Assembly (NCBI GenBank): GCA_964106915.2
Contig: OZ066920.1
DNA: 64,000 nt
Origin: Podarcis gaigeae
Lineage: Eukaryota
Reading direction: 5' to 3' (one strand)
Part shown: in pieces, positions 1-64,000 of the stretch
Position numbering within the stretch: position 1 is the first letter of the stretch
How the letters are laid out: each line of letters begins with the position of its first letter
The notes under the pieces: generated by a model
What the model was told of the DNA's origin: nothing
Databases searched by the model: none
Seen by the model: the letters and a program-made list of their open reading frames with translations, nothing else
Made by a program: the position numbers and the translations under genes

Positions 1-86
1 GCAAGTTACTTGGCATGCTCCATTATTATTTACAGGAATAACATGTAGCCACTTTCAGGGGCTAGAATAACTGTTTAAGATAACTA

Positions 87-285
87 GAGTGGTACCTTGG
101 GTTTATTACTTAATTCGTTCTGGAGGTCCGTTCTTAACCTGAAACTGTTCTTAACCTGAGGTACTTTAGCTAATGGGCCCTCCCACTGCCGCCAGTGCGC
201 GATTTCTGTTCTCATCCTGAAGCAAAGTTCTTAACCCGAGGTACCATTTATGGGTTAGCGGAGTCTGTAACCCGAGGTACCACTG
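87..285. mobile_element. Tc1/mariner(pogo)-type non-autonomous MITE (CAGTGGTACCTCGGG TIR family)
   Basis: TIRs gagtggtaccttggg...cccgaggtaccactg flanked by TA; internal sequence is the reverse complement of copies at 25007 and 33280, with deletions. Confidence 0.8.
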
Positions 286-1399
286 TACTGCAGAAACCAT
301 ACGCAAAGCAGAGAGTTCTTCAATGAGTTGCTTCTCTGTGGTTAAGAATGACTGTGCCTTCACGTTCCATCTCTTTTGGTATTACCAAACACATATCTGC
401 ACATGTTTTCCCCACCCCAACTGAAGATAACATGACACAACCTATGTGGAAAGCATCTTGTGAATGGCTCAATACATTTTCAGGTTGTAAGAGAATGCTT
501 GTCACCTCATTTCACTGGATTTTTGCCATAAATTATTGTTATGACCTGCACTATTCAACCATGAGTAAAATCAGCTCAATTGGAAAATGTTTTTAGACTA
601 TATATACATATCACTGCTGCTATAATCTTTGCAGAGGCATTTCCTCCTGTGTGTGTGAGAAGAGGGTATTTCTGTTAGAAGACAACACTCGACAGCTGCA
701 CTTTTATAACTAGTTGAATTTTTTATTTTAAATCAATTAAAATCTGCTGCCCAATCAACTGAGAGCACTTTCTGAAAAGTCACATGAAATCAAATATCTA
801 ACCAATTAATCAGTGAAATATATCTCTTTGAAATCTTATTACCCGACTAACTGCTTGTATGGTGTAAAGACTATAGAGAAAGGAAAGGGAAGTGACGGCT
901 CTAAAAACCCAAAAAGAGAGAGAGAAGAGGGGATCCCAAAGAAGTTATAGTAAAAAGAGAAACCAGATGAAGGAAATGAAAAAGGTATGTCAAGTGCTAC
1001 CGAGTATGGCTAGACTAAGATGCACAGGAATAGCTGTGGCAGCTCTTCTACATTCTATTTTTGAGAAACTTTGCAGACTTCCCATATACGCATCCTACTG
1101 AGCCTGCATGATCAACTGTGAACTGCTGGGAAATTAAATGACTGAGTCTCCCGCACAGCTGAGCCATCTCAGCCTCCAGAGGACAGGCAGGGTTGGGGGG
1201 AACTGGCCGCAGCCTTCACAGGAAGAGCCTTAAAACAGTTCGGGAAAGGAAGGGGAACTTTTTGGAGATAGACATAATTCGCTTATCCCGAAGTGACTGA
1301 TGCCTGCCTTTTGAATGGCAGCCTCCTGCTCTAGCACAAAGCAACCGTTCCACCTTCGACTTCCTTCATACTCATCCTAGCAACTCTACTAAACTCTCC

Positions 1400-2100
1400 C
1401 CGCCCCCGCCTCAAAAAGCAAAAGGAGCTCTGCGCGAGCTGCCCAACCGCCATAAAGTGCTCTGGGACGTGACCTCTCGCAGCCTCCATCTCACCTCGCC
1501 TTATCAGGAACATTTACGCCGCCGAGGGCCCCTTGCACCGAAACCCGCGCATCTCCTCCTCTTCCTGCGGGTGCCTGAGGGAGCAGCGCCGCCGGCGACC
1601 GACCTTCCTCCTTCCCCCCGCCCCGCGCCCCTCTTCCGGCCCCCGGCCCGCGACGCCTCCCCAGATGCAGCAGCTCGCGCCTCCGCCGTGCAGCTTTTTT
1701 GCCGCTGCTCTTTCTGAGCGGTTGGCGACAATAAGCAGGAGCGCTCGGCAGCGAGGGAATCGGCCCTGCCTATGTGACGTCACGACAGCCAGCGGCGCCT
1801 CCGTCAATGGAAGGAACCGCCCCGCGCTCCCGGCCCCGCGACTCCTGGGTCCTAGCGAGAGACGCGTCCGCGACGATTTGGAGAAGCGGGCAAGAGGAAG
1901 CGACGTCCAGTGGCGTAGTGTGGGGGTGCGGGGCGCCCGGTCGCAACATGGGGGGGGGGGGGCGCGCTCGCACTCGAGTGCTAAAATCCACGGGTTAGGG
2001 GGCGCAAATTACTTGCCTTCCCCCGTGTGCTGAGAACCCACGCTACGCCACTGGCGACGTCCCAGTTTATTTGTCTTTTTAAGAACGGGTACTTTTTTTT
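1400..2100 (-). promoter_or_regulatory. CpG island promoter / probable non-coding first exon of a minus-strand gene leaving the window (SLC66A2/PQLC1 by synteny only)
   Basis: Very GC/CpG-rich with GC boxes and a full CRE TGACGTCA at 1775-1782; candidate minus-strand donor GAG|GTGAGA with exon ending at 1495; no recognisable coding exon. Identity is inferred from the human order SLC66A2-HSBP1L1-TXNL4A-RBFA. Confidence 0.55.
1908..2053. mobile_element. hAT-type MITE with perfect 8-bp TSD
   Basis: TIR cagtggcgtag...ctacgccactg; TSD gcgacgtc at 1900-1907 and 2054-2061. Confidence 0.85.
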
Positions 2101-3589
2101 TTGCCCCAGTCTCTCTGCCATGCGAGTACTGGAGTGTGCTTGGTGGGATTGCTTTCCCCAAGATATGGGGAGAGGAAAAGTGTTTTTTCGCAGAGCAGCA
2201 TCAAGGAAGGTGTTTCTAAAAGGCTTTTCAAATGACGTCATCCTCGCCAAAGCAACAGCAGAGAACTTGCTATTTTTAACTATTGGTAAAAAGTAATTGC
2301 TGGTCCGTTCCCCCAATCAATTATCAATTTTTTATGCACTGTATGTAAATTCTTGCCTCAAACAGGACTTGTGATGACCTTTGAAGCAGTGAACCGATGG
2401 ATAATTGACTTCCGTTATTAGTAGTAGTATTTATTCCCTTCTTTATATTCAATGTTGCTTTTAACCAAAGCAGAATTCAGAGTTATAAATGCCAAAACAT
2501 CAATAAAACCAGCTCTTTAAAACAGGGCTGGGGATTAGGAAACTAGTGGTCCCCCAGGTGTTGTTCTAAGTCCTTGTAGGAAATGTAAAGCTCTGGAGTG
2601 CTACTGATATTCCTCAGAGATTACTTCACAGTTACTGTTTTGTGTGCGTGTATACTCTATTCTCACATGGTTGCTGAAATGATCATATCTAAAAAGGAGG
2701 TTCCAGCTCCCAAAGAAAATCCAGGCTACAGTACAATCCCAAGTACATTTATTCAGAAGAAGAACTGAGGTCAACGGGATAACAACCTTTATGTTAATAG
2801 TAGTGATATGGCTGTGCAGAGGCACTCCTCCAAAAACCTTTGCTACTGTGGAGGCTCCTTAAGCACTTAGTAAAAGTATGGATGGCTAGGAAGTTACTGG
2901 TGGTGGAAGTCCTGCTAATGATAGCCAGTGTAAGACCACAAAACTGGAGTGTTGCAGATAGTGGAGCAGGACCATCCATGGATCAGCTGAATCCTAAACT
3001 GCTCCATTTAAAGATTAGAGGCTTGAGACAAGCTCCTCTGCTACATCAGCCTTGAGCCGGTGCAGCAAAACATAACATAATTGAATTGTAGAGTTGGAAC
3101 AGACCATGAGGGACTCTCATGCAACTCAGTAAATATATATAAGAAATAGGTTACTGATATATTGATAGCAAAGTAATACCAGACACCTGAAAATGATCTA
3201 GAATGTGCCTTGTATTTTATTTTGAAGTGATCTGTGATATTTCATGCATCTCGGTTATAAGCTAAATTACCGTCAAGGGGTCAGAGAAACCTTTGTTCCA
3301 TAAATAGCTTTTCTATGTCAGCTTAAGTAACAGCATATACTTCACAGTTGCTAGAGGTCACACATCTCATGTGGCAGTCATCATGCATCTTGTTCTAGCA
3401 CACACTTGCTCATATCACAGCCTGACTATAATGAATCCCATGCAGTTCTTCTTAATGGCTATGATGGAAGCTAGCTTCAACCAGTCACACAGAACCGTCT
3501 ACCTCCCTTTATTTTCTTTTATCAAACCGTGCATGAACAAGGAAACAATGTCCTGCTGGAACTGATTATCTGCAGGAGAGGAAGGCAGG

Positions 3590-3906
3590 AGATGAACCCC
3601 CAGTGAGATCCAGCACCGAGGGCCTTCTGGCGGTTCCCTCATTGTGAGAAGTGAGGTTACAGGGAACCAGGCAGAGGGCCTTCTTGGTAGTGGTGCCCGC
3701 CCTGTGGAACACCCTCCCATCAGATATCAAGGAAATAAGCAGCTATCTTATTTTTAAAAGACACCTGAAGGCAGCCTTGTTTAGGGAAGTTTTTAATATT
3801 TAATGTTGTATTGTTTTTAACACTCGATTGGGAGCTGCCCAGAGTGGCTGAGGAAACTCAGCCAGATGGGCGGGGTATAAATAATAAATTATTATTATTA
3901 TTATTA
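3590..3906 (+). mobile_element. 5'-truncated L2-type LINE 3' end
   Basis: Typical L2 terminus (agggccttc...ctgtggaac..cctccc, ctgaag...ttgttt, gggcggggtataaataataaa) ending in a (TTA)n tail. Confidence 0.7.
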
Positions 3907-4121
3907 TGAAGAAATTAACCTTTGGCAATGCAGCAGCCTAACAAGCAGGCTTCATCCCTCAATTTCTTTTCTTTTCTTTTTTACTAAGATATCCCACCCT
4001 CTTCATTATCAAATGGCACACATCCAGCATTTCCCATCAAGCCTAATTTAACCACAAGTATTCCTGCCAGCCTTTCACCTACAATTATTTTTGCAGATTG
4101 ATACAATCTGTAGAGCTGGAG

Positions 4122-4268
4122 CAGTGGCGTAGCGTGGGTTGTCAGCACCCAGGGCAAGGCAAGTAATTTGCGCCCCCTAACCCGTGGATTTGCGCCCCCT
4201 AACCCTAACCCCCAGATGTTGCGCCCGGTGCGGCCAGCCACCACTGCACCCCCCACACTATGCTACTG
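4122..4268. mobile_element. hAT-type MITE, same family as 1908-2053, opposite orientation
   Basis: Shared TIR cagtggcgtag; perfect 8-bp TSD agctggag at 4114-4121 and 4269-4276. Confidence 0.85.
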
Positions 4269-4329
4269 AGCTGGAGGAAGCACACGGTGGCCTCTGACAC
4301 TAGCCAAGGGGCCAAAGGCTTTTGGAAAG

Positions 4330-4620
4330 CTGCAGTCCCTGCCCCACCACGAAGAAACTGTGGGAAGAGAAATACCATTCCATCTTCAATCACATTCCCA
4401 TCTCACCTATCCTTCCATTACTATTGGATGCCATCTTCAGTTCTCACATCTCAATTGCCAAACCTCAATTTTCCCCCTTATCTTTTGTCATGTCTAACCA
4501 ACATGGACAGGGGACTTTATAATTATACTACCCAGCATACTCCTGACCAAAATAAAACACAAATCATATTAAGAAAATGGCAGTCTTTGGTCTGCGGCTC
4601 AGCAATGTATGGGACTCCCT
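4330..4620 (+). mobile_element. Possible highly decayed L1-like ORF2 C-terminal remnant
   Basis: Translated fragments CPTTKKLWEE...IPISPILPLLL and IILRKWQ resemble the CPKVKAFWEM...LPKKPEAFLL...ILIAKYWK end of the L1 ORF2 in this window; frameshifted. Confidence 0.35.
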
Positions 4621-5569
4621 AGCTGAGCTATGATGTTCTGTGTGGCACTGGACAAGTAATTATTCCTCCCCACAGTTGCCATTTATGACATAGAAACATT
4701 TACAGTTCATACTGAATCTAGAAATGCAGTTGAGATTAATATGATAAAGTTTAAACAACACATACGCATGTAATCATCAATAATAATCTTTTTAATAATA
4801 ATCTTTGTTGTCCTTGTAAATACGGATATATTCGGTCAGGTATCCGTTTATCGTTTTTTTGGATGACTCCCAGAAAGCCCAAAGAAAAGCAGTCACAATC
4901 TACAGTACTAGTATAACTTGTTCTGCCAGTTTCTCACACATATTTTCTCAGCAAATGCAAGCCATCTGTGTACTTAAGAGTGAGTAGGAACATTTGAGAG
5001 TATGTCTCAACCTTAATTATGGTTGCCAGACACTCCTTCTTTAAAGAATTCCTCATTGACAACTCCACGGAGATATGTGGCCTGCGTTTCCTTCCAAATA
5101 TTATGGTCAGGATCTCAAGAACTGTGAAACCAGTTCTGCCAGTCCAGCAGGGCTTTTGACTTGTTTTCTCTAGCACCATAGTCTCCTTTCCCTGCCAGAT
5201 GACAGCTAGCTATTGAAACTGAGGGGCGCCATTGAGGCTCCCAGCCTTTGTGTGTGTGCACACGCAAATGGGTGCCAACTGGGTCTTTGACCAGGGTGAA
5301 ATAAAGCCTTGTTTCGCCTGGGACATGCGTAGTGCACATCTACAGTGGGGCATACACTTAAATAATGATGAAATGACCATACTTACCAGGGTTATGTCTC
5401 CTCTCCCTTGTTTTCCTGATGTTATGCACTTTCTTATTAATTAAAAAGTATTTTCTCTTTTTTATAGGAAAGTTCTCTCTTCTTGTTGTTTTTACTATAT
5501 TTGATGGGGGGAGGGGGTTTATGTTCAGAGCCACGTGAGAAAGGGAATGCTATATATATATACTATATA

Positions 5570-5709
5570 CAGTGATTTTTTTCTGGGGGGACGCATACCC
5601 CTAAACATTGTGTGAATCTAAGTTTGGCCTCATTGAGGGGCAGTATTTCAATATGAGCAGAAAAATGAGAGTACCCCTAAACATTTTTAAAGAGAGGAAA
5701 AAAACACTG
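5570..5709. mobile_element. MITE (cagtg-ttttttctgggggg family; second copy at 51400-51564)
   Basis: Terminal inverted cagtg..ttttttc / gaaaaaaa..cactg and shared internal catacccctaaaca motifs. Confidence 0.6.
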
Positions 5710-5779
5710 CATGAATACATCCCTCAACTTGTACTATTCATTGAAACATCCAAGCTGTGCCTTGAACGTTGGAAGTTGG

Positions 5780-6350
5780 CAGTTGGCGGGGGAACTAAGC
5801 GCGGCCTTCCATCAACGGCTGCCGCCTGGCGACAAGGCACGCGGGCGGGTCGCTACGGGGGCGGAGGCGGGCAGGCTCAACGGCCACCACTACCCCGTCG
5901 CCGCGCAGGCGCGGGGCTGAAGGCGCGCGCCGCCGGCTCCCGCTTCTCCCACTGGCCTGCCAAACTGGCCTGCCGTTTGAGGAGGGAAGAGCGGGGAGGC
6001 GAGGGACGAGGCGGCGGCGGCGCCACCACAGCGAGGGAGGAGGAGGACAGGATGGCGGACAACGACCCTCAGAGCGCCAGGGAGCTCTCTCAGTTCGTGA
6101 GTGCTGGACGCTGCCTCGCATTTGGCAGCGCCTCTCGGGGCTGCGTGGGTTTTAGCTCGAAGGCTGCGCCTCCCTCACGAAATGTGTCGCTGCGTGGAGA
6201 GAGGGGGCGGGTCTCGTCGCTGCTTTGGCAATAAATGGGGCGTGGGGAAAATGGGGTACTACTTCTAGCGGGTCAGAGAGAAATCCAACCGTCGAAGATT
6301 TCGCCAACTTGGAGCCGCAGGGAAGGCGGTCCATTAAGGGGGGGGGGGAG
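5780..6350 (+). promoter_or_regulatory. CpG island promoter of HSBP1L1
   Basis: GC/CpG-rich with GC boxes, surrounding the ATG at 6052. Confidence 0.75.
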
Positions 6351-9300
6351 TTCTTGCCTCTCAGAAAAAGGTAGCTGAAGGCAGAGAGGGCAGAAATACG
6401 GAAAGGCTTTTAAAAGGGACAACGACGACACGGTTATTCCTCTTAACTGAAGGTTTCACGTCCCACTTTGGTAGTTAATACCACTTTCAACTTTGCCTTT
6501 CCTCCAGGAAATGAGGCTATATACTTCTAATTCGCATCACAGTCCTAACCAGGAGATAATAAATATGAAGTATTCAGATAAGTGCAGGAGTCTTAAAACG
6601 ATACTTTCATTTTAGTAATTAATCCTTGCCCCTGTTTCATTTTCGTACTTCACAGGCGCGTCATATAGTTTGTGCCACACAAAGAAATCTTAGCCGATTA
6701 ATAATGAGTTTTAGTCAAATCGGTTCCCGTCTGTCTGCCCAAGTCAGCATACAAGACAAAGCGGTTTTAAAGGGAGAAACGGTTTGTTCTCATCTTAGAC
6801 TTAGATGATGTACACATGAGCTGCAGAGGGAATGAGGACTTGTATTGCATTTCAAAATTATTAACAGTGCAATAATCTTATCATTGCAGCTTTTTAGTTG
6901 AGGAGACTGCTATATTGCATTAACTAATTAATCAACAAAAGGTTGCTGTACTAATAGCCACCAACCTATTGTTTCACTGTTCGTACACATAAATTCATAT
7001 TTGTTATAGGTAACAAAAGTCGCAAGGGGAAGTGTTCCTACTTGAATTCTATATATCTTAATCACAACTGGTAGAGTAAACGTAACTTTTAAAGTATATA
7101 CAATACAATCATCTTCTCTCAGCTGGATATGGGCAGGTTTTCTGTTTTTAGGATGCTGACAGGTACAGAGATACTAACTTTACAGTACACAGTTGTTGCA
7201 CACTCTGCTTACAAGATTCTCATTTCCCAATAGCATGTTACATAATGGATTCATCATTGAGCTTCATTGTTCTTTTTTAATTACACATTGATAATTACAG
7301 CTTCCATGTCAAATATAAATTCTTGGTATGCCAAGCACTTATGCAATCATTTCTGCCCCCACCCCTGAGCATATTAGTAACATTCACACATAAACAGAAA
7401 TGTTACACAGAAAAAATATGTTGTTGAAACAGATTGGCAGAGCAATCTCATTGTGATGGGTGGGCAGATTTAATGGTGGAAGAAGCACTGAGTTTGAGTC
7501 CCACTGGGCTTGTCATTCAGTTTTCTTTCCCAACAATTCCAGTGTTCTTGTTTTTTGTTTCATTTGGTTTTCAGTTTTGCTCCTATTGAGTCCCATGGGA
7601 CAAATTCCCTACACCAGCTCCAGGGCTGGTGTAGTTTTCTTCTAATTTGGATGGTCTATCCAGGAAATGGAAACTTTGGATCCAATGCCTCATTCAATCT
7701 GCCCTCCCCCAGAGAATGAACCATCTTGCATCAGAGCACTGGTGCTGCAGAGCTGAAACCTCTGTGGCCACAACAAAGAGGTCTCAAAGAATGAAATTCT
7801 CTCTCCACATTCATAGTGAGGCATCTACAATATCATTTGCCCTTAAGAAAGCTTCTCAGTGACCATAGGACTATGCTCTTCCATTCATAATCTTACTTTT
7901 CCTCTGGGCCCCTCTATCCTTACTTTATCTAGACATCTACTGTACTGGTGTTTTAAACCACAATTTTCCTTGGTCCCTGAGCCATGGGCATAGCCAGGGT
8001 TAATTTAGGGGGGCAGACCTTGTGTTGGGGGGCAGAACCGAGTTATCTGTGATGCAATTGGTCAGTTAAGTATTTTTATTTATTTACTTGATTTAGGGGG
8101 GCAGCTGCTCCCCCTGGCTACACCCATGGGTCCCTCCATTCTTACTTTACTAGATATCTGCACTTGTTTAAAACACCCACTTTTTTCTTTCAGGATTCTT
8201 TCCTTCTCACTGTACTCAGCCTTTTCCCTCTTCCATTCCTCATCTGACTCATATGAGAGAGATAAAGGATGTGGAGCCCTAAAATATTCCATTGTATGAA
8301 GGTACTTTACGCAAACCTCTGCCAATGTTCAAAATTGCTGTCCTCTTTTGTTTCTTCCATGCATTTTACAATACCTTCCTTTAGTCAGCCTTAATAAGTA
8401 GCTAGCATTTCCTATCCCAGTGTACAAATCCAAGCCGACTATTTTTATGCCATTTTATTACAGCAAATTGAAGGACTCATTTTCCAACAGTATAAACACA
8501 TTTTGCTAACCGTATCTTTTTTTCCAGGCAGAAAATCTACTACAACAGTTACAGGAAAACTTTCAAGCACTGACGGACAAATTACTTCTAAGAAATATCC
8601 TTTTCAGTTTATTTTCTAAAACTAATCACAAATTCTGCCGATTGATCACACTTTTGAAGCCATTTATGTAACCTGCTTGATTTATAATTACCAATTTTTT
8701 TTCCAAAATACTGCTTATGATTCTAAAAGTTGGATAAAAATACATTCAAATATATTGTAATAAGAATTGCTAAAAAGAAATTGTACAAATTGCCTGGAAC
8801 AGTAATCAGTGATGGGAATCCAATAAATCTTATGCAAATACATAAGGGAGCCCAGTAGCTCTCATTTATTACTTCAGTCCACCAAGGGCCATTAAAGGGC
8901 CACAGAGAAGTTATACCAGTCATTTATACTGACCAATGCCTTTAAAACAAAAATCTTATGCCTACACAGAAGTAAGCTCCGTTGAATTCACCGAGCATGC
9001 ATATAGGATTGCAGCCTGTTTTCTCATTCAAAACCACTCTTGACTGGCATGTCCTTCAGTTTCATGTCACTTTGAGCATTAGACTATACCTGGTGAAAGG
9101 GCAATCTGTCTTTCCACTGCTTGATTACTAAAAACAAAGAAAACAACCACAATGCTCTTTAACCTTTTATTACCAGATGAAATGGGCGAGCGCATAGATG
9201 ATTTAGAGAAGCATGTTACTGGACTAATGGCACAAGCTGGGATAGAAAACACCAGTGAAGAACTAACAGTAAGATTCTGGTTTTGTTAAATAAGGTGGTA

Positions 9301-10592
9301 TTGATAGTCATCTGTCTGTGAGTATAATATTTTTGAAACACCAGTTCAGATGAAAACACTCTCAGTGTTCTTTTTGTTTGGGCTGCATTACAGTGGTGCC
9401 TCACTAGACGAAAAGAATCTGTTCCGCGATTCTCTTTGTCTAGCGGTTTTTTCGTCTTGCGAAGCAAGCCCATTGACAGCTTAGCGGATTAGCGCTACAG
9501 CTGTCTAGCGGCTTCTAGCGATCAGCTGTTAAGCGGCTTATCAGCGGAACAGCTGATAAGTGGCTTAGCGGCTTAGGAAAAGGGTGAAAAAAGCGGGGGG
9601 AAACCGCGGGGGGACGCAAGATTTTTTCGTCTTGCGAAGCAACCCCATAGGGAAATTCGTTTTGCGAAGCACCTCCAAAACGGAAAACCCTTTCGTCTAG
9701 CGGGTTTTCCGTTTTGCGAGGCGCTCGTCTTGCGGGGCACCACTGTACATTGATTGATTGACTGATTGGTTGAAGATTAATAGCCACCCTTCAATGATAC
9801 AGATTTATTGATAAAATCCTTTTCAAAACAAAATCTTTTTCTTTCTTAAAAAGACCAGCAAATAGCTCAACAGAGAAGGCTAAATCAATGATTCATTAAA
9901 AAAAAATAAAGTCATGAATACATTTTTTACAAACAAAATTTAAAGTACCTGAGCAAACTAATACATTTTATTTAGTTCGTACATGTCAAAAATCCTGAGT
10001 GTAGGACTGCGCTTCACAGAGAAGGCTCTTCCATGTCATTACCAAATTAGCATCTCCTAACAATGGAAAATGAGGGAAATCCCCCTCTGCTAATATTAAA
10101 GCATGGACAGGCTAATAGAGGTAGAAGTTAACTCAAGCCAATGAGAGAAGCAGTTATTTTAAGAGTGTATTCAACAACTGAGTACTCAAAAGTGCTTGGG
10201 TGTGGAAAAGAAGGTATGAATGCATAGTAGTTTAATTACAATGCAAATGTAGGTGAGTGCAGGGAAGACATGCAGTTACAGATAGTTCAGGGAAACTAAA
10301 ATTAAGTAGATGCAGCATGTTGCAGAAGAATGGTATAGCAGATGCCTGTTTAGTATAGCTAAATATTCTGTCATAAGAATATTCTGACATTATATTGTTC
10401 TAGTACAAAAAAATTCACCAGAAAAATGTGTCTACTCATTCAATGGCATTCTTCTCATTATAAATTAGAAGAATATGTAAATGTGGAATGTGATAATGAA
10501 AGTCTATTTAGAGGCCAAATTCGGGCCTGATGGTTTCATTTTCCTAATTTTAACTCAAGCCTTGTGCTAATATTAATTTTGTACAGCATTGA
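6052..10592 (+). CDS. HSBP1L1: Heat shock factor binding protein 1-like 1 (70 aa, 4 coding exons)
   Basis: Exons 6052-6096, 8528-8594, 9174-9268, 10587-10592 give [70 protein letters not shown], an HSBP1-family coiled coil. Intron 2 is AT-AC; AATAAA at 10962-10967; lies next to TXNL4A as in other vertebrates. Confidence 0.88.
8595..9173 (+). other. U12-type (minor spliceosome) AT-AC intron of HSBP1L1
   Basis: 5' site ATATCCTTTT at 8595; branch sequence TCTTTAAC at 9156-9163; terminal AC at 9172-9173; preserves the reading frame. Confidence 0.88.
9391..9745. mobile_element. Tc1/mariner-type MITE (cagtggtgcctc family; relative at 48316-48579)
   Basis: TIR cagtggtgcc...ggcaccactg with TA flanks; internal cgtcttgcgaagca and tagcgg repeats. 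Confidence 0.8.
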
Positions 10593-11570
10593 AGAGGGAG
10601 ACATGAAAACGACAAAAAAACTACGCTTGGAACTGAATAACTGTATGGCTATAGCGGAAGAAAAATCAAGAAGAACATGTAAAGTCACTTGCATTCATTA
10701 TTTCTCTAATGAAGGTATCATTTGCTTTTAAACACTTTCGCATGAGTCAAAGTCATTATTCATCCTTGAGATCGGTGGACTACTTAAGTTTACCTGTGTG
10801 TCTAACATTGGAATCACCCCAACGAACACTGAAACCTAGTTTACTGTAACACAGATTATGTTCATGTAAGTTTCCATTGTATTTTTGCCCATGGGTTCTT
10901 ATCTTTCCCTAGGGTTGTCTGCTGTGCCAGTTTTGTTGCTCAACAACTTTGGGCAAAACTAAATAAAGCTCAACAACCCTACTTTTTCTCTTGGTAGATC
11001 ATACAGGGATAAATGTTACGAGCACCAGATGAGAAGAGACCATACTAAGACTAACAAAACTGGGGGGAAATTCAGAAGTTTGCAGCTCCTATGTTCCCTC
11101 CCCCCACCTCATTGGCTGACTAGTACCTGTATGAGTTGCATGTTTTGAACTCTGACCACTGCATGCCACTGGAGCACAGACCAGCCAGAACTAAATTGAT
11201 TTTAATTCTCAGGATAAATTCAAGATATTAGGTGTCTTAATTATGTAAGAACCGTAACCCAGAAGCACACAAGCCCATGTCAATTTGTAACACCATTAAT
11301 GATGTGAATTACACAAACAAACCTAGGAACCAGTGGCAGGTTTATAGATACACATGGAATTAGGGCCCCCTGAGGCTGAGCAGCCCCAAAATTATTAATA
11401 TAATTTTTTAACTGAGAGGATACTTTTGAAACAAATAAGGAATTGTCATTGATGAATTATAGTGTTTTAGTTTTGTTTCTACAAAATGATATTTGTGTGT
11501 AGAGGCCAAACAAAATATTTCTTTTCGAAGGAAATTCCTATATATTTCCTTTCAGTAAAAACTGTAGTAA

Positions 11571-11942
11571 GTAAAGGTAAAGGACTCCTGGACAGTTAAG
11601 TCCAGTCAAACTTGACTATGGGGTGTGGCACTCATCTCGCTTCAGGCCGAGGGAGCTGGTGTTTGTCCAGACAGCTTTCTGGGTCATACTGTGGCCAGTA
11701 TGACTAAACCACCTCTGGTGCAGCGGAACACTGACGGAAGCCAGAGCGCATGCAAATGTCGTTTAGTTTCCCGTCACAGCGGTACCTATTTATTTCCACT
11801 GGTATGCTTTCGAGCTGCTACTTTGGTAAAGCTGGGACAGAGCAATGGGAGCTCACCCCATTGCACGGATTCAAACTGCCAACTTCATAATAAGCAAGCC
11901 GAAGAGGCTCAGTGGTTTAGACCACAGCACCACCCGTGTCCC
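11571..11942 (-). mobile_element. Sauria SINE
   Basis: Minus strand starts GGGACACGGGTGGTGCTGTGG (tRNA-derived head) and ends in an (ACCTTT)-type tail seen as gtaaaggtaaagg; hallmark of lepidosaur genomes. Confidence 0.85.
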
Positions 11943-12459
11943 TTTACCTTTTTAAAAAACATAGCATAATTACGCTAAGAGGGAAGGAAATAAAAGAAGG
12001 GAGGAAAGTTGCATTTTTTCTTCAAAGACATCCCGGGACATGTATTTCTTTTTGGCCAGCAATGCATACTGTCTGCCTTCCAACTTTCTTGAAAAATCTA
12101 TACTAGAACTGCTTTAGGCTCTGAAAGTGGAACACATAAAACACTGACTGAATTCCCTTATTACAACAATTACTTAATATTACAGTGATTAGTATCAGTT
12201 GGTGCTATGCATGTTTTCTGGTATCCATGGCACTTTAGATTCCCAGATTCTAAAGGTGAGCCTTAAACAATTGCTTGAATCCAAAATTCCTGCTCTGCAA
12301 GGCACTTTCTACTTGCTCACACAAGACAGATAATTCATTCCTATCCCTCTTATCTACAGACCTCAACACACCCTGTCCACCATCCCTAGCCATCTGGTGA
12401 TAGGAGAACAGTATTTGGATCCAAGCCAATCACAAAAAATGTGCCTTGTGGGACTTATA

Positions 12460-12685
12460 CAGTGGTACCTTGGTTCTCGAACTTAATTTGTTCTGGGAGT
12501 CTGTTTGACTCCCAAAACGGTTCAGAAACCAAGGCGCGGTTTCCAATTAGCTGCAGGAGCTTCCTGCACTCAATCGGAAGCCACGTTGGATGTTAGGCTT
12601 CCAAAAAATGTCCACAAATCGGAACACTTATTTCTGGGTTTGCGGCGTTCGGGAGCCAAGCCCTTCAAGTACCAAGGTACCACTG
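12460..12685. mobile_element. Tc1/mariner-type MITE
   Basis: TIR cagtggtaccttgg...ccaaggtaccactg with TA flanks. Confidence 0.8.
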
Positions 12686-13028
12686 TACTGTATTTTTGTA
12701 TTTTTATATTCTGATGAAATATGGTTTATGTTGTCTAGAGGCATTTGTTATGTTTCAACTGGACATAGCTCAATCCATTCCTATAGAAAATAATAGTTTT
12801 ATAAAAATAATATTCTGAAAAATGTAAGATTCAAAACACTTTATGTGTAAAAGACATACTTTATTTCTAACATCAAGTAAGGTTTTTTTGCATAAAAAAT
12901 AAGGTAAAATATTTACATAAATTCAAATATATATTCACAATGGAGACGAAAGCAAGAAGGAACACTTTATACAAAGTTTTGAGTTTACGAAGCTCCAGAA
13001 GTAGACTTGTAGTAAAATGATCAAATGA

Positions 13029-16000
13029 TCAATATCTGTATTTGGTTGAGTAGTCCTTGGGTGATACAACAAGACCTCTACCTTTACGTGCTCCTCTATA
13101 AACTGTTTCTATGATGTCAATCATCTCTTGTTTGTCCTCCATTGCCCAGTTAATTTTGTTGTTGTTACCAGTGCCTAAATCAATCATTATATGCTTGTTT
13201 CTTTAAGAAAGGAAAGAAAAATGGGGAAGGATATTATTAATATATTATAGTTACATAGTATTTCATGTAGCCCCCATGTTCTGCAATATATACTCCTCCC
13301 TATCTCCATCTACATTTGGGCAGGATGGAGTGATTTACTTTAATGTATATTTCCTTTATACTAAAACTAGATTAGATTAATGGGGTTGTATCCAGTGCTG
13401 TACCAGTGGTATTCAACAGAAATTTGTAGTATTACAGACATCAATAAAGTTACTCTATTCTGCAGCTTATTTAGTTGCACTACATGACACAAATAAACAG
13501 ATTCAGTCAAAAATTAGAGAAAGCCTGGAAAACACTTATCAGCTGAAAATATACAAGTTATAGTATACCTGAAGAAAAACATGACTGTACAGGGATCGTA
13601 CAGTTCATACATCTTGTTGAAGTCTGGCACTTCGGTGATATCCACAAGATAAATAACAGCAAAATTTTTCACCTATGGGAGAGGAATGTGTGTTTAGAAC
13701 ATACTATGTTCTAAACATTAATTGTAAGCAAAATAGCTTCACAATACAGTGTTACCTCGGGTTACAGACGCTTCAAGTTATGTGATTTCGGGTTGCGCAC
13801 CGTGCCGGACCCGGAAGTACTGGAACGGGTTACTTCTGGGTTTCGGCAGTCACGCATGCAAAGTGCTAAATCACGCTTTGTGCATGTGCAGAAGCACCAA
13901 AACACAACCCACGCGTGTTCAGTAGTGGTGCTGCGGGTTGCTAACATGCCTCCCGCACGGATCATGTTCACAACCCAAGGTTCCACTGTATTGAAGTTTG
14001 CAGAGAAACAGGCTCACTGGGATTTGCTTCCCAAAGGATACAAGTGTTTCCAATTTTGTTTCAAAACGAAAGACACACATAACAAGAACTGAAACACAGA
14101 ATACGGTTTTATATTTTAGATATGTTCAGGTCCGATTCATTTGCACTATACCCAGTAGCGGCCAGAATTCAACGTTTGTTCTTCTGCAAGCTTTAGGAAA
14201 TCTCAAGTTGTTCAGTATTAATTTTGCACATAATCTTCATTAGTTTACAGCTCCCACCCAATGTAATAGGTCATACTGATACTGTGGCATTGATGATTGA
14301 AACAGCTTAATTTTTAAAAAAATACACTGTTCTGCAATTGCCAATGAGTTTAACACTTCAGATATATTTTACTAGCATATAAGAGATTTGGGAAGGAAGA
14401 AAAACAAGAAGGTCAGGGTTGCCAGTGTGGTGTCTGTGGGCCACAGTGTACCCACCAGTATCTCCTATAAGACCCACAAAAAGTCTCAGTAAATATCCCT
14501 TCAAAAATTCACAATACAAGAAACTTTGCTGTTTCTGCTCAGTTCCTGTTTACCTCTCCTATATTAGACACACACCTGTAAACACATCCATATTTCATTG
14601 GATGCCAGGACTGGATACAAAAAGGTTCAAAAAGGGGTGAGGGGCTGCCAGCTCTGCAGGAAAAGGGTGACATAACTGGGCTCCTGAGCCTCACGGGGGG
14701 CCACAGAAATAATGTAGTTGGTAAAGGGAGCCTGACGAGGGCCTGCTCGCCATAAGAAATAAATCAGCCTCACACCAATGATATATTGAATAGGCCTAGC
14801 CAGCAATAACTGAGCTGAACTGAGCTGAACAGAACTGATCAGGCCCCGAGCATGCTCAAACTGCTGCGGCCTAGCATTTTATTATTTCACAGAACATTGT
14901 ATCAACTCAACAGTAAAAGACAATGCCATATAAGGAAAATCACACCACTATCAGGGCAGGCTGTGTAGACCAATCACAGGCCAGCATGGGGTGTCCACGC
15001 GCTGATCATGCTCAACACAGCCTGCCCTGTCAAAAGGTCATGCTGTAGTACATTTCTACCCGTGCGCCCATTTTCCCTATAGGTAAACCAACCATATTCC
15101 CACAGGAGCCGTGGACCCAAAAAGGTTGACAACCTTTGCAACACACTAATATACACATAAACCTGTAAGAACCTATGCATAAGTATCTATTTTTAATACA
15201 GTGGAATATATGTTTCTTAAGGCACTTATAACCCTACTGCAAGACTTAGAGAATTCTGAAAATGTAAAAATATTTGACCCTTGTGTTAGTATTAAAACCC
15301 TAAAACATGATGCCAAACCCTCAATGCTCAAAGACCAGGAAATGAAAAGTCTCATTATGCCAAGGAGTTCATTTTTGATTTTGAATGCTAGAGACAGAGA
15401 GACCCCATTCCGCTTACAAAACAGTAATTTCCAAAATGGTTTTACAATCAATCCATCTCCCAGGGACTATGGGAATTGTAGCTTTGTAAGGGAATAGGGG
15501 TCTAGCAGCTCTCAGCTCCTTTGACAAACTAATTCTAAGGGTCCTTTGGGGGAATCTATGACTGTTTAAAATGGTATTTTAATGTTTAGTGATGATGGGG
15601 TCAGATATGCAGCTCATAAGAACAGAAGTAGACCAATATTCTTAAAAGCCTTTTTCTTTAGCGGCACATATTGGCAAACTTTTTGTTTTGCTGGACCTGA
15701 CAGGAAGTCACTGTTGTCCAAAACACGTATGTTAACTTTTACACCCCAGAACTGCATGGTTATATTGGAAATAATGCATAGTGTATCAGAGAAGGAGCAT
15801 AAACAGTGGAAGAACAAGCTACACTTACTGGAAATTCTAAGATAGTGACCAGCATGGAAACTGGAAACTTCAGTGCACACTGTCAACTAAATTTTCTCCC
15901 AGTGCAGAATATAACTGTAGCATAACAATAGGTTTGCATGATGGTTCTAGTGTAAATATGCAGTACAACTGATTACTCACTCTTTGTACAGCAGTGATAT

Positions 16001-18147
16001 CCGAACAGGACTTGTAAGCAAGAAGATGAGGAAGGATCACCCTCTTTAATCTGCTATTTCTGCAGAGGGAGATGTTCAAATACAAAGTTACATTGTTCTT
16101 TTTCCCCCAAGTAAAATTTAACTGCCAATATGCTTGCCAAGTTACTAGTTTTTCAACTACAGTAGATGCTTGGGTTCCGAACGTAATCCGTGCGGGATGC
16201 ACATTTGCAACCCGCAGCAGCGTGTCTGCGCACGCGTGGGTTCCGATTCAGCACTTCTGTGCGTGCGCAAAACGTGATTTAGCACTTCTGCGCATGCGCG
16301 ACTGCAGAAACCCAGAAGTAACCCATTCCAGTACTTCCGGTACTTTCTTTTATTGCTCAGAAGCAGTAATACAAGCAATTGGATTGCCTTTCAGGTTGTT
16401 TTCATAACAGTTTGAATTCTATGCTGTTATTAATAGCATATGTATAAATTTTATTATTTTCATTTTCACAAAAACTTCTGCAATGCAATTTTATATAAGG
16501 TTAGATCCAAAGGTGCCCTTCATGTGACAGAAAGAGTCCTATTTTAATTCAGCCCCCAAAACTTCTGCAACTACCTTTAGCATATTTGCTGCTTTAAAAT
16601 ATATGCTAAACCTCCCTCATCTACCACCTATCCAAGTACCAGTAAATTCTTTACAATGGTATAGAACACTGTTTTTCAAACTATGTTCCAATAATGCAGA
16701 GGTTCCTGGAAGCTTATTGGGGGCTTGAAGGCATTCTTAATATCAGCACCCAAACTGTGGAATGCCCTTCTTTCCCAGATCCAACTGGTGCTGAAACTGA
16801 TAGATTTTCAGCATCAGTTAAAAACATACCTATTTGCCCAGGTTTTTTGCTAAACTGGTATACAGTTGTGTAGCCTGCTCTCAGTGACTTATCAATCTGT
16901 TGTGATTAAGAATTTTTAGCATTTTATTTGTTTTATGAAAATGATTTCATTGTGAGTGGTGTGTTTATTTTGTATATTGTAAACCATTCTGGAATTATTT
17001 TTAATGATAAACAGGTTAGAATAGAATATTAAGATCAGCATTAGGTCTACCCTAAACTATGGATTGCAAATCCCTATCAATCTTCCTCTCTGATATAAAG
17101 CTGTGGGAAAATTAGGGTTCCATTCTATGATATAATTTCAATTAACATGATGCAATAGTCAGATCTGAAAGGCTTATCCAGGCCTTTACATGAGGTAGTT
17201 AAACCCCTAGAACTTTCTTCAATAATGCAGGAGTGCTGCAGCAGATAGGTAAAGAGCAAGCTTCCTCAAACTCGGCCCTCCAGATGTTTTTTAGGCCTAC
17301 AACTCCCATGATCCCTAGTTAGCAGGACCAGTAGTCAGGGATGATGGGAATTGTAGTCTCAAAAAACATCTGAAGGGCTGAGGTTGAGGAAGCCTGGTAA
17401 AGAGTTTTTTAGTAGAAAAGCTGATTTAGAAACAATTACTCCACAGTAAAAAAACAGTTAACAAACAAAATTAAAGGACCACAGCTGCATAAAACAAACG
17501 AATGGCAATATAACATTGAAGAAATACAAGAACTTTGCCTTGTTCTGCCTCCTTTTGTGATTCCAATTCAAATTCATTCATTGCAACCAGAAAGATTACA
17601 AGTTTAGGAAAGTCAGTAACTTTTGTATTCTGGAAAGAACCAATATAATTTTTTATTATAGCATAATATAAACTTTCCTTTGCTCCCCTCCCTTGTGTCG
17701 CTCCCACAAAATTGTGCTCCAGGGGGTTGGAAGACCCTCAGGCAGGTTTCAGGAGTGCTACAGAGGGCAGAGAGGAAGTCTTGTGATACAAGAGTCTACT
17801 CACATGACTCTGGATGTTTGCAACCTTTACTGAAAAAAAATATTTTACATAAAAACCATGCAGTTCAGTTGTTCCTTCTGAGATAAAAATGTAAATGAAA
17901 TAATTGGCATGTTTTCTCATAAGCTTATGTTCTTGGTTTAATATATAAATATGGATTAAATGGATACAATACAATATTAATAAAAATGAAATACCTTCTC
18001 AGCAATACTATATAAAACTTCATCCATTTTCATACATGTTGGATCCCAGTCATGCCCAAAACGAATGACCACCACACGGTCTTCTTCTGAAAGAATGGCC
18101 TGGTCTACTTGCCAGCCATTGTGTAAATGTGGAAGCATATACGACAT
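13029..18147 (-). CDS. TXNL4A: Thioredoxin-like protein 4A (U5 snRNP Dim1), 142 aa, 3 coding exons
   Basis: Exons 18147-17995, 13672-13569, 13200-13029 (153+104+172=429 nt) give MSYMLPHLHNGWQVDQAILSEEDRVVVIRFGHDWDPTCMKMDEVLYSIAEKVKNFAVIYLVDITEVPDFNKMYELYDPCTVMFFFRNKHIMIDLGTGNNNKINWAMEDKQEMIDIIETVYRGARKGRGLVVSPKDYSTKYRY*. GT-AG sites; non-coding exon 1 ends at 19350; poly(A) signal at 12860-12865. Confidence 0.97.
13747..13988. mobile_element. Tc1/mariner-type MITE in a TXNL4A intron
   Basis: ta-cagtgttacctcggg...ccaaggttccactg-ta; an inverted, truncated relative lies at 16160-16345. Confidence 0.75.
16160..16345. mobile_element. Truncated Tc1/mariner-type MITE (inverse of 13747-13988)
   Basis: Reverse-complement similarity to the 13747 copy (e.g. 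gaaacccagaagtaacccattccagtacttccggg). Confidence 0.7.
17257..17396. mobile_element. Palindromic hAT MITE with perfect 8-bp TSD
   Basis: ca(a/g)gcttcctcaa...ttgaggaagcctg; TSD gtaaagag on both sides; relatives at 57720 and 59283. Confidence 0.85.
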
Positions 18148-18568
18148 TTTCAAAATATGTGTAAGACCTGTGGGAGAAAACAGAACAAGACAATAATTTA
18201 CAGTTCAGGTTCACTGTGCTCAATGTTACAGGAAAAGGTTTGATTCAAGACAAAGCAATTTGTTAGATTTTGACTGGTAAATTCATGAAGTGAATTCTTG
18301 TGTAAGGCAAGCAAATTGTTATATATTTAGTTTACCCTGTTATTCCAGCCAAGGTTAAGCTACCATAGCAGACTGCATAGTCAGTGGTGCGACATAATTA
18401 GGGATGTGTTGATGGGGGAGGTCAATTATTCTGGTCCATGACAGTTGGTAATAAGTTCAGATTGTTCTCTCCAAAAGGAAGGAACAGAAGAACTTACAGG
18501 TGTCTTTGGGGTCTGGCTGGGATCAGCCAAAAGAAAAGGGCATTAAAGGTTAATGTGAAGTTCTAAAT

Positions 18569-18766
18569 CAGACATGTTCAACAGGTCGAATGCAATCTAC
18601 TGGTTGATCACTGGGTGTTCCTGATCACTGGGTGTTCCTGATCCTAGTCGATCTTTGGACCCCTAGCGATCTCTATTTTTTAAAAAAGGGTAGATCACTG
18701 CCAGTTGTGTTTTTTTTTTTTAATACTGTCAGTAGATCACAGTCTCTTGGGAGTTGGATGTGCCTG
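18569..18766. mobile_element. hAT-type MITE
   Basis: TIR cagacatgttcaac...gttggatgtgcctg; near-perfect 8-bp TSD ttctaaat/ctctaaat. Confidence 0.6.
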
Positions 18767-19099
18767 CTCTAAATGACCTGGAACCAAAAAGATAGACAGG
18801 ACTGTATGATACACCCCAAATATCAATATCATTTTTAAGAGTCCCTTAAATTGAAGGCTAAACCGTCAGTTACCCTAGGATAAGGGCATTTTCGTGTTTT
18901 GTGCCCTGATCTGTAACACCTTCCCCTGACATCGAGCCTGATCTCCTTCTAAGGTGAAGTGAATATCATATGCCCAGGCCTTTTGAAACCATTTTATCTT
19001 ACATCCTCTTAGTCAAGTCCTCTTCCCTCATGTTCCAGCTGCTCTCCTGTCTGTTCAGGTTTTGTTATATATACAATGATTGTTCTGGCACTTCCAAGA

Positions 19100-19950
19100 G
19101 CCGTTCTGCACGTTTTCAAGCCGCAGAGCAACATATAAACGCGGCCAAATAGGGTAGCGTCGTCTTTACCAGGGCTATGCCACGGGCTGTGAGATAAGAG
19201 TGGAGTAAGGAAAGCCGAGGCCGGTTTAAGGTTCCGTGGGATTCTGCAAACCCCAAGGGATGGGGAGCTTGCGGCCCTCCTAACACTGCTGAACTCCTCC
19301 GTCTCCCGACCGTTCACCCGCCCGCGGACTCCAGATAACAGCCACTCACCGAACGCAAAGGAATAACGGCTGCAACGGCTCCCCACAGTCGCCTCGAAGG
19401 ACACGTGCGCGCTCGCGACGACCGGCGGCCGCCGAACTCAGAGGCCGGGCGGGGGGCGGGGTGGGGGCGGGTAAGCGCCGCCTAATGCAGCGCTACGCTT
19501 AGCCCCGCGAGGGCAAATGAAGCCGTTTGCCCGCCTTTTGTTTCGCCACTTCCGGAGAGGTTCATTTCGCGACGGAAGTGGAACGGCTGCTCTTCAATCG
19601 ACGCCTGAGCGATGGGGACGAGTCCATTGCAAAAAGAAAGAGAGGTAAGGGGGAACCGTTCTGGTAAAACGGGTACCGGTTGCGTAGAAGAGAGTGGTTC
19701 TGACAGCTATGAAGCCCGCGTAGGCGGCTACCATAGACCTTGGGATGGCGTCAACCGTTTGGGAAAGGTTGCTCGCCGAAAGCTTGTCTAGCGGAGTTCT
19801 TGGTTTTGATGGTTTCTTCCAACCCGTAAGGAAAAGCGAATCGAGAGCTAGGATTGATTGCTCGGGTCTGGCCGCAGTTCTTGCCATTGCCCCCTCCTGC
19901 GGGCAGAGACTTGCAATTAAGATTCTTGCCAGCTTCAGACCACGTGATCC
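19100..19950. promoter_or_regulatory. Bidirectional CpG-island promoter (TXNL4A minus / reductase copy 1 plus)
   Basis: CpG-rich; divergent donors at 19349 (minus, GTGAGT) and 19645 (plus, GTAAGG); inverted ETS/GABP sites CACTTCCGG 19547-19555 and CGGAAGTG 19573-19580; E-box CACGTG near 19402; GC boxes. Confidence 0.75.
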
Positions 19951-22900
19951 TTTTGGAAGTTTATTTCTCCTAGACAGCTGTAATACATATTGTTTTTTAC
20001 ATAGATATGCATTTATTTTAGCACCATGTGTAAACTATGAAAACATGGGCTGATAATGGCTTGCCCCTGCCATATTTTTACTCTGTAGACAGGGCAAAAT
20101 AAACATAGCGTATTTTATCCAGGTTTGATACTGTAATGAATTTTTCCTTGGCTCCTAACGGATAATACATTGAGCATTTATTTTTAATTGAGAAGCTTGT
20201 AAATGCTGTTAATAAATATCTGGAAACCAAGTATAAGACTGGGATACATCCTTGTTAGAAATGTGTACGTACTAAGAAACATATGTACTGTGTGCATAGC
20301 TCACATTCAGGCAGAGCCAAGCCAGCTAAGGGGCCTTAAAAGCAAAGTTAAAGAACTGACTGTACTCGGTGCTAAACACAGTGTGTGCTGTAGGAATCAA
20401 GAAATACCCACATTGTTTAATCCATTCCCCTACTAAAACTGGTAAGTTAGTTACAGCAGAAACTGTTGTTAATCTTGGTGTAATCTTTGTTAAAAGTTTT
20501 AAACATCATTTATTTTGAGTGATTCATTTTGCTGGCTCCACAAAGGGTTTTTAGAATATAATTGCACTGTTACTATATTCAGAAATGTCTGCTTTAGTAT
20601 CAGCTAAATTTTCACAACACTAGCTTAGATTTAAATTGTTGTTTCTTGGACAGGTGTTCCCAAAACACTGTGTTTAATGTAGGATTATGCTCAGAGTTAA
20701 AGCCTTCTGCTTGGCACAGTCTGTTCAGCTGGCTGCTGCCTGGGTGAAAGTCTCCAGCACGCATTGGTCTCAGTGGGCAAAGACAAACATTACCTGTGTG
20801 CAAAGCTACAGAACTGAGCAAAACAGCACTGGGGGAGCAGCTTACCAGGCCAAGGTTAGTACCAGGAGGAAGCAAATTGCCTTGTAGACATATTCCTGTT
20901 GATGATTAAAGTGCTTATTGTGATTTTTTATGCTAATCACATAATATATATAAACCCATGTGGCTATATTGCATGTTAAGGCTTTGAGTGAGGGAATTAC
21001 TATTCTTATCTCTAGCTTGCTGAAAAACAGAGAGTTTATTCCTTAGCAGGAATCAGCTGAGGGTACTTGTACTAGGCGGCCATTAGTAGCCCCTGGACCA
21101 AATTATAGCCACCTATATTTAATTGCATCCTGGGAACGGAATGAGGTTGCTGCCAATGAAAGTGGCCTTTTGGCAAAAGTCCCTGCTGACAAAATCTGTG
21201 ATGAAATATGGGGACAGAGAGATGTAAACTGTTCCAGTGTTGCAAGACAGCTGTTCCGCCACCTCTCAGGTGGGCTCCATTGCCATTCTAAGAGAACGAG
21301 GGAAGTCTTCATGGTGAGTTGTGGCACCTCTTTTTCTAGAAAAATAGCACTGCCCACAGCCTTCCATTTGAACACATTGCTTCACACACCACAACTGATA
21401 ATTATATGGAAGGGTCCATAGTGTTACATGATGCCTTTTCACTTAAATGTATTATTCATATTAGACAGAAGTTAGTAAGCATATCATAGAAGGCAGTAAC
21501 TAATGGGGTCCCTCTTATGTGGGTTGAGGCAGAATTTGGGTGTGATGTGTATGTTTTTGTGGGGTGAGAGTTGTATATTGTGACCCAAGTTGTGCCTTGC
21601 CAAGAGGGAGGCTGAAGATGGAAGGGTTCCTTGACTCTTTAAGAAGTTTTTTTAATGTGCTGCTATGTTTTGAGGGCTTTAGGATTTTATTGTTTTATGT
21701 TCGATTATATTACATTTTGTAGTTTTTCATATTCATTGTTTCTTGTATATACATATTGTATTTATTATTTTCAAGACCACAAGGTTACTGCCTTAATATT
21801 ATTAAGCAATATTTAAATACTGTATAGGAAACAATAATTTACTACGTTTTTTTCCTGATAAATCATCCAAAGTAGTGTATGCTGTCCTTCTCTTAGGATG
21901 AACAAAATTAGTTGATGTTGGTGTTTCTATTAAAAGATAAGCAGCTAAATCTTGTGAAGTTTTTTTGTCCTATAACTGGCTGTAGCTGATTTCTTTGTAC
22001 AGAAGCTGACACAGTCAGAATCAAAACTGATAAAAGGCTAATTTGATCAGCATGAAGCATTCTCAGACATTTTTAGAGAGGAACCCATTCCGCTCCAGCA
22101 ACTAAGCATTTCCTCTGCATCTTACATGTTGAATGTAGCTTTATCATTACACTGTAGTGTCTTATTGCCACAACTGGGCAAGAAAATATGCATGTAGAAA
22201 GTCATCATCTGTTGCAATTAAATCCTGTTGTAAATTAAATCCTCCTGGGTATATTCTTTTTCTTATATATAAAATCTTTATAAATGTCTAAACACCACAA
22301 AATGCCATAGTAGTGTACAACAATATTAAAACAAAGGAAATAGAAACAAATAAAGCAGATCTCCAAAGAGAAATCCGATACTGCCTGTGAGTCAGCTTGT
22401 CCTCCTGGGAACGCTTTTAGAAATAGATGTTTTAAGCACCCAACCAAACGTAATTATTGTCAGAGACTATCTAACTGTTAATACAGAATAATGCAGAATT
22501 CTGAGACTCCAGTTTACATCCTTGGATATTTTCCAGTGGCTTTATGAAAGCCTAGTTTTCTGTTTAACATTTCTCATCATCCCCTTTTTTCAGGGTATGG
22601 GAGAAAAAGAACTGCCTGGCGTTTTGATCTGTGACATAGGAGGTGCATTTGGTGTGCTGGAGAGCCATGTGGAGTTCCTTAAGAAACACTTCAATCTCAT
22701 CACCCTGAGAGAGTTTCACAGAAACAAGGACGAACTTCGTGAAAAGATCAAGTCCATTTTTGTATTTGAGTGCAGACCTCTCATTGACCGGGAACTTCTT
22801 GAAAGCTTGCCCAGCCTAAAGGTGGTAGCAAACTCAGGGGTAGGAGTGAATCATTTGGACTTGAAACTGATTTCGAGCTTTGGAGTAAAAGTCACCAACA

Positions 22901-25900
22901 CCCCACATGCTGTTTCTGACTCCACAGCAGACATAGGCATGGCCTTAATGCTGGCATCTGCAAGAAGACTAGTGGAAGGTAAAGTCATTTTCTTTTGCAG
23001 TTTGTGTAAGTTGCTGTGGACACATTTCAGATTTTGTGGGACATAACTTGCACTAATATGTTAAGATTTTGAGCTTACCACTCCCAGTATCAATCAGTCC
23101 TTAGATCAGCTGATCAATAGTTATATGATAATGCCCATGATATAGTGATAAATAATAATACAGGTATTTGCTCCCTTTTCCAGCTATTCAGGTACCAAAT
23201 AGAAATTAACTTTTAAACTGAAAATTATGGAGTACTGTACTCCAAATTTTGGCTTGCTTCTAGTTTGTAACTGAAATTGAGTCAGAGCCAATATCCATTT
23301 AGCTCAACATTTTATGGGTTGAAGATCTTCAAACTCTTGAACAGATGTTTCTCTATTCCTTCCATACAAGATCCCTTAATTAGATTTAACAGTGATGGAT
23401 TCTGCTACCTTCTTCCTTAAATTTATTCCCACCTATATTTTTATGTGCTGCTTATTGTACAAATTCTAAGTAGAAATATGCCTTACAGGGACTCCCATTT
23501 AGAGCTGTCTTCTGATTTCCAATAACTATTGTAAATGGTGCAGGCGCGTTTTCTAATTTCTGAAATAAAGCTGTTGTAAGTACTAACACTCTTGTTTCTC
23601 ATTCTCTGCTGCGTGGCTTCTGCTTTTGTTTTTTAGGTTGTCATATTGCAACATCTCCAGATACCACACATTTTGCGGTTGACTGGCTGGGAGTAGAAGT
23701 TACCCGGGCCACACTTGGTATCATTGGGATGGGCAGCATTGGGTATAAAGTAGCCAAGAGAGCAAAAGCTTTTGACATGAACATCCTTTATCACAACAGG
23801 AACCGTAGGTATATCTTTGATGAAGGTGTTGTACAGTGCAGCCCATGCAAAATTAACATGGGAGTAAGTCTCATGGATCTCAGTGGGGCTTACTCCTGAG
23901 TAGACATGTACAGGACCTCAGCCTTAGTTATTTAACTTGCAATGTATTGGTAATCTAGGTTTCTATGTTTGTTGGAAGCAGTTGCTCGAAACTACCAATC
24001 TCTGCACCATGTTACAGTGTCAGTCTGTGTGTAGTCATGGAGGCTAAGGGTCTGAGAGAGACAAAAACAATTCCTCCATCACTTGAGACTATTTTCATCT
24101 CTACCATTAAGGTGAAAAAGTCGCTGTATGGTGGGGTTGCCATATTTCAAGAGGTAAAAGTCTGTACACAAAAGGTTGTTGGGCTTCCTTAGGGCAATCA
24201 ACCAACAGCCCCTCTGCCACTGTTGAGCCTGAGCTGGCCACACCAGAGCCCAGGTTGCCAGAGCCACCCCCACACAAAAGAACCTTCACCAAAATCCAGG
24301 ACATTTGCTTTAAAATGTAAAATCACACACACACAAACCCCCGGATGGGCATGTAGGACCCCAAAAAGAGGACATGTCTGGGAATTCCTGGACATTTGGC
24401 AAACCTACGTGTATGGTGATTCTTCTTGCTAATATTTGAACACTGAAATGGAAAGCAAGTGATTTTTAAAAACATGGTGATTTTCAGACTTACAATATGG
24501 TAAAACAAACACACACCCACACCTGCCTGTTCAGAATTAATATATAAATCAGGGTTTATTAGAATTTTGTCTTGAATCTGTTTTTGCAGCATGCACAGAG
24601 CGACACATACAAAATAAGGGTAATTCTGCTTATCTCCAGTACTGGCAATCAACACCTAAATCAGGGTACACAAGAAGGTGCACTTGAAGACTAGAAGATC
24701 TTTTCAAAGGATAGTAATCATTTTTTTAAGAAAATCACTGCTAGCCAGAAACACATGCAGGCTCCCATGTTCCTCAAGTTTTCAGATTCTCATGATCAGC
24801 CAGCATCCTTTAGCAATGCCCTTTGGCTGCCTTGAAAGGCAAGCGTGTAGCACCATGCAAAGAGCAAAAACTGATGTTCACATGGATGCTGCATTGAATA
24901 GGGAGGGATGCAGTGGACTTTAAATGTTGCCTTTTGACCTAAAATTTGGCTACCCATAGGAAAGAATCCACAATGAGGGCAGCTCCAGGGACGAGAGTTA
25001 CTATTACAGTGGTACCTCAGGTTACATACGCTTCAAGTTACAGACTCCGCTAACCCAGAAATAGTGCTTAAAGTTAAGAACATTGCTTCAGGATGAGAAC
25101 AGAAATCATGCTCCGGCGGCGTGGCAGCAGCGGGAGGCCCCATTAGCTGAAGTGGTGCTTCAGGTTAAGAACAGTTTCAGGTTAAGTACGGACCTCCGGA
25201 ATGAATTAAGTACTTAACCTGAGGTACCACTGTATAAGTGACAATTGTCATGTTTATTTCCTTCCAGGAAAGAGGAAGAAGAACAGGCAGTTGGTGCCAC
25301 TTATTGCAGAAACATAGAAGACTTGCTCCAAGAGTCTGACTTTGTGATGCTGGTTGTGAATCTGACACCTGAGACACACAAGCTCATTGGGAAAAGAGAG
25401 CTGCAGCTGATGAAACCCACGGCTACTCTCATCAACATCTGCAGAGGTAGGGGATGTGTGACTACCTAAATGTAAACTTCAGCTATGTACATTCTTCAAA
25501 TACCTATTTTTGCATATATTCTATCCTTTTCTCTGTATTCTTTTGTGTGAAAGGTGATACATTTCACCAGCACTAACAAACGGTGAGGCCAGCAACCAGT
25601 TTTCAGTGTCAAGAATCAATATGGATTATTTTGAAACCAGTAGTATTGGGAGTGGGATCAGGAGTATGGTACACAAGAAAAAGAAGGGGAAATTCAGTGG
25701 TAAAGATACATACATTGGGTACATTGGATTTGGCACAGCTGTGGGTTTCATTACACCCTAATCCAGATGTAGAAGGAAGGAAGGATGGAAGAGCAATATC
25801 ACATGAAGTGGCTTTATTGGTGAACTTTAACAGGTTTGCTGCAAAGGAAATGGATTAAGGACTGGATTCATAAGCCTTTTTACTATTTTGGGTCAATCAA

Positions 25901-27180
25901 AACGTGTTTGGGGAAATAATGTGGAGAGTCCCTTAGCTCCTTAAAATGTGTTCTTTGGCTGCAATCCTAAGCACACTTACCTAGGCATTAACTCCACTGG
26001 ACACAATGTTGTGCTTTTCAAGTGAACAATGCAAGAAACCAGCTTTCAGTCTTTATCATGAACTACTTTATGACTTTCTGTCCGCATCAGGTGCAGTAGT
26101 TGATCAAGATGCCTTGGTAGAAGCGCTCAAAAATGGAGTTATTAAGGCTGCAGCTTTAGATGTGACTCACCCTGAACCATTGCCAAGGTAAAATATTACC
26201 AAAAAAAACACACCTTTGCTGTTGTTGTTTTAGTCCTGACATGGAATAATTATTATTCATTGGTCCAAAACTTCAACATTAAGGCATAGATGATCATGAT
26301 TTGCCTCTGTTGCCGCCTCCTTAGTGCTTGATGTGTTCAGAAACCTGTGTGCATGGATAGTCATAAATATGCCTTCCTCTGAAGTCATTTTGCCATTTCT
26401 TCTGACTGACCAGAGTCTCAGAGTATTTGGATTTAAACAAACTGAAGTAACACAAGAAATCATGATGGTAGAGGTATTAAATATAACCCATTACAATAGC
26501 ATTTGTGTTCAGGGCTGAGATAGCAATCTGTCCCTTGTCCCGAGGTCCCAAATGCTTTTCCTTTGCCATCTAACGCTTTGAAACAAAACAACCTTCAGAT
26601 TGTATAGTAGACGGCAAAATTTGTTTTGCTGCTTTAATTCATTTTCACTCAAACCTATACCGTGCATTTGAGATGCAAAAAATTTGCAGAATTGTAAGGG
26701 GGAGTTCTTGTTCTAAGCCTATAACATAGACTGCATCGTTCTAAGCTTTCTATCTAACAGTACTGCCATACAAACAAGTTTATGGGTGATGAGAAATTTG
26801 ATTCACAGCGCCAGTCACTCAAAAGCAGATCTTCATAGGGCTAACTCCTATAATGATTTAGTAGATCACACTTAATGATTGTGACCTACACAGTGTATAG
26901 AAGACAGCTCAGTGGAAGCTAACTTACCATTTCCCCCCATTTGGAGTCTTTTTCAGTGCAGTCATATAGCACTGTGGCCTGTGCCAGATGACTTCTGATT
27001 TTTCTGTTATGGCTTCTTTGCAGGGATCACCCATTATTGCAACTGAAGAATGTTATTATAACTCCTCACATTGGAACTGCAACTGTGCAAGCCCTGCTTA
27101 TGATGACAGAAGAAGCAGTGGAAAATATACAGGCTGTTCTCAATGACCTCCCCATTCCTAGTGAAGTGATTCCCCAATAG
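19612..27180 (+). CDS. D-isomer-specific 2-hydroxyacid dehydrogenase (glyoxylate/hydroxypyruvate reductase / 2-ketogluconate reductase-like), copy 1
   Basis: Core exons 22594-22978 (ATG 22597), 23637-23808, 25268-25446, 26091-26187, 27024-27180 give 328 aa from the internal ATG; probable in-frame first exon 19612-19644 (MGTSPLQKERE) gives 340 aa. Motifs VTNTP, GIIGMGSIG (Rossmann), HNRNRR, INICRG, LDVTHPEP, TPHIG; AATAAA at 27339. Confidence 0.9.
25007..25232. mobile_element. Tc1/mariner-type MITE (226 bp)
   Basis: ta-cagtggtacctc...gaggtaccactg-ta; same length as, and highly similar to, 33280-33505. Confidence 0.85.
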
Positions 27181-29878
27181 TTTGATGGAGAACATTAATA
27201 ATCAATGGCTGGTCAGCAAAAGGACATTAACCGCTAAGTAACAATGGAGAATGAAAATCAAAACTCGTGCCACGTAGTTTTCATTTATGGCCTCCCATAC
27301 TGTAACTATTTTCTGTAATCTTAAGTAAAAGAACTACTAATAAATGTTGCTCCAAGGCTTTTGAGCCCAACAGCTGACTTTCTGATTCTTCCAGCCCTTT
27401 ATTTGTACAAACAGATATTCACTGCAGCCTACATTTTCAAATCAAATGGAAACTGGTTTGAGGGAAAGCACTAGGATTCTTCAAGTAGCTTTAGGATAGT
27501 GTTGAAAACAACTCTGTCACGTGAGAGATTTCACGGGTGCCATTTGCTTACCCAATGGAGACTGGTGTCTTTAGGATATAAGGTTTTAGTTGCACATATA
27601 TAAAACTTGAGTATAGGAAGGAGGGGCTCACACTGCAGCACATCTTGCTTCCCATTAGGAAGAGTATCCACACCCAGCTGTTCCTGGCAAAATGACAAAC
27701 TTCCATCATGCAGAAGGAGGGTGCTTAAGAGGGCCAGCTAGGTCATCAGCTTAAGAAAGAAACTGGTTTGAACAATCCAGCAGTTCCTTCTACTACATGC
27801 CCCATCTTATAGATACAAAACTGCAGGCTTGGTGGAGACCCAAAGGTGTAATCCAACCCAACCTCCCAATCCTAGAAAAATAGATATGAATTGTGACTGT
27901 CATGGGTACCCTATTCCAAACACCAACAGTGGGAGCATCCTGGAGCCATAGAAAATACAGATGTGCGTGCAGCCTCAGCCACTTTCAAAAATAAAATAAT
28001 ACATAATATCAAGTGGGGTTGTAATACCAAATTCAACTGTAACTGAATAAGAGGCTGCTTGGTGTTCTGTTGGACATACTGAAGGGGTACAGTTAGGGTT
28101 ACCCTAGAAAGCCCTAAAAAAACTGCTTGTGAATTCCCCCCCCCCCCCAGCCAGGCCTCGGCGTACGCATTTTAAAAACTGCATTTCCCTCTAAGACAAA
28201 AAGCATGAGCTAAGCAGTCCTCTCTGTAGCAAAAACGCTGTAACAAACCCATAGCTGAGAACAGTAAAGCTTTTCGCTTCCCAGATCCAAGATAACCTTG
28301 TCCTGGTACATTGATTTGCAACATACTTCCGAGAACAGAGCCAGAGAACGAAAAGCAACATTTCTATGCAAGAATCTGTGAAGGGGGAGAGGAAAAAAGG
28401 GGTTTGAAAAAAGGATAAAACCTGCTTGTAAAATGTTTTTGGTGCGGCCTGTCTTTTGTGAACTGAATCACACAGGTGCCTCTGCCCCCCCCCCCCCGGG
28501 ATGGCAGAATAAAACGCTCTTTCTCTGGATTAACCCCTTGGTGTTGTGTGGCTCCTTTTGTCTCTGCTCGGGTGCAACAATTATTCCTACCCATGGATTA
28601 AAAAGGCTACAATACCATGTACAGGTTCAGCTTCTGTACCCTTAAAAATGTGAACTGTCCCAAACAGCACTGTTATATCTTGTCCTACATGTGCCATTTG
28701 CATGAGGAAGATGACACTCCCCAATATGCTGCAGTAGCCATCTTGTTTTCCCTTGCATTTTTGGTTTCCCAAGAGAACTACTGACCACTGTTGGCTACCC
28801 CTGCTTTTGAATGTCTCACGTCAAGCAAAAGCGGAATCTATTCATGGCATAACTGAGAAGAGTGCAAAAAAGTGGTTGGGGTTTTTTTACATACTAAAGC
28901 AAAGTGATTGGATTGTACCCAATGCTATATAAGAGGAGTTCAACTTGAGCAACACCACATTCCCTACGTCTCCCTTGCAGCCCCCTCATGTGTCTCCAGA
29001 CTCTGCTCTGGGGGGTCCCTCAATGCTATGGAGCAGATTTTGAGTTAGGGGTGCCGCAGGGGAGAGGAGTGGGAAGCAAGTGGAAGTCTGCTGTGCAAGT
29101 GGAACAGCGGTGCTGGATGCAACCTGTTATTTGCATTTGAAAACATTTCTTTATATTATTAAGACAATGTTGAGGTTATAATCAAATAAAGAAGTGCATT
29201 GTGGTTGAGTCAGATTTAGCAAACAATGTATTTGGAGTGGTGTTTTTTTAAAGAAAGAATATGCCAAAGTTCTCTCTGTTGATTTACTAGTAGAGAATTG
29301 TGCATATCTTTAACGCTCATGGATTGAACTTTGTTGGATAATTAAATATGTTTAAATTAGTTTGGATTATACCCATTCTTGGCAAGCAAAATGGCTTACA
29401 AAGTAACTTGATAAATTCCAGTGTTCAAAGTTCAGCAGTGCTGAGATTTGCATGCTACTATTTCAAGACATCCTTTCGATGAGCACAGCTTCACAACCGG
29501 TATTGTGTTAATTTTTGAAGTTTCCTTTTCTCTTGAAATAATTGCTTCACAGATAATCAACCACACAGAGGTTTTCTTGCAATCAAGCGGTATATACATT
29601 TTGTTAAATAAATAAAATAAACAGGAATGAGTTTATGAGTGCTATCGTACAAGTCTGGAAATTTAAGGATCAGGCTTTGTGAAGTTTGATTTTAAGAGAT
29701 TCAGAAGAGACAGGTTTACATCTTTCTGACCATGTTGGTCTTCCACCAGTTCTTTGTATACTGTATGTCTTGCATGTTGTATCACAAGGAAGGAAAATAA
29801 TCCAGTATTTTGTGGCGTGGTTTGATTGTTTCTCTATGCTTTTCAGAAAACTAGTTGTCTCCCATCCTTTCAAAGATC

Positions 29879-32800
29879 ATGCAAGATTCCAAGTTGCCTG
29901 TCTTACTGATCAATGAAGTAGGTGGCACCCTGGGAGTCCTAGAAGCGCACGTGCCGTTTCTGAAGAAACACTTTCAACTTATCACCATGAAGGAATTCCT
30001 CGAAAGCAAAGAATACTATCGTGCTCAAGTCCAAGCTATTTACTCGTGGTGGCATAAGCCAGTCATCGACAGTGAGCTATTGAAAAGTCTGCCTAACTTA
30101 AAAGTGATTTCAAGTGCAGGAGTGGGTACCGATCACCTGGATTTGAAGCTGATCTCTGGGTTTGGAGTTAGAATCGCCAACACTCCTCATGCTGTCCACA
30201 GCACTACAGCAGACATTGGCATGGCCCTGCTGCTGGCAGCTGCCCGAAGACTCGTAGAAGGTAACACTGACAATACTGTACACATTTCTTTACAGTTACC
30301 CTTGTCTCATTTTCCCGAGCAGTGAGAGGTTCCAGGGCGGAGCACTTATCCAGATTTGATTCCCTTTGGAAGGAGGTAAATTGAGGCTGTTGTCAGGGAT
30401 GAGGAGTCAGATTATTATTCAGGTGATGGAGCGGAGGACTCCAAAACAGAGGACATGTATGGCCAGACCCAGAAGTGCTGCTACACAGTGAGCTCATGGA
30501 GTCAACATAAGCCTGGCCAGAGGAAGTGGCGCTGTCATCCTCTGACTTGGAAGACTCCATGGAAAGTGACGTGCAACCAGAGTCTCCCACGTTCTGTTGC
30601 AGGAAGAGATTAATGCTGAGAGCTAGGCCTCTTTAAGCAAAGCAGCACCTTGCAGTATGGGTGAGGCTCACAATGGGGAGGTATCAATCCTGCTGATATA
30701 CAGGAAAGAAGCTCGCTTTGTTCTTTGCTGAAACAACATACAGTAGGAGCTTTCTGTTCAAAGAGTACAGCCTGAGCCTCTGCCTTCAACCTGAACCCTT
30801 TTCTACCTAGTATTGTGTCAGGTTGCCCTGTATCCTACCTGTTTGTGTATATGAAATTTTGCATGCAATATGACTTTTGTTACGATCTAAACAAATAATT
30901 TAACACTGATGTATAATGAAAAACCACCAATTTACAGCCTCAACTGAATAACTCAGATTTCTTACAAAAAAACACCTTCCCCCCCCCCTAGAATTCTGTT
31001 TTTAATGAACACCCCTTCTCCACCCGCCACCCCTTATTTTGTCATTTTGCAGGTTGCCAGATTGCTGTTTCCCCTGACACAGACTATTTCTCTAATAACT
31101 GGTTAGGAGAGGAAGTCACTGGGGCAACTCTGGGTATCATTGGAATGGGAAGCATTGGGTATAAAATTGCTCAGAGAGCCAGAGCTTTTGAGATGAAAAT
31201 TCTTTATCATAACAGGAACAGAAGGTAAAAATACACAGTTTGATCCCATACAAAATCGAGTGTATCTTCACCTCTAAAGCTGTTTTACCCGCCAAATCTT
31301 TGTGCATGGGTATAGACAAAGATCAGCTGGTCTTCAGACGTGAACAAACACAGTTGTACTTTTCAACTTATATTTCTGCTTAATGTGATGAAGAGAGGCC
31401 AGCCTATCGTGCTTAGAAAAGGCGAGCCATCCGGTGAGAAAAAGATAAGGATAAATAAGGGCCATTTCACACAATCAAATTTCAATTCTTAGTAAATGAG
31501 AAAACTGGCTAAGTAGCTTGTTCCAGCATTCACCCAAATCCTATGAAAATATGTGAAGTCTTCCTGCTAGTCTTCCAACCCTCCCACTTTTTTCTACAAG
31601 AGAGCCATGATTTAAGGTTGATATTCATCCTGAGTGATGTCTGAATTTGGCTTTTGCTGTGTTCCGTTTCATCCTCACTCTGGTTTTTGAAGCTGTTGCT
31701 TTGCTAGGGAGAAAACTAGATACTACAAAAGCCACAAGACTGCTGAAAAGAGCCAGAGGCAAAGCTCTCTTCTTCCCTTCCGTAACACATTGTGGAACTT
31801 ACCTGTAGTTCTCCTGCACTTCAAATCAGGATATTAAAAGAACTTAACCTCATCATGATGGAGGGAGGGAGAAGCTCTACTACATGTGGTTGCCATTTTT
31901 GGTGTGTGTTTAAATAATGTCAGAGTTTGCTAGGAAAAAGTATGCAGCTCAGCTCATTTTTATGCTAATTTAGATGGTTTTATTAAATTTCAGTGGCTTG
32001 ATTGTAATATTTAGGTTTTTCAGCTTTGAAAAAAGTATTTAAATCTTCTTAATTTCTTTGCTAGAAAGATAAATATCAATATAATATACAGGGGAGATTG
32101 GAACATTATTCTGATCTACTGTGTAGCCTTAAACTTAAACACCCCTTGTTCTACAAGGGATCTGCACATTTGTGAATTCCACCCCCCCCCCAAGAACTAG
32201 CACTCGTTAAACAGATCATCCTTGTTGTTGTTTTTTGTCAGGAAAGACGATGAAGAACAGGCTGTGGGTGCCTGCTATTGTGGGGCAATAGAAGACTTGC
32301 TCCAGCAGTCAGATTTTGTGATGCTGGTTGTAAATCTGACACCTCGGACGTACAAACTGATTGGGAAAAAAGAGCTGCAGCTGATGAAACCCACAGCTAG
32401 TCTTATAAATATCTCTAGAGGTAGGTCATAAAGAGCTGCTTGAAGAAAAATATTGAGTGTTAGGACTTCAAAGCACAGCACTGTCTGAAAGTCCCTTTGC
32501 AAAAAGGCTTTCAAGCAGCCCAGTGTTCCCCTTTTGAGGAGTTGCTTTTTGAAGAAGCCCTGCATTCTTTATCACAACATGTGAATCTGTGCTCAGCTTA
32601 ACATCGTAGTTTGTTTGGAGAGAAACAAACTACGAGTGTTGGCTCACAAATTGTGTTATACCAAGGCTCATGGTCTGTCGCTCCCAGCTTGATGAATGGA
32701 GGTATGTAATGAGATCGGTTCAGCAGCATGTACTTATGTTCTCCTTAACTCGGAAGGTGGTGGTCTCTCCTTCATTGGAGCTTTTTTAAAAGAGGCTGGA

Positions 32801-35074
32801 TGGCCGTCTGTCATGGATGCTTTAGTTGTGATCCCTGCATTGAAGAGAATTAGACTAGAGGATCCTCGGGTGCCTTCCAACTCTATGATTCAATGAAACC
32901 ATGCAATGTACCGTTACCCAGCGGTTATCATAAGAACATGATTTCCACACAGGGCAAGTTGTAGACCAAGATATGCTTGTGGAAGCTCTTCAGACTGGTG
33001 TTATTAAAAGTGCCGCTATGGATGTCACTTATCCTGAACCACTGCCCAGGTAAACAACTATGTATTTATCTATTTTAAAAAATGAATGACTATAAGCACA
33101 TTGTAAAGACTGCAGGGAAGCATAGGCGTGACCAGTGCTAAAGTTCAGACTGACATCTCTGCCTTCTTCCACTGTATACTCTGGGAAGTAGCAGGAGAGC
33201 CTATATAGTACACAACATGCTTCCTTTCCAAATTGAAGCCATGAGGCAATGGAAGGACAGTGTGAGCAGGTGTTAAGTACAGTGGTACCTCGGGTTACAT
33301 ACGCTTCAGGTTACAGACTCCGCTAACCCAGAAATAGTACCTCGGGTTAAGAATTTTGCTTCAGGATGAGAACAGAAATCGTGCGCCGGCGGTGCAGCAG
33401 CAGCAGGAGGCCCCATTAGCTAAAGCGGTGCTTCGGGTTAAGAACAGTTTCAGGTTAAGAATGGACCTCCGGAACAAATTAAGTACTTAACCCGAGGTAC
33501 CACTGTAAATGTTTGAGTTAGTGCTGAAACTTTCTTCTGCAGCTGGGATTCCTAACTGCATCTTAAAACATCCCTTGCCGCCCACCAAGGCCCCTGTCCC
33601 TCCCGATTTGTTTAAAAAGTGTCTTTGGCTTTTTTGTTACTGTTTGTTTGGGAGGATTACTTGCTTTTTTTGTGGAGGGGAGTATAGTCTGCTTTTAATC
33701 TTTGTTTTATTTGGGGATTGGGGTGGAGCCTATTTTTGGACGTGCAGTTCTGAGCATGGCCAGTTTTTTGTCTATAAAATGGGAATTTTATGCTGTTCCC
33801 GGGAGTTTGTAGATTTCCGTATGTTCCTCCAGACCAAAAATAGTTGGGGACCCTGCAGTTCGAAGGCAGTCCTATAATTGTAGTGATTATCCCTGCACCA
33901 CAGTTATACAAGCATTATGCCAGTGCATTATAGTTGAGATCCCATGCACCTTTTATCACGCAGATAAAACAGGAAAGGTGGAGTGTTATTCCATTCACAA
34001 CAAGTAGCCAACTCTATTTCTCAGTGCAACATACCTCACACCTACAACCTCTTCCTCCCAAAGACATAGGCTTATGGTCAGTTGTCTGACTGCATAGATA
34101 GCTGACAGAATACTCCACACATGAATGTATGGCATCATTGTGATTGGAGCCAACATTTTGCGAAAGAGTAGGCCATATAGTCCAAGAAGAGGAGGCACTT
34201 CAGCCATGAGTTCTTAATGTACAAGGAGATATCCAGAAGTTTAGTGAGAATGAGCAACGCAATGGGAGACAGAGGGTGGGGTTTTGAGTCGTCTGGGGCT
34301 CCCCACTGATTCCAATGTGAGTGTTTTCATTTTGTTCTGCAGTTATAATTGTGTGCTGGTGCCATGGACGCTACCAGCACCTGAGGTTCTCTCTCCTTCT
34401 ACCTAATGCCCAAACTTCCTCAGTTCATGTTGTTGAATCAGTTAAACATGCATTAAGCAGCACCAACGCAACAGTGGTCCAACACCGATGTAATCTACAA
34501 CACTCGCATGTTTTTGAGCTTCTAACATGTAGGTGGGCTCAGGGGTGACCCACTCTCTAACGGCGAGTGTAAGTCGTGGGTAGGATTGCTCTGTTAATCT
34601 TTTACTTTAGAAATATAAGTTACATAGATCTATAGTGATTTCTTTATATATAACTACACATTAACTATTATACTCTACTAAAGCACCTGTATAATCAGAG
34701 GGAGTAAATATTAACCACAGGGGCTGAAACTGAAGGGTACACTTGCTTATTTTCAAATCATTTGACTTTGGTACATTGCTAGAATATGAATGATGGTCAA
34801 GTCAGATAACTAAAATCCTTCAGACGGTGGATAGCTCTAAGTACTTTTCCTTCATTTGTTTGAATGAATGTCACTTCCTATATTCATAACCAGTCTTTTT
34901 TATCTTCTTCTTTTCAGAGATCATCCATTACTAAAATTAAAAAATGTTATCATAACACCACATGTTGGTATTAAAACACACAAAACTACTTTTATGATAA
35001 CAGAGGAAGCAGTAAGCAATGTATTGGCAGCTCTTAATGGTCTCCCAATGCCCAGTGAAGTGTTTCCTGACTAA
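29879..35074 (+). CDS. D-isomer-specific 2-hydroxyacid dehydrogenase (glyoxylate/hydroxypyruvate reductase / 2-ketogluconate reductase-like), copy 2 (328 aa)
   Basis: Exons 29879-30260, 31053-31224, 32242-32420, 32953-33049, 34918-35074; all GT-AG, open frame; motifs GIIGMGSIG, HNRNRR, INISRG, MDVTYPEP, TPHVG; AATAAA near 35398-35412. Confidence 0.9.
32750..32896 (+). mobile_element. CR1 LINE 3' end fragment
   Basis: gaggctggatggcc...cctgcattg...gactagaggatcct...ccttccaactctatgattc CR1-type terminus. Confidence 0.65.
33280..33505. mobile_element. Tc1/mariner-type MITE (226 bp)
   Basis: ta-cagtggtacctcggg...cccgaggtaccactg-ta. Confidence 0.85.
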
Positions 35075-36487
35075 ACTTGCGGGCTGTCATCTAATTTAGC
35101 AACATAGAACTATTCTACATTTTTCTCTAGTGCAAGAAACATATTGACAGATGTATAAATTCAATCTGAATCTCATGCCTCATGCAGCTGTGTTTGTTCT
35201 GGACTGAAGACACAAAACAAGCCAACAGGAGATTTCATATTTTGTTAACTCCTCATCATAGTTATAGCAGATAATGTCCTTTGTTACCATTTCACACAAT
35301 TAAATTTCAAACAGTGCTTGCTCATTAATATGAAAAACTGTTGTGAAAATTTCTATGCTTGTATTTTAAATATTATATACAATATTTATAACAAAGAAAT
35401 AAAAATAATAAATGTGCTTTGAAATTTGCAAGTGAGTTACTACTTTCACAATAATTTGTAGCCAAACCGAGCTTTGCTACCTGGTAATCAATTAAAAAAT
35501 TGGAAACTCTGCCTGATTGCCATTTCAAAGTAAACTTCTTCTAAAAGGTTTAAAATGAAGTACCACCACCACGACTTTAAAAGTTATAAATTGGATAATT
35601 TAATATCTTGGTGACAGTTCTTCCAGCCCTTTTATTTTGTCAAATCGCCCCTCAAAAACTAAGTTTTCTGTGAGGGCTTTGGCACAACTCGCTTGTTCCA
35701 TGCTACCCTAACTAAGCCTCCTACACTGTAATTGGAAATGTTTGCACTTCATTTCTCTACCCTAGCCAGTGGGAGCAGCAAACCATGCAAAACAGGGAAT
35801 ATTTGAAAGACTGAACATGTGACCTCTGTTGAGAATAGGTTTATCAATGGCTGCTAGTTACGATGGCTATAGACAGCCATCAGTCCCTGCATGTAAAGCA
35901 CATTTCAGGTAACATTTTTTTAATGCTAAGAACCTCAAAGAAAATAATAAAGTTGAAACATAGATTTTTCTTTTCATTTGTTGGGGGGCAGGGAAGAGTA
36001 GGTGTTTTTGTGACCAACATCAACATGCTCAAGCAACCTAAGTTTTATTGCCTTAAACTCATGTGATTTTGTTCCTAACATAAAATTTATTGCCAGTTCA
36101 TTTTTTTTTATTTTTTTTTTAAACATTTTTTATTGCTTTTTAGAAATACAGAAAAAAGAATAAAGGGTGGTTATAAGAAGATAGGGTATAAGTAACAAGT
36201 TTCCATATTCTTTTTCCATCTATTCTATAGAACTTCCCCACATCCTCCGAACCCTGCGTTCTCTGTCTTATAAAGCATCAGCAATTTGTTAACTTATTTC
36301 AAAACTTATTGTAACTTCCATTTTATCATGTTCCCTATTTTCAATTTTACTGTAGCTCAATTCTTATATGTTTTATATTAAACACAATAAAGTTATTTCA
36401 TTATTTTACCTCTGAATTCTTGTGTCTTAATTTTCATTTCATTAACTTACATTTGCTGAAGCTAGAATTTCCTGAAAGGTGCATTTT

Positions 36488-39400
36488 TTAACATTCATAC
36501 AGCTTATAATGTTTTTTCAAATAGTCCTTAAACTTTTCCCAGTCCTCCTCAGTTGTTTCTTCTCCCACGTCTCGGATTCTGCCAGTCATTTCAGCCAGCT
36601 CCATATAGTCCATCAACTGCGACTGCCATTCCTCCAGCGTGGGCAAATCTTGTGTCTTCCAATATTTTGCAATCAGGATCCTTGCTGCTGTGGTAGCATA
36701 CATAAAAAAGGTTCTGTCCTTCTTAAGCACTCTCTGATCCACCATGCCCAGGAGGAAGGCCTCTGGTTTCTTGGGTAAGGTAAATCTAAGTACCTTTTTT
36801 AGTTCATTATGGATCATTTCCCAGAAGGCCTTCACTTTCGGGCAGGTCCACCAGAGATGAAAGAATGTCCCTTCCGCCTCTCCACATTTCCAACATTTGT
36901 TGTCAGACAGATGATATATCTTGGCTAACTTGACTGGGGTCATGTACCACCGGTATACCATTTTCATAATATTTTCCTTCAAGGCAGTGCAAGCCGTGAA
37001 TTTCAAACCGGTGTTCCATAACCTTTCCCAGTCTGCAAACATAATGTTATGCCCCACATCCTGAGCCCATTTTATCATGGCGGATTTGACTGTCTCATCC
37101 TGTGTATTCCACTTAAGCAGCAAGTTATACATTCTCGAAAGTAGCTTACTTTTTGGCTCTAACAATTCAATCTCCAGTTTCGATTTTTCCACCTGGAATC
37201 CAACTTTTTTATCTATTTTAAATACCTCTTGAATTTGCGCATAGTGCAGCCAATCTCGTACCTTAGTTTTCAATTTCTCCAAACTTAGCAGCCTCCAATT
37301 GTCTCCAGTTTTTTCAATTATTTCCCAATATTTAGGCCAATGGGCCTCCATGTTGGGTCTCTTACGTGCCTTGGCCTCCACCGGTGAGAGCCACCTCGGA
37401 GTTTTACTCTCCAATAAGTCTTTGTATTTTATCCAGACCCTCCAAATTGCTCTTCTAACAATATGGTTTTTAAACAATTTGTGCACTTTAACCTTGTCAT
37501 ACCACAAATATGCATGCCACCCAAACGCATTGTCAAACCCTTCCAGATCCAGGACGTCAGTGTTCTCCAATAAAATCCAATCTTTCAACCAGCAGAAGGC
37601 TGCAGATTCATAATATAGCCTCAAGTCTGGCAGGGCAAATCCCCCTCTTTCTTTCGCATCAGTTAATATCTTAAACTTTATTCGGGGCTTTTTGCCCTGC
37701 CAAACGAACTTAGAGATATCCTTCTGCCACTTTCCAAAACATTCCACCTTGTCCACGATCTGTAGGGCCTGAAACAAAAATAACATTTTCGGCAATACAT
37801 TCATCTTTACAGCAGCTATTCGGCCTAACAAGGAGAGTTTCAATCTTGACCATATTTCCAAGTCTCTTTTAATTTCTGACCAACATTTCTCATAGTTATC
37901 TTTAAACAAATTCAAATTTTTGGAGGTCAAGTACACCCCTAGGTATTTTACCTTTTTAACCACATTCAGCTCCATTTCTTTGGAGAACTCATCTGTTTCT
38001 GTAACTGTCAAATTTTTTGCTAAAACCTTAGTTTTTTGCTTATTTAACTTAAACCCCGCCACCCGACCAAAATCAGAAATTAATTCTAACACTCTTTTAG
38101 TGCTGGAGACTGGTTCCTGAAGTGTTAATACCAAGTCGTCTGCAAATGCTTTCAATTTATATTGTTTCACTCCGACCTCGATTCCCTGAACCAACCGGTC
38201 CTTTCTAATCATATTTAGCAACACCTCCAGAACCGAAATAAACAATAGGGGGGATAGAGGGCACCCCTGTCGTGTCCCTTTTTCAATATTAAACTCCTCT
38301 GTCACCACATTGTTTACTATCAATTTAGCTTTTTGTTCTGTATAGATTGCTTCTATACCATTTTCGAACCCCCGCCCCACTCCCATCCCTTCCAAATTTT
38401 TCTTCATAAACATCCAAGAAATATTATCAAAGGCCTTCTCTGCATCAACAAAGATCAAAACCGCTCTCGTGTTCAGATTTGTTTGTAGAAGTTCTAAAAT
38501 GTCAATGATGTTTCTTGTGTTATCAAACAAATGCCTACCAGGGAGAAAGCCAGCCTGGTCCTTGTGAATCACTTCATTTAGTACTTTTTTAAGTCTATTT
38601 GCCAAGATATCAGCAAAAATTTTGTAATCCACATTTAGGAGTGAAATGGGGCGGTAGTTCTTAAGTTGGGTCTTTTCAGTCTCTGATTTAGGTATCAATG
38701 TGATGAAAGCTTCTTTCCACGTTTCCGGTGCCCTCCTTCCCTCCATTATCTGGTTACAAACCTCCATCAAAGGTTGTATCAAATCGTCCTTTAAAACTTT
38801 ATAGTATTTGGAGGTTAAGCCATCCGGGCCTGGAGACTTGCCAAGTTGAAGATTTTGAATGGCACTTTCAATTTCTTGCAGTGTAATGTTACAGTTCAGG
38901 TTTGTTCTCATTTCCAGGGGTATTTTTTGTAATCCATTAGTTTTAAGAAATTGATCTACCTCTGGGGCTTTTTGCGGCCCTTGTGTATAAAGTTCTTTGA
39001 AGTACCTCTGGAAGCACTTTCTGATTTCCTCGGGTTTCTGAACCATTCTCCCTTCGATCTCTAGATTTGTAACCGTATTAAGCTTTTGTCTCTTTTTCAA
39101 CTGCCAGGCTAGCAGTTTCCCACACTTATTCGCCGATTCGAAGGATCTTTGTTTCATTTGTTTAATTTTCCATTCCACCTCTTGGTTTATCAATTTTGAA
39201 TATTGCGCCTGGAAAAATTTCACTTCTCTTAACACATCCTTCGACTTAGGCCTAGATCTTAATTTTTTCTCTCCTTCTCTTATTTTCTCCAATATCTTCT
39301 CCTTCTTTTCATTCCAGAGCCTTTTCTTAATTGTGTTTTGTTGTATTAGAAACCCTCTCATAACTGCCTTACTTGCGTCCCAGATTGTTCTTTTTTCCAC

Positions 39401-40228
39401 GGTGGTATTTAAATTTATCTCAAAATAGTCCTTTAAAGTTTTTTGGGCCTTCTTCACAATCTCCTGATCTCTTAATAAGGTGTCATTCATTTTCCATCTG
39501 AAGGTACCGGTTGTGTTAAGTCTCAATTCCACTTTCAAAGCACTATGGTCGGAGCAGGTTTTTGGGCAGATTTCCACTTTTCTAGTCTTAGGTGCCAGTC
39601 CTCTAGTTGTCCAGATTTGGTCGATTCGTGTCCATGTCAGATGAGCTTCAGAAAAGAAAGTCCCTTCTTTCCCTAGAGGGTTCTTAACCCTCCAAATGTC
39701 CACTAAGTCCATATTGTCTGTCATTTCAAAAAAAGTTTTGGGTAGTCTGCCGTCTTTCGATATGTTAGCACTTTGTGACTTATCCATATGTACAGACACA
39801 ACCCCATTCATATCACCCAGCATAATGATGTTGCTATAGTCCAAATAATCCAGCATGGTCTCATGCAGCTTCCTGAAGAATTCCGACTTTCCCTCATTTG
39901 GAGCATATATTCCTAATATCAAAATTTTTTCTCCTTGTGTCTGTATTTCAATCGCCAAAATTCGGCCATATTCATCTTTGAATAAAAATTTCGGTGACAG
40001 GCTCTCCTTTGCGTAAATCACCACTCCTCTCTTCTTAACTTTGTCCGAAGAAATAAATTCTTGGCCTAGTCTTTTGTTAATTAACACTTTTCTATGGAGC
40101 CTTGTCACATGTGTTTCCTGTAGGCAGATAACGTCCAATTGTTCCTTTTTCAAAATGTGAAAGACTTTCCTTCTTTTTTCCGGGGAGTTTCCGCCATTTA
40201 TATTCCAACTAAGAAGCTGCAGAGACAT
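36488..40228 (-). CDS. L1 ORF2p: APE endonuclease + reverse transcriptase + CCHC knuckle (1246 aa)
   Basis: SWNING, LQETH, GDMN, RIDQIW, SDH (endonuclease); PGPDG, YRPISLLN, DAEKAFD, GTRQGCPLSP, FADD, KYLG (RT); CWKC-x8-H-x4-C. Confidence 0.96.
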   Translation of the reverse strand: MSLQLLSWNINGGNSPEKRRKVFHILKKEQLDVICLQETHVTRLHRKVLINKRLGQEFISSDKVKKRGVVIYAKESLSPKFLFKDEYGRILAIEIQTQGEKILILGIYAPNEGKSEFFRKLHETMLDYLDYSNIIMLGDMNGVVSVHMDKSQSANISKDGRLPKTFFEMTDNMDLVDIWRVKNPLGKEGTFFSEAHLTWTRIDQIWTTRGLAPKTRKVEICPKTCSDHSALKVELRLNTTGTFRWKMNDTLLRDQEIVKKAQKTLKDYFEINLNTTVEKRTIWDASKAVMRGFLIQQNTIKKRLWNEKKEKILEKIREGEKKLRSRPKSKDVLREVKFFQAQYSKLINQEVEWKIKQMKQRSFESANKCGKLLAWQLKKRQKLNTVTNLEIEGRMVQKPEEIRKCFQRYFKELYTQGPQKAPEVDQFLKTNGLQKIPLEMRTNLNCNITLQEIESAIQNLQLGKSPGPDGLTSKYYKVLKDDLIQPLMEVCNQIMEGRRAPETWKEAFITLIPKSETEKTQLKNYRPISLLNVDYKIFADILANRLKKVLNEVIHKDQAGFLPGRHLFDNTRNIIDILELLQTNLNTRAVLIFVDAEKAFDNISWMFMKKNLEGMGVGRGFENGIEAIYTEQKAKLIVNNVVTEEFNIEKGTRQGCPLSPLLFISVLEVLLNMIRKDRLVQGIEVGVKQYKLKAFADDLVLTLQEPVSSTKRVLELISDFGRVAGFKLNKQKTKVLAKNLTVTETDEFSKEMELNVVKKVKYLGVYLTSKNLNLFKDNYEKCWSEIKRDLEIWSRLKLSLLGRIAAVKMNVLPKMLFLFQALQIVDKVECFGKWQKDISKFVWQGKKPRIKFKILTDAKERGGFALPDLRLYYESAAFCWLKDWILLENTDVLDLEGFDNAFGWHAYLWYDKVKVHKLFKNHIVRRAIWRVWIKYKDLLESKTPRWLSPVEAKARKRPNMEAHWPKYWEIIEKTGDNWRLLSLEKLKTKVRDWLHYAQIQEVFKIDKKVGFQVEKSKLEIELLEPKSKLLSRMYNLLLKWNTQDETVKSAMIKWAQDVGHNIMFADWERLWNTGLKFTACTALKENIMKMVYRWYMTPVKLAKIYHLSDNKCWKCGEAEGTFFHLWWTCPKVKAFWEMIHNELKKVLRFTLPKKPEAFLLGMVDQRVLKKDRTFFMYATTAARILIAKYWKTQDLPTLEEWQSQLMDYMELAEMTGRIRDVGEETTEEDWEKFKDYLKKHYKLYEC

Positions 40229-40248
40229 CCTGAATCAGTTGACGGGTT

Positions 40249-41325
40249 CTACAATGGGGTATCTAAGCTTCCTCCCGATCCCGGGGGAGGTAATGCTGGT
40301 CCTGGTCCTGGTGGTATAACTCTTGGAGATGGTCCCGGTGGTGGTGGAGGCCAAGAAGCTGCGGCTCCTTTTTGCAGGTCCTCCTCGTGGTCGTGTAGGA
40401 ACTTCTGCTGGTCTTCAGGTGTTTTAATCTTTATTTTCCTTCCTTTGTAAGTAAATGAAAGTCCTTGTGGAAACTCCCACCTGTAAGGAATTCCGTTGTG
40501 TCTCAACAATTTGGTCAAATCTATATAGGTAGTCCTAAGTTCCAAGAGATATTTGGGTATATCTCTGTAAATTTCGGCCCTTTTACCTTCTACCTCCAAA
40601 GATTTCTTAAAATGTAGGCCTAGTATCTTATCCCTTTCTTCTCTTGATCTCAGAGCAACCAAACAGTCTCTGGGCTTATCTTTCTTTACTGATTTTCCCA
40701 GTCTAAAGGCTGTCACAATTTTAAAGTCCTTTTCTTCCTCAATTTCCCAGAATTTGGTGAACAAAAGTGTCAAAAATCCCTCTAGATTATTTTGTTCCAA
40801 TTCCGGGATAGCCCTTATCCTGAGATTACTATCTTTGCTCTTCAATTCAACCAATGCCAGGTAGGCTTGTTGTTCCCCTACCTGCCTTCTCAAAGGTCTT
40901 ACCTCTCCTTTAATTTCATCCACCTTTAAGTTCGCCTGTTCTGCTTTTTGGTTGGCTTCCACAGCTAATTTAAAGTTTTCAGCCGTAGCTCCTTGCAATT
41001 TCTCAATTGCCTGAGTGTGCTGCGAAACCTGTTCAGTTAATTTGCCAATAGAGGATGTAGCTTGGTCAATCTTTGATGTTTGATTGTCCACTTTTTGATT
41101 TAAGACTGCCAATTGTTCCAAAATTTGTTTTAAAACTGTTTCAGATCCTCCAGTTGCCATGTCTTCTGCAGCAGGCTGCACTAGTTCCACCTCCTGTGCT
41201 GTCAGCACAGTTGGGACAGATGATCTGCGATGATGAGTTAAAGTTGTTTGCAAGAGTTGCCCAGATTTTTTCTCTTTTTCTTTATCTTTAGCTTTAGCTG
41301 CTCTTGTTCTCCCTGTGCCGCTCAT
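40249..41325 (-). CDS. L1 ORF1p (358 aa from first ATG): coiled coil + RRM + CTD + Pro-rich tail
   Basis: First ATG (MSGTGR) at 41325; heptad region; NLRIRAIPE RRM start; IYRDIP and YRWEFP CTD motifs; immediately upstream of ORF2. Confidence 0.9.
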   Translation of the reverse strand: MSGTGRTRAAKAKDKEKEKKSGQLLQTTLTHHRRSSVPTVLTAQEVELVQPAAEDMATGGSETVLKQILEQLAVLNQKVDNQTSKIDQATSSIGKLTEQVSQHTQAIEKLQGATAENFKLAVEANQKAEQANLKVDEIKGEVRPLRRQVGEQQAYLALVELKSKDSNLRIRAIPELEQNNLEGFLTLLFTKFWEIEEEKDFKIVTAFRLGKSVKKDKPRDCLVALRSREERDKILGLHFKKSLEVEGKRAEIYRDIPKYLLELRTTYIDLTKLLRHNGIPYRWEFPQGLSFTYKGRKIKIKTPEDQQKFLHDHEEDLQKGAAASWPPPPPGPSPRVIPPGPGPALPPPGSGGSLDTPL

Positions 41326-42968
41326 TCCACACCTGCCTCTGTTCAAGGTCAAATGGTCTTTTGTCCCATGAGAAAAACAAGTCCCAAATATAAATAAAAA
41401 AACCACAAAAGGTTTCAATAAAGCTCAGTTCCCATGCAACTATGTTTCCACAGTCCTATAGGGGGAGTACTCCAAAGCTTCGAAAAAGAAAGGAACTATT
41501 TTCCGCCATTGAAGTTCCTCAATTCCCCATATTGAGATTAGTAATTCCCAAACACGAAAGGAAGGTTTCCAGGACTTCTAGTCTTTTAAAATCCAGCCAT
41601 AAAGTATCAATACAGGTCCATGTAACAATGTTTAATATTAGTATCTCAGTCTATGCAACAATTTCGATCTCTGCAACAATGTCGTCAGTTTGACAGCAGT
41701 TTGACAGTTCTTTTTCTATGCACTGGCAGCCCGGTGACGGGGTTATCTCTTTCAGCCCCGTTTAGCCCAGAAATTGGAGGATAATTCTAACGAATAAAAG
41801 TCTATACAACCCACAGTTCTTTCCTTTTTGGCTTCAAAATACAGAGTCTCTCAATGCACCCTTTCTTCCACTTTAACAATCCCTTTTTAAATACTTCAGC
41901 TCGTTTCCGAGCCCTTGCTTTGATCTAATTAGCAGAGTCGGGAGGCGGACTTCCTGTTACTCGCCTCCCGCTTTCGGCCGAATTTCTTCAATTAAGTTGG
42001 AAAATTTAGGACCCTTACTCACGGGTATGTTGCTCCAATTCCGATAATTTCAAGAAGAAAGGTCAGCGCTCATCAGCAGCAGCAGCGCGGCTTTGCTTCC
42101 ACGAAAAGAGCGATGAACTCACAGCGCCGCTCCCCCTTTCATGTTCCGGAGCCTCTTACGAGGCTCCTTCCCCGCTTCTGGGGGGGCTCCAGGCGCCCGC
42201 CGAGTCCCACGGCCGCAGGCTCACTCTGCCTGCGGTTTTTCTTGATGGGTCTCCGCTTTGCCGCAGCGGACGACCCTTTTTCGCGGAGCCCCTCTTCACA
42301 GCGCAAAGAGGACCGCCATTGCTGTTTCGCGCCGCCTCCGGAAGTCTCAAATTTATTGCCAGTTCACCAATGAGAAACTAAAACTATCAATACAATAAAG
42401 GCTAATCAACCTATTGTCTATTTTATTGTATGAGTCTTATCCAAGAAACCATGAACTTTAGAGAGAGAGAAACAGAGATATTCTGAGTTGCGTTGCATGT
42501 CATGCTTCTGGTTGTTTTACTCACATGTGAAATAGCATTTTGAAAAACTGTTGGCAGAATCTGAAACTTTGGGAAATGATCTTTAAAATGATATATGAAA
42601 ATTAAAAAAATGGGTTTGTAGGTTGACATTTTCATGGAATTACGGTTGGGGTGCATCAACAGGAGAAGACCAAAACATTCATGCTCTGCTGTTTGTTTCC
42701 CATAGGCACTGAGCAGGGCTCTGCTCATGTTATTCCGTAGTTTGTTACACTATGGTTAGTCCCATGTTCATTTTTTCAGTGGAGGGCAAATGACTAAGTC
42801 TTCAAATGACCCAGTTGTGGTTTCAGAACTGTAGGAAGAATTGTTTGGTGTTGCTCTATGTTGCTCCTGAATCTTTTTCACATGCCCATCTTCAACACAC
42901 AATTTCAAAACCAGAAGGAGCAGTTTGATGTTTGCACACCCCATTTAGTCTTTGCATACCTTCACAGA

Positions 42969-43290
42969 CAGGGCCAGATTTAGGTTTGATGAGGCCCTAA
43001 GCTACTGAAGGTAATGGGGCCCTTTACATGTCCAGCTGTCCTTTGTCAACAACAAACCGTCACTGTTTTTGTGTGTTGAATATATGCTATATGGTAATTT
43101 ATGGACCTAATAGGCATCTAAAGCCATTTGCACATAACAAAATATGTATTTTATCACAGTAATTGTTGAACTGAAAGAGAAGAAGTATATTAATAGTGAA
43201 ATAAAATTAAAAAGAAGTATATTTGGGGGGGGGCAAGAGAATGGGGCCCTAAGCTATGGCTTGTTTAGCTTATACATAAATCCAGCACTG
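42969..43290. mobile_element. hAT-type MITE
   Basis: TIR cagggccagattta...taaatccagcactg; 8-bp TSD ttcacaga/ctcacaga. Confidence 0.7.
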
Positions 43291-44043
43291 CTCACAGATA
43301 ATATTTCATTAAGGATGGGCTCCCAAAATACAAACAATTCATTCAAAGTGAAAAGGTGGCAAGTTCTGTTTATGTGTGGAGGCAGGTACTGAACTTGGGA
43401 GAGCTGGCACATGCTAGTAGCAGGACTAGGAGTGGAGAAGCCTGTATTTAAGATTTCCAATACCTATCAAGCTCATTGGGTAGCCTCAGCCCAACCTACA
43501 TCAAAGGGTTGATGGGAGGATAAAATGGATGGGGAGAACTGCCGTTCACCATCCTGAGCATCTTGAAACGTAAACGTAAATAAATGACAGCGTATCCAGA
43601 TAATGCCAAATTGTAAAATACTTGTTATTCTGATCTTTTTTTCTTCAACTGATAAACTTATTTCTCTTCCATTGCTACTGGCTGCCAATATTTCCCCCTT
43701 TGGGTGAAATAACCGACAGCAAGAGGGCTGTGATTACCTCTAGTTACTCTTTTACCTGTACAGAAGATTTCCGCCTGCAAGTCCTCCTAGCTGAACTAGG
43801 CTCCACTGCAGCTTCGCGGTTTCCCAGCCCAGGGAACAAAGTCCTTCCTTGCCGACTCCTTAGCTGGGGACTCACAACACTCCGGGATTTATTCCCGGGT
43901 GATTTCCACGTCCCGCAGCTCTGCTCCGAATCAGCAGGTACCAGTTCAAGAGCAACTTTTCTGAAGGAGCTGAAATACGTTTCTTTCCACAAGGTAATTT
44001 GTATTTCTTTTGGAGGCAAGCGAAGGCGCCATAGTACTTGATA

Positions 44044-44046
<3 letters not shown>

Positions 44047-44084
<38 letters not shown>
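44047..44084 (+). repeat. (TC)n microsatellite
   Basis: Direct reading. Confidence 0.95.
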
Positions 44085-44088
<4 letters not shown>

Positions 44089-44105
44089 GGTTGCTAATTT
44101 TTATT

Positions 44106-44184
44106 GAAGACAGGAGTGCCTGGCGTCCTCTGGTCTATGGAGTCACGAAGAGTCGGACACGACTAAACGACTAAACAACAACAA
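44106..44184 (+). mobile_element. RTE-BovB LINE 3' terminal fragment
   Basis: gacagg..gcctggcgt...tggagtcacgaagagtcggacacgactaaacgactaaac followed by a (CAA)n tail is the BovB 3' end. Confidence 0.85.
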
Positions 44185-44387
44185 AACTTTATTATCCTTT
44201 TACTGACGCCTTTCCCCCCTTTTGCATCTTCTAAGGTGCTGCTTGTCTGTGTAGGAATTTCCTAAAGGCAAACATTCTCACAAAACTAGCAAGCAAACCA
44301 GCCCCTGCCCTAAGCGGAAGTTCCTAAATCCCATGGGGCTTATGGCTCTCCAGAAATGTCCCATCCCTAATTGTCATTTGCTTGGGT

Positions 44388-44640
44388 TACAGATAGGTAG
44401 CCGTGTTGGTCTGCCATAGTCAAAACAAAAAAAAATCCTTCCAGTAGCACCTTAAAGACCAACTAAGTCAGTTCTTGGTATGAGCTTTCGTGTGCATGCA
44501 CACTTCTTCAGATACAGTAAAAGGATAATAAAGTTTTGTTGTTGTTTAGTATCTGAAGAAGTGTGCATGCACACGAAAGCTCATACCAAGAACTGACTTA
44601 GTTGGTCTTTAAGGTGCTACTGGAAGGAATGTTTTTTGTT
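44388..44640. mobile_element. Penelope-like element remnant: inverted pair of terminal repeats
   Basis: ~95-bp inverted arms 44421-44515 and 44549-44643; 17-bp direct flank ttgtcatttgcttgggt at 44371-44387 and 44641-44657; minus-strand end cagaccaacacggctacc resembles reptile Penelope termini. Confidence 0.75.
44549..44586 (+). ncRNA. Minimal type-I hammerhead ribozyme motif (Penelope-associated); mirror copy on minus strand 44478-44515
   Basis: GUAU-CUGAAGA-A-[GUGUGC au GCACAC]-GAA-AGCU-C^-AUAC: conserved core boxes, stem II hairpin, palindromic AGCU helix III, stem I GUAU/AUAC. Confidence 0.65.
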
Positions 44641-45325
44641 TTGTCATTTGCTTGGGTGGGTATTTAATTCCAGCCAATAAGAGAGGTATATGCAAATTAA
44701 TAGGGGGTGTCGTTATCTGAGCTTTTTCCGGGGAGGGGGCACGGATCACGTTGTCTCTGCAGCTCAAGCTTTGTGACAGTAGGCAATTCCATTCTCACCG
44801 GGGGAGGGAAGGAGTTGTAATAGTCAGATTTTGTTTTAAATTGGGGCGCACTTTTTTGGAAAAAATACACTTGGGCGAAGTGAATCCTTTTGTTCCTTCG
44901 TCTGCATTTGTTATCGCTGAATAGCAACTGGAGGCGTCATTTCACGAGGTGATAGTGACTCACGTCTTGTAACACTTGTTTATGAAGTTGGTTTTGTATT
45001 TAGTTCGTTGAATTTCTTCTTAAAATCCAGATATATATATTAAATTTGGGGAAAGTGTTGTGTGCACTGCAGTGCAGGGGGAGAAATACAGCATTCAGAA
45101 GCATTGTGTGCAATAATATTTACAGCAGGGTCCAAATGTTCATCTTTTGATATGGTCAGGATTAGATTACAAAACGTCTAGTATGTTTCATGATGGTGTT
45201 TAGTTTTTTTCCTTTATGTAAGACACTAATTAGTGTTTCTCAACAGAATTTATACTAAGAACACTCCATTCTTGCTAATGCATCAGTAGTGGTATAGATT
45301 ACCTGGACTCCCTTGGGAGGAAGGG

Positions 45326-45326
<1 letters not shown>

Positions 45327-45366
<40 letters not shown>
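45327..45366 (+). repeat. (AAT)n microsatellite, probable tail of a decayed L2 end
   Basis: Direct reading; preceded by gaagggtat. Confidence 0.9.
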
Positions 45367-45368
<2 letters not shown>

Positions 45369-45683
45369 GTGAAAGCCTTGAACCTTGATGGGCACTTCCA
45401 CCTTGATCTTATTCGCCTTTACTCAGAATTAAGCCCTGCTAAATTCAGTTGGATTTACTCCCAAATTAAATCTGCATAGATTACACAATTTTGGACTGAA
45501 TGCTTTGGAATGCTAATTAGCAGTCTTGGATATCCCCGCCCTTATTGTATAAAGGAACCACCCTGTTAATCACAATGAACTAGATAAAAACAATAATCTG
45601 AAGAGAAACACTGCTGTCTTCACATTAGTTTTAAAAAATGAGTTTTGATATATAAATTCTTTTTTCTATACTGTATACAGACC

Positions 45684-48600
45684 ATGGAAGAGAACGAGCA
45701 TCCATATACACTGATAAATGTTATAGGAGGCACAAATGGAGTATATGAAGACCATGTGGAGTTTCTGGAGAAACATTTTAAGCTCATTACCATGAAGGAA
45801 TTTACTGAAAACAAGCAAAATCTTAGTCATAAAATCAAAGCAATTTTTATGTGGTTTCACAAACCAGTGGTTGACAGGGATCTCCTGCAAAGCTTGCCTA
45901 ATTTAAAGGTGATTGCAAACTGTGGCGTAGGCGTGGATCACTTGGACCTAAAACTGATCTCCAGCTTTGGCGTGAAAGTAGCAAACACCCCATTTGCAGT
46001 TTCCAGTCCTACAGCAGACTTGGGGATGGCTTTGATGCTGGCTTCTGCCAGGAGGATTGTGGAAGGTACACTTTAGCTTTCCAATTAACTTGCTTTAAAA
46101 CATGGTGTGAATGAAACTGATTGTGTACGGGTTGCTGTGCTTAAAAGTCATAGAGTGATCAGATAAAGGAAATTATTAAATGCTGTTTGTTGATAAAAAT
46201 TTCCAAACAAATCCTCCCTAGAAAACATATTTGGTCTTACAAAACACCTGCCCTGTAATTACAGTCTATTGGATTTTGCAAACTATTTCTTGGACGAGGA
46301 AGTTTTTTTCTCATGTTCTACAAGCACTTGATTATATAGGCCTATAAACAGAATTAGGCATGTGCAGAGAGGTCTATCTGTAAAATGTCTATATAGTCAG
46401 CAGAATGTCTGTATAGGTTGGAGAATGCCTTGTTGAACTAGCAAACTCATGGATAAACCTGTTCTACATTTCCAATATACATAAAATATATTGCCTAGCT
46501 GGTGAATACTGAAAGTGGGTCACAGATAATTGCACTCCCACAGATGTTTGATTTTGATCCACTCGCACAGGTATCTTTTGAAGGATGTGATGACATCCTG
46601 CTGCTGGTAGAACTATATCTTCATATCTGTTAATTTTATATATTTATACTACGTTCCAGCTCAGATTAAGAACTCCCACAGGCAAGTTCACAACAGTCCA
46701 TGTCTTAGTTCGAAAAATCAGAGAGCAGTGAAAGACAAAGTAAAATGTTTAGAACAAAAATAATAGCTAGCAAGATTAAAACACACTGGTATCATGACAT
46801 AATAAAAATGTCTTAATTGTCAAAAAGAGGAGGGGGACAGATAAACAGCCCTAGGGAGAGATTTCCATAATTGGGGTTCTGTCAATGAAAAGGCCCTACC
46901 CCAAACATCCCCACCAATCACTCCTCGGATGAGTATAACTGTATATTTGGGCAAAAAAGGTGTGTGTCTTCAAGGAAGATTTGGGACCTGGTATGTAGTA
47001 TTTTAGAAATCAAAGCAGTTGTTGTTCAAATACAGCTCAGAGCTCTTAAAACCAGAGCAAGTTGGGATGGGCATCACACCGTATGTTTGTTAGCTGATCT
47101 CCTAAAACACTGCAAACCCTCATTTTCTTTTGTCTGTCTGAATTTCTAGGTCATCAGATTGCAGTTTCTCCTGACACTAAATGTTTTATGGCTGACTGGT
47201 TAGGAGAAGAAATTAACGGTGCAACGCTGGGGATCATTGGAATGGGCGCTATTGGGTACAAAGTGGCCCAGAGAGCCAGAGCTTTTGAAATGAACATTCT
47301 TTATCATAATAGGAACCGGAGGTAAACCTCTGCCTGATCTCGGTGTTTTAATCTGATTTTACCCACCTGATAACTTCAGCATTTATTTTGTCACTGTTTG
47401 CATAAATCCATTGTGCTTTAACTGAGTTTCCCTGGACTGCCTAAACATTTACTGTGAATGTTAATAGAGTACCTATTAAACAAGGCCTACTTCTCTGAGA
47501 AGTGACAAGGTCATGAGTAGGAATAGAAAGATCTGTCAATTTCCATTCTTTCAGTTTTTCAATCTTACATTTGGTTCTCTATATCTCTGCAACAATTGGG
47601 GAATTATTATTTTTTAATTTTCCTCATGAGAATTCATCAGTATTATAATGCAAATTTTCCCAGGTGAAGACATTTTGGATTAAAGTACACATTTCTGCAA
47701 GCAATTTTTCCTAACACAATGCATTTTTAATGTTAGTTTAACTAATACATTCAGTTTTATTCACACTTTCTCCTAATATATTCAATTTTGCTAACATTGT
47801 TTGTGCATTGCACAATTCAGACAAGTACAGATTTCCAAGGATAGCTGTATTTTCATTTCACCAATCCTTTCTAATATCTCCTTGTCTGGTCACTGGCTGG
47901 TCTTACTTAGGTTTGATTTCTTTTGGAAGGAGAGGTCCCTGGGGACTTAAGGTGTTTTGGTAATATCTGGGTTTGTTTACAAATATAAAATGTGATCGTA
48001 GGTGGAAGCAGATAGCACAGGATTCCTACAAGCAGAAAATCCACTGCTGCCCCATCTAACCTCCATAGGGAATAAGTATTCCCAAATGCTTTTTTTACTT
48101 GCAGCTTGGCTGTTTTACTGTCCCCCCACCCCCGCCTCCAAAATCCTGCCTTTTTACACACACCTTAGCTGGGAGGAGGAAGAAGAAATAGCACTTACCC
48201 CGCCCCCCGGCTCTGATGGATTTCACATTCCTCATAAATTTCTGTTTTGTATCCCTGAGTGCTGATTGTGACTCGGAGACAGTCTTGCGACCTTCCTTCT
48301 CCAAAAAAGGATGTACAGTGGTGCCTCGCAGGACGAAAATAATTTGTTCCGCGAGTCTTTTTGTCTTGCGATGTTTTTTGTCTTGCGAAGCACGGTCCGT
48401 CGCAACTGCGCCTCTTTAAGCAGCTTTAGGGGAAAAGCGAACAAACTCGCAAGACGTTTTCGTCTTGCGAAGCAAGCCCATAGGGAAATTCATCTTGCGA
48501 AGCAACGCAAAAATCGAAAAACCCTTTCGTCTTGCGGGTTTTTCGTTTTGCAAGGCATTCGTTTTGCGGGGCACCACTGTATATAGCTGGTACACTAGCT

Positions 48601-51600
48601 TTAATTTGGCAAAAGCACTTCTAGGTAGGGTTGCCATCTTTCAAAAAGTGAAAATCCGGACAGCTTTTTTTTTTTTGCAAAGTTGTTGAGATGGTTTTGG
48701 GATTTTTTTTGGCCAGCTTCCCCCCCCCCCCCAAGTTTCAAAGAAAGAAGATGTTTTGAGCTATTATAAAGGAAATTAACCAAAATTTACACTTCTGACA
48801 TGGGTTGCCATACGTCCGGATGTTCCCAGACCTGTTTCCTATAGCCGAATCCCAGCTATGTCCAGGAAATTCCGGACATATGGCAACTCTTGTCACTTGT
48901 ATATCCAGAGGTAATGCTGGTTCCAGGAGAACGCCCAAACAATGTACAGTTCCACCCAGAAGAACCTGAAAGTTTGTTCTTGGATTAGTACTTCCACTCC
49001 TAGTTTGTATCTTCATTTAAAAAAGAAGAAGTTTCAGTTTATTATTAGTCCTTCACTGATCCTTGACAAAAGGTCTAGAATTTTATTGGGAAAGGAAAGA
49101 AAGAACTAGGTATCATCTGTATATTGCTGACACTAAAACTCACAGGATGACCTCTCCTGGTGGTTTCATGAAAATGTTTAACAACAACCTGGATGTTATT
49201 TTTGTTAAATGCTTAACTAGAGCTAAATGTTTGTTTCCTGCAGGAATGAGGCTGATGAACTGGCTGTTGGTGCTGTTTATTGCCCAAAGTTGGAAGACTT
49301 ACTCCAACGTTCTGACTTTGTCATACTGTCTGTGAACCTGACACCTCAAACACAAAAACTGATTGGAAAAAAGGAGCTGGAGCTCATGAAACCCACTGCT
49401 ACTCTTATCAACATCTCAAGAGGTGGGATACCGAATCATGGTTGGGCAGTAAACCACATTTTCCTGGAGAGAGGCTCTAAACACACAAGAATGAGAGATG
49501 TTGGGGGAAATCATGTAATCTCCAGCAACTTGTTTCAGGAGATTAGTCTCCTACTTTTTAGGCACTGTTGAGTTAGATAAGCCTTTCCCAAACTGGTGTC
49601 CTTAAAATGTTTTGGAGCACAAATCTCATCCACTCCAGCAGGCAGTATAGAATGGTCCATGGTAAGGGATTATGGGAGTTCTAGCCCAAACCTGGAGGGC
49701 ACCAGATTGGGAAATGCTGAGCTAGACTGGAACAGATATTGGACTCACACTATAGTTCTGCAGAAATCTCGGCTGATGGCATTTCTATATTGCTGTCTAT
49801 ATTGCAGTCTATGTTTTGGTTCAAATAAAACAGTACGATTTTTTATTTAGGTCAAGTGGTTGATCAAGATGCATTGGTGAACGCGCTGAAAAATGGAGTT
49901 ATTAAGGCCGCAGCTTTGGATGTGACATATCCTGAGCCATTGCCAAGGTAAGAATGGTTTCACGGGAAAATGCTTAAGCAGAAATCAGAACCAATGTTTG
50001 TCCATAAACTATTTGGTTTGCCATCAATTGCCACATCATTGGCATAATCAATGTCCCAAAATGTATTCTGACTCATTTCTGATTTGTCTAAGGATAGATG
50101 AATAAGTTTTGGTCTTCTAAGTTTCTTATTTTTCTAATCTTAAATTCATTTCTCCACATTTCCACAGCAAATGTGCTGATTTAAAGAAAAAAATCTTCAT
50201 GGAAATTCACCAGCATTTTTGTACAAATTTCTCCTTAAAACCACATTTTTATATTTAAAAATGTTTGTAATTGTTTTTTACATTTCCCCCCTTTTATGGC
50301 TGCAACTCTTCTGTTTGTTTTTATGTGTATTTTGTAATTGTATATTTCATTGTTGTAGCGCACCCTGACACTTCATGTTAAAGGGCCAGTTAGAAATCAA
50401 ATACATTAAAAAAAAAAAAAGAAGAAACATCTGGAGGGCGCCATCACCAAGGGCAATTTAAGATGAAGCAGCTAGACGTTTACTCCAAACCATGGCAATT
50501 GTTAATTCTTCAGGTTACTGCAGATGTGATATAGGGTTGTTATCTAGTATTAATCAGGGTGGATCCATTAAATTCAATGAATTTAAGCTGGAATATGACT
50601 TAGTTGGGTATCACTCATGGTGTGTTAATGCAAACTTTACATTGTAATGGCTCTGAAATGTTAACTGGTTTGCATAGGCAAGGTGGTATAATTTTAAGCT
50701 CCATGATGCACAGACAATACTTATGCAATCAGTTTAATAACAGTTGCTCATGGACCTTGGAATTCAGATTCCAAGTCCTCCTTTGACCTCATCTGTGCAA
50801 ATCTCCTTGAGTCATGGGTAGGCAAACTAAGGCCCAGGGGCCGGATCTGGCCCAATCACCTTCTAAATCTGGCCCAGGAATCAGCGTTTTTTTACATGAA
50901 TAGAATGTGTCCTTTTATTTAAAATGCATCTCTGGGTTATTTGTGGGGCATAGGAATTCGTTCATCTTTTTTTTTTCAAAATATAGTCCGGTCCCCCACA
51001 AGGTCTGAGGGACAGTGGACTGGTCCCCTGCTGAAAAAGTTTGCTGACCCCTGAATTAAGTGAACTGTGAAATTGCAGCACCTATGCAAATGGCTGCCAC
51101 GGCAGCATAAGAGTAGATCAGTCATTCAGACCGGTTAAGCCTTGAACCTGTTAGCAGGCAAATTAATGGACGCAAGCAACCTTTTTTTACTATTTCGTTG
51201 TATAATGCAGATGTGAATCTTACTTGTATTTTGTGTATGCAGAAAACAATCTGAAGGTTCCTTATTCAGTTCCATCTCTATGTGCACTATCTGGAACGCC
51301 TCAAATGAAGGAGAGGATACAAATGTTTACAAATAGATTAAAATGTGATGTGTGACTAGCGGACACACAGAACACACCTGTCATTTAGATACCTTTTTGC
51401 AGTGCTTTTTTCTGGGGGGACACATACCCCTAAACATTTTGTGAATCTTTGTACTTTTGTCCATTTACTGCATTTATTTCCCCCAATTTGAACTATAAAA
51501 TGGTGATTTTCTTGAGTCAAAATGACAGTAGCCCTAAACATTTTTTTAAAGAAAAAAAGCACTGCCTTTGTGACCCTGAACTGATTTTAAGACTGGGATT

Positions 51601-52322
51601 TGATTGTGCCTGTGATGGCATGTTTTAGTTAGTTTCCTTCCAATTATAGAAAGGACTGAGAGCAGTGGAGGGTTCTGTCAGCAGATGAAGGGAGGTACCC
51701 GTATTTTTCGCTCTATAACACGCACCCAACTATAACACGCACGTAGTTTTTAGAGAAGGAAAATCCGTAGGCATGCCACCCGTAGGCATTCCCTCCATAA
51801 CACACACAGACATTTCCCCTTACTTTCTAGGAGGAAAAAGTGAGTGTTATTGTGCAAAAAATACGGTAATTTTCACTGATTTCCCTTGAAGTCACCCTCT
51901 CTATCCCTCATGCTGTACAGAGCAGATTTTCATGGTCATGAGACATTTCAGGGAGAACAAGGAATCAGTCACGTCTTCCCCTTCTCCTGGCAGAAGCATC
52001 CTGTGAACAGAACTCTGTGTAGGAATGTTTCTGCCAGCAACTGCCTTGTTAGGAACCAAGCCTAAATTAATAATCTGCTCATTTTCACAAACTTTTTGTG
52101 GTAAAAATAGTGGCATAGTTTACTAAGATTTTAATTAAATTTCTGATTTATTTTCTTTCTTCCTTCAGAGATCATGCTTTATTACATTTAAAGAATGTCA
52201 TTATAACTCCTCACCTTGGAAGTGCAACTTCAAAAGCTCGCCGTCTGATGATGGAAAACATGGTTGAAAGTATCTTGGCTGGTGTCAGTGGTCTCCCAGT
52301 CCCTAACGAAGTGCATGTATAA
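45684..52322 (+). CDS. D-isomer-specific 2-hydroxyacid dehydrogenase (glyoxylate/hydroxypyruvate reductase / 2-ketogluconate reductase-like), copy 3 (327 aa)
   Basis: Exons 45684-46065, 47150-47321, 49244-49422, 49851-49947, 52169-52322; ACCATGG Kozak; motifs [43 protein letters not shown]; probable upstream exon ending at 43993. Confidence 0.9.
48316..48579. mobile_element. Tc1/mariner-type MITE
   Basis: ta-cagtggtgcctcgca...tgcggggcaccactg-ta; related to 9391-9745. Confidence 0.8.
50813..51053. mobile_element. hAT-type MITE
   Basis: catgggtaggcaaact...agtttgctgacccctg termini with ggccc subterminal motifs; TSD degenerate. Confidence 0.6.
51400..51564. mobile_element. hAT-type MITE (family of 5570-5709)
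   Basis: TIR cagtgcttttttct...agaaaaaaagcactg; TSD cctttttg/cctttgtg. Confidence 0.7.
51699..51866. mobile_element. Tc1/mariner (pogo-like) MITE
   Basis: ccgtatttttcgc...gcaaaaaatacgg-ta termini with taacacgcac repeats. Confidence 0.65.
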
Positions 52323-53744
52323 AATTCTCCATATGATACAGATGAAATGTTAATTCTGTGTACATTTCGCTGTATCTGTCTCAATGTTTTTGTATGAAAA
52401 TTACGTATTCAATTTTTATTTTCAGTACGGAAAGAAGTTTGTACTTATATTCAGATATGAAAGAGAAAAATGAATGAATATGCTATTTGATGTGTTTCCT
52501 TTATTGTATTGTTCAATTTGTTTCACAGGGCTTTGCTAAATGGAATGGAAACACAAATTAAAAAAAATAAAAAGTTGTAATATGTCATTTTTTTCTGTTT
52601 TTAAAAAAATATTGCTGGATGAGATCCTTAGCACTGGGATATTAAATGAGTGTGCTGTAAAACATCACAAGAATTATTCTGAAATGTCCATGACGTTTGT
52701 ATAGCTACAATCAGTCCAATCCAAATAACTTTATTGTACTAGCCATTGGCCATGTCAAATCTGAATCAAAATAAATACAAGCGAGAAGCGTGTTGCACCA
52801 CATAGTCTCTGTTTAGATCTCTGTGTTTCCCTTACAGTTCACTGCTATATTATCCAGGGTACAATCTGTGTGACATGCTGTGGTTTCTCATATATTAAAG
52901 TTTCTGTTTTGAGAATTATGAAATGAGATACACTCATAAGAGAAGCAATTGATGTTGATTTATTTTATTGGATTACATCTAGGTGCCTATATTTTCTTTG
53001 TAAATATGATAGCCATAGTTGTACGTCCCTAAAACAAGAGTTGACATCTCCATCTCATCAAGCGTTTGGAAGCAGGAAAGGTTATAATAATGGTGTTCAA
53101 GTTTAAGAAAGAGAATCACAAGAGCACAGTAAACAAAAGTTCAGAAGAAAAAATGGTATGTTGCCTGATGATCCTACATAAATTCAGTGGTAAGTACCAC
53201 CAAATTTAATGGGATTTGGGCTGCCGTCTTAATCCTACTTGCCTGGGAATAAATTCAACAGGATTTTCTTCCGCGTAGATATGCTTTGTTATTCCCTAGC
53301 AAAGGAGCACAGAATTCAGCCTCAGTAAATACTCAACCATTAAAAGCCAAATAAAAATAGTCAATAGAGGTTACATACATCTTCAAAGCACAAAACATAC
53401 AGCCACATATGCACAGCATTCCTCCACAATGGTTATCTGTCTCCGCACACCAAACACATCAGCACTGAACAGCACACTCCAGCATTAAAATGAGATTGAT
53501 ACAGAGGATACTGATCATCAGCTCATCTCTTCCTCAAAAATACATATTTTGAAGCAGCTGTAAACAGTCCCACTCTTGCACTATTTGGGGTTTGAAATAC
53601 GTAGCCTTACTGAGAAAAAAAGAAAGCACTCAAATGTATAATGAATGAGTACACATTTCAACCTTAATTGGCAATGAATTGCATGGAATTTGGTGGAATG
53701 CACATTATTATTATTATTACGGTAATAATAATTTGTATTGTTAC

Positions 53745-54520
53745 CCAATATATCGGACATACCATCCAGATGCAGCAATGGAGAAAATTGTGGAAGCAAG
53801 ATAAAAGATTTATTGCTTGTTACACAATAAGAGAAAATCTTATGGAGATAATGTACAGGTGGTATATGACTCCCTCTAAACTGGCTGCATCTACAAATTA
53901 AAAACTAACACTTGTTGGAGATGCAATATGGTAGAAGGAACAATGTACCACGTATGGTGAGGATGTGGGAAAATCAAAAAATTCTGGAGTAGTATTCATG
54001 AGGAACTGAAAAAGATGTTTAAAACATCATTTGAGGAAAAACCAGAAGTGTTCCTGTTAGGCATTGTGTCAAGAGACATCCCCAACAACAAGAAAAACGT
54101 GTTTTTATATGCTACAGCTGCTGCCAGAATACTAACAGCCAAAAATTGGAAAGGGGACATTGTCCCATCAATAATGGGTTGGCAAAATAAACTGTGAATT
54201 TATAGAATGACAGCAGCTATCAGATATCAATCAAATCAGAAACTAAGGAAAGAATGGGAATGCGTGGAAGAATATATGACAAAACATAGTTCTAAAACAA
54301 ATTTATTGATATGCATTGACTAAATTTTGTAAAGCTAAGATATTGACAGACTTTTATGGGGAAAATTCAAATAAAATACACAACAGAATAGAATAAGGAA
54401 CAAAAACAAAAGAAGCTGTAAAGTGATGGAGGGAAGTCACAGGGGAAAATATATATACATAGAGATTTACATATGTTAAAATGTGTAACTGAATGTAATA
54501 ATGTAAATAAAATTAAAAAT
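53745..54520 (+). mobile_element. Decayed 5'-truncated L1 (ORF2 C-terminus + 3' UTR), different subfamily
   Basis: IRENLMEIMYRWYMTPSKLA...CWRC...YHVW*GC...KPEVFLLG...FLYATAAARILTAKNWK aligns to the end of the intact ORF2; has stops and frameshifts; AATAAA and A-rich end near 54506-54520. Confidence 0.85.
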
Positions 54521-54669
54521 ATCACCAAAAAAGAGAGATCAGTCATAAGGTCAAGTCTACACCATACATGGTCCCCCCACCAAATAATTTGTATTGTCAC
54601 CATCAGCATATAATTTACTATCAGCATATAATTTACTGTAGTAATAACAAAGCAGCAATATTCACTGCA

Positions 54670-55230
54670 TGTGCACGGCCACCTCGTGACAGGAGCGATC
54701 GCAAAGCAAACCCGCGTGGGCATTCATAAGAATGCGAAGCATGACTGCGGAAGGGCTGCGCTGACCGACTCAGAGGCGCCGGGCGCCGCCAGGTGTTCAC
54801 GGCTTGCGAGTACGGATGCTTTGTGGCGAAAAGAGTGCTTCATGGCCGCTGGGGGCGCTGCGGCAGCAGCTTCCTGCGACAGACCTTGCCGGGGCCTTGC
54901 GGTGCGACGAGGAGCAGCCGCGGCCGCGGAGCTGCTTCCAGCCGACGGGGAGATCTTGGAACTCCTGCGCGGCGAAGGGTCCCGGGCTCGCCATGTGGGG
55001 CGTTCGAAGCGCGGCCGCTGCAGCCTTTGCCAGCAGCCGAGCGACTCCGCCTCCCGGGACTGCAGCCTGGTGGTGGCGGCGGCGGCCTCAGGACGGCGGC
55101 CTCGGCTTGCCTCCGCTGGGCTGCCCCGGCTGCCGGGCTCTGCGCTGCTCCGCCGCCCTCTGCGGCTCCAGGAACCAGCTCAAGAAGTTCCTCTCTAAAA
55201 AGAAGTGAGTAACGCACCCCCCCACCCCGA
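54670..55230 (+). promoter_or_regulatory. CpG island promoter / exon 1 of RBFA
   Basis: GC/CpG-rich region surrounding GCCATG at 54993. Confidence 0.75.
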
Positions 55231-58200
55231 ATATTATTATTATTATTATTAATAATAATAATAATGACAGCCATAGATTTGCAATACTTACCTCTCTGAG
55301 TAAGGCAGACTTCTTTTGGGAAAGGATAAAGTCATAGAATTGTAGAGTCAGAAGGTGCAACCCCCCCTGCAATGTAGGAATACTTTTGCTCAATAGGGGC
55401 TCGAACCCACAACCCTTAGATTAAGAGCCTGGTGCTGAACCAGCTGAGCTCTCACTGCTGTTCACTAGGCCCTGTGCAGAGTACCAATGACACTTGCTGC
55501 CCAGGAAGCTCATAAACGGCAATGAATTGTTTTCCTGATCCCACCCAGCCCCCCTAAGGAGGGGATTGGGCCCCTCCTTTAGCACTTTCTACTGATTATT
55601 ATTGTTATGAGTTGGTGGGGGGCGGCAGGGAAGTAGAATGTATGGGAGATCCTTCTAACCCCGGATACAGTAAGGATCCAGGCTATTGTTGTTATTGTTG
55701 TTCCTGTTTCAATTTATATAGTGCCCTTTATCAAAAGATCTCAGGGTGGTGTACAGCATTAGAAATACATTACAAAACATCAAAAACATAGTTAAAAGCA
55801 TGCTGACAGACAGCCTGATAGTAAAATCATCATAATAATAACCGTCCTCTCCCCCACACTTTCGCAGGGCAGGCCATAGATTATTTAAAAGCCATAGGCT
55901 TGGGTAAAGAGGAATGTTTTTGCCTGGCGTCTAAAGACATGTAATGAGGTCGCCAATTGAACCTCTCTGGGGAGAGCATTTCACAAATGGGGAGCCACCA
56001 CAGAAAAGGCCCTTTCTCTTATTGCCACTCTCTGAACCTGTCTGGAAGCAGGACATAGAGAAGGGCCTCAGATGACAAGTGCATCTGCCCAGGGCCGTCT
56101 TTAGCAGATGCAGCGCTGGGGTGCAAATATCCACTCACCGCCCCCAAATTACCACAGATGGAGGGGCGAAGCTGCGCACTGCCAGCCATGGTGTGTGTGT
56201 GTGTGCGTAAGTCTCCCCCATGCCGCTGTGGGAGAGCAATCCCCACAGAGGCTTGGGAGGCAAGCTGCGCATGCGCCAGCCATATGGTTGGCGAGGCGCA
56301 GCTGGCGGGTGTGCAGGGAAAGGGGAGGCCGCCGACAAAGCCGCGCAGCTCCCCCACTCACTGGGGTGCTCCTGAGAGGCTGGTGCCCTGGCGCAACGAA
56401 CAACTCAGCCATATGGGAAAGACGGCTCTGCATCTGCCTCTCCCTAGAATAGTGCTGCTGTATTTTGACATATGTTTGATACATTATTGCTCATGTTAAA
56501 TCCATAAAACTCATATAGTCTCTCTCTCTTTTTGAAAGGAAGAAGTTTTGGTATGATAGTCCTGCACTGGGCTCTTCCCTGGTAAGCACAGACAGATTTT
56601 TAAATCGGAAATACAACTACAAAGGAAAAGTAGGTCATGGTTGATGCACAAGATATTCCTCTCAGCAATCTTTTTTTTTTGTTTTAAAGGCACACAAGCC
56701 ATCCAACTTGGCAAGTATTTTAAAGCTTCGTCCACCAAAAGTGAAGACCGAAGACAGCATACGTAAAAGAGCCCTAAATGTTCTGCTGTTCAAAGCTGTG
56801 AGAGATGTCCTGAGTACCTTTGAGGCTGGCCAAGAAGTTTATGACCTCAATGTGGAACTGTCTAAGGCAAGTACAAAAGGCGTCAATCCAGCAAAGTCCC
56901 TAATATAAAGTTGTGAGATCAGAAATGTAATAGGACCGTCAAAGCCCAGTCATGAAACCTGTTCTACAGACTTCATGATGGTATGTTGCAGTCTGACTGC
57001 AAGAACTGTAACAGAATTGGAAAAGGGCCTGTAGTTCAACCCTTGGTTAATGCAGGATATTCATCACTCCCTGTCGAAAGTCGGGCATAAGTAGAAAAAG
57101 TTGGATATGGGAAGAGAACAGCTAGATACACAGGTATTGTTGTCAGGAATTGCTTTGCTTAGGTAATAGTAATCCTCTTCTTGAACCTCTTGAATGTAAT
57201 GGGATTATTGTCATTGCCCTCTTCCCAGCTTACGAGTTCTTCACCATGTAAAATGTGCCCTTACAACTGGCATTTTGAACTCCATAGGCGTCCCTCACAT
57301 CAGATTTTTCAGTATGTCGTATCTACTGGAAGACTACTGGCAGTGTGGAACATGATGACTACATTGAGAAGGTTCTACAGAAGAGTGGTCCACGTGTAAG
57401 GTACTACAGTGTTGTATCCAGAGGAGGGTGAATGTCCTTGTCTAGAGGCCATATTGGCAACTTTAAAAGGGTACGTTGAGTGCTGGACTTAAGAATATGT
57501 GGTCAATTGACTGGTTTATTATTTGGCTGTGGTCAAATTTCCAAAGTCTAAAATGCCACTATGTAGGTGATATAAAAACTTTGTCTAACACTGTAAAGAT
57601 GGTGATTCATCTTTAAAAAGTGCTTCTGTGATTAGCATAAATATTAAACCTGTTCACAATTCAAGCATCTCTTTAACTAACACGTTAAAAATAGTTTGCC
57701 AATATATGATTGTCTAACTCAGGCATGGCCAGACTTGGCCCTCCAGCTGTTTTGGGACTACAATTCCACAATTCCCATCATCCCTGACCACTGGTCCTGT
57801 TAGCTAGGGATGATGGGAGTTGGTAGTCCCAAAACAGCTGGAGGGCCAAGTTTGGCCATTCCTGGTCTAATTGGTCAAATGGTGTTTTTGTTACTCAAAT
57901 GCCCAACTTTAGCTTGCTTATGTTACACCGTTAGGCTCGCAAGCATCTTCAGCACATGTGGAAACATGTATGTACTGTTTTCCTTCGGTTACATTCTTAT
58001 GCAACATGCACAGACAGATATGCATGCTTGCTCATGTGCACACAAACAAATACACTTCCATGCAAGTGTTCAAAATAACATTTTTGTGTATACACAGAGC
58101 AGTCCATGTTAGTTTTCAAAAACACACATACAAAATACGTTTCTGCTTCCGTTCATTGGAACCTACTTGACTGGGATCTGCAAGAATCTGCTCTAGAAGA

Positions 58201-60330
58201 GGAAGCTGCACTGCTGAATAAACAGGAAAGAGTGGCTTGTTTCCTGTGCATCACTCTCACTTTGCAAGAAATCCCTGCAAGGGTACTGTTAGCGGACATG
58301 GCCCTGTGGAATGGGGTTTGCCACAAAAGTTGGGTGGGCCTACTTTACTCTTTGAAAACTGGATAATTTTCCAATACAGTAATTAGAAGTTGTTACAGTG
58401 CTTCATTTTTTTATTCTATCTTTGTTTTTTGATTCTGATTTTCTTCAAACACTTAACAAATGTTGTAGCTGATTTTAATATTAGATGTTTCTCCTTCCTT
58501 CCTTCCTTCCTTCCTTCCTTCCTTCCTTCCTTCCTTCCTTCCTTCCTTCCTTTTTTTTTTTTTACAGACACCTTCTGATTTCACATCAGGTCCTAGGAAC
58601 CGTTCCTTCATTAGTGTTTGTCAGAGACAAAGAAGATGCTGCTATAAGAGAGGTAATGAAATTGTATAACTGTATTGTTAATATGCATTGTCAGGGTAAT
58701 TGCAGCATGGAGATGGGATACTGCTCCCACCCCTCCCCCATCCCACTGCCACAGAAAACCAGGGAAAGCCATTTTGGGATGCATTCATAGCAACTTGTTA
58801 ACAGAAATATACTATTGCACTAGGCTGATCCAGGGTGGGGTCCATTTTTCAGTCCAAAGGCCACATTCCCTCATGAGCAACTTGCTGGGTAGACAGGGGT
58901 CACATGCCAGCAGTGAGCAGGGCGAAGGGTTGTGGCCAGTGGCAAAAGTGGTAAAATAAATGGGTACGACACTTACCTGTGTGCAATATGCTACATTCCA
59001 ATTGTGTATGTCAGAATTTTCTACACATGCATCCATCCATCCAAGCAACTGAAAAGCGTTATCACATTTCAGGGGCATATTGTTTGCACAACACATTAAG
59101 CCAAGCTATGGCTTACTTGAAGTCCACAAACATGCAAGCTCCTGGAGAGGAGCTTGCAGCCATTTTGCTCCTCCTTGGTCCTTTTTTGCTCCCATACCGT
59201 CATTCAGACCCAGGCCTTTGATTAAACTGTCTCACTAACCACTAGCTGTAGGCAAGGTTTGTTCCTTTTTCAGAATCCACACCAGCCTTCCTCAACCTTG
59301 GCCCTCCAGATGTTTTCGGCCTACAACTCTCATGATCCCTAGCTAGCAGGACCAGTGGTCAGGGATGATGGGAATTGTAGTCTCAAAACAGGTTGAGGTT
59401 GAGGAAGCCTGATCCACACAGTAAACCCTAGATTGACTTACCATGATGCACGGTAATGAGGGCTTACAACTTATTTAACTTCTTGATTGTGCAAAGAAAC
59501 GGCCCTATTTCTGGATATCTTAAATGCGTGTGAATTTATTTTCCTGCAGCTTGAGAAGTTATTGGCAACTGCTGATTTTGGGCCTGAAGAAGAAGAAGGA
59601 AAGGAATCAGTTCAAAATGATTTCAGGTATAAAATTATAAACACAAATGTAACGCTTTGGAAAAACTAGTTAAAATATTTTAAGATGCGTTTTTAAGCTT
59701 CTGTTGGTTTGGTTAAGAGTTGTGTGCCTGTGGTAGGTGAAAGACTTTTCCACTCCTCCTTCCTATTGTAGTCTCAGTGTTCCCTTCCTAAAGTGCAGTA
59801 TCTGTCTCTCTAATTGAGGGACCCTCCGGAACATTGTGGGCTGCAGTGGGAGGGGGGAAATTGGCAAAAATTAGGGACAAGTATCATATACAGTTAGGGC
59901 TACAGTTCTTACTTTTTTATCCCTTTCTTGCAGTGAACGACGATACACCAAAGCCACCACATACCTGGACTCGTCCCTTTCCTGCATGCGTGATAATCTG
60001 TTTGGAATTGATCATGATGCATTAAATAAGCAAATAATTGAATACAAAAAAATGACTAAGGACAAGGAAATAGAAGGAGTTGGATTGTCAGAGCAGCAGA
60101 AGCAACAGCTGGCTGAGATACAAAAGCGCAAGAAAGTGAGATGGAAGAAAGCCAAGAAACCTTTTGATGATGGAATTACACCTCAGAAATACCTAATGGA
60201 CAAATACAGTGAAGATGATTGGGACAATGACACTGCGTCCTCACATGAACTGGAAAATGAACTGGAGGATGAATTGCAGGAAATGGAAGATAGACTGGAA
60301 GTAGATAACAGTACCACTGAGCACAAGTAA
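54993..60330 (+). CDS. RBFA: Ribosome-binding factor A, mitochondrial (367 aa, 7 exons)
   Basis: Exons 54993-55204, 56539-56581, 56690-56866, 57288-57400, 58568-58652, 59550-59626, 59934-60330 (1104 nt); Arg/Ala-rich presequence; motifs KKFWYDSP, RALNVLLFKAV, VELSKASLTSDFSVCRIYW, VPSLVFVRDK, ADFGP, LFGIDHDALNKQIIEYK; intron 3 is GC-AG. Confidence 0.93.
55331..55450 (-). mobile_element. tRNA-derived SINE with CR1-like tail
   Basis: Minus strand agctcagctgg...gggttgtgggttcgagcccc (A/B box-like) ending in ...ctctacaattctatgac. Confidence 0.55.
56090..56430. mobile_element. hAT-type MITE with perfect 8-bp TSD, next to a decayed minus-strand L2 fragment
   Basis: TIR cagggccgtcttt...aaagacggctctg; TSD catctgcc at 56082-56089 and 56431-56438. 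Confidence 0.85.
57720..57864. mobile_element. Palindromic hAT MITE
   Basis: caggcatggcca...tggccattcctg; TSD gtctaact/gtctaatt. Confidence 0.8.
58492..58563 (+). repeat. (TTCC)n + poly-T tract
   Basis: Direct reading; abuts the RBFA exon 5 acceptor. Confidence 0.95.
59283..59411. mobile_element. Palindromic hAT MITE with perfect 8-bp TSD
   Basis: cagccttcctcaacct...aggttgaggaagcctg; TSD atccacac on both sides. Confidence 0.85.
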
Positions 60331-62479
60331 ACTTGTAAAACAAAACTATGGCTTACCTGGGAGCAAACCCCATTAACCTCAGTCAAATTTATTTCTAAGC
60401 AGGTATATACACGAGGTGTTTAAAATAAGGATTTTGCTTTGCACCATTAAAACAGCATACTGTATAGCGGAGGAAAACCATAAGTTTTCATAGAATAGTT
60501 TATTTTAAAAAATACTTGTTTCAAACTGTTTTTATTAAACAATTGGACAATTCTTCTCAGCTGTTCAATTTAATTTACACAATAACTTACATTTGAACAA
60601 CAGTGACAGTACCAAACCATCTTCATTATAACTTGTATCACTGGAACTTAATTGGTATCCGAGTAATAACCATGTTTACCATTGATAGGGTCAGTCTTCT
60701 ATCACATTTTTTCCAGCAATCTTTACAACAGCACTAAGAGGTCAGCTAGTAAGATTACCCCCACATTATAAGACAAGATGACACTTAATGTTAGTAGTTT
60801 TCTTACAGCCATCGCCTGAGATGTGTTGAGATTGGAAAGAAATACCTGGCTAATGCTCTTAATTGTTTTCCTATACTAAGTCCAGATACTACGACCGGGT
60901 TAGTAGACATGAGATTCTGCAATGCTGGCAGTATCGCCAGTGAGAGACAGAACAGTGGCTCCAATAATTTTACTAAGAAAGTGGTCTGTTGGTGATAACT
61001 GTGACAATGGATTGATGGATTATATGACTGTGGCTCCTTCCATAATTCTCTTCCCCAAAGCAGCCATATCAGAAGTGGTCCCAAGATAAAGACAGTAACC
61101 TTGTTATCCAGCAAGTTGGCAGGTAACCCATGCAGCTGTGTTTAGGCTGGAGGAGAAGGGATAGAGCTGGCAAAGTTACTACTAGTACTACTACTACTAT
61201 TACTTCTATTCTACCTTGCCATCAAGGACTTCAAGGTGGTATACTAGCTTCTTTCTCTTCCCATTTTATCCTCATGGCCTTGTGAGGGGAGTGAGTGAGA
61301 TGGTGAATGGCCCATGGTCACCCACCAAGTTTCATGGCTTAAGTGAAAGTTTGAACACGGGTCTCCCAGACCCTAGTCTCAACAAAGATTGCCAGCCCCC
61401 TTGAGGCCCCAGGGCCCATTTGTAAACCAGAGAAACTCATGGGCACCACACACACCATAACATGTCGACTACAGCAGAATGCATCTTCCAAGCCTAATTT
61501 TAGAAGGGGGGAAAGGAACCTGGGAGCATCAGGTAAGGTCTCTGGGCACACCTGTGTCCATTGGCAACAGCTGCTCTAATCGTCCCCCACTGGCTCTGAA
61601 TAATGGCCTGCTGTTTTCCCAGAGTTGAAACTATGGAATTTGTTACTGCAAGATGCGACGGCTGCCACCTTAAATGGCTTTAAAGGAGGACTAGAAAAAA
61701 TCATGGATAATAAGGCTATCAATAACTACTGTTCGTGATAGCTGTGTAGCACTTCAGGTATCAGAGGCTGTAATGCCATTGAATGCCAGTTATTGGTGGG
61801 TAGGGAGAGGATATTTATTTGGGCTCATGCCCTGCCTGCAAGCTTTCCATAGGCTTCTTGGTGGCTGGCCACTAGGAAACTACCGTAGTTAGAATGGGAC
61901 TACAGTCTGATCTAGCTTGGCTTTTCTTATTTCGTAGGCACTGCACACATCGTACATTTAAAGCACTGCCCCCAAGAATCCTGGGAAATGTAGCTTCCCC
62001 CATCAGAGCTACAATTCCCAGTTTTCTTGATAAAAATATACAGTTCCTGGGCTTCTTTTGAGGGGGAAATGTGCTTCAGATATATGGTTTTTAGGTTTTT
62101 TTAAAGCCCACTTAGGAACATTAGCATTAACATTGGTTGCCAGCAACCAGAGGAACAGCAGCGTTCTCTTACAACCACTTACTTGGGATTAAGCCTCAAT
62201 GAACTAAATTGACTTATTTCTGAATAGGCACCCACAGGATTGTGCTTTAGCCCTACTGACCTCCTGTCAGGAGTCCATGGAACCTTACAGGCAAATACTT
62301 TTCATTGTGCTGTGAATTCTTACCCAATAACCTCTCTCCCTCAAAAGCTTTGAAAGAGCGAACACGTATAAAGCAGAAGTTGAGCCAAAAATTCGTGTTT
62401 TCGCCTACGGATTTTAATGCATGCTCTCCCAGTTTTATCTCATGCCAAAGATTCTGCATGGCTAATTTTTTACCCACTA

Positions 62480-63200
62480 ACCGAGCAGCACTGCGCCGAG
62501 TAGAACAAGGAAGTGTCTCTAACATGCCGCTTTAGGAGCGAACATCAAAGCCAGCCCAGTATTCCAAATCCCTTTGAGGTGGCGGCGCTCAGGCTGCCAT
62601 TGGCCGAAGAGGGTGTGACGTATTCTAAATCGCCGGGGTCGGCGCGCCATCTGATGGTTCTAACGAGTTTGCATCGGTGATCCACGTGCTTGTTGGGACA
62701 GAAGCGGCTGCTAAGGAGGTGGGGATACGGGAAAATTTCTTTATTTTGTGGGGGCGGGAAGACTTCTAATGGCGCCAAATTTCCAGAGAGTTACTGTGTG
62801 TGTGTTGTGATTCCCAAAATGCGGGCGGATTCCATATATTCATTCTCCCAACCGGGACGCGGTGGGGGGAGCCATCCCCACGTGCGTTTCAAACCCTAGG
62901 TGGTCGGCTTCCAGAAGCACCCCTCCAGGTTGCTCCCTGGTCCCGTGCATCCGGCGCGGTGGCAGAATGCTTTCGCTTAAAATCCGAATCGGTTTCCAAC
63001 CGGCTTCTTTTGGAGGCTGCTGGCGATAGGCTGGAGATAAGCAGAGGGTTGGAGTCGAGCTGGGAAGGAGGTAGCGCGCAGGCGACCACAACGGGCGGGC
63101 AAGCTGCCGGGTGAGTCGGCCGCTTGGGCGCCAAGATCCAAGCCTGGGGAGCAAACGGCGGGCTTTGTTGAGCGTGCAACGCCCTGGGGATGGGGAGCTT
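62480..63200 (+). promoter_or_regulatory. CpG island promoter and probable non-coding first exon of the next plus-strand gene
   Basis: CpG-rich; donor CGG|GTGAGT at 63111 (second candidate CAA|GTAAGC at 63444); GC box, ATTGG, TGACGT and CACGTG motifs. Confidence 0.6.
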
Positions 63201-63980
63201 GGTTTGGAATGGCTGGGCGCTGCATAGTGTGGAAGTGGGTGCAGCTTTTGAACGCATAACTGCTTTTAAAAGAAGAGAGCGGTCTGATCTGGCACTGCAC
63301 GTTAGGAGCTGTTCTCCTGCACCGATCCTTTCCCTAGATGTACACGAGTTTTTCGCTTTTGCTCCCTTATCCTCGCTTTCCCCAGTGCTCTTCCAGCGTT
63401 TGCCGGAGCAGCAAGTTCCCTTCAGTTCAGTGAGATTCTCCAAGTAAGCCTGTTTAGGGCTGCAGCATCAGAGTGCCGTTCTATGCATGCCTGTTCCCAC
63501 TGCATCCCATGGGATTTACTTTTACCTGCCTAGCACAATAGACTGCAGTTTTACTTCTTGATCCTAGGCATGTTTACGTGGGCGTCCCACTGAATTCAGC
63601 TGGGCTTACTCCAAGAAAAGTTTCATTGGCTTATGTAGCCAAATCTTATACGTGTTTACTTAGAAGTAAGTTCAACCAGTTTCCAAGTAAATTCTGAGTT
63701 TGTCCAGAAGATCAAGGGCAAGCCTAGACATGTTTATCAGCAGTAGGTCCTGCTGTCCTGTCTTACCCAAATGATAAGCAAAAGGAAAATAATAAATGGA
63801 AAATTTCATATCTGAGTGCAACTTTAATGTTCACTCTTTCACTCCTACTAAGCTTAAATGTGACCTTATGTTGTACATTTATACCTCCAGACATAGTTCC
63901 ATTGTGGGTGGGCTTGTGACTGTCTAGGTTTTGTTAATTAAACATGCCTGACGTTCGTTTTCCCTTTGTAGGCGTGCAAA

Positions 63981-64000
63981 ATGGCAGAAAGACCTATTTG
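63981..64000 (+). CDS. Possible start of an unidentified CDS (MAERPI...), truncated by the window edge
   Basis: Acceptor tttttccctttgtag ending at 63971 followed by AAAATGG Kozak context; only 6 full codons visible. Confidence 0.35.

Follow-up and report, generated by a model that had tools for sequence, protein, structure and literature searches.

A young palindromic insertion of a Penelope-like element in a lizard genome and a possible double-priming origin

We analyzed a 64,000-nucleotide stretch of Podarcis gaigeae DNA (the window), in which 44371-44657 forms a palindrome with a hammerhead ribozyme core in each arm. An earlier reading made from the letters alone (the sequence-only reading) had described it as a Penelope-derived structure in a probable intron of a reductase gene. 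The locus raises the question of how two copies of one element end come to lie head to head, and of whether their ribozymes could act in a host RNA. The architecture of the insert is already published for Penelope-like elements (PLEs), and in the parts of the PLE literature available to us the origin of the inverted repeats and of the one-sided tail is called undefined. We consider it likely that the locus is a recent, promoterless PLE stump: two head-to-head copies of the 5' leader made by double priming on one RNA, joined through 32 bases copied during repair, with the ribozymes as passengers.

Architecture, age, and identity of the insertion

We found the inverted arms described in the sequence-only reading, 95 nt each (44421-44515 and 44549-44643), with 2 mismatches, both within a T-tract. 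We also found the flanking 17-bp direct repeat, whose two copies (44371-44387 and 44641-44657) are identical and enclose an insert of 253 nt. Once the 2 to 3 nt that also match the element ends are subtracted, the net length of the target-site duplication is about 12 nt. The description of a palindrome thus held for the arms and the repeat, but it had missed a tail on the left arm and the origin of the filler between the arms. The left arm extends 33 nt past its mirror, to 44388, and these 33 nt are the tail. Leader positions are counted from an initiator-like A that follows a TATA box at a distance of 30 nt, and the two arms cover different lengths of the leader (Table 1).

Table 1. Positions of the insertion, its ribozyme motifs, its filler and donor, and the neighboring gene features in the window
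Feature	Position	Strand	Basis and remarks
Very high-copy repeat, 3' end	44106..44184	+	Open frame ends in a stop, then an (ACA)n tail
Filler donor	44170..44205	+	166-201 nt upstream of the target; spans the high-copy repeat tail and unique flank
Target-site duplication, left copy	44371..44387	+	17 nt; single copy at the empty site of organism B
Long arm, leader +3 to about +131	44388..44516	-	Includes the one-sided tail (44388-44420); same end in sister copies
Minimal type-I hammerhead	44478..44515	-	Motif scan and fold; C3 at 44511, predicted cut after 44482
Junction filler, 32 nt	44517..44548		Inverted copy of 44170-44205
Minimal type-I hammerhead	44549..44586	+	Motif scan and fold; C3 at 44553, predicted cut after C44582
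Short arm, leader +4 to about +95	44549..44640	+	Leader alignment; tail absent
Target-site duplication, right copy	44641..44657	+	Repeat identity and the empty site of organism B
Putative splice donor, upstream non-coding exon	43991..43999	+	Exon end 43993; best donor-consensus score in 42500-45680
First coding exon, D-2-hydroxyacid dehydrogenase	45681..46065	+	Pfam PF00389, E 6e-17

We observed an empty site directly in a related species (organism B), where one contig (contig 19 of run X4) joins 44165-44370 straight to 44641-45317. This site holds one copy of the target, and the sequence that donated the filler is also present there. In organism A, contigs from two runs (X1 and X2) start at 44619 and 44632, within the right arm. 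In organism C (run X8), a contig begins at the right target copy, and none among the contigs listed bridges the site. Because the site is empty in organism B, the insertion is younger than the split of the organism A and organism B lineages. An assembly artefact is ruled out by the duplication, by the empty site, and by contigs at the right junction in two samples; one of these samples may be the source of the assembly.

The filler is a local copy. Its match to the donor is exact over 36 nt (44515-44550; E 2e-13), including a 2-nt overlap with either arm, and in the whole genome (1.5 Gb) a 29-mer from it has only two exact occurrences, one in the donor and one in the filler. Part of the donor belongs to the tail of a high-copy repeat and the rest to unique DNA, which makes the donor the original and the spacer the derived sequence. 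The donor also predates the insertion, as the contig with the empty site in organism B includes it. The repeat at 44106-44184, presumably an RTE/Bov-B-type LINE, reached a contig depth of 1.8 to 4.2 million in all four runs.

To identify the element, we counted exact genome-wide matches to a 35-nt core and found 11,067 (5,539 + 5,528), with 0 for the control. On the upstream side, longer copies carry an open frame with YIDD, a CX4CxxC linker, and GIY-YIG; on the downstream side, an open reading frame (ORF) starts about 10 nt past the tail. In the translation of one sister copy, L055, we read the reverse transcriptase (RT) motif YIDD, CX4CxxC, and a GIY-YIG domain with CCHH residues. Pfam GIY-YIG matched a sister copy at E 6.7e-6, above its cut-off, and Pfam RT gave no match to a query that covered the C-terminal part of RT only. 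The Penelope origin that had been claimed is therefore borne out, the same terminus being continuous with RT/GIY-YIG coding sequence. We assign the insert to an endonuclease-bearing PLE that is Neptune/Nematis-type by its linker, a placement that was read from the linker and CCHH residues of partial copies and that covers both clades together. A CX2-5CxxC linker defines Neptune/Nematis in the available account of these clades (10.1101/2021.04.23.441226), and in L055, as in those clades, a linker of this class lies between RT and GIY-YIG.

Published endonuclease-bearing PLEs show an inverted, truncated pLTR, a one-sided tail of 30 to 40 bp, and a TATA box with an initiator (10.1101/2021.04.23.441226; PMC3846280). 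As far as these sources were available to us, they share with our element the head-to-head terminus, the tail at one end, the target duplication, the hammerhead in the pLTR, and the TATA box with initiator. At our locus the inverted, 5'-truncated pLTR has its tail at one end (about +131 vs about +95), and the target-site duplication (17 bp) is single at the empty site of organism B. Unlike the insertions described there, the insert consists of only two leader stumps, with neither ORF nor promoter, and its junction is a copy of the local flank. The green anole element Poseidon_Ac (PMC11167929) is likewise a lizard PLE with a hammerhead in its pLTR and two start sites that bound the tail. According to the parts of that study available to us, however, Poseidon lacks the linker finger, whereas our element has the Neptune/Nematis linker, and the Poseidon ORF starts inside the hammerhead, whereas the long ORF here starts beyond the tail. 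The locus is an ordinary young insertion of a very abundant element.

Ribozyme motifs in a putative intron

The insert lies ahead of copy 3 of three tandem D-2-hydroxyacid dehydrogenase paralogues (22597, 29879, and 45684), which we take to be glyoxylate-reductase-like. In the first coding exon the other two are 64 to 68% identical to copy 3. Copy 3 has an AG acceptor at 45679-45680 and its ATG at 45684, and an AG acceptor stands just ahead of the ATG in 3/3 paralogues. These acceptors, together with the best donor at 43993, make a 5'-UTR intron likely, and it is plausible from these signals that the insert lies within it (43993 to 45681). A CpG-rich stretch (41800-42400; observed/expected about 1) that precedes the putative non-coding exon by 1.5 to 2 kb is a possible promoter of dehydrogenase copy 3 or of a neighbor.

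Several features of the ribozymes had been predicted correctly. A motif scan found hammerhead boxes on both strands, with the core boxes and stems I and II of the minimal type-I class and a palindromic AGCU helix III, and it agreed with the predicted cut after C44582. In the plus-strand hammerhead, stem I has 4 bp, stem II spans 44561-44574, and the AGCU helix III has no loop. Stem II is a perfect palindrome of 14 nt that folds as 5 bp with a 4-nt loop and not as the proposed 6 bp with 2 nt. Folded alone, each hammerhead formed the 4-bp stem I and the 5-bp stem II with an energy (about -7 kcal/mol) that did not stand out from that of shuffled sequences. The metazoan PLE minimal hammerheads (PMC4209133), as described in the available parts of that report, have the same boxes, an extra base before stem II, a short stem I, a palindromic 15.2-16.2, and a loop-less helix III. 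Unlike them, the copies here lie on opposite strands, and stem II is itself a 14-nt palindrome. A covariance-model search, which had been proposed as a check, returned no hammerhead: the Rfam hammerhead families gave no match in the whole window (up to E 1) or on 44530-44610 (up to E 10), as expected for a motif without helix III. All Rfam miRNA-family matches were below gathering scores and are generic hairpins.

Because the two hammerheads are on opposite strands, an RNA can carry only one of them, and a tandem dimer cannot form. We found that the whole 287-nt RNA (44371-44657) is predicted to fold as one hairpin of -186.2 kcal/mol (shuffles, -68.6 +/- 4.5; z, -26; 0/200 as good). In the hairpin context, the predicted pair probability of stem I is 6e-44 and C44582 pairs with 44482 at >0.999, while imposing the hammerhead fold on the full RNA would cost about 62 kcal/mol. 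The computed fold thus agrees with the proposal that the upstream antisense arm masks the sense hammerhead. When two isolated arms were co-folded, a 14-bp stem-II duplex was predicted instead of a helix-III dimer.

Minimal PLE hammerheads did not cleave as monomers (PMC4209133), and the lizard Poseidon hammerhead did not cleave without protein (PMC11167929), in the available portions of both reports. Since the sense ribozyme would be buried in the hairpin and minimal PLE hammerheads are inactive as monomers, self-cleavage in a host RNA is unlikely, and the folding model makes both ribozymes passengers that are predicted to be inactive there. If the intron is transcribed, the antisense arm would come first and would zip the sense hammerhead into a duplex of ~95 bp. 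Such a duplex would be a possible source of dsRNA or a possible substrate for editing by ADAR, with no self-cleavage and no selected function. More generally, each insertion of this kind is a long perfect genomic hairpin and a possible source of dsRNA where it is transcribed. The filler supplies the sole sense AATAAA of the putative intron (44527-44532), which lies in the hairpin loop with GT-rich sequence after it; an effect of this captured signal on polyadenylation is speculation.

Head-to-head palindromes across the genome

We found 686 symmetric head-to-head junctions with a gap of 0 to 11 and 328 with a gap of 12 to 19, compared with 0 and 2 for the controls; the two junction patterns can overlap, and the total is about 1,000 palindromes. 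Two samples were examined. Set 1 came from the first 100 listed core matches, which lie at a single contig end and are biased accordingly. It gave 54 duplication-bounded units, and removal of 5/54 (4 with false or nested duplications and the locus under study) left 49. Set 2 comprised 83 loci chosen by junction alone from 100 listed places, one of them taken out of order for its odd filler; 7/30 automatically fetched loci were removed (6 already in set 1 and 1 duplicate place). It is biased in that its junctions reach +4 and its fillers are at most 19 nt. One locus with a simple-repeat duplication was removed to give a subset of 67, and 3 more with uncertain ends were removed to give a subset of 64.

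All 36 two-armed units of set 1 paired a long arm with a short arm, and 0 were like-ended. The remaining 13/49 units were single-armed, which indicates that double priming is not obligatory. In set 2, a script called 76/83 loci long plus short, including 67/67 of those with duplications of at least 12 nt; on inspection, 6 of the 7 exceptions also read as long plus short, which leaves L139. Target duplications were mostly 12 to 14 nt, with the mode at 12 to 13. A G stood just after the duplication in 51/64 loci (background, 21%), and GT stood outside it in 26/64 and 23/64 on the two strands (background, 5%). The two arms carried a common subfamily variant, of roughly even frequency, in 66/68 cases (49% expected) and in 24/25. 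This speaks for a single template, but it could also reflect one active source locus per cell or later conversion between the arms, of which L099/L100 looks like a case. In 19/36 set 1 units the short arm reached >8 nt further 5' while the long arm had the tail (the reverse, 5/36). Neither arm contains the other in these 19 units, and they are therefore not the product of a simple fold-back.

The 5' ends of anchored arms fell at -7 to +8 in 31/50, at -8 to -46 in 0/50, and were spread out to -1166 in 19/50. Ribozyme cleavage was rejected as the source of these ends, as 0/35 far arms broke at +38. Copying of a cap G, tested as planned, showed no enrichment (32/131; p 0.99); at +4 alone the count was 26/48, a post hoc figure that is confounded by the partner arm. 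Fillers were diverse, with 71 distinct among the 83 set 2 loci. No flank-copied filler of >12 nt was found among the 52 set 2 fillers of at least 9 nt or in set 1, and one as long as that at 44517-44548 is atypical for these palindromes.

In 16/19 loci of the group L177-L196, the ORF start is cut after 46 to 78 nt and joined to the leader 5' end at 0 to +5. The joints of the 16 tandem stubs all differ, which rules out a fixed mini-element of leader plus ORF stub, and these partial tandems likely arose from a template jump at the RNA 5' end. A 33-mer from the ORF start has 163 exact genome-wide matches vs 11,067 for the core.

Two palindromes on one contig, L099 and L100 (about 15.004 and 15.027 Mb), lie 23 kb from each other; their flanks are unrelated and their target duplications differ. 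They have an unusual junction and private long-arm variants in common, and the short arm of L099 differs from its own long arm. It seems that one copy has converted the other or that a unit was copied as a whole.

About 1,000 clean palindromes give rules that can be counted: the pairing of long with short, the common variants, the symmetric nicks, and the stop at the start site. These rules can be tested directly in the existing in vitro lizard PLE system, and the family is more telling than any single locus.

A route to the palindrome and its alternatives

We read the integration mechanism wholly from end products. According to our model, the promoter (a TATA box 30 nt before an initiator-like TCAGT) would start the element RNA, and within the first ~135 nt of that RNA would lie the hammerhead as well as the two positions, about +95 and +132, at which reverse transcription starts. 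An RT-endonuclease that probably works as a dimer would nick the two strands at similar sites about 12 to 13 nt apart, and on a single RNA molecule each nicked 3' end would prime synthesis at a start site of its own. The two cDNAs would extend as far as the RNA 5' end; the one primed at the tail would probably be made later and displace the other. The two cDNA ends would be the same sequence and could not anneal, which leads us to infer that they are joined through microhomologies of 1 to 3 nt. At this locus, one end would first have paired over 2 nt with flanking DNA about 170 nt distant and been extended there by 32 to 34 nt before it reached the other end, much as polymerase theta makes templated insertions.

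Some of these steps have precedents in the sources available to us. The lizard Poseidon protein, modelled as a dimer, was found in vitro to cut both target strands and to extend them on RNA that is itself uncleaved. Synthesis begins at two internal positions, one at either end of the tail, and the available parts of that study draw no connection between these positions and inverted insertions (PMC11167929). LINE-1 (L1) provides precedents for twin priming and for templated inserts (10.1101/2024.08.27.596794; PMC11702581). As in our model, both ends are primed on one RNA, the duplication is kept, and the joins use microhomology. L1 templated insertions and polymerase theta also show the occasional copying of local DNA (PMC11702581; PMC7165422), and templated inserts in inverted orientation are a mark of polymerase theta (PMC7165422). 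The tract copied at our locus is, however, long and its source distant: polymerase-theta tracts are seldom >10 bp (PMC7165422), and L1 templated inserts, in the L1 reports cited, mostly derive from within 15 bp of the site. In L1, as described in those reports, the second primer uses variable internal sites and the cDNA overlap is small (median, 22 bp when present). Here, in contrast, neither start site varies and the cDNAs overlap along nearly their whole length, and the product is therefore a palindrome. In the papers that we consulted, mostly open-access main texts without the older PLE reviews, we found none that describes strict long-plus-short pairing with same-RNA priming for PLEs.

With some reserve, we lean towards the broader view that palindromes of this kind are normal PLE integration: a dimer making symmetric nicks 12 to 13 nt apart, a fixed split between a short site and a tail site on one RNA, strand displacement, and a run to the 5' end. 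If this is true, antisense self-priming need not be invoked: a single mechanism would cover inverted pLTRs, the one-sided tail, and, where the template is switched at the 5' end, partial tandems. The present locus would add that the final join can borrow a template about 170 nt away.

Two alternatives would change how the arms or the filler were made. In a fold-back, one cDNA or antisense template would loop back and copy itself without a second priming, as has been hypothesized for head-to-head PLE repeats and proposed for rotifer Penelopes in the available text of PMC3846280. The arms are nearly identical, with variants common to both in 66/68, and among the fillers there are many short snap-back repeats of junction sequence, which fits self-priming. 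Against this, neither arm contains the other in 19/36 units, and the second arm ends in a narrow class (about +86 to +103), flush with the target duplication. Moreover, seven units are short-end-only copies with their own duplications, which indicates that the short end acts as a priming site. We therefore think fold-back quite improbable. A different source for the filler, with the rest as in twin priming, is that the element RT jumped off the RNA 5' end onto nascent host pre-mRNA. The top-strand extension is complementary to the gene sense strand at 44170-44205, the 16 tandem stubs with their different joints imply jumps at RNA 5' ends, and the tract is long for polymerase theta. However, fold-back on a resected end gives the same orientation (PMC7165422), and there is one case only, so that we regard an RT jump as unlikely, though deserving of attention.

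Two others would give the palindrome a life of its own. Were the insert a working RNA switch within the host intron, its antisense arm would regulate the sense hammerhead, or its hairpin would act via editing or the AAUAAA of the loop. Intact catalytic boxes, the probable intronic sense-strand position, the very stable hairpin, and the sole sense AATAAA would fit such a role, but intact boxes are expected of a young copy, and the ribozyme fold is about 62 kcal/mol uphill. A special or regulatory role is not supported: the locus is one of about 1,000 like structures, it is absent from a close relative, and PLE minimal hammerheads showed no activity as monomers in the available parts of PMC4209133. 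We consider a switch very improbable. To a mini-element that copies itself as a unit, in the way of a MITE or a retrozyme, we give almost no credence. High copy number and the pair L099/L100, with the same unusual junction and private variants at unrelated sites, would agree with it. A MITE-like element would show the same internal junction at many sites, whereas 71 distinct fillers occur among 83 loci, and the filler here derives from the local flank and has no match elsewhere, which indicates that this palindrome was made in place and has not spread. A non-LTR retrozyme, with at least 2 same-strand tandem hammerhead units, was rejected as well, as the copies here are on opposite strands. Double priming on one RNA remains the reading that we prefer for this locus.

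The tandem retrozyme described in 10.64898/2026.07.22.740005 consists, in the text available to us, of same-strand units, and the insert here is not of that layout. Elsewhere in the genome, we observed same-strand tandem arrays of leader plus ORF stub at L184/L185 and L190, with a period of about 183 to 190 nt; L184/L185 has three hammerheads in a row. The layout of these arrays fits a PLE-derived retrozyme and could form a dimeric ribozyme. Within the window, a short hairpin repeat is present in three copies (17285-17368, 57746-57838, and 59309-59392); it matches a miRNA model below the gathering score and is probably another small mobile element.
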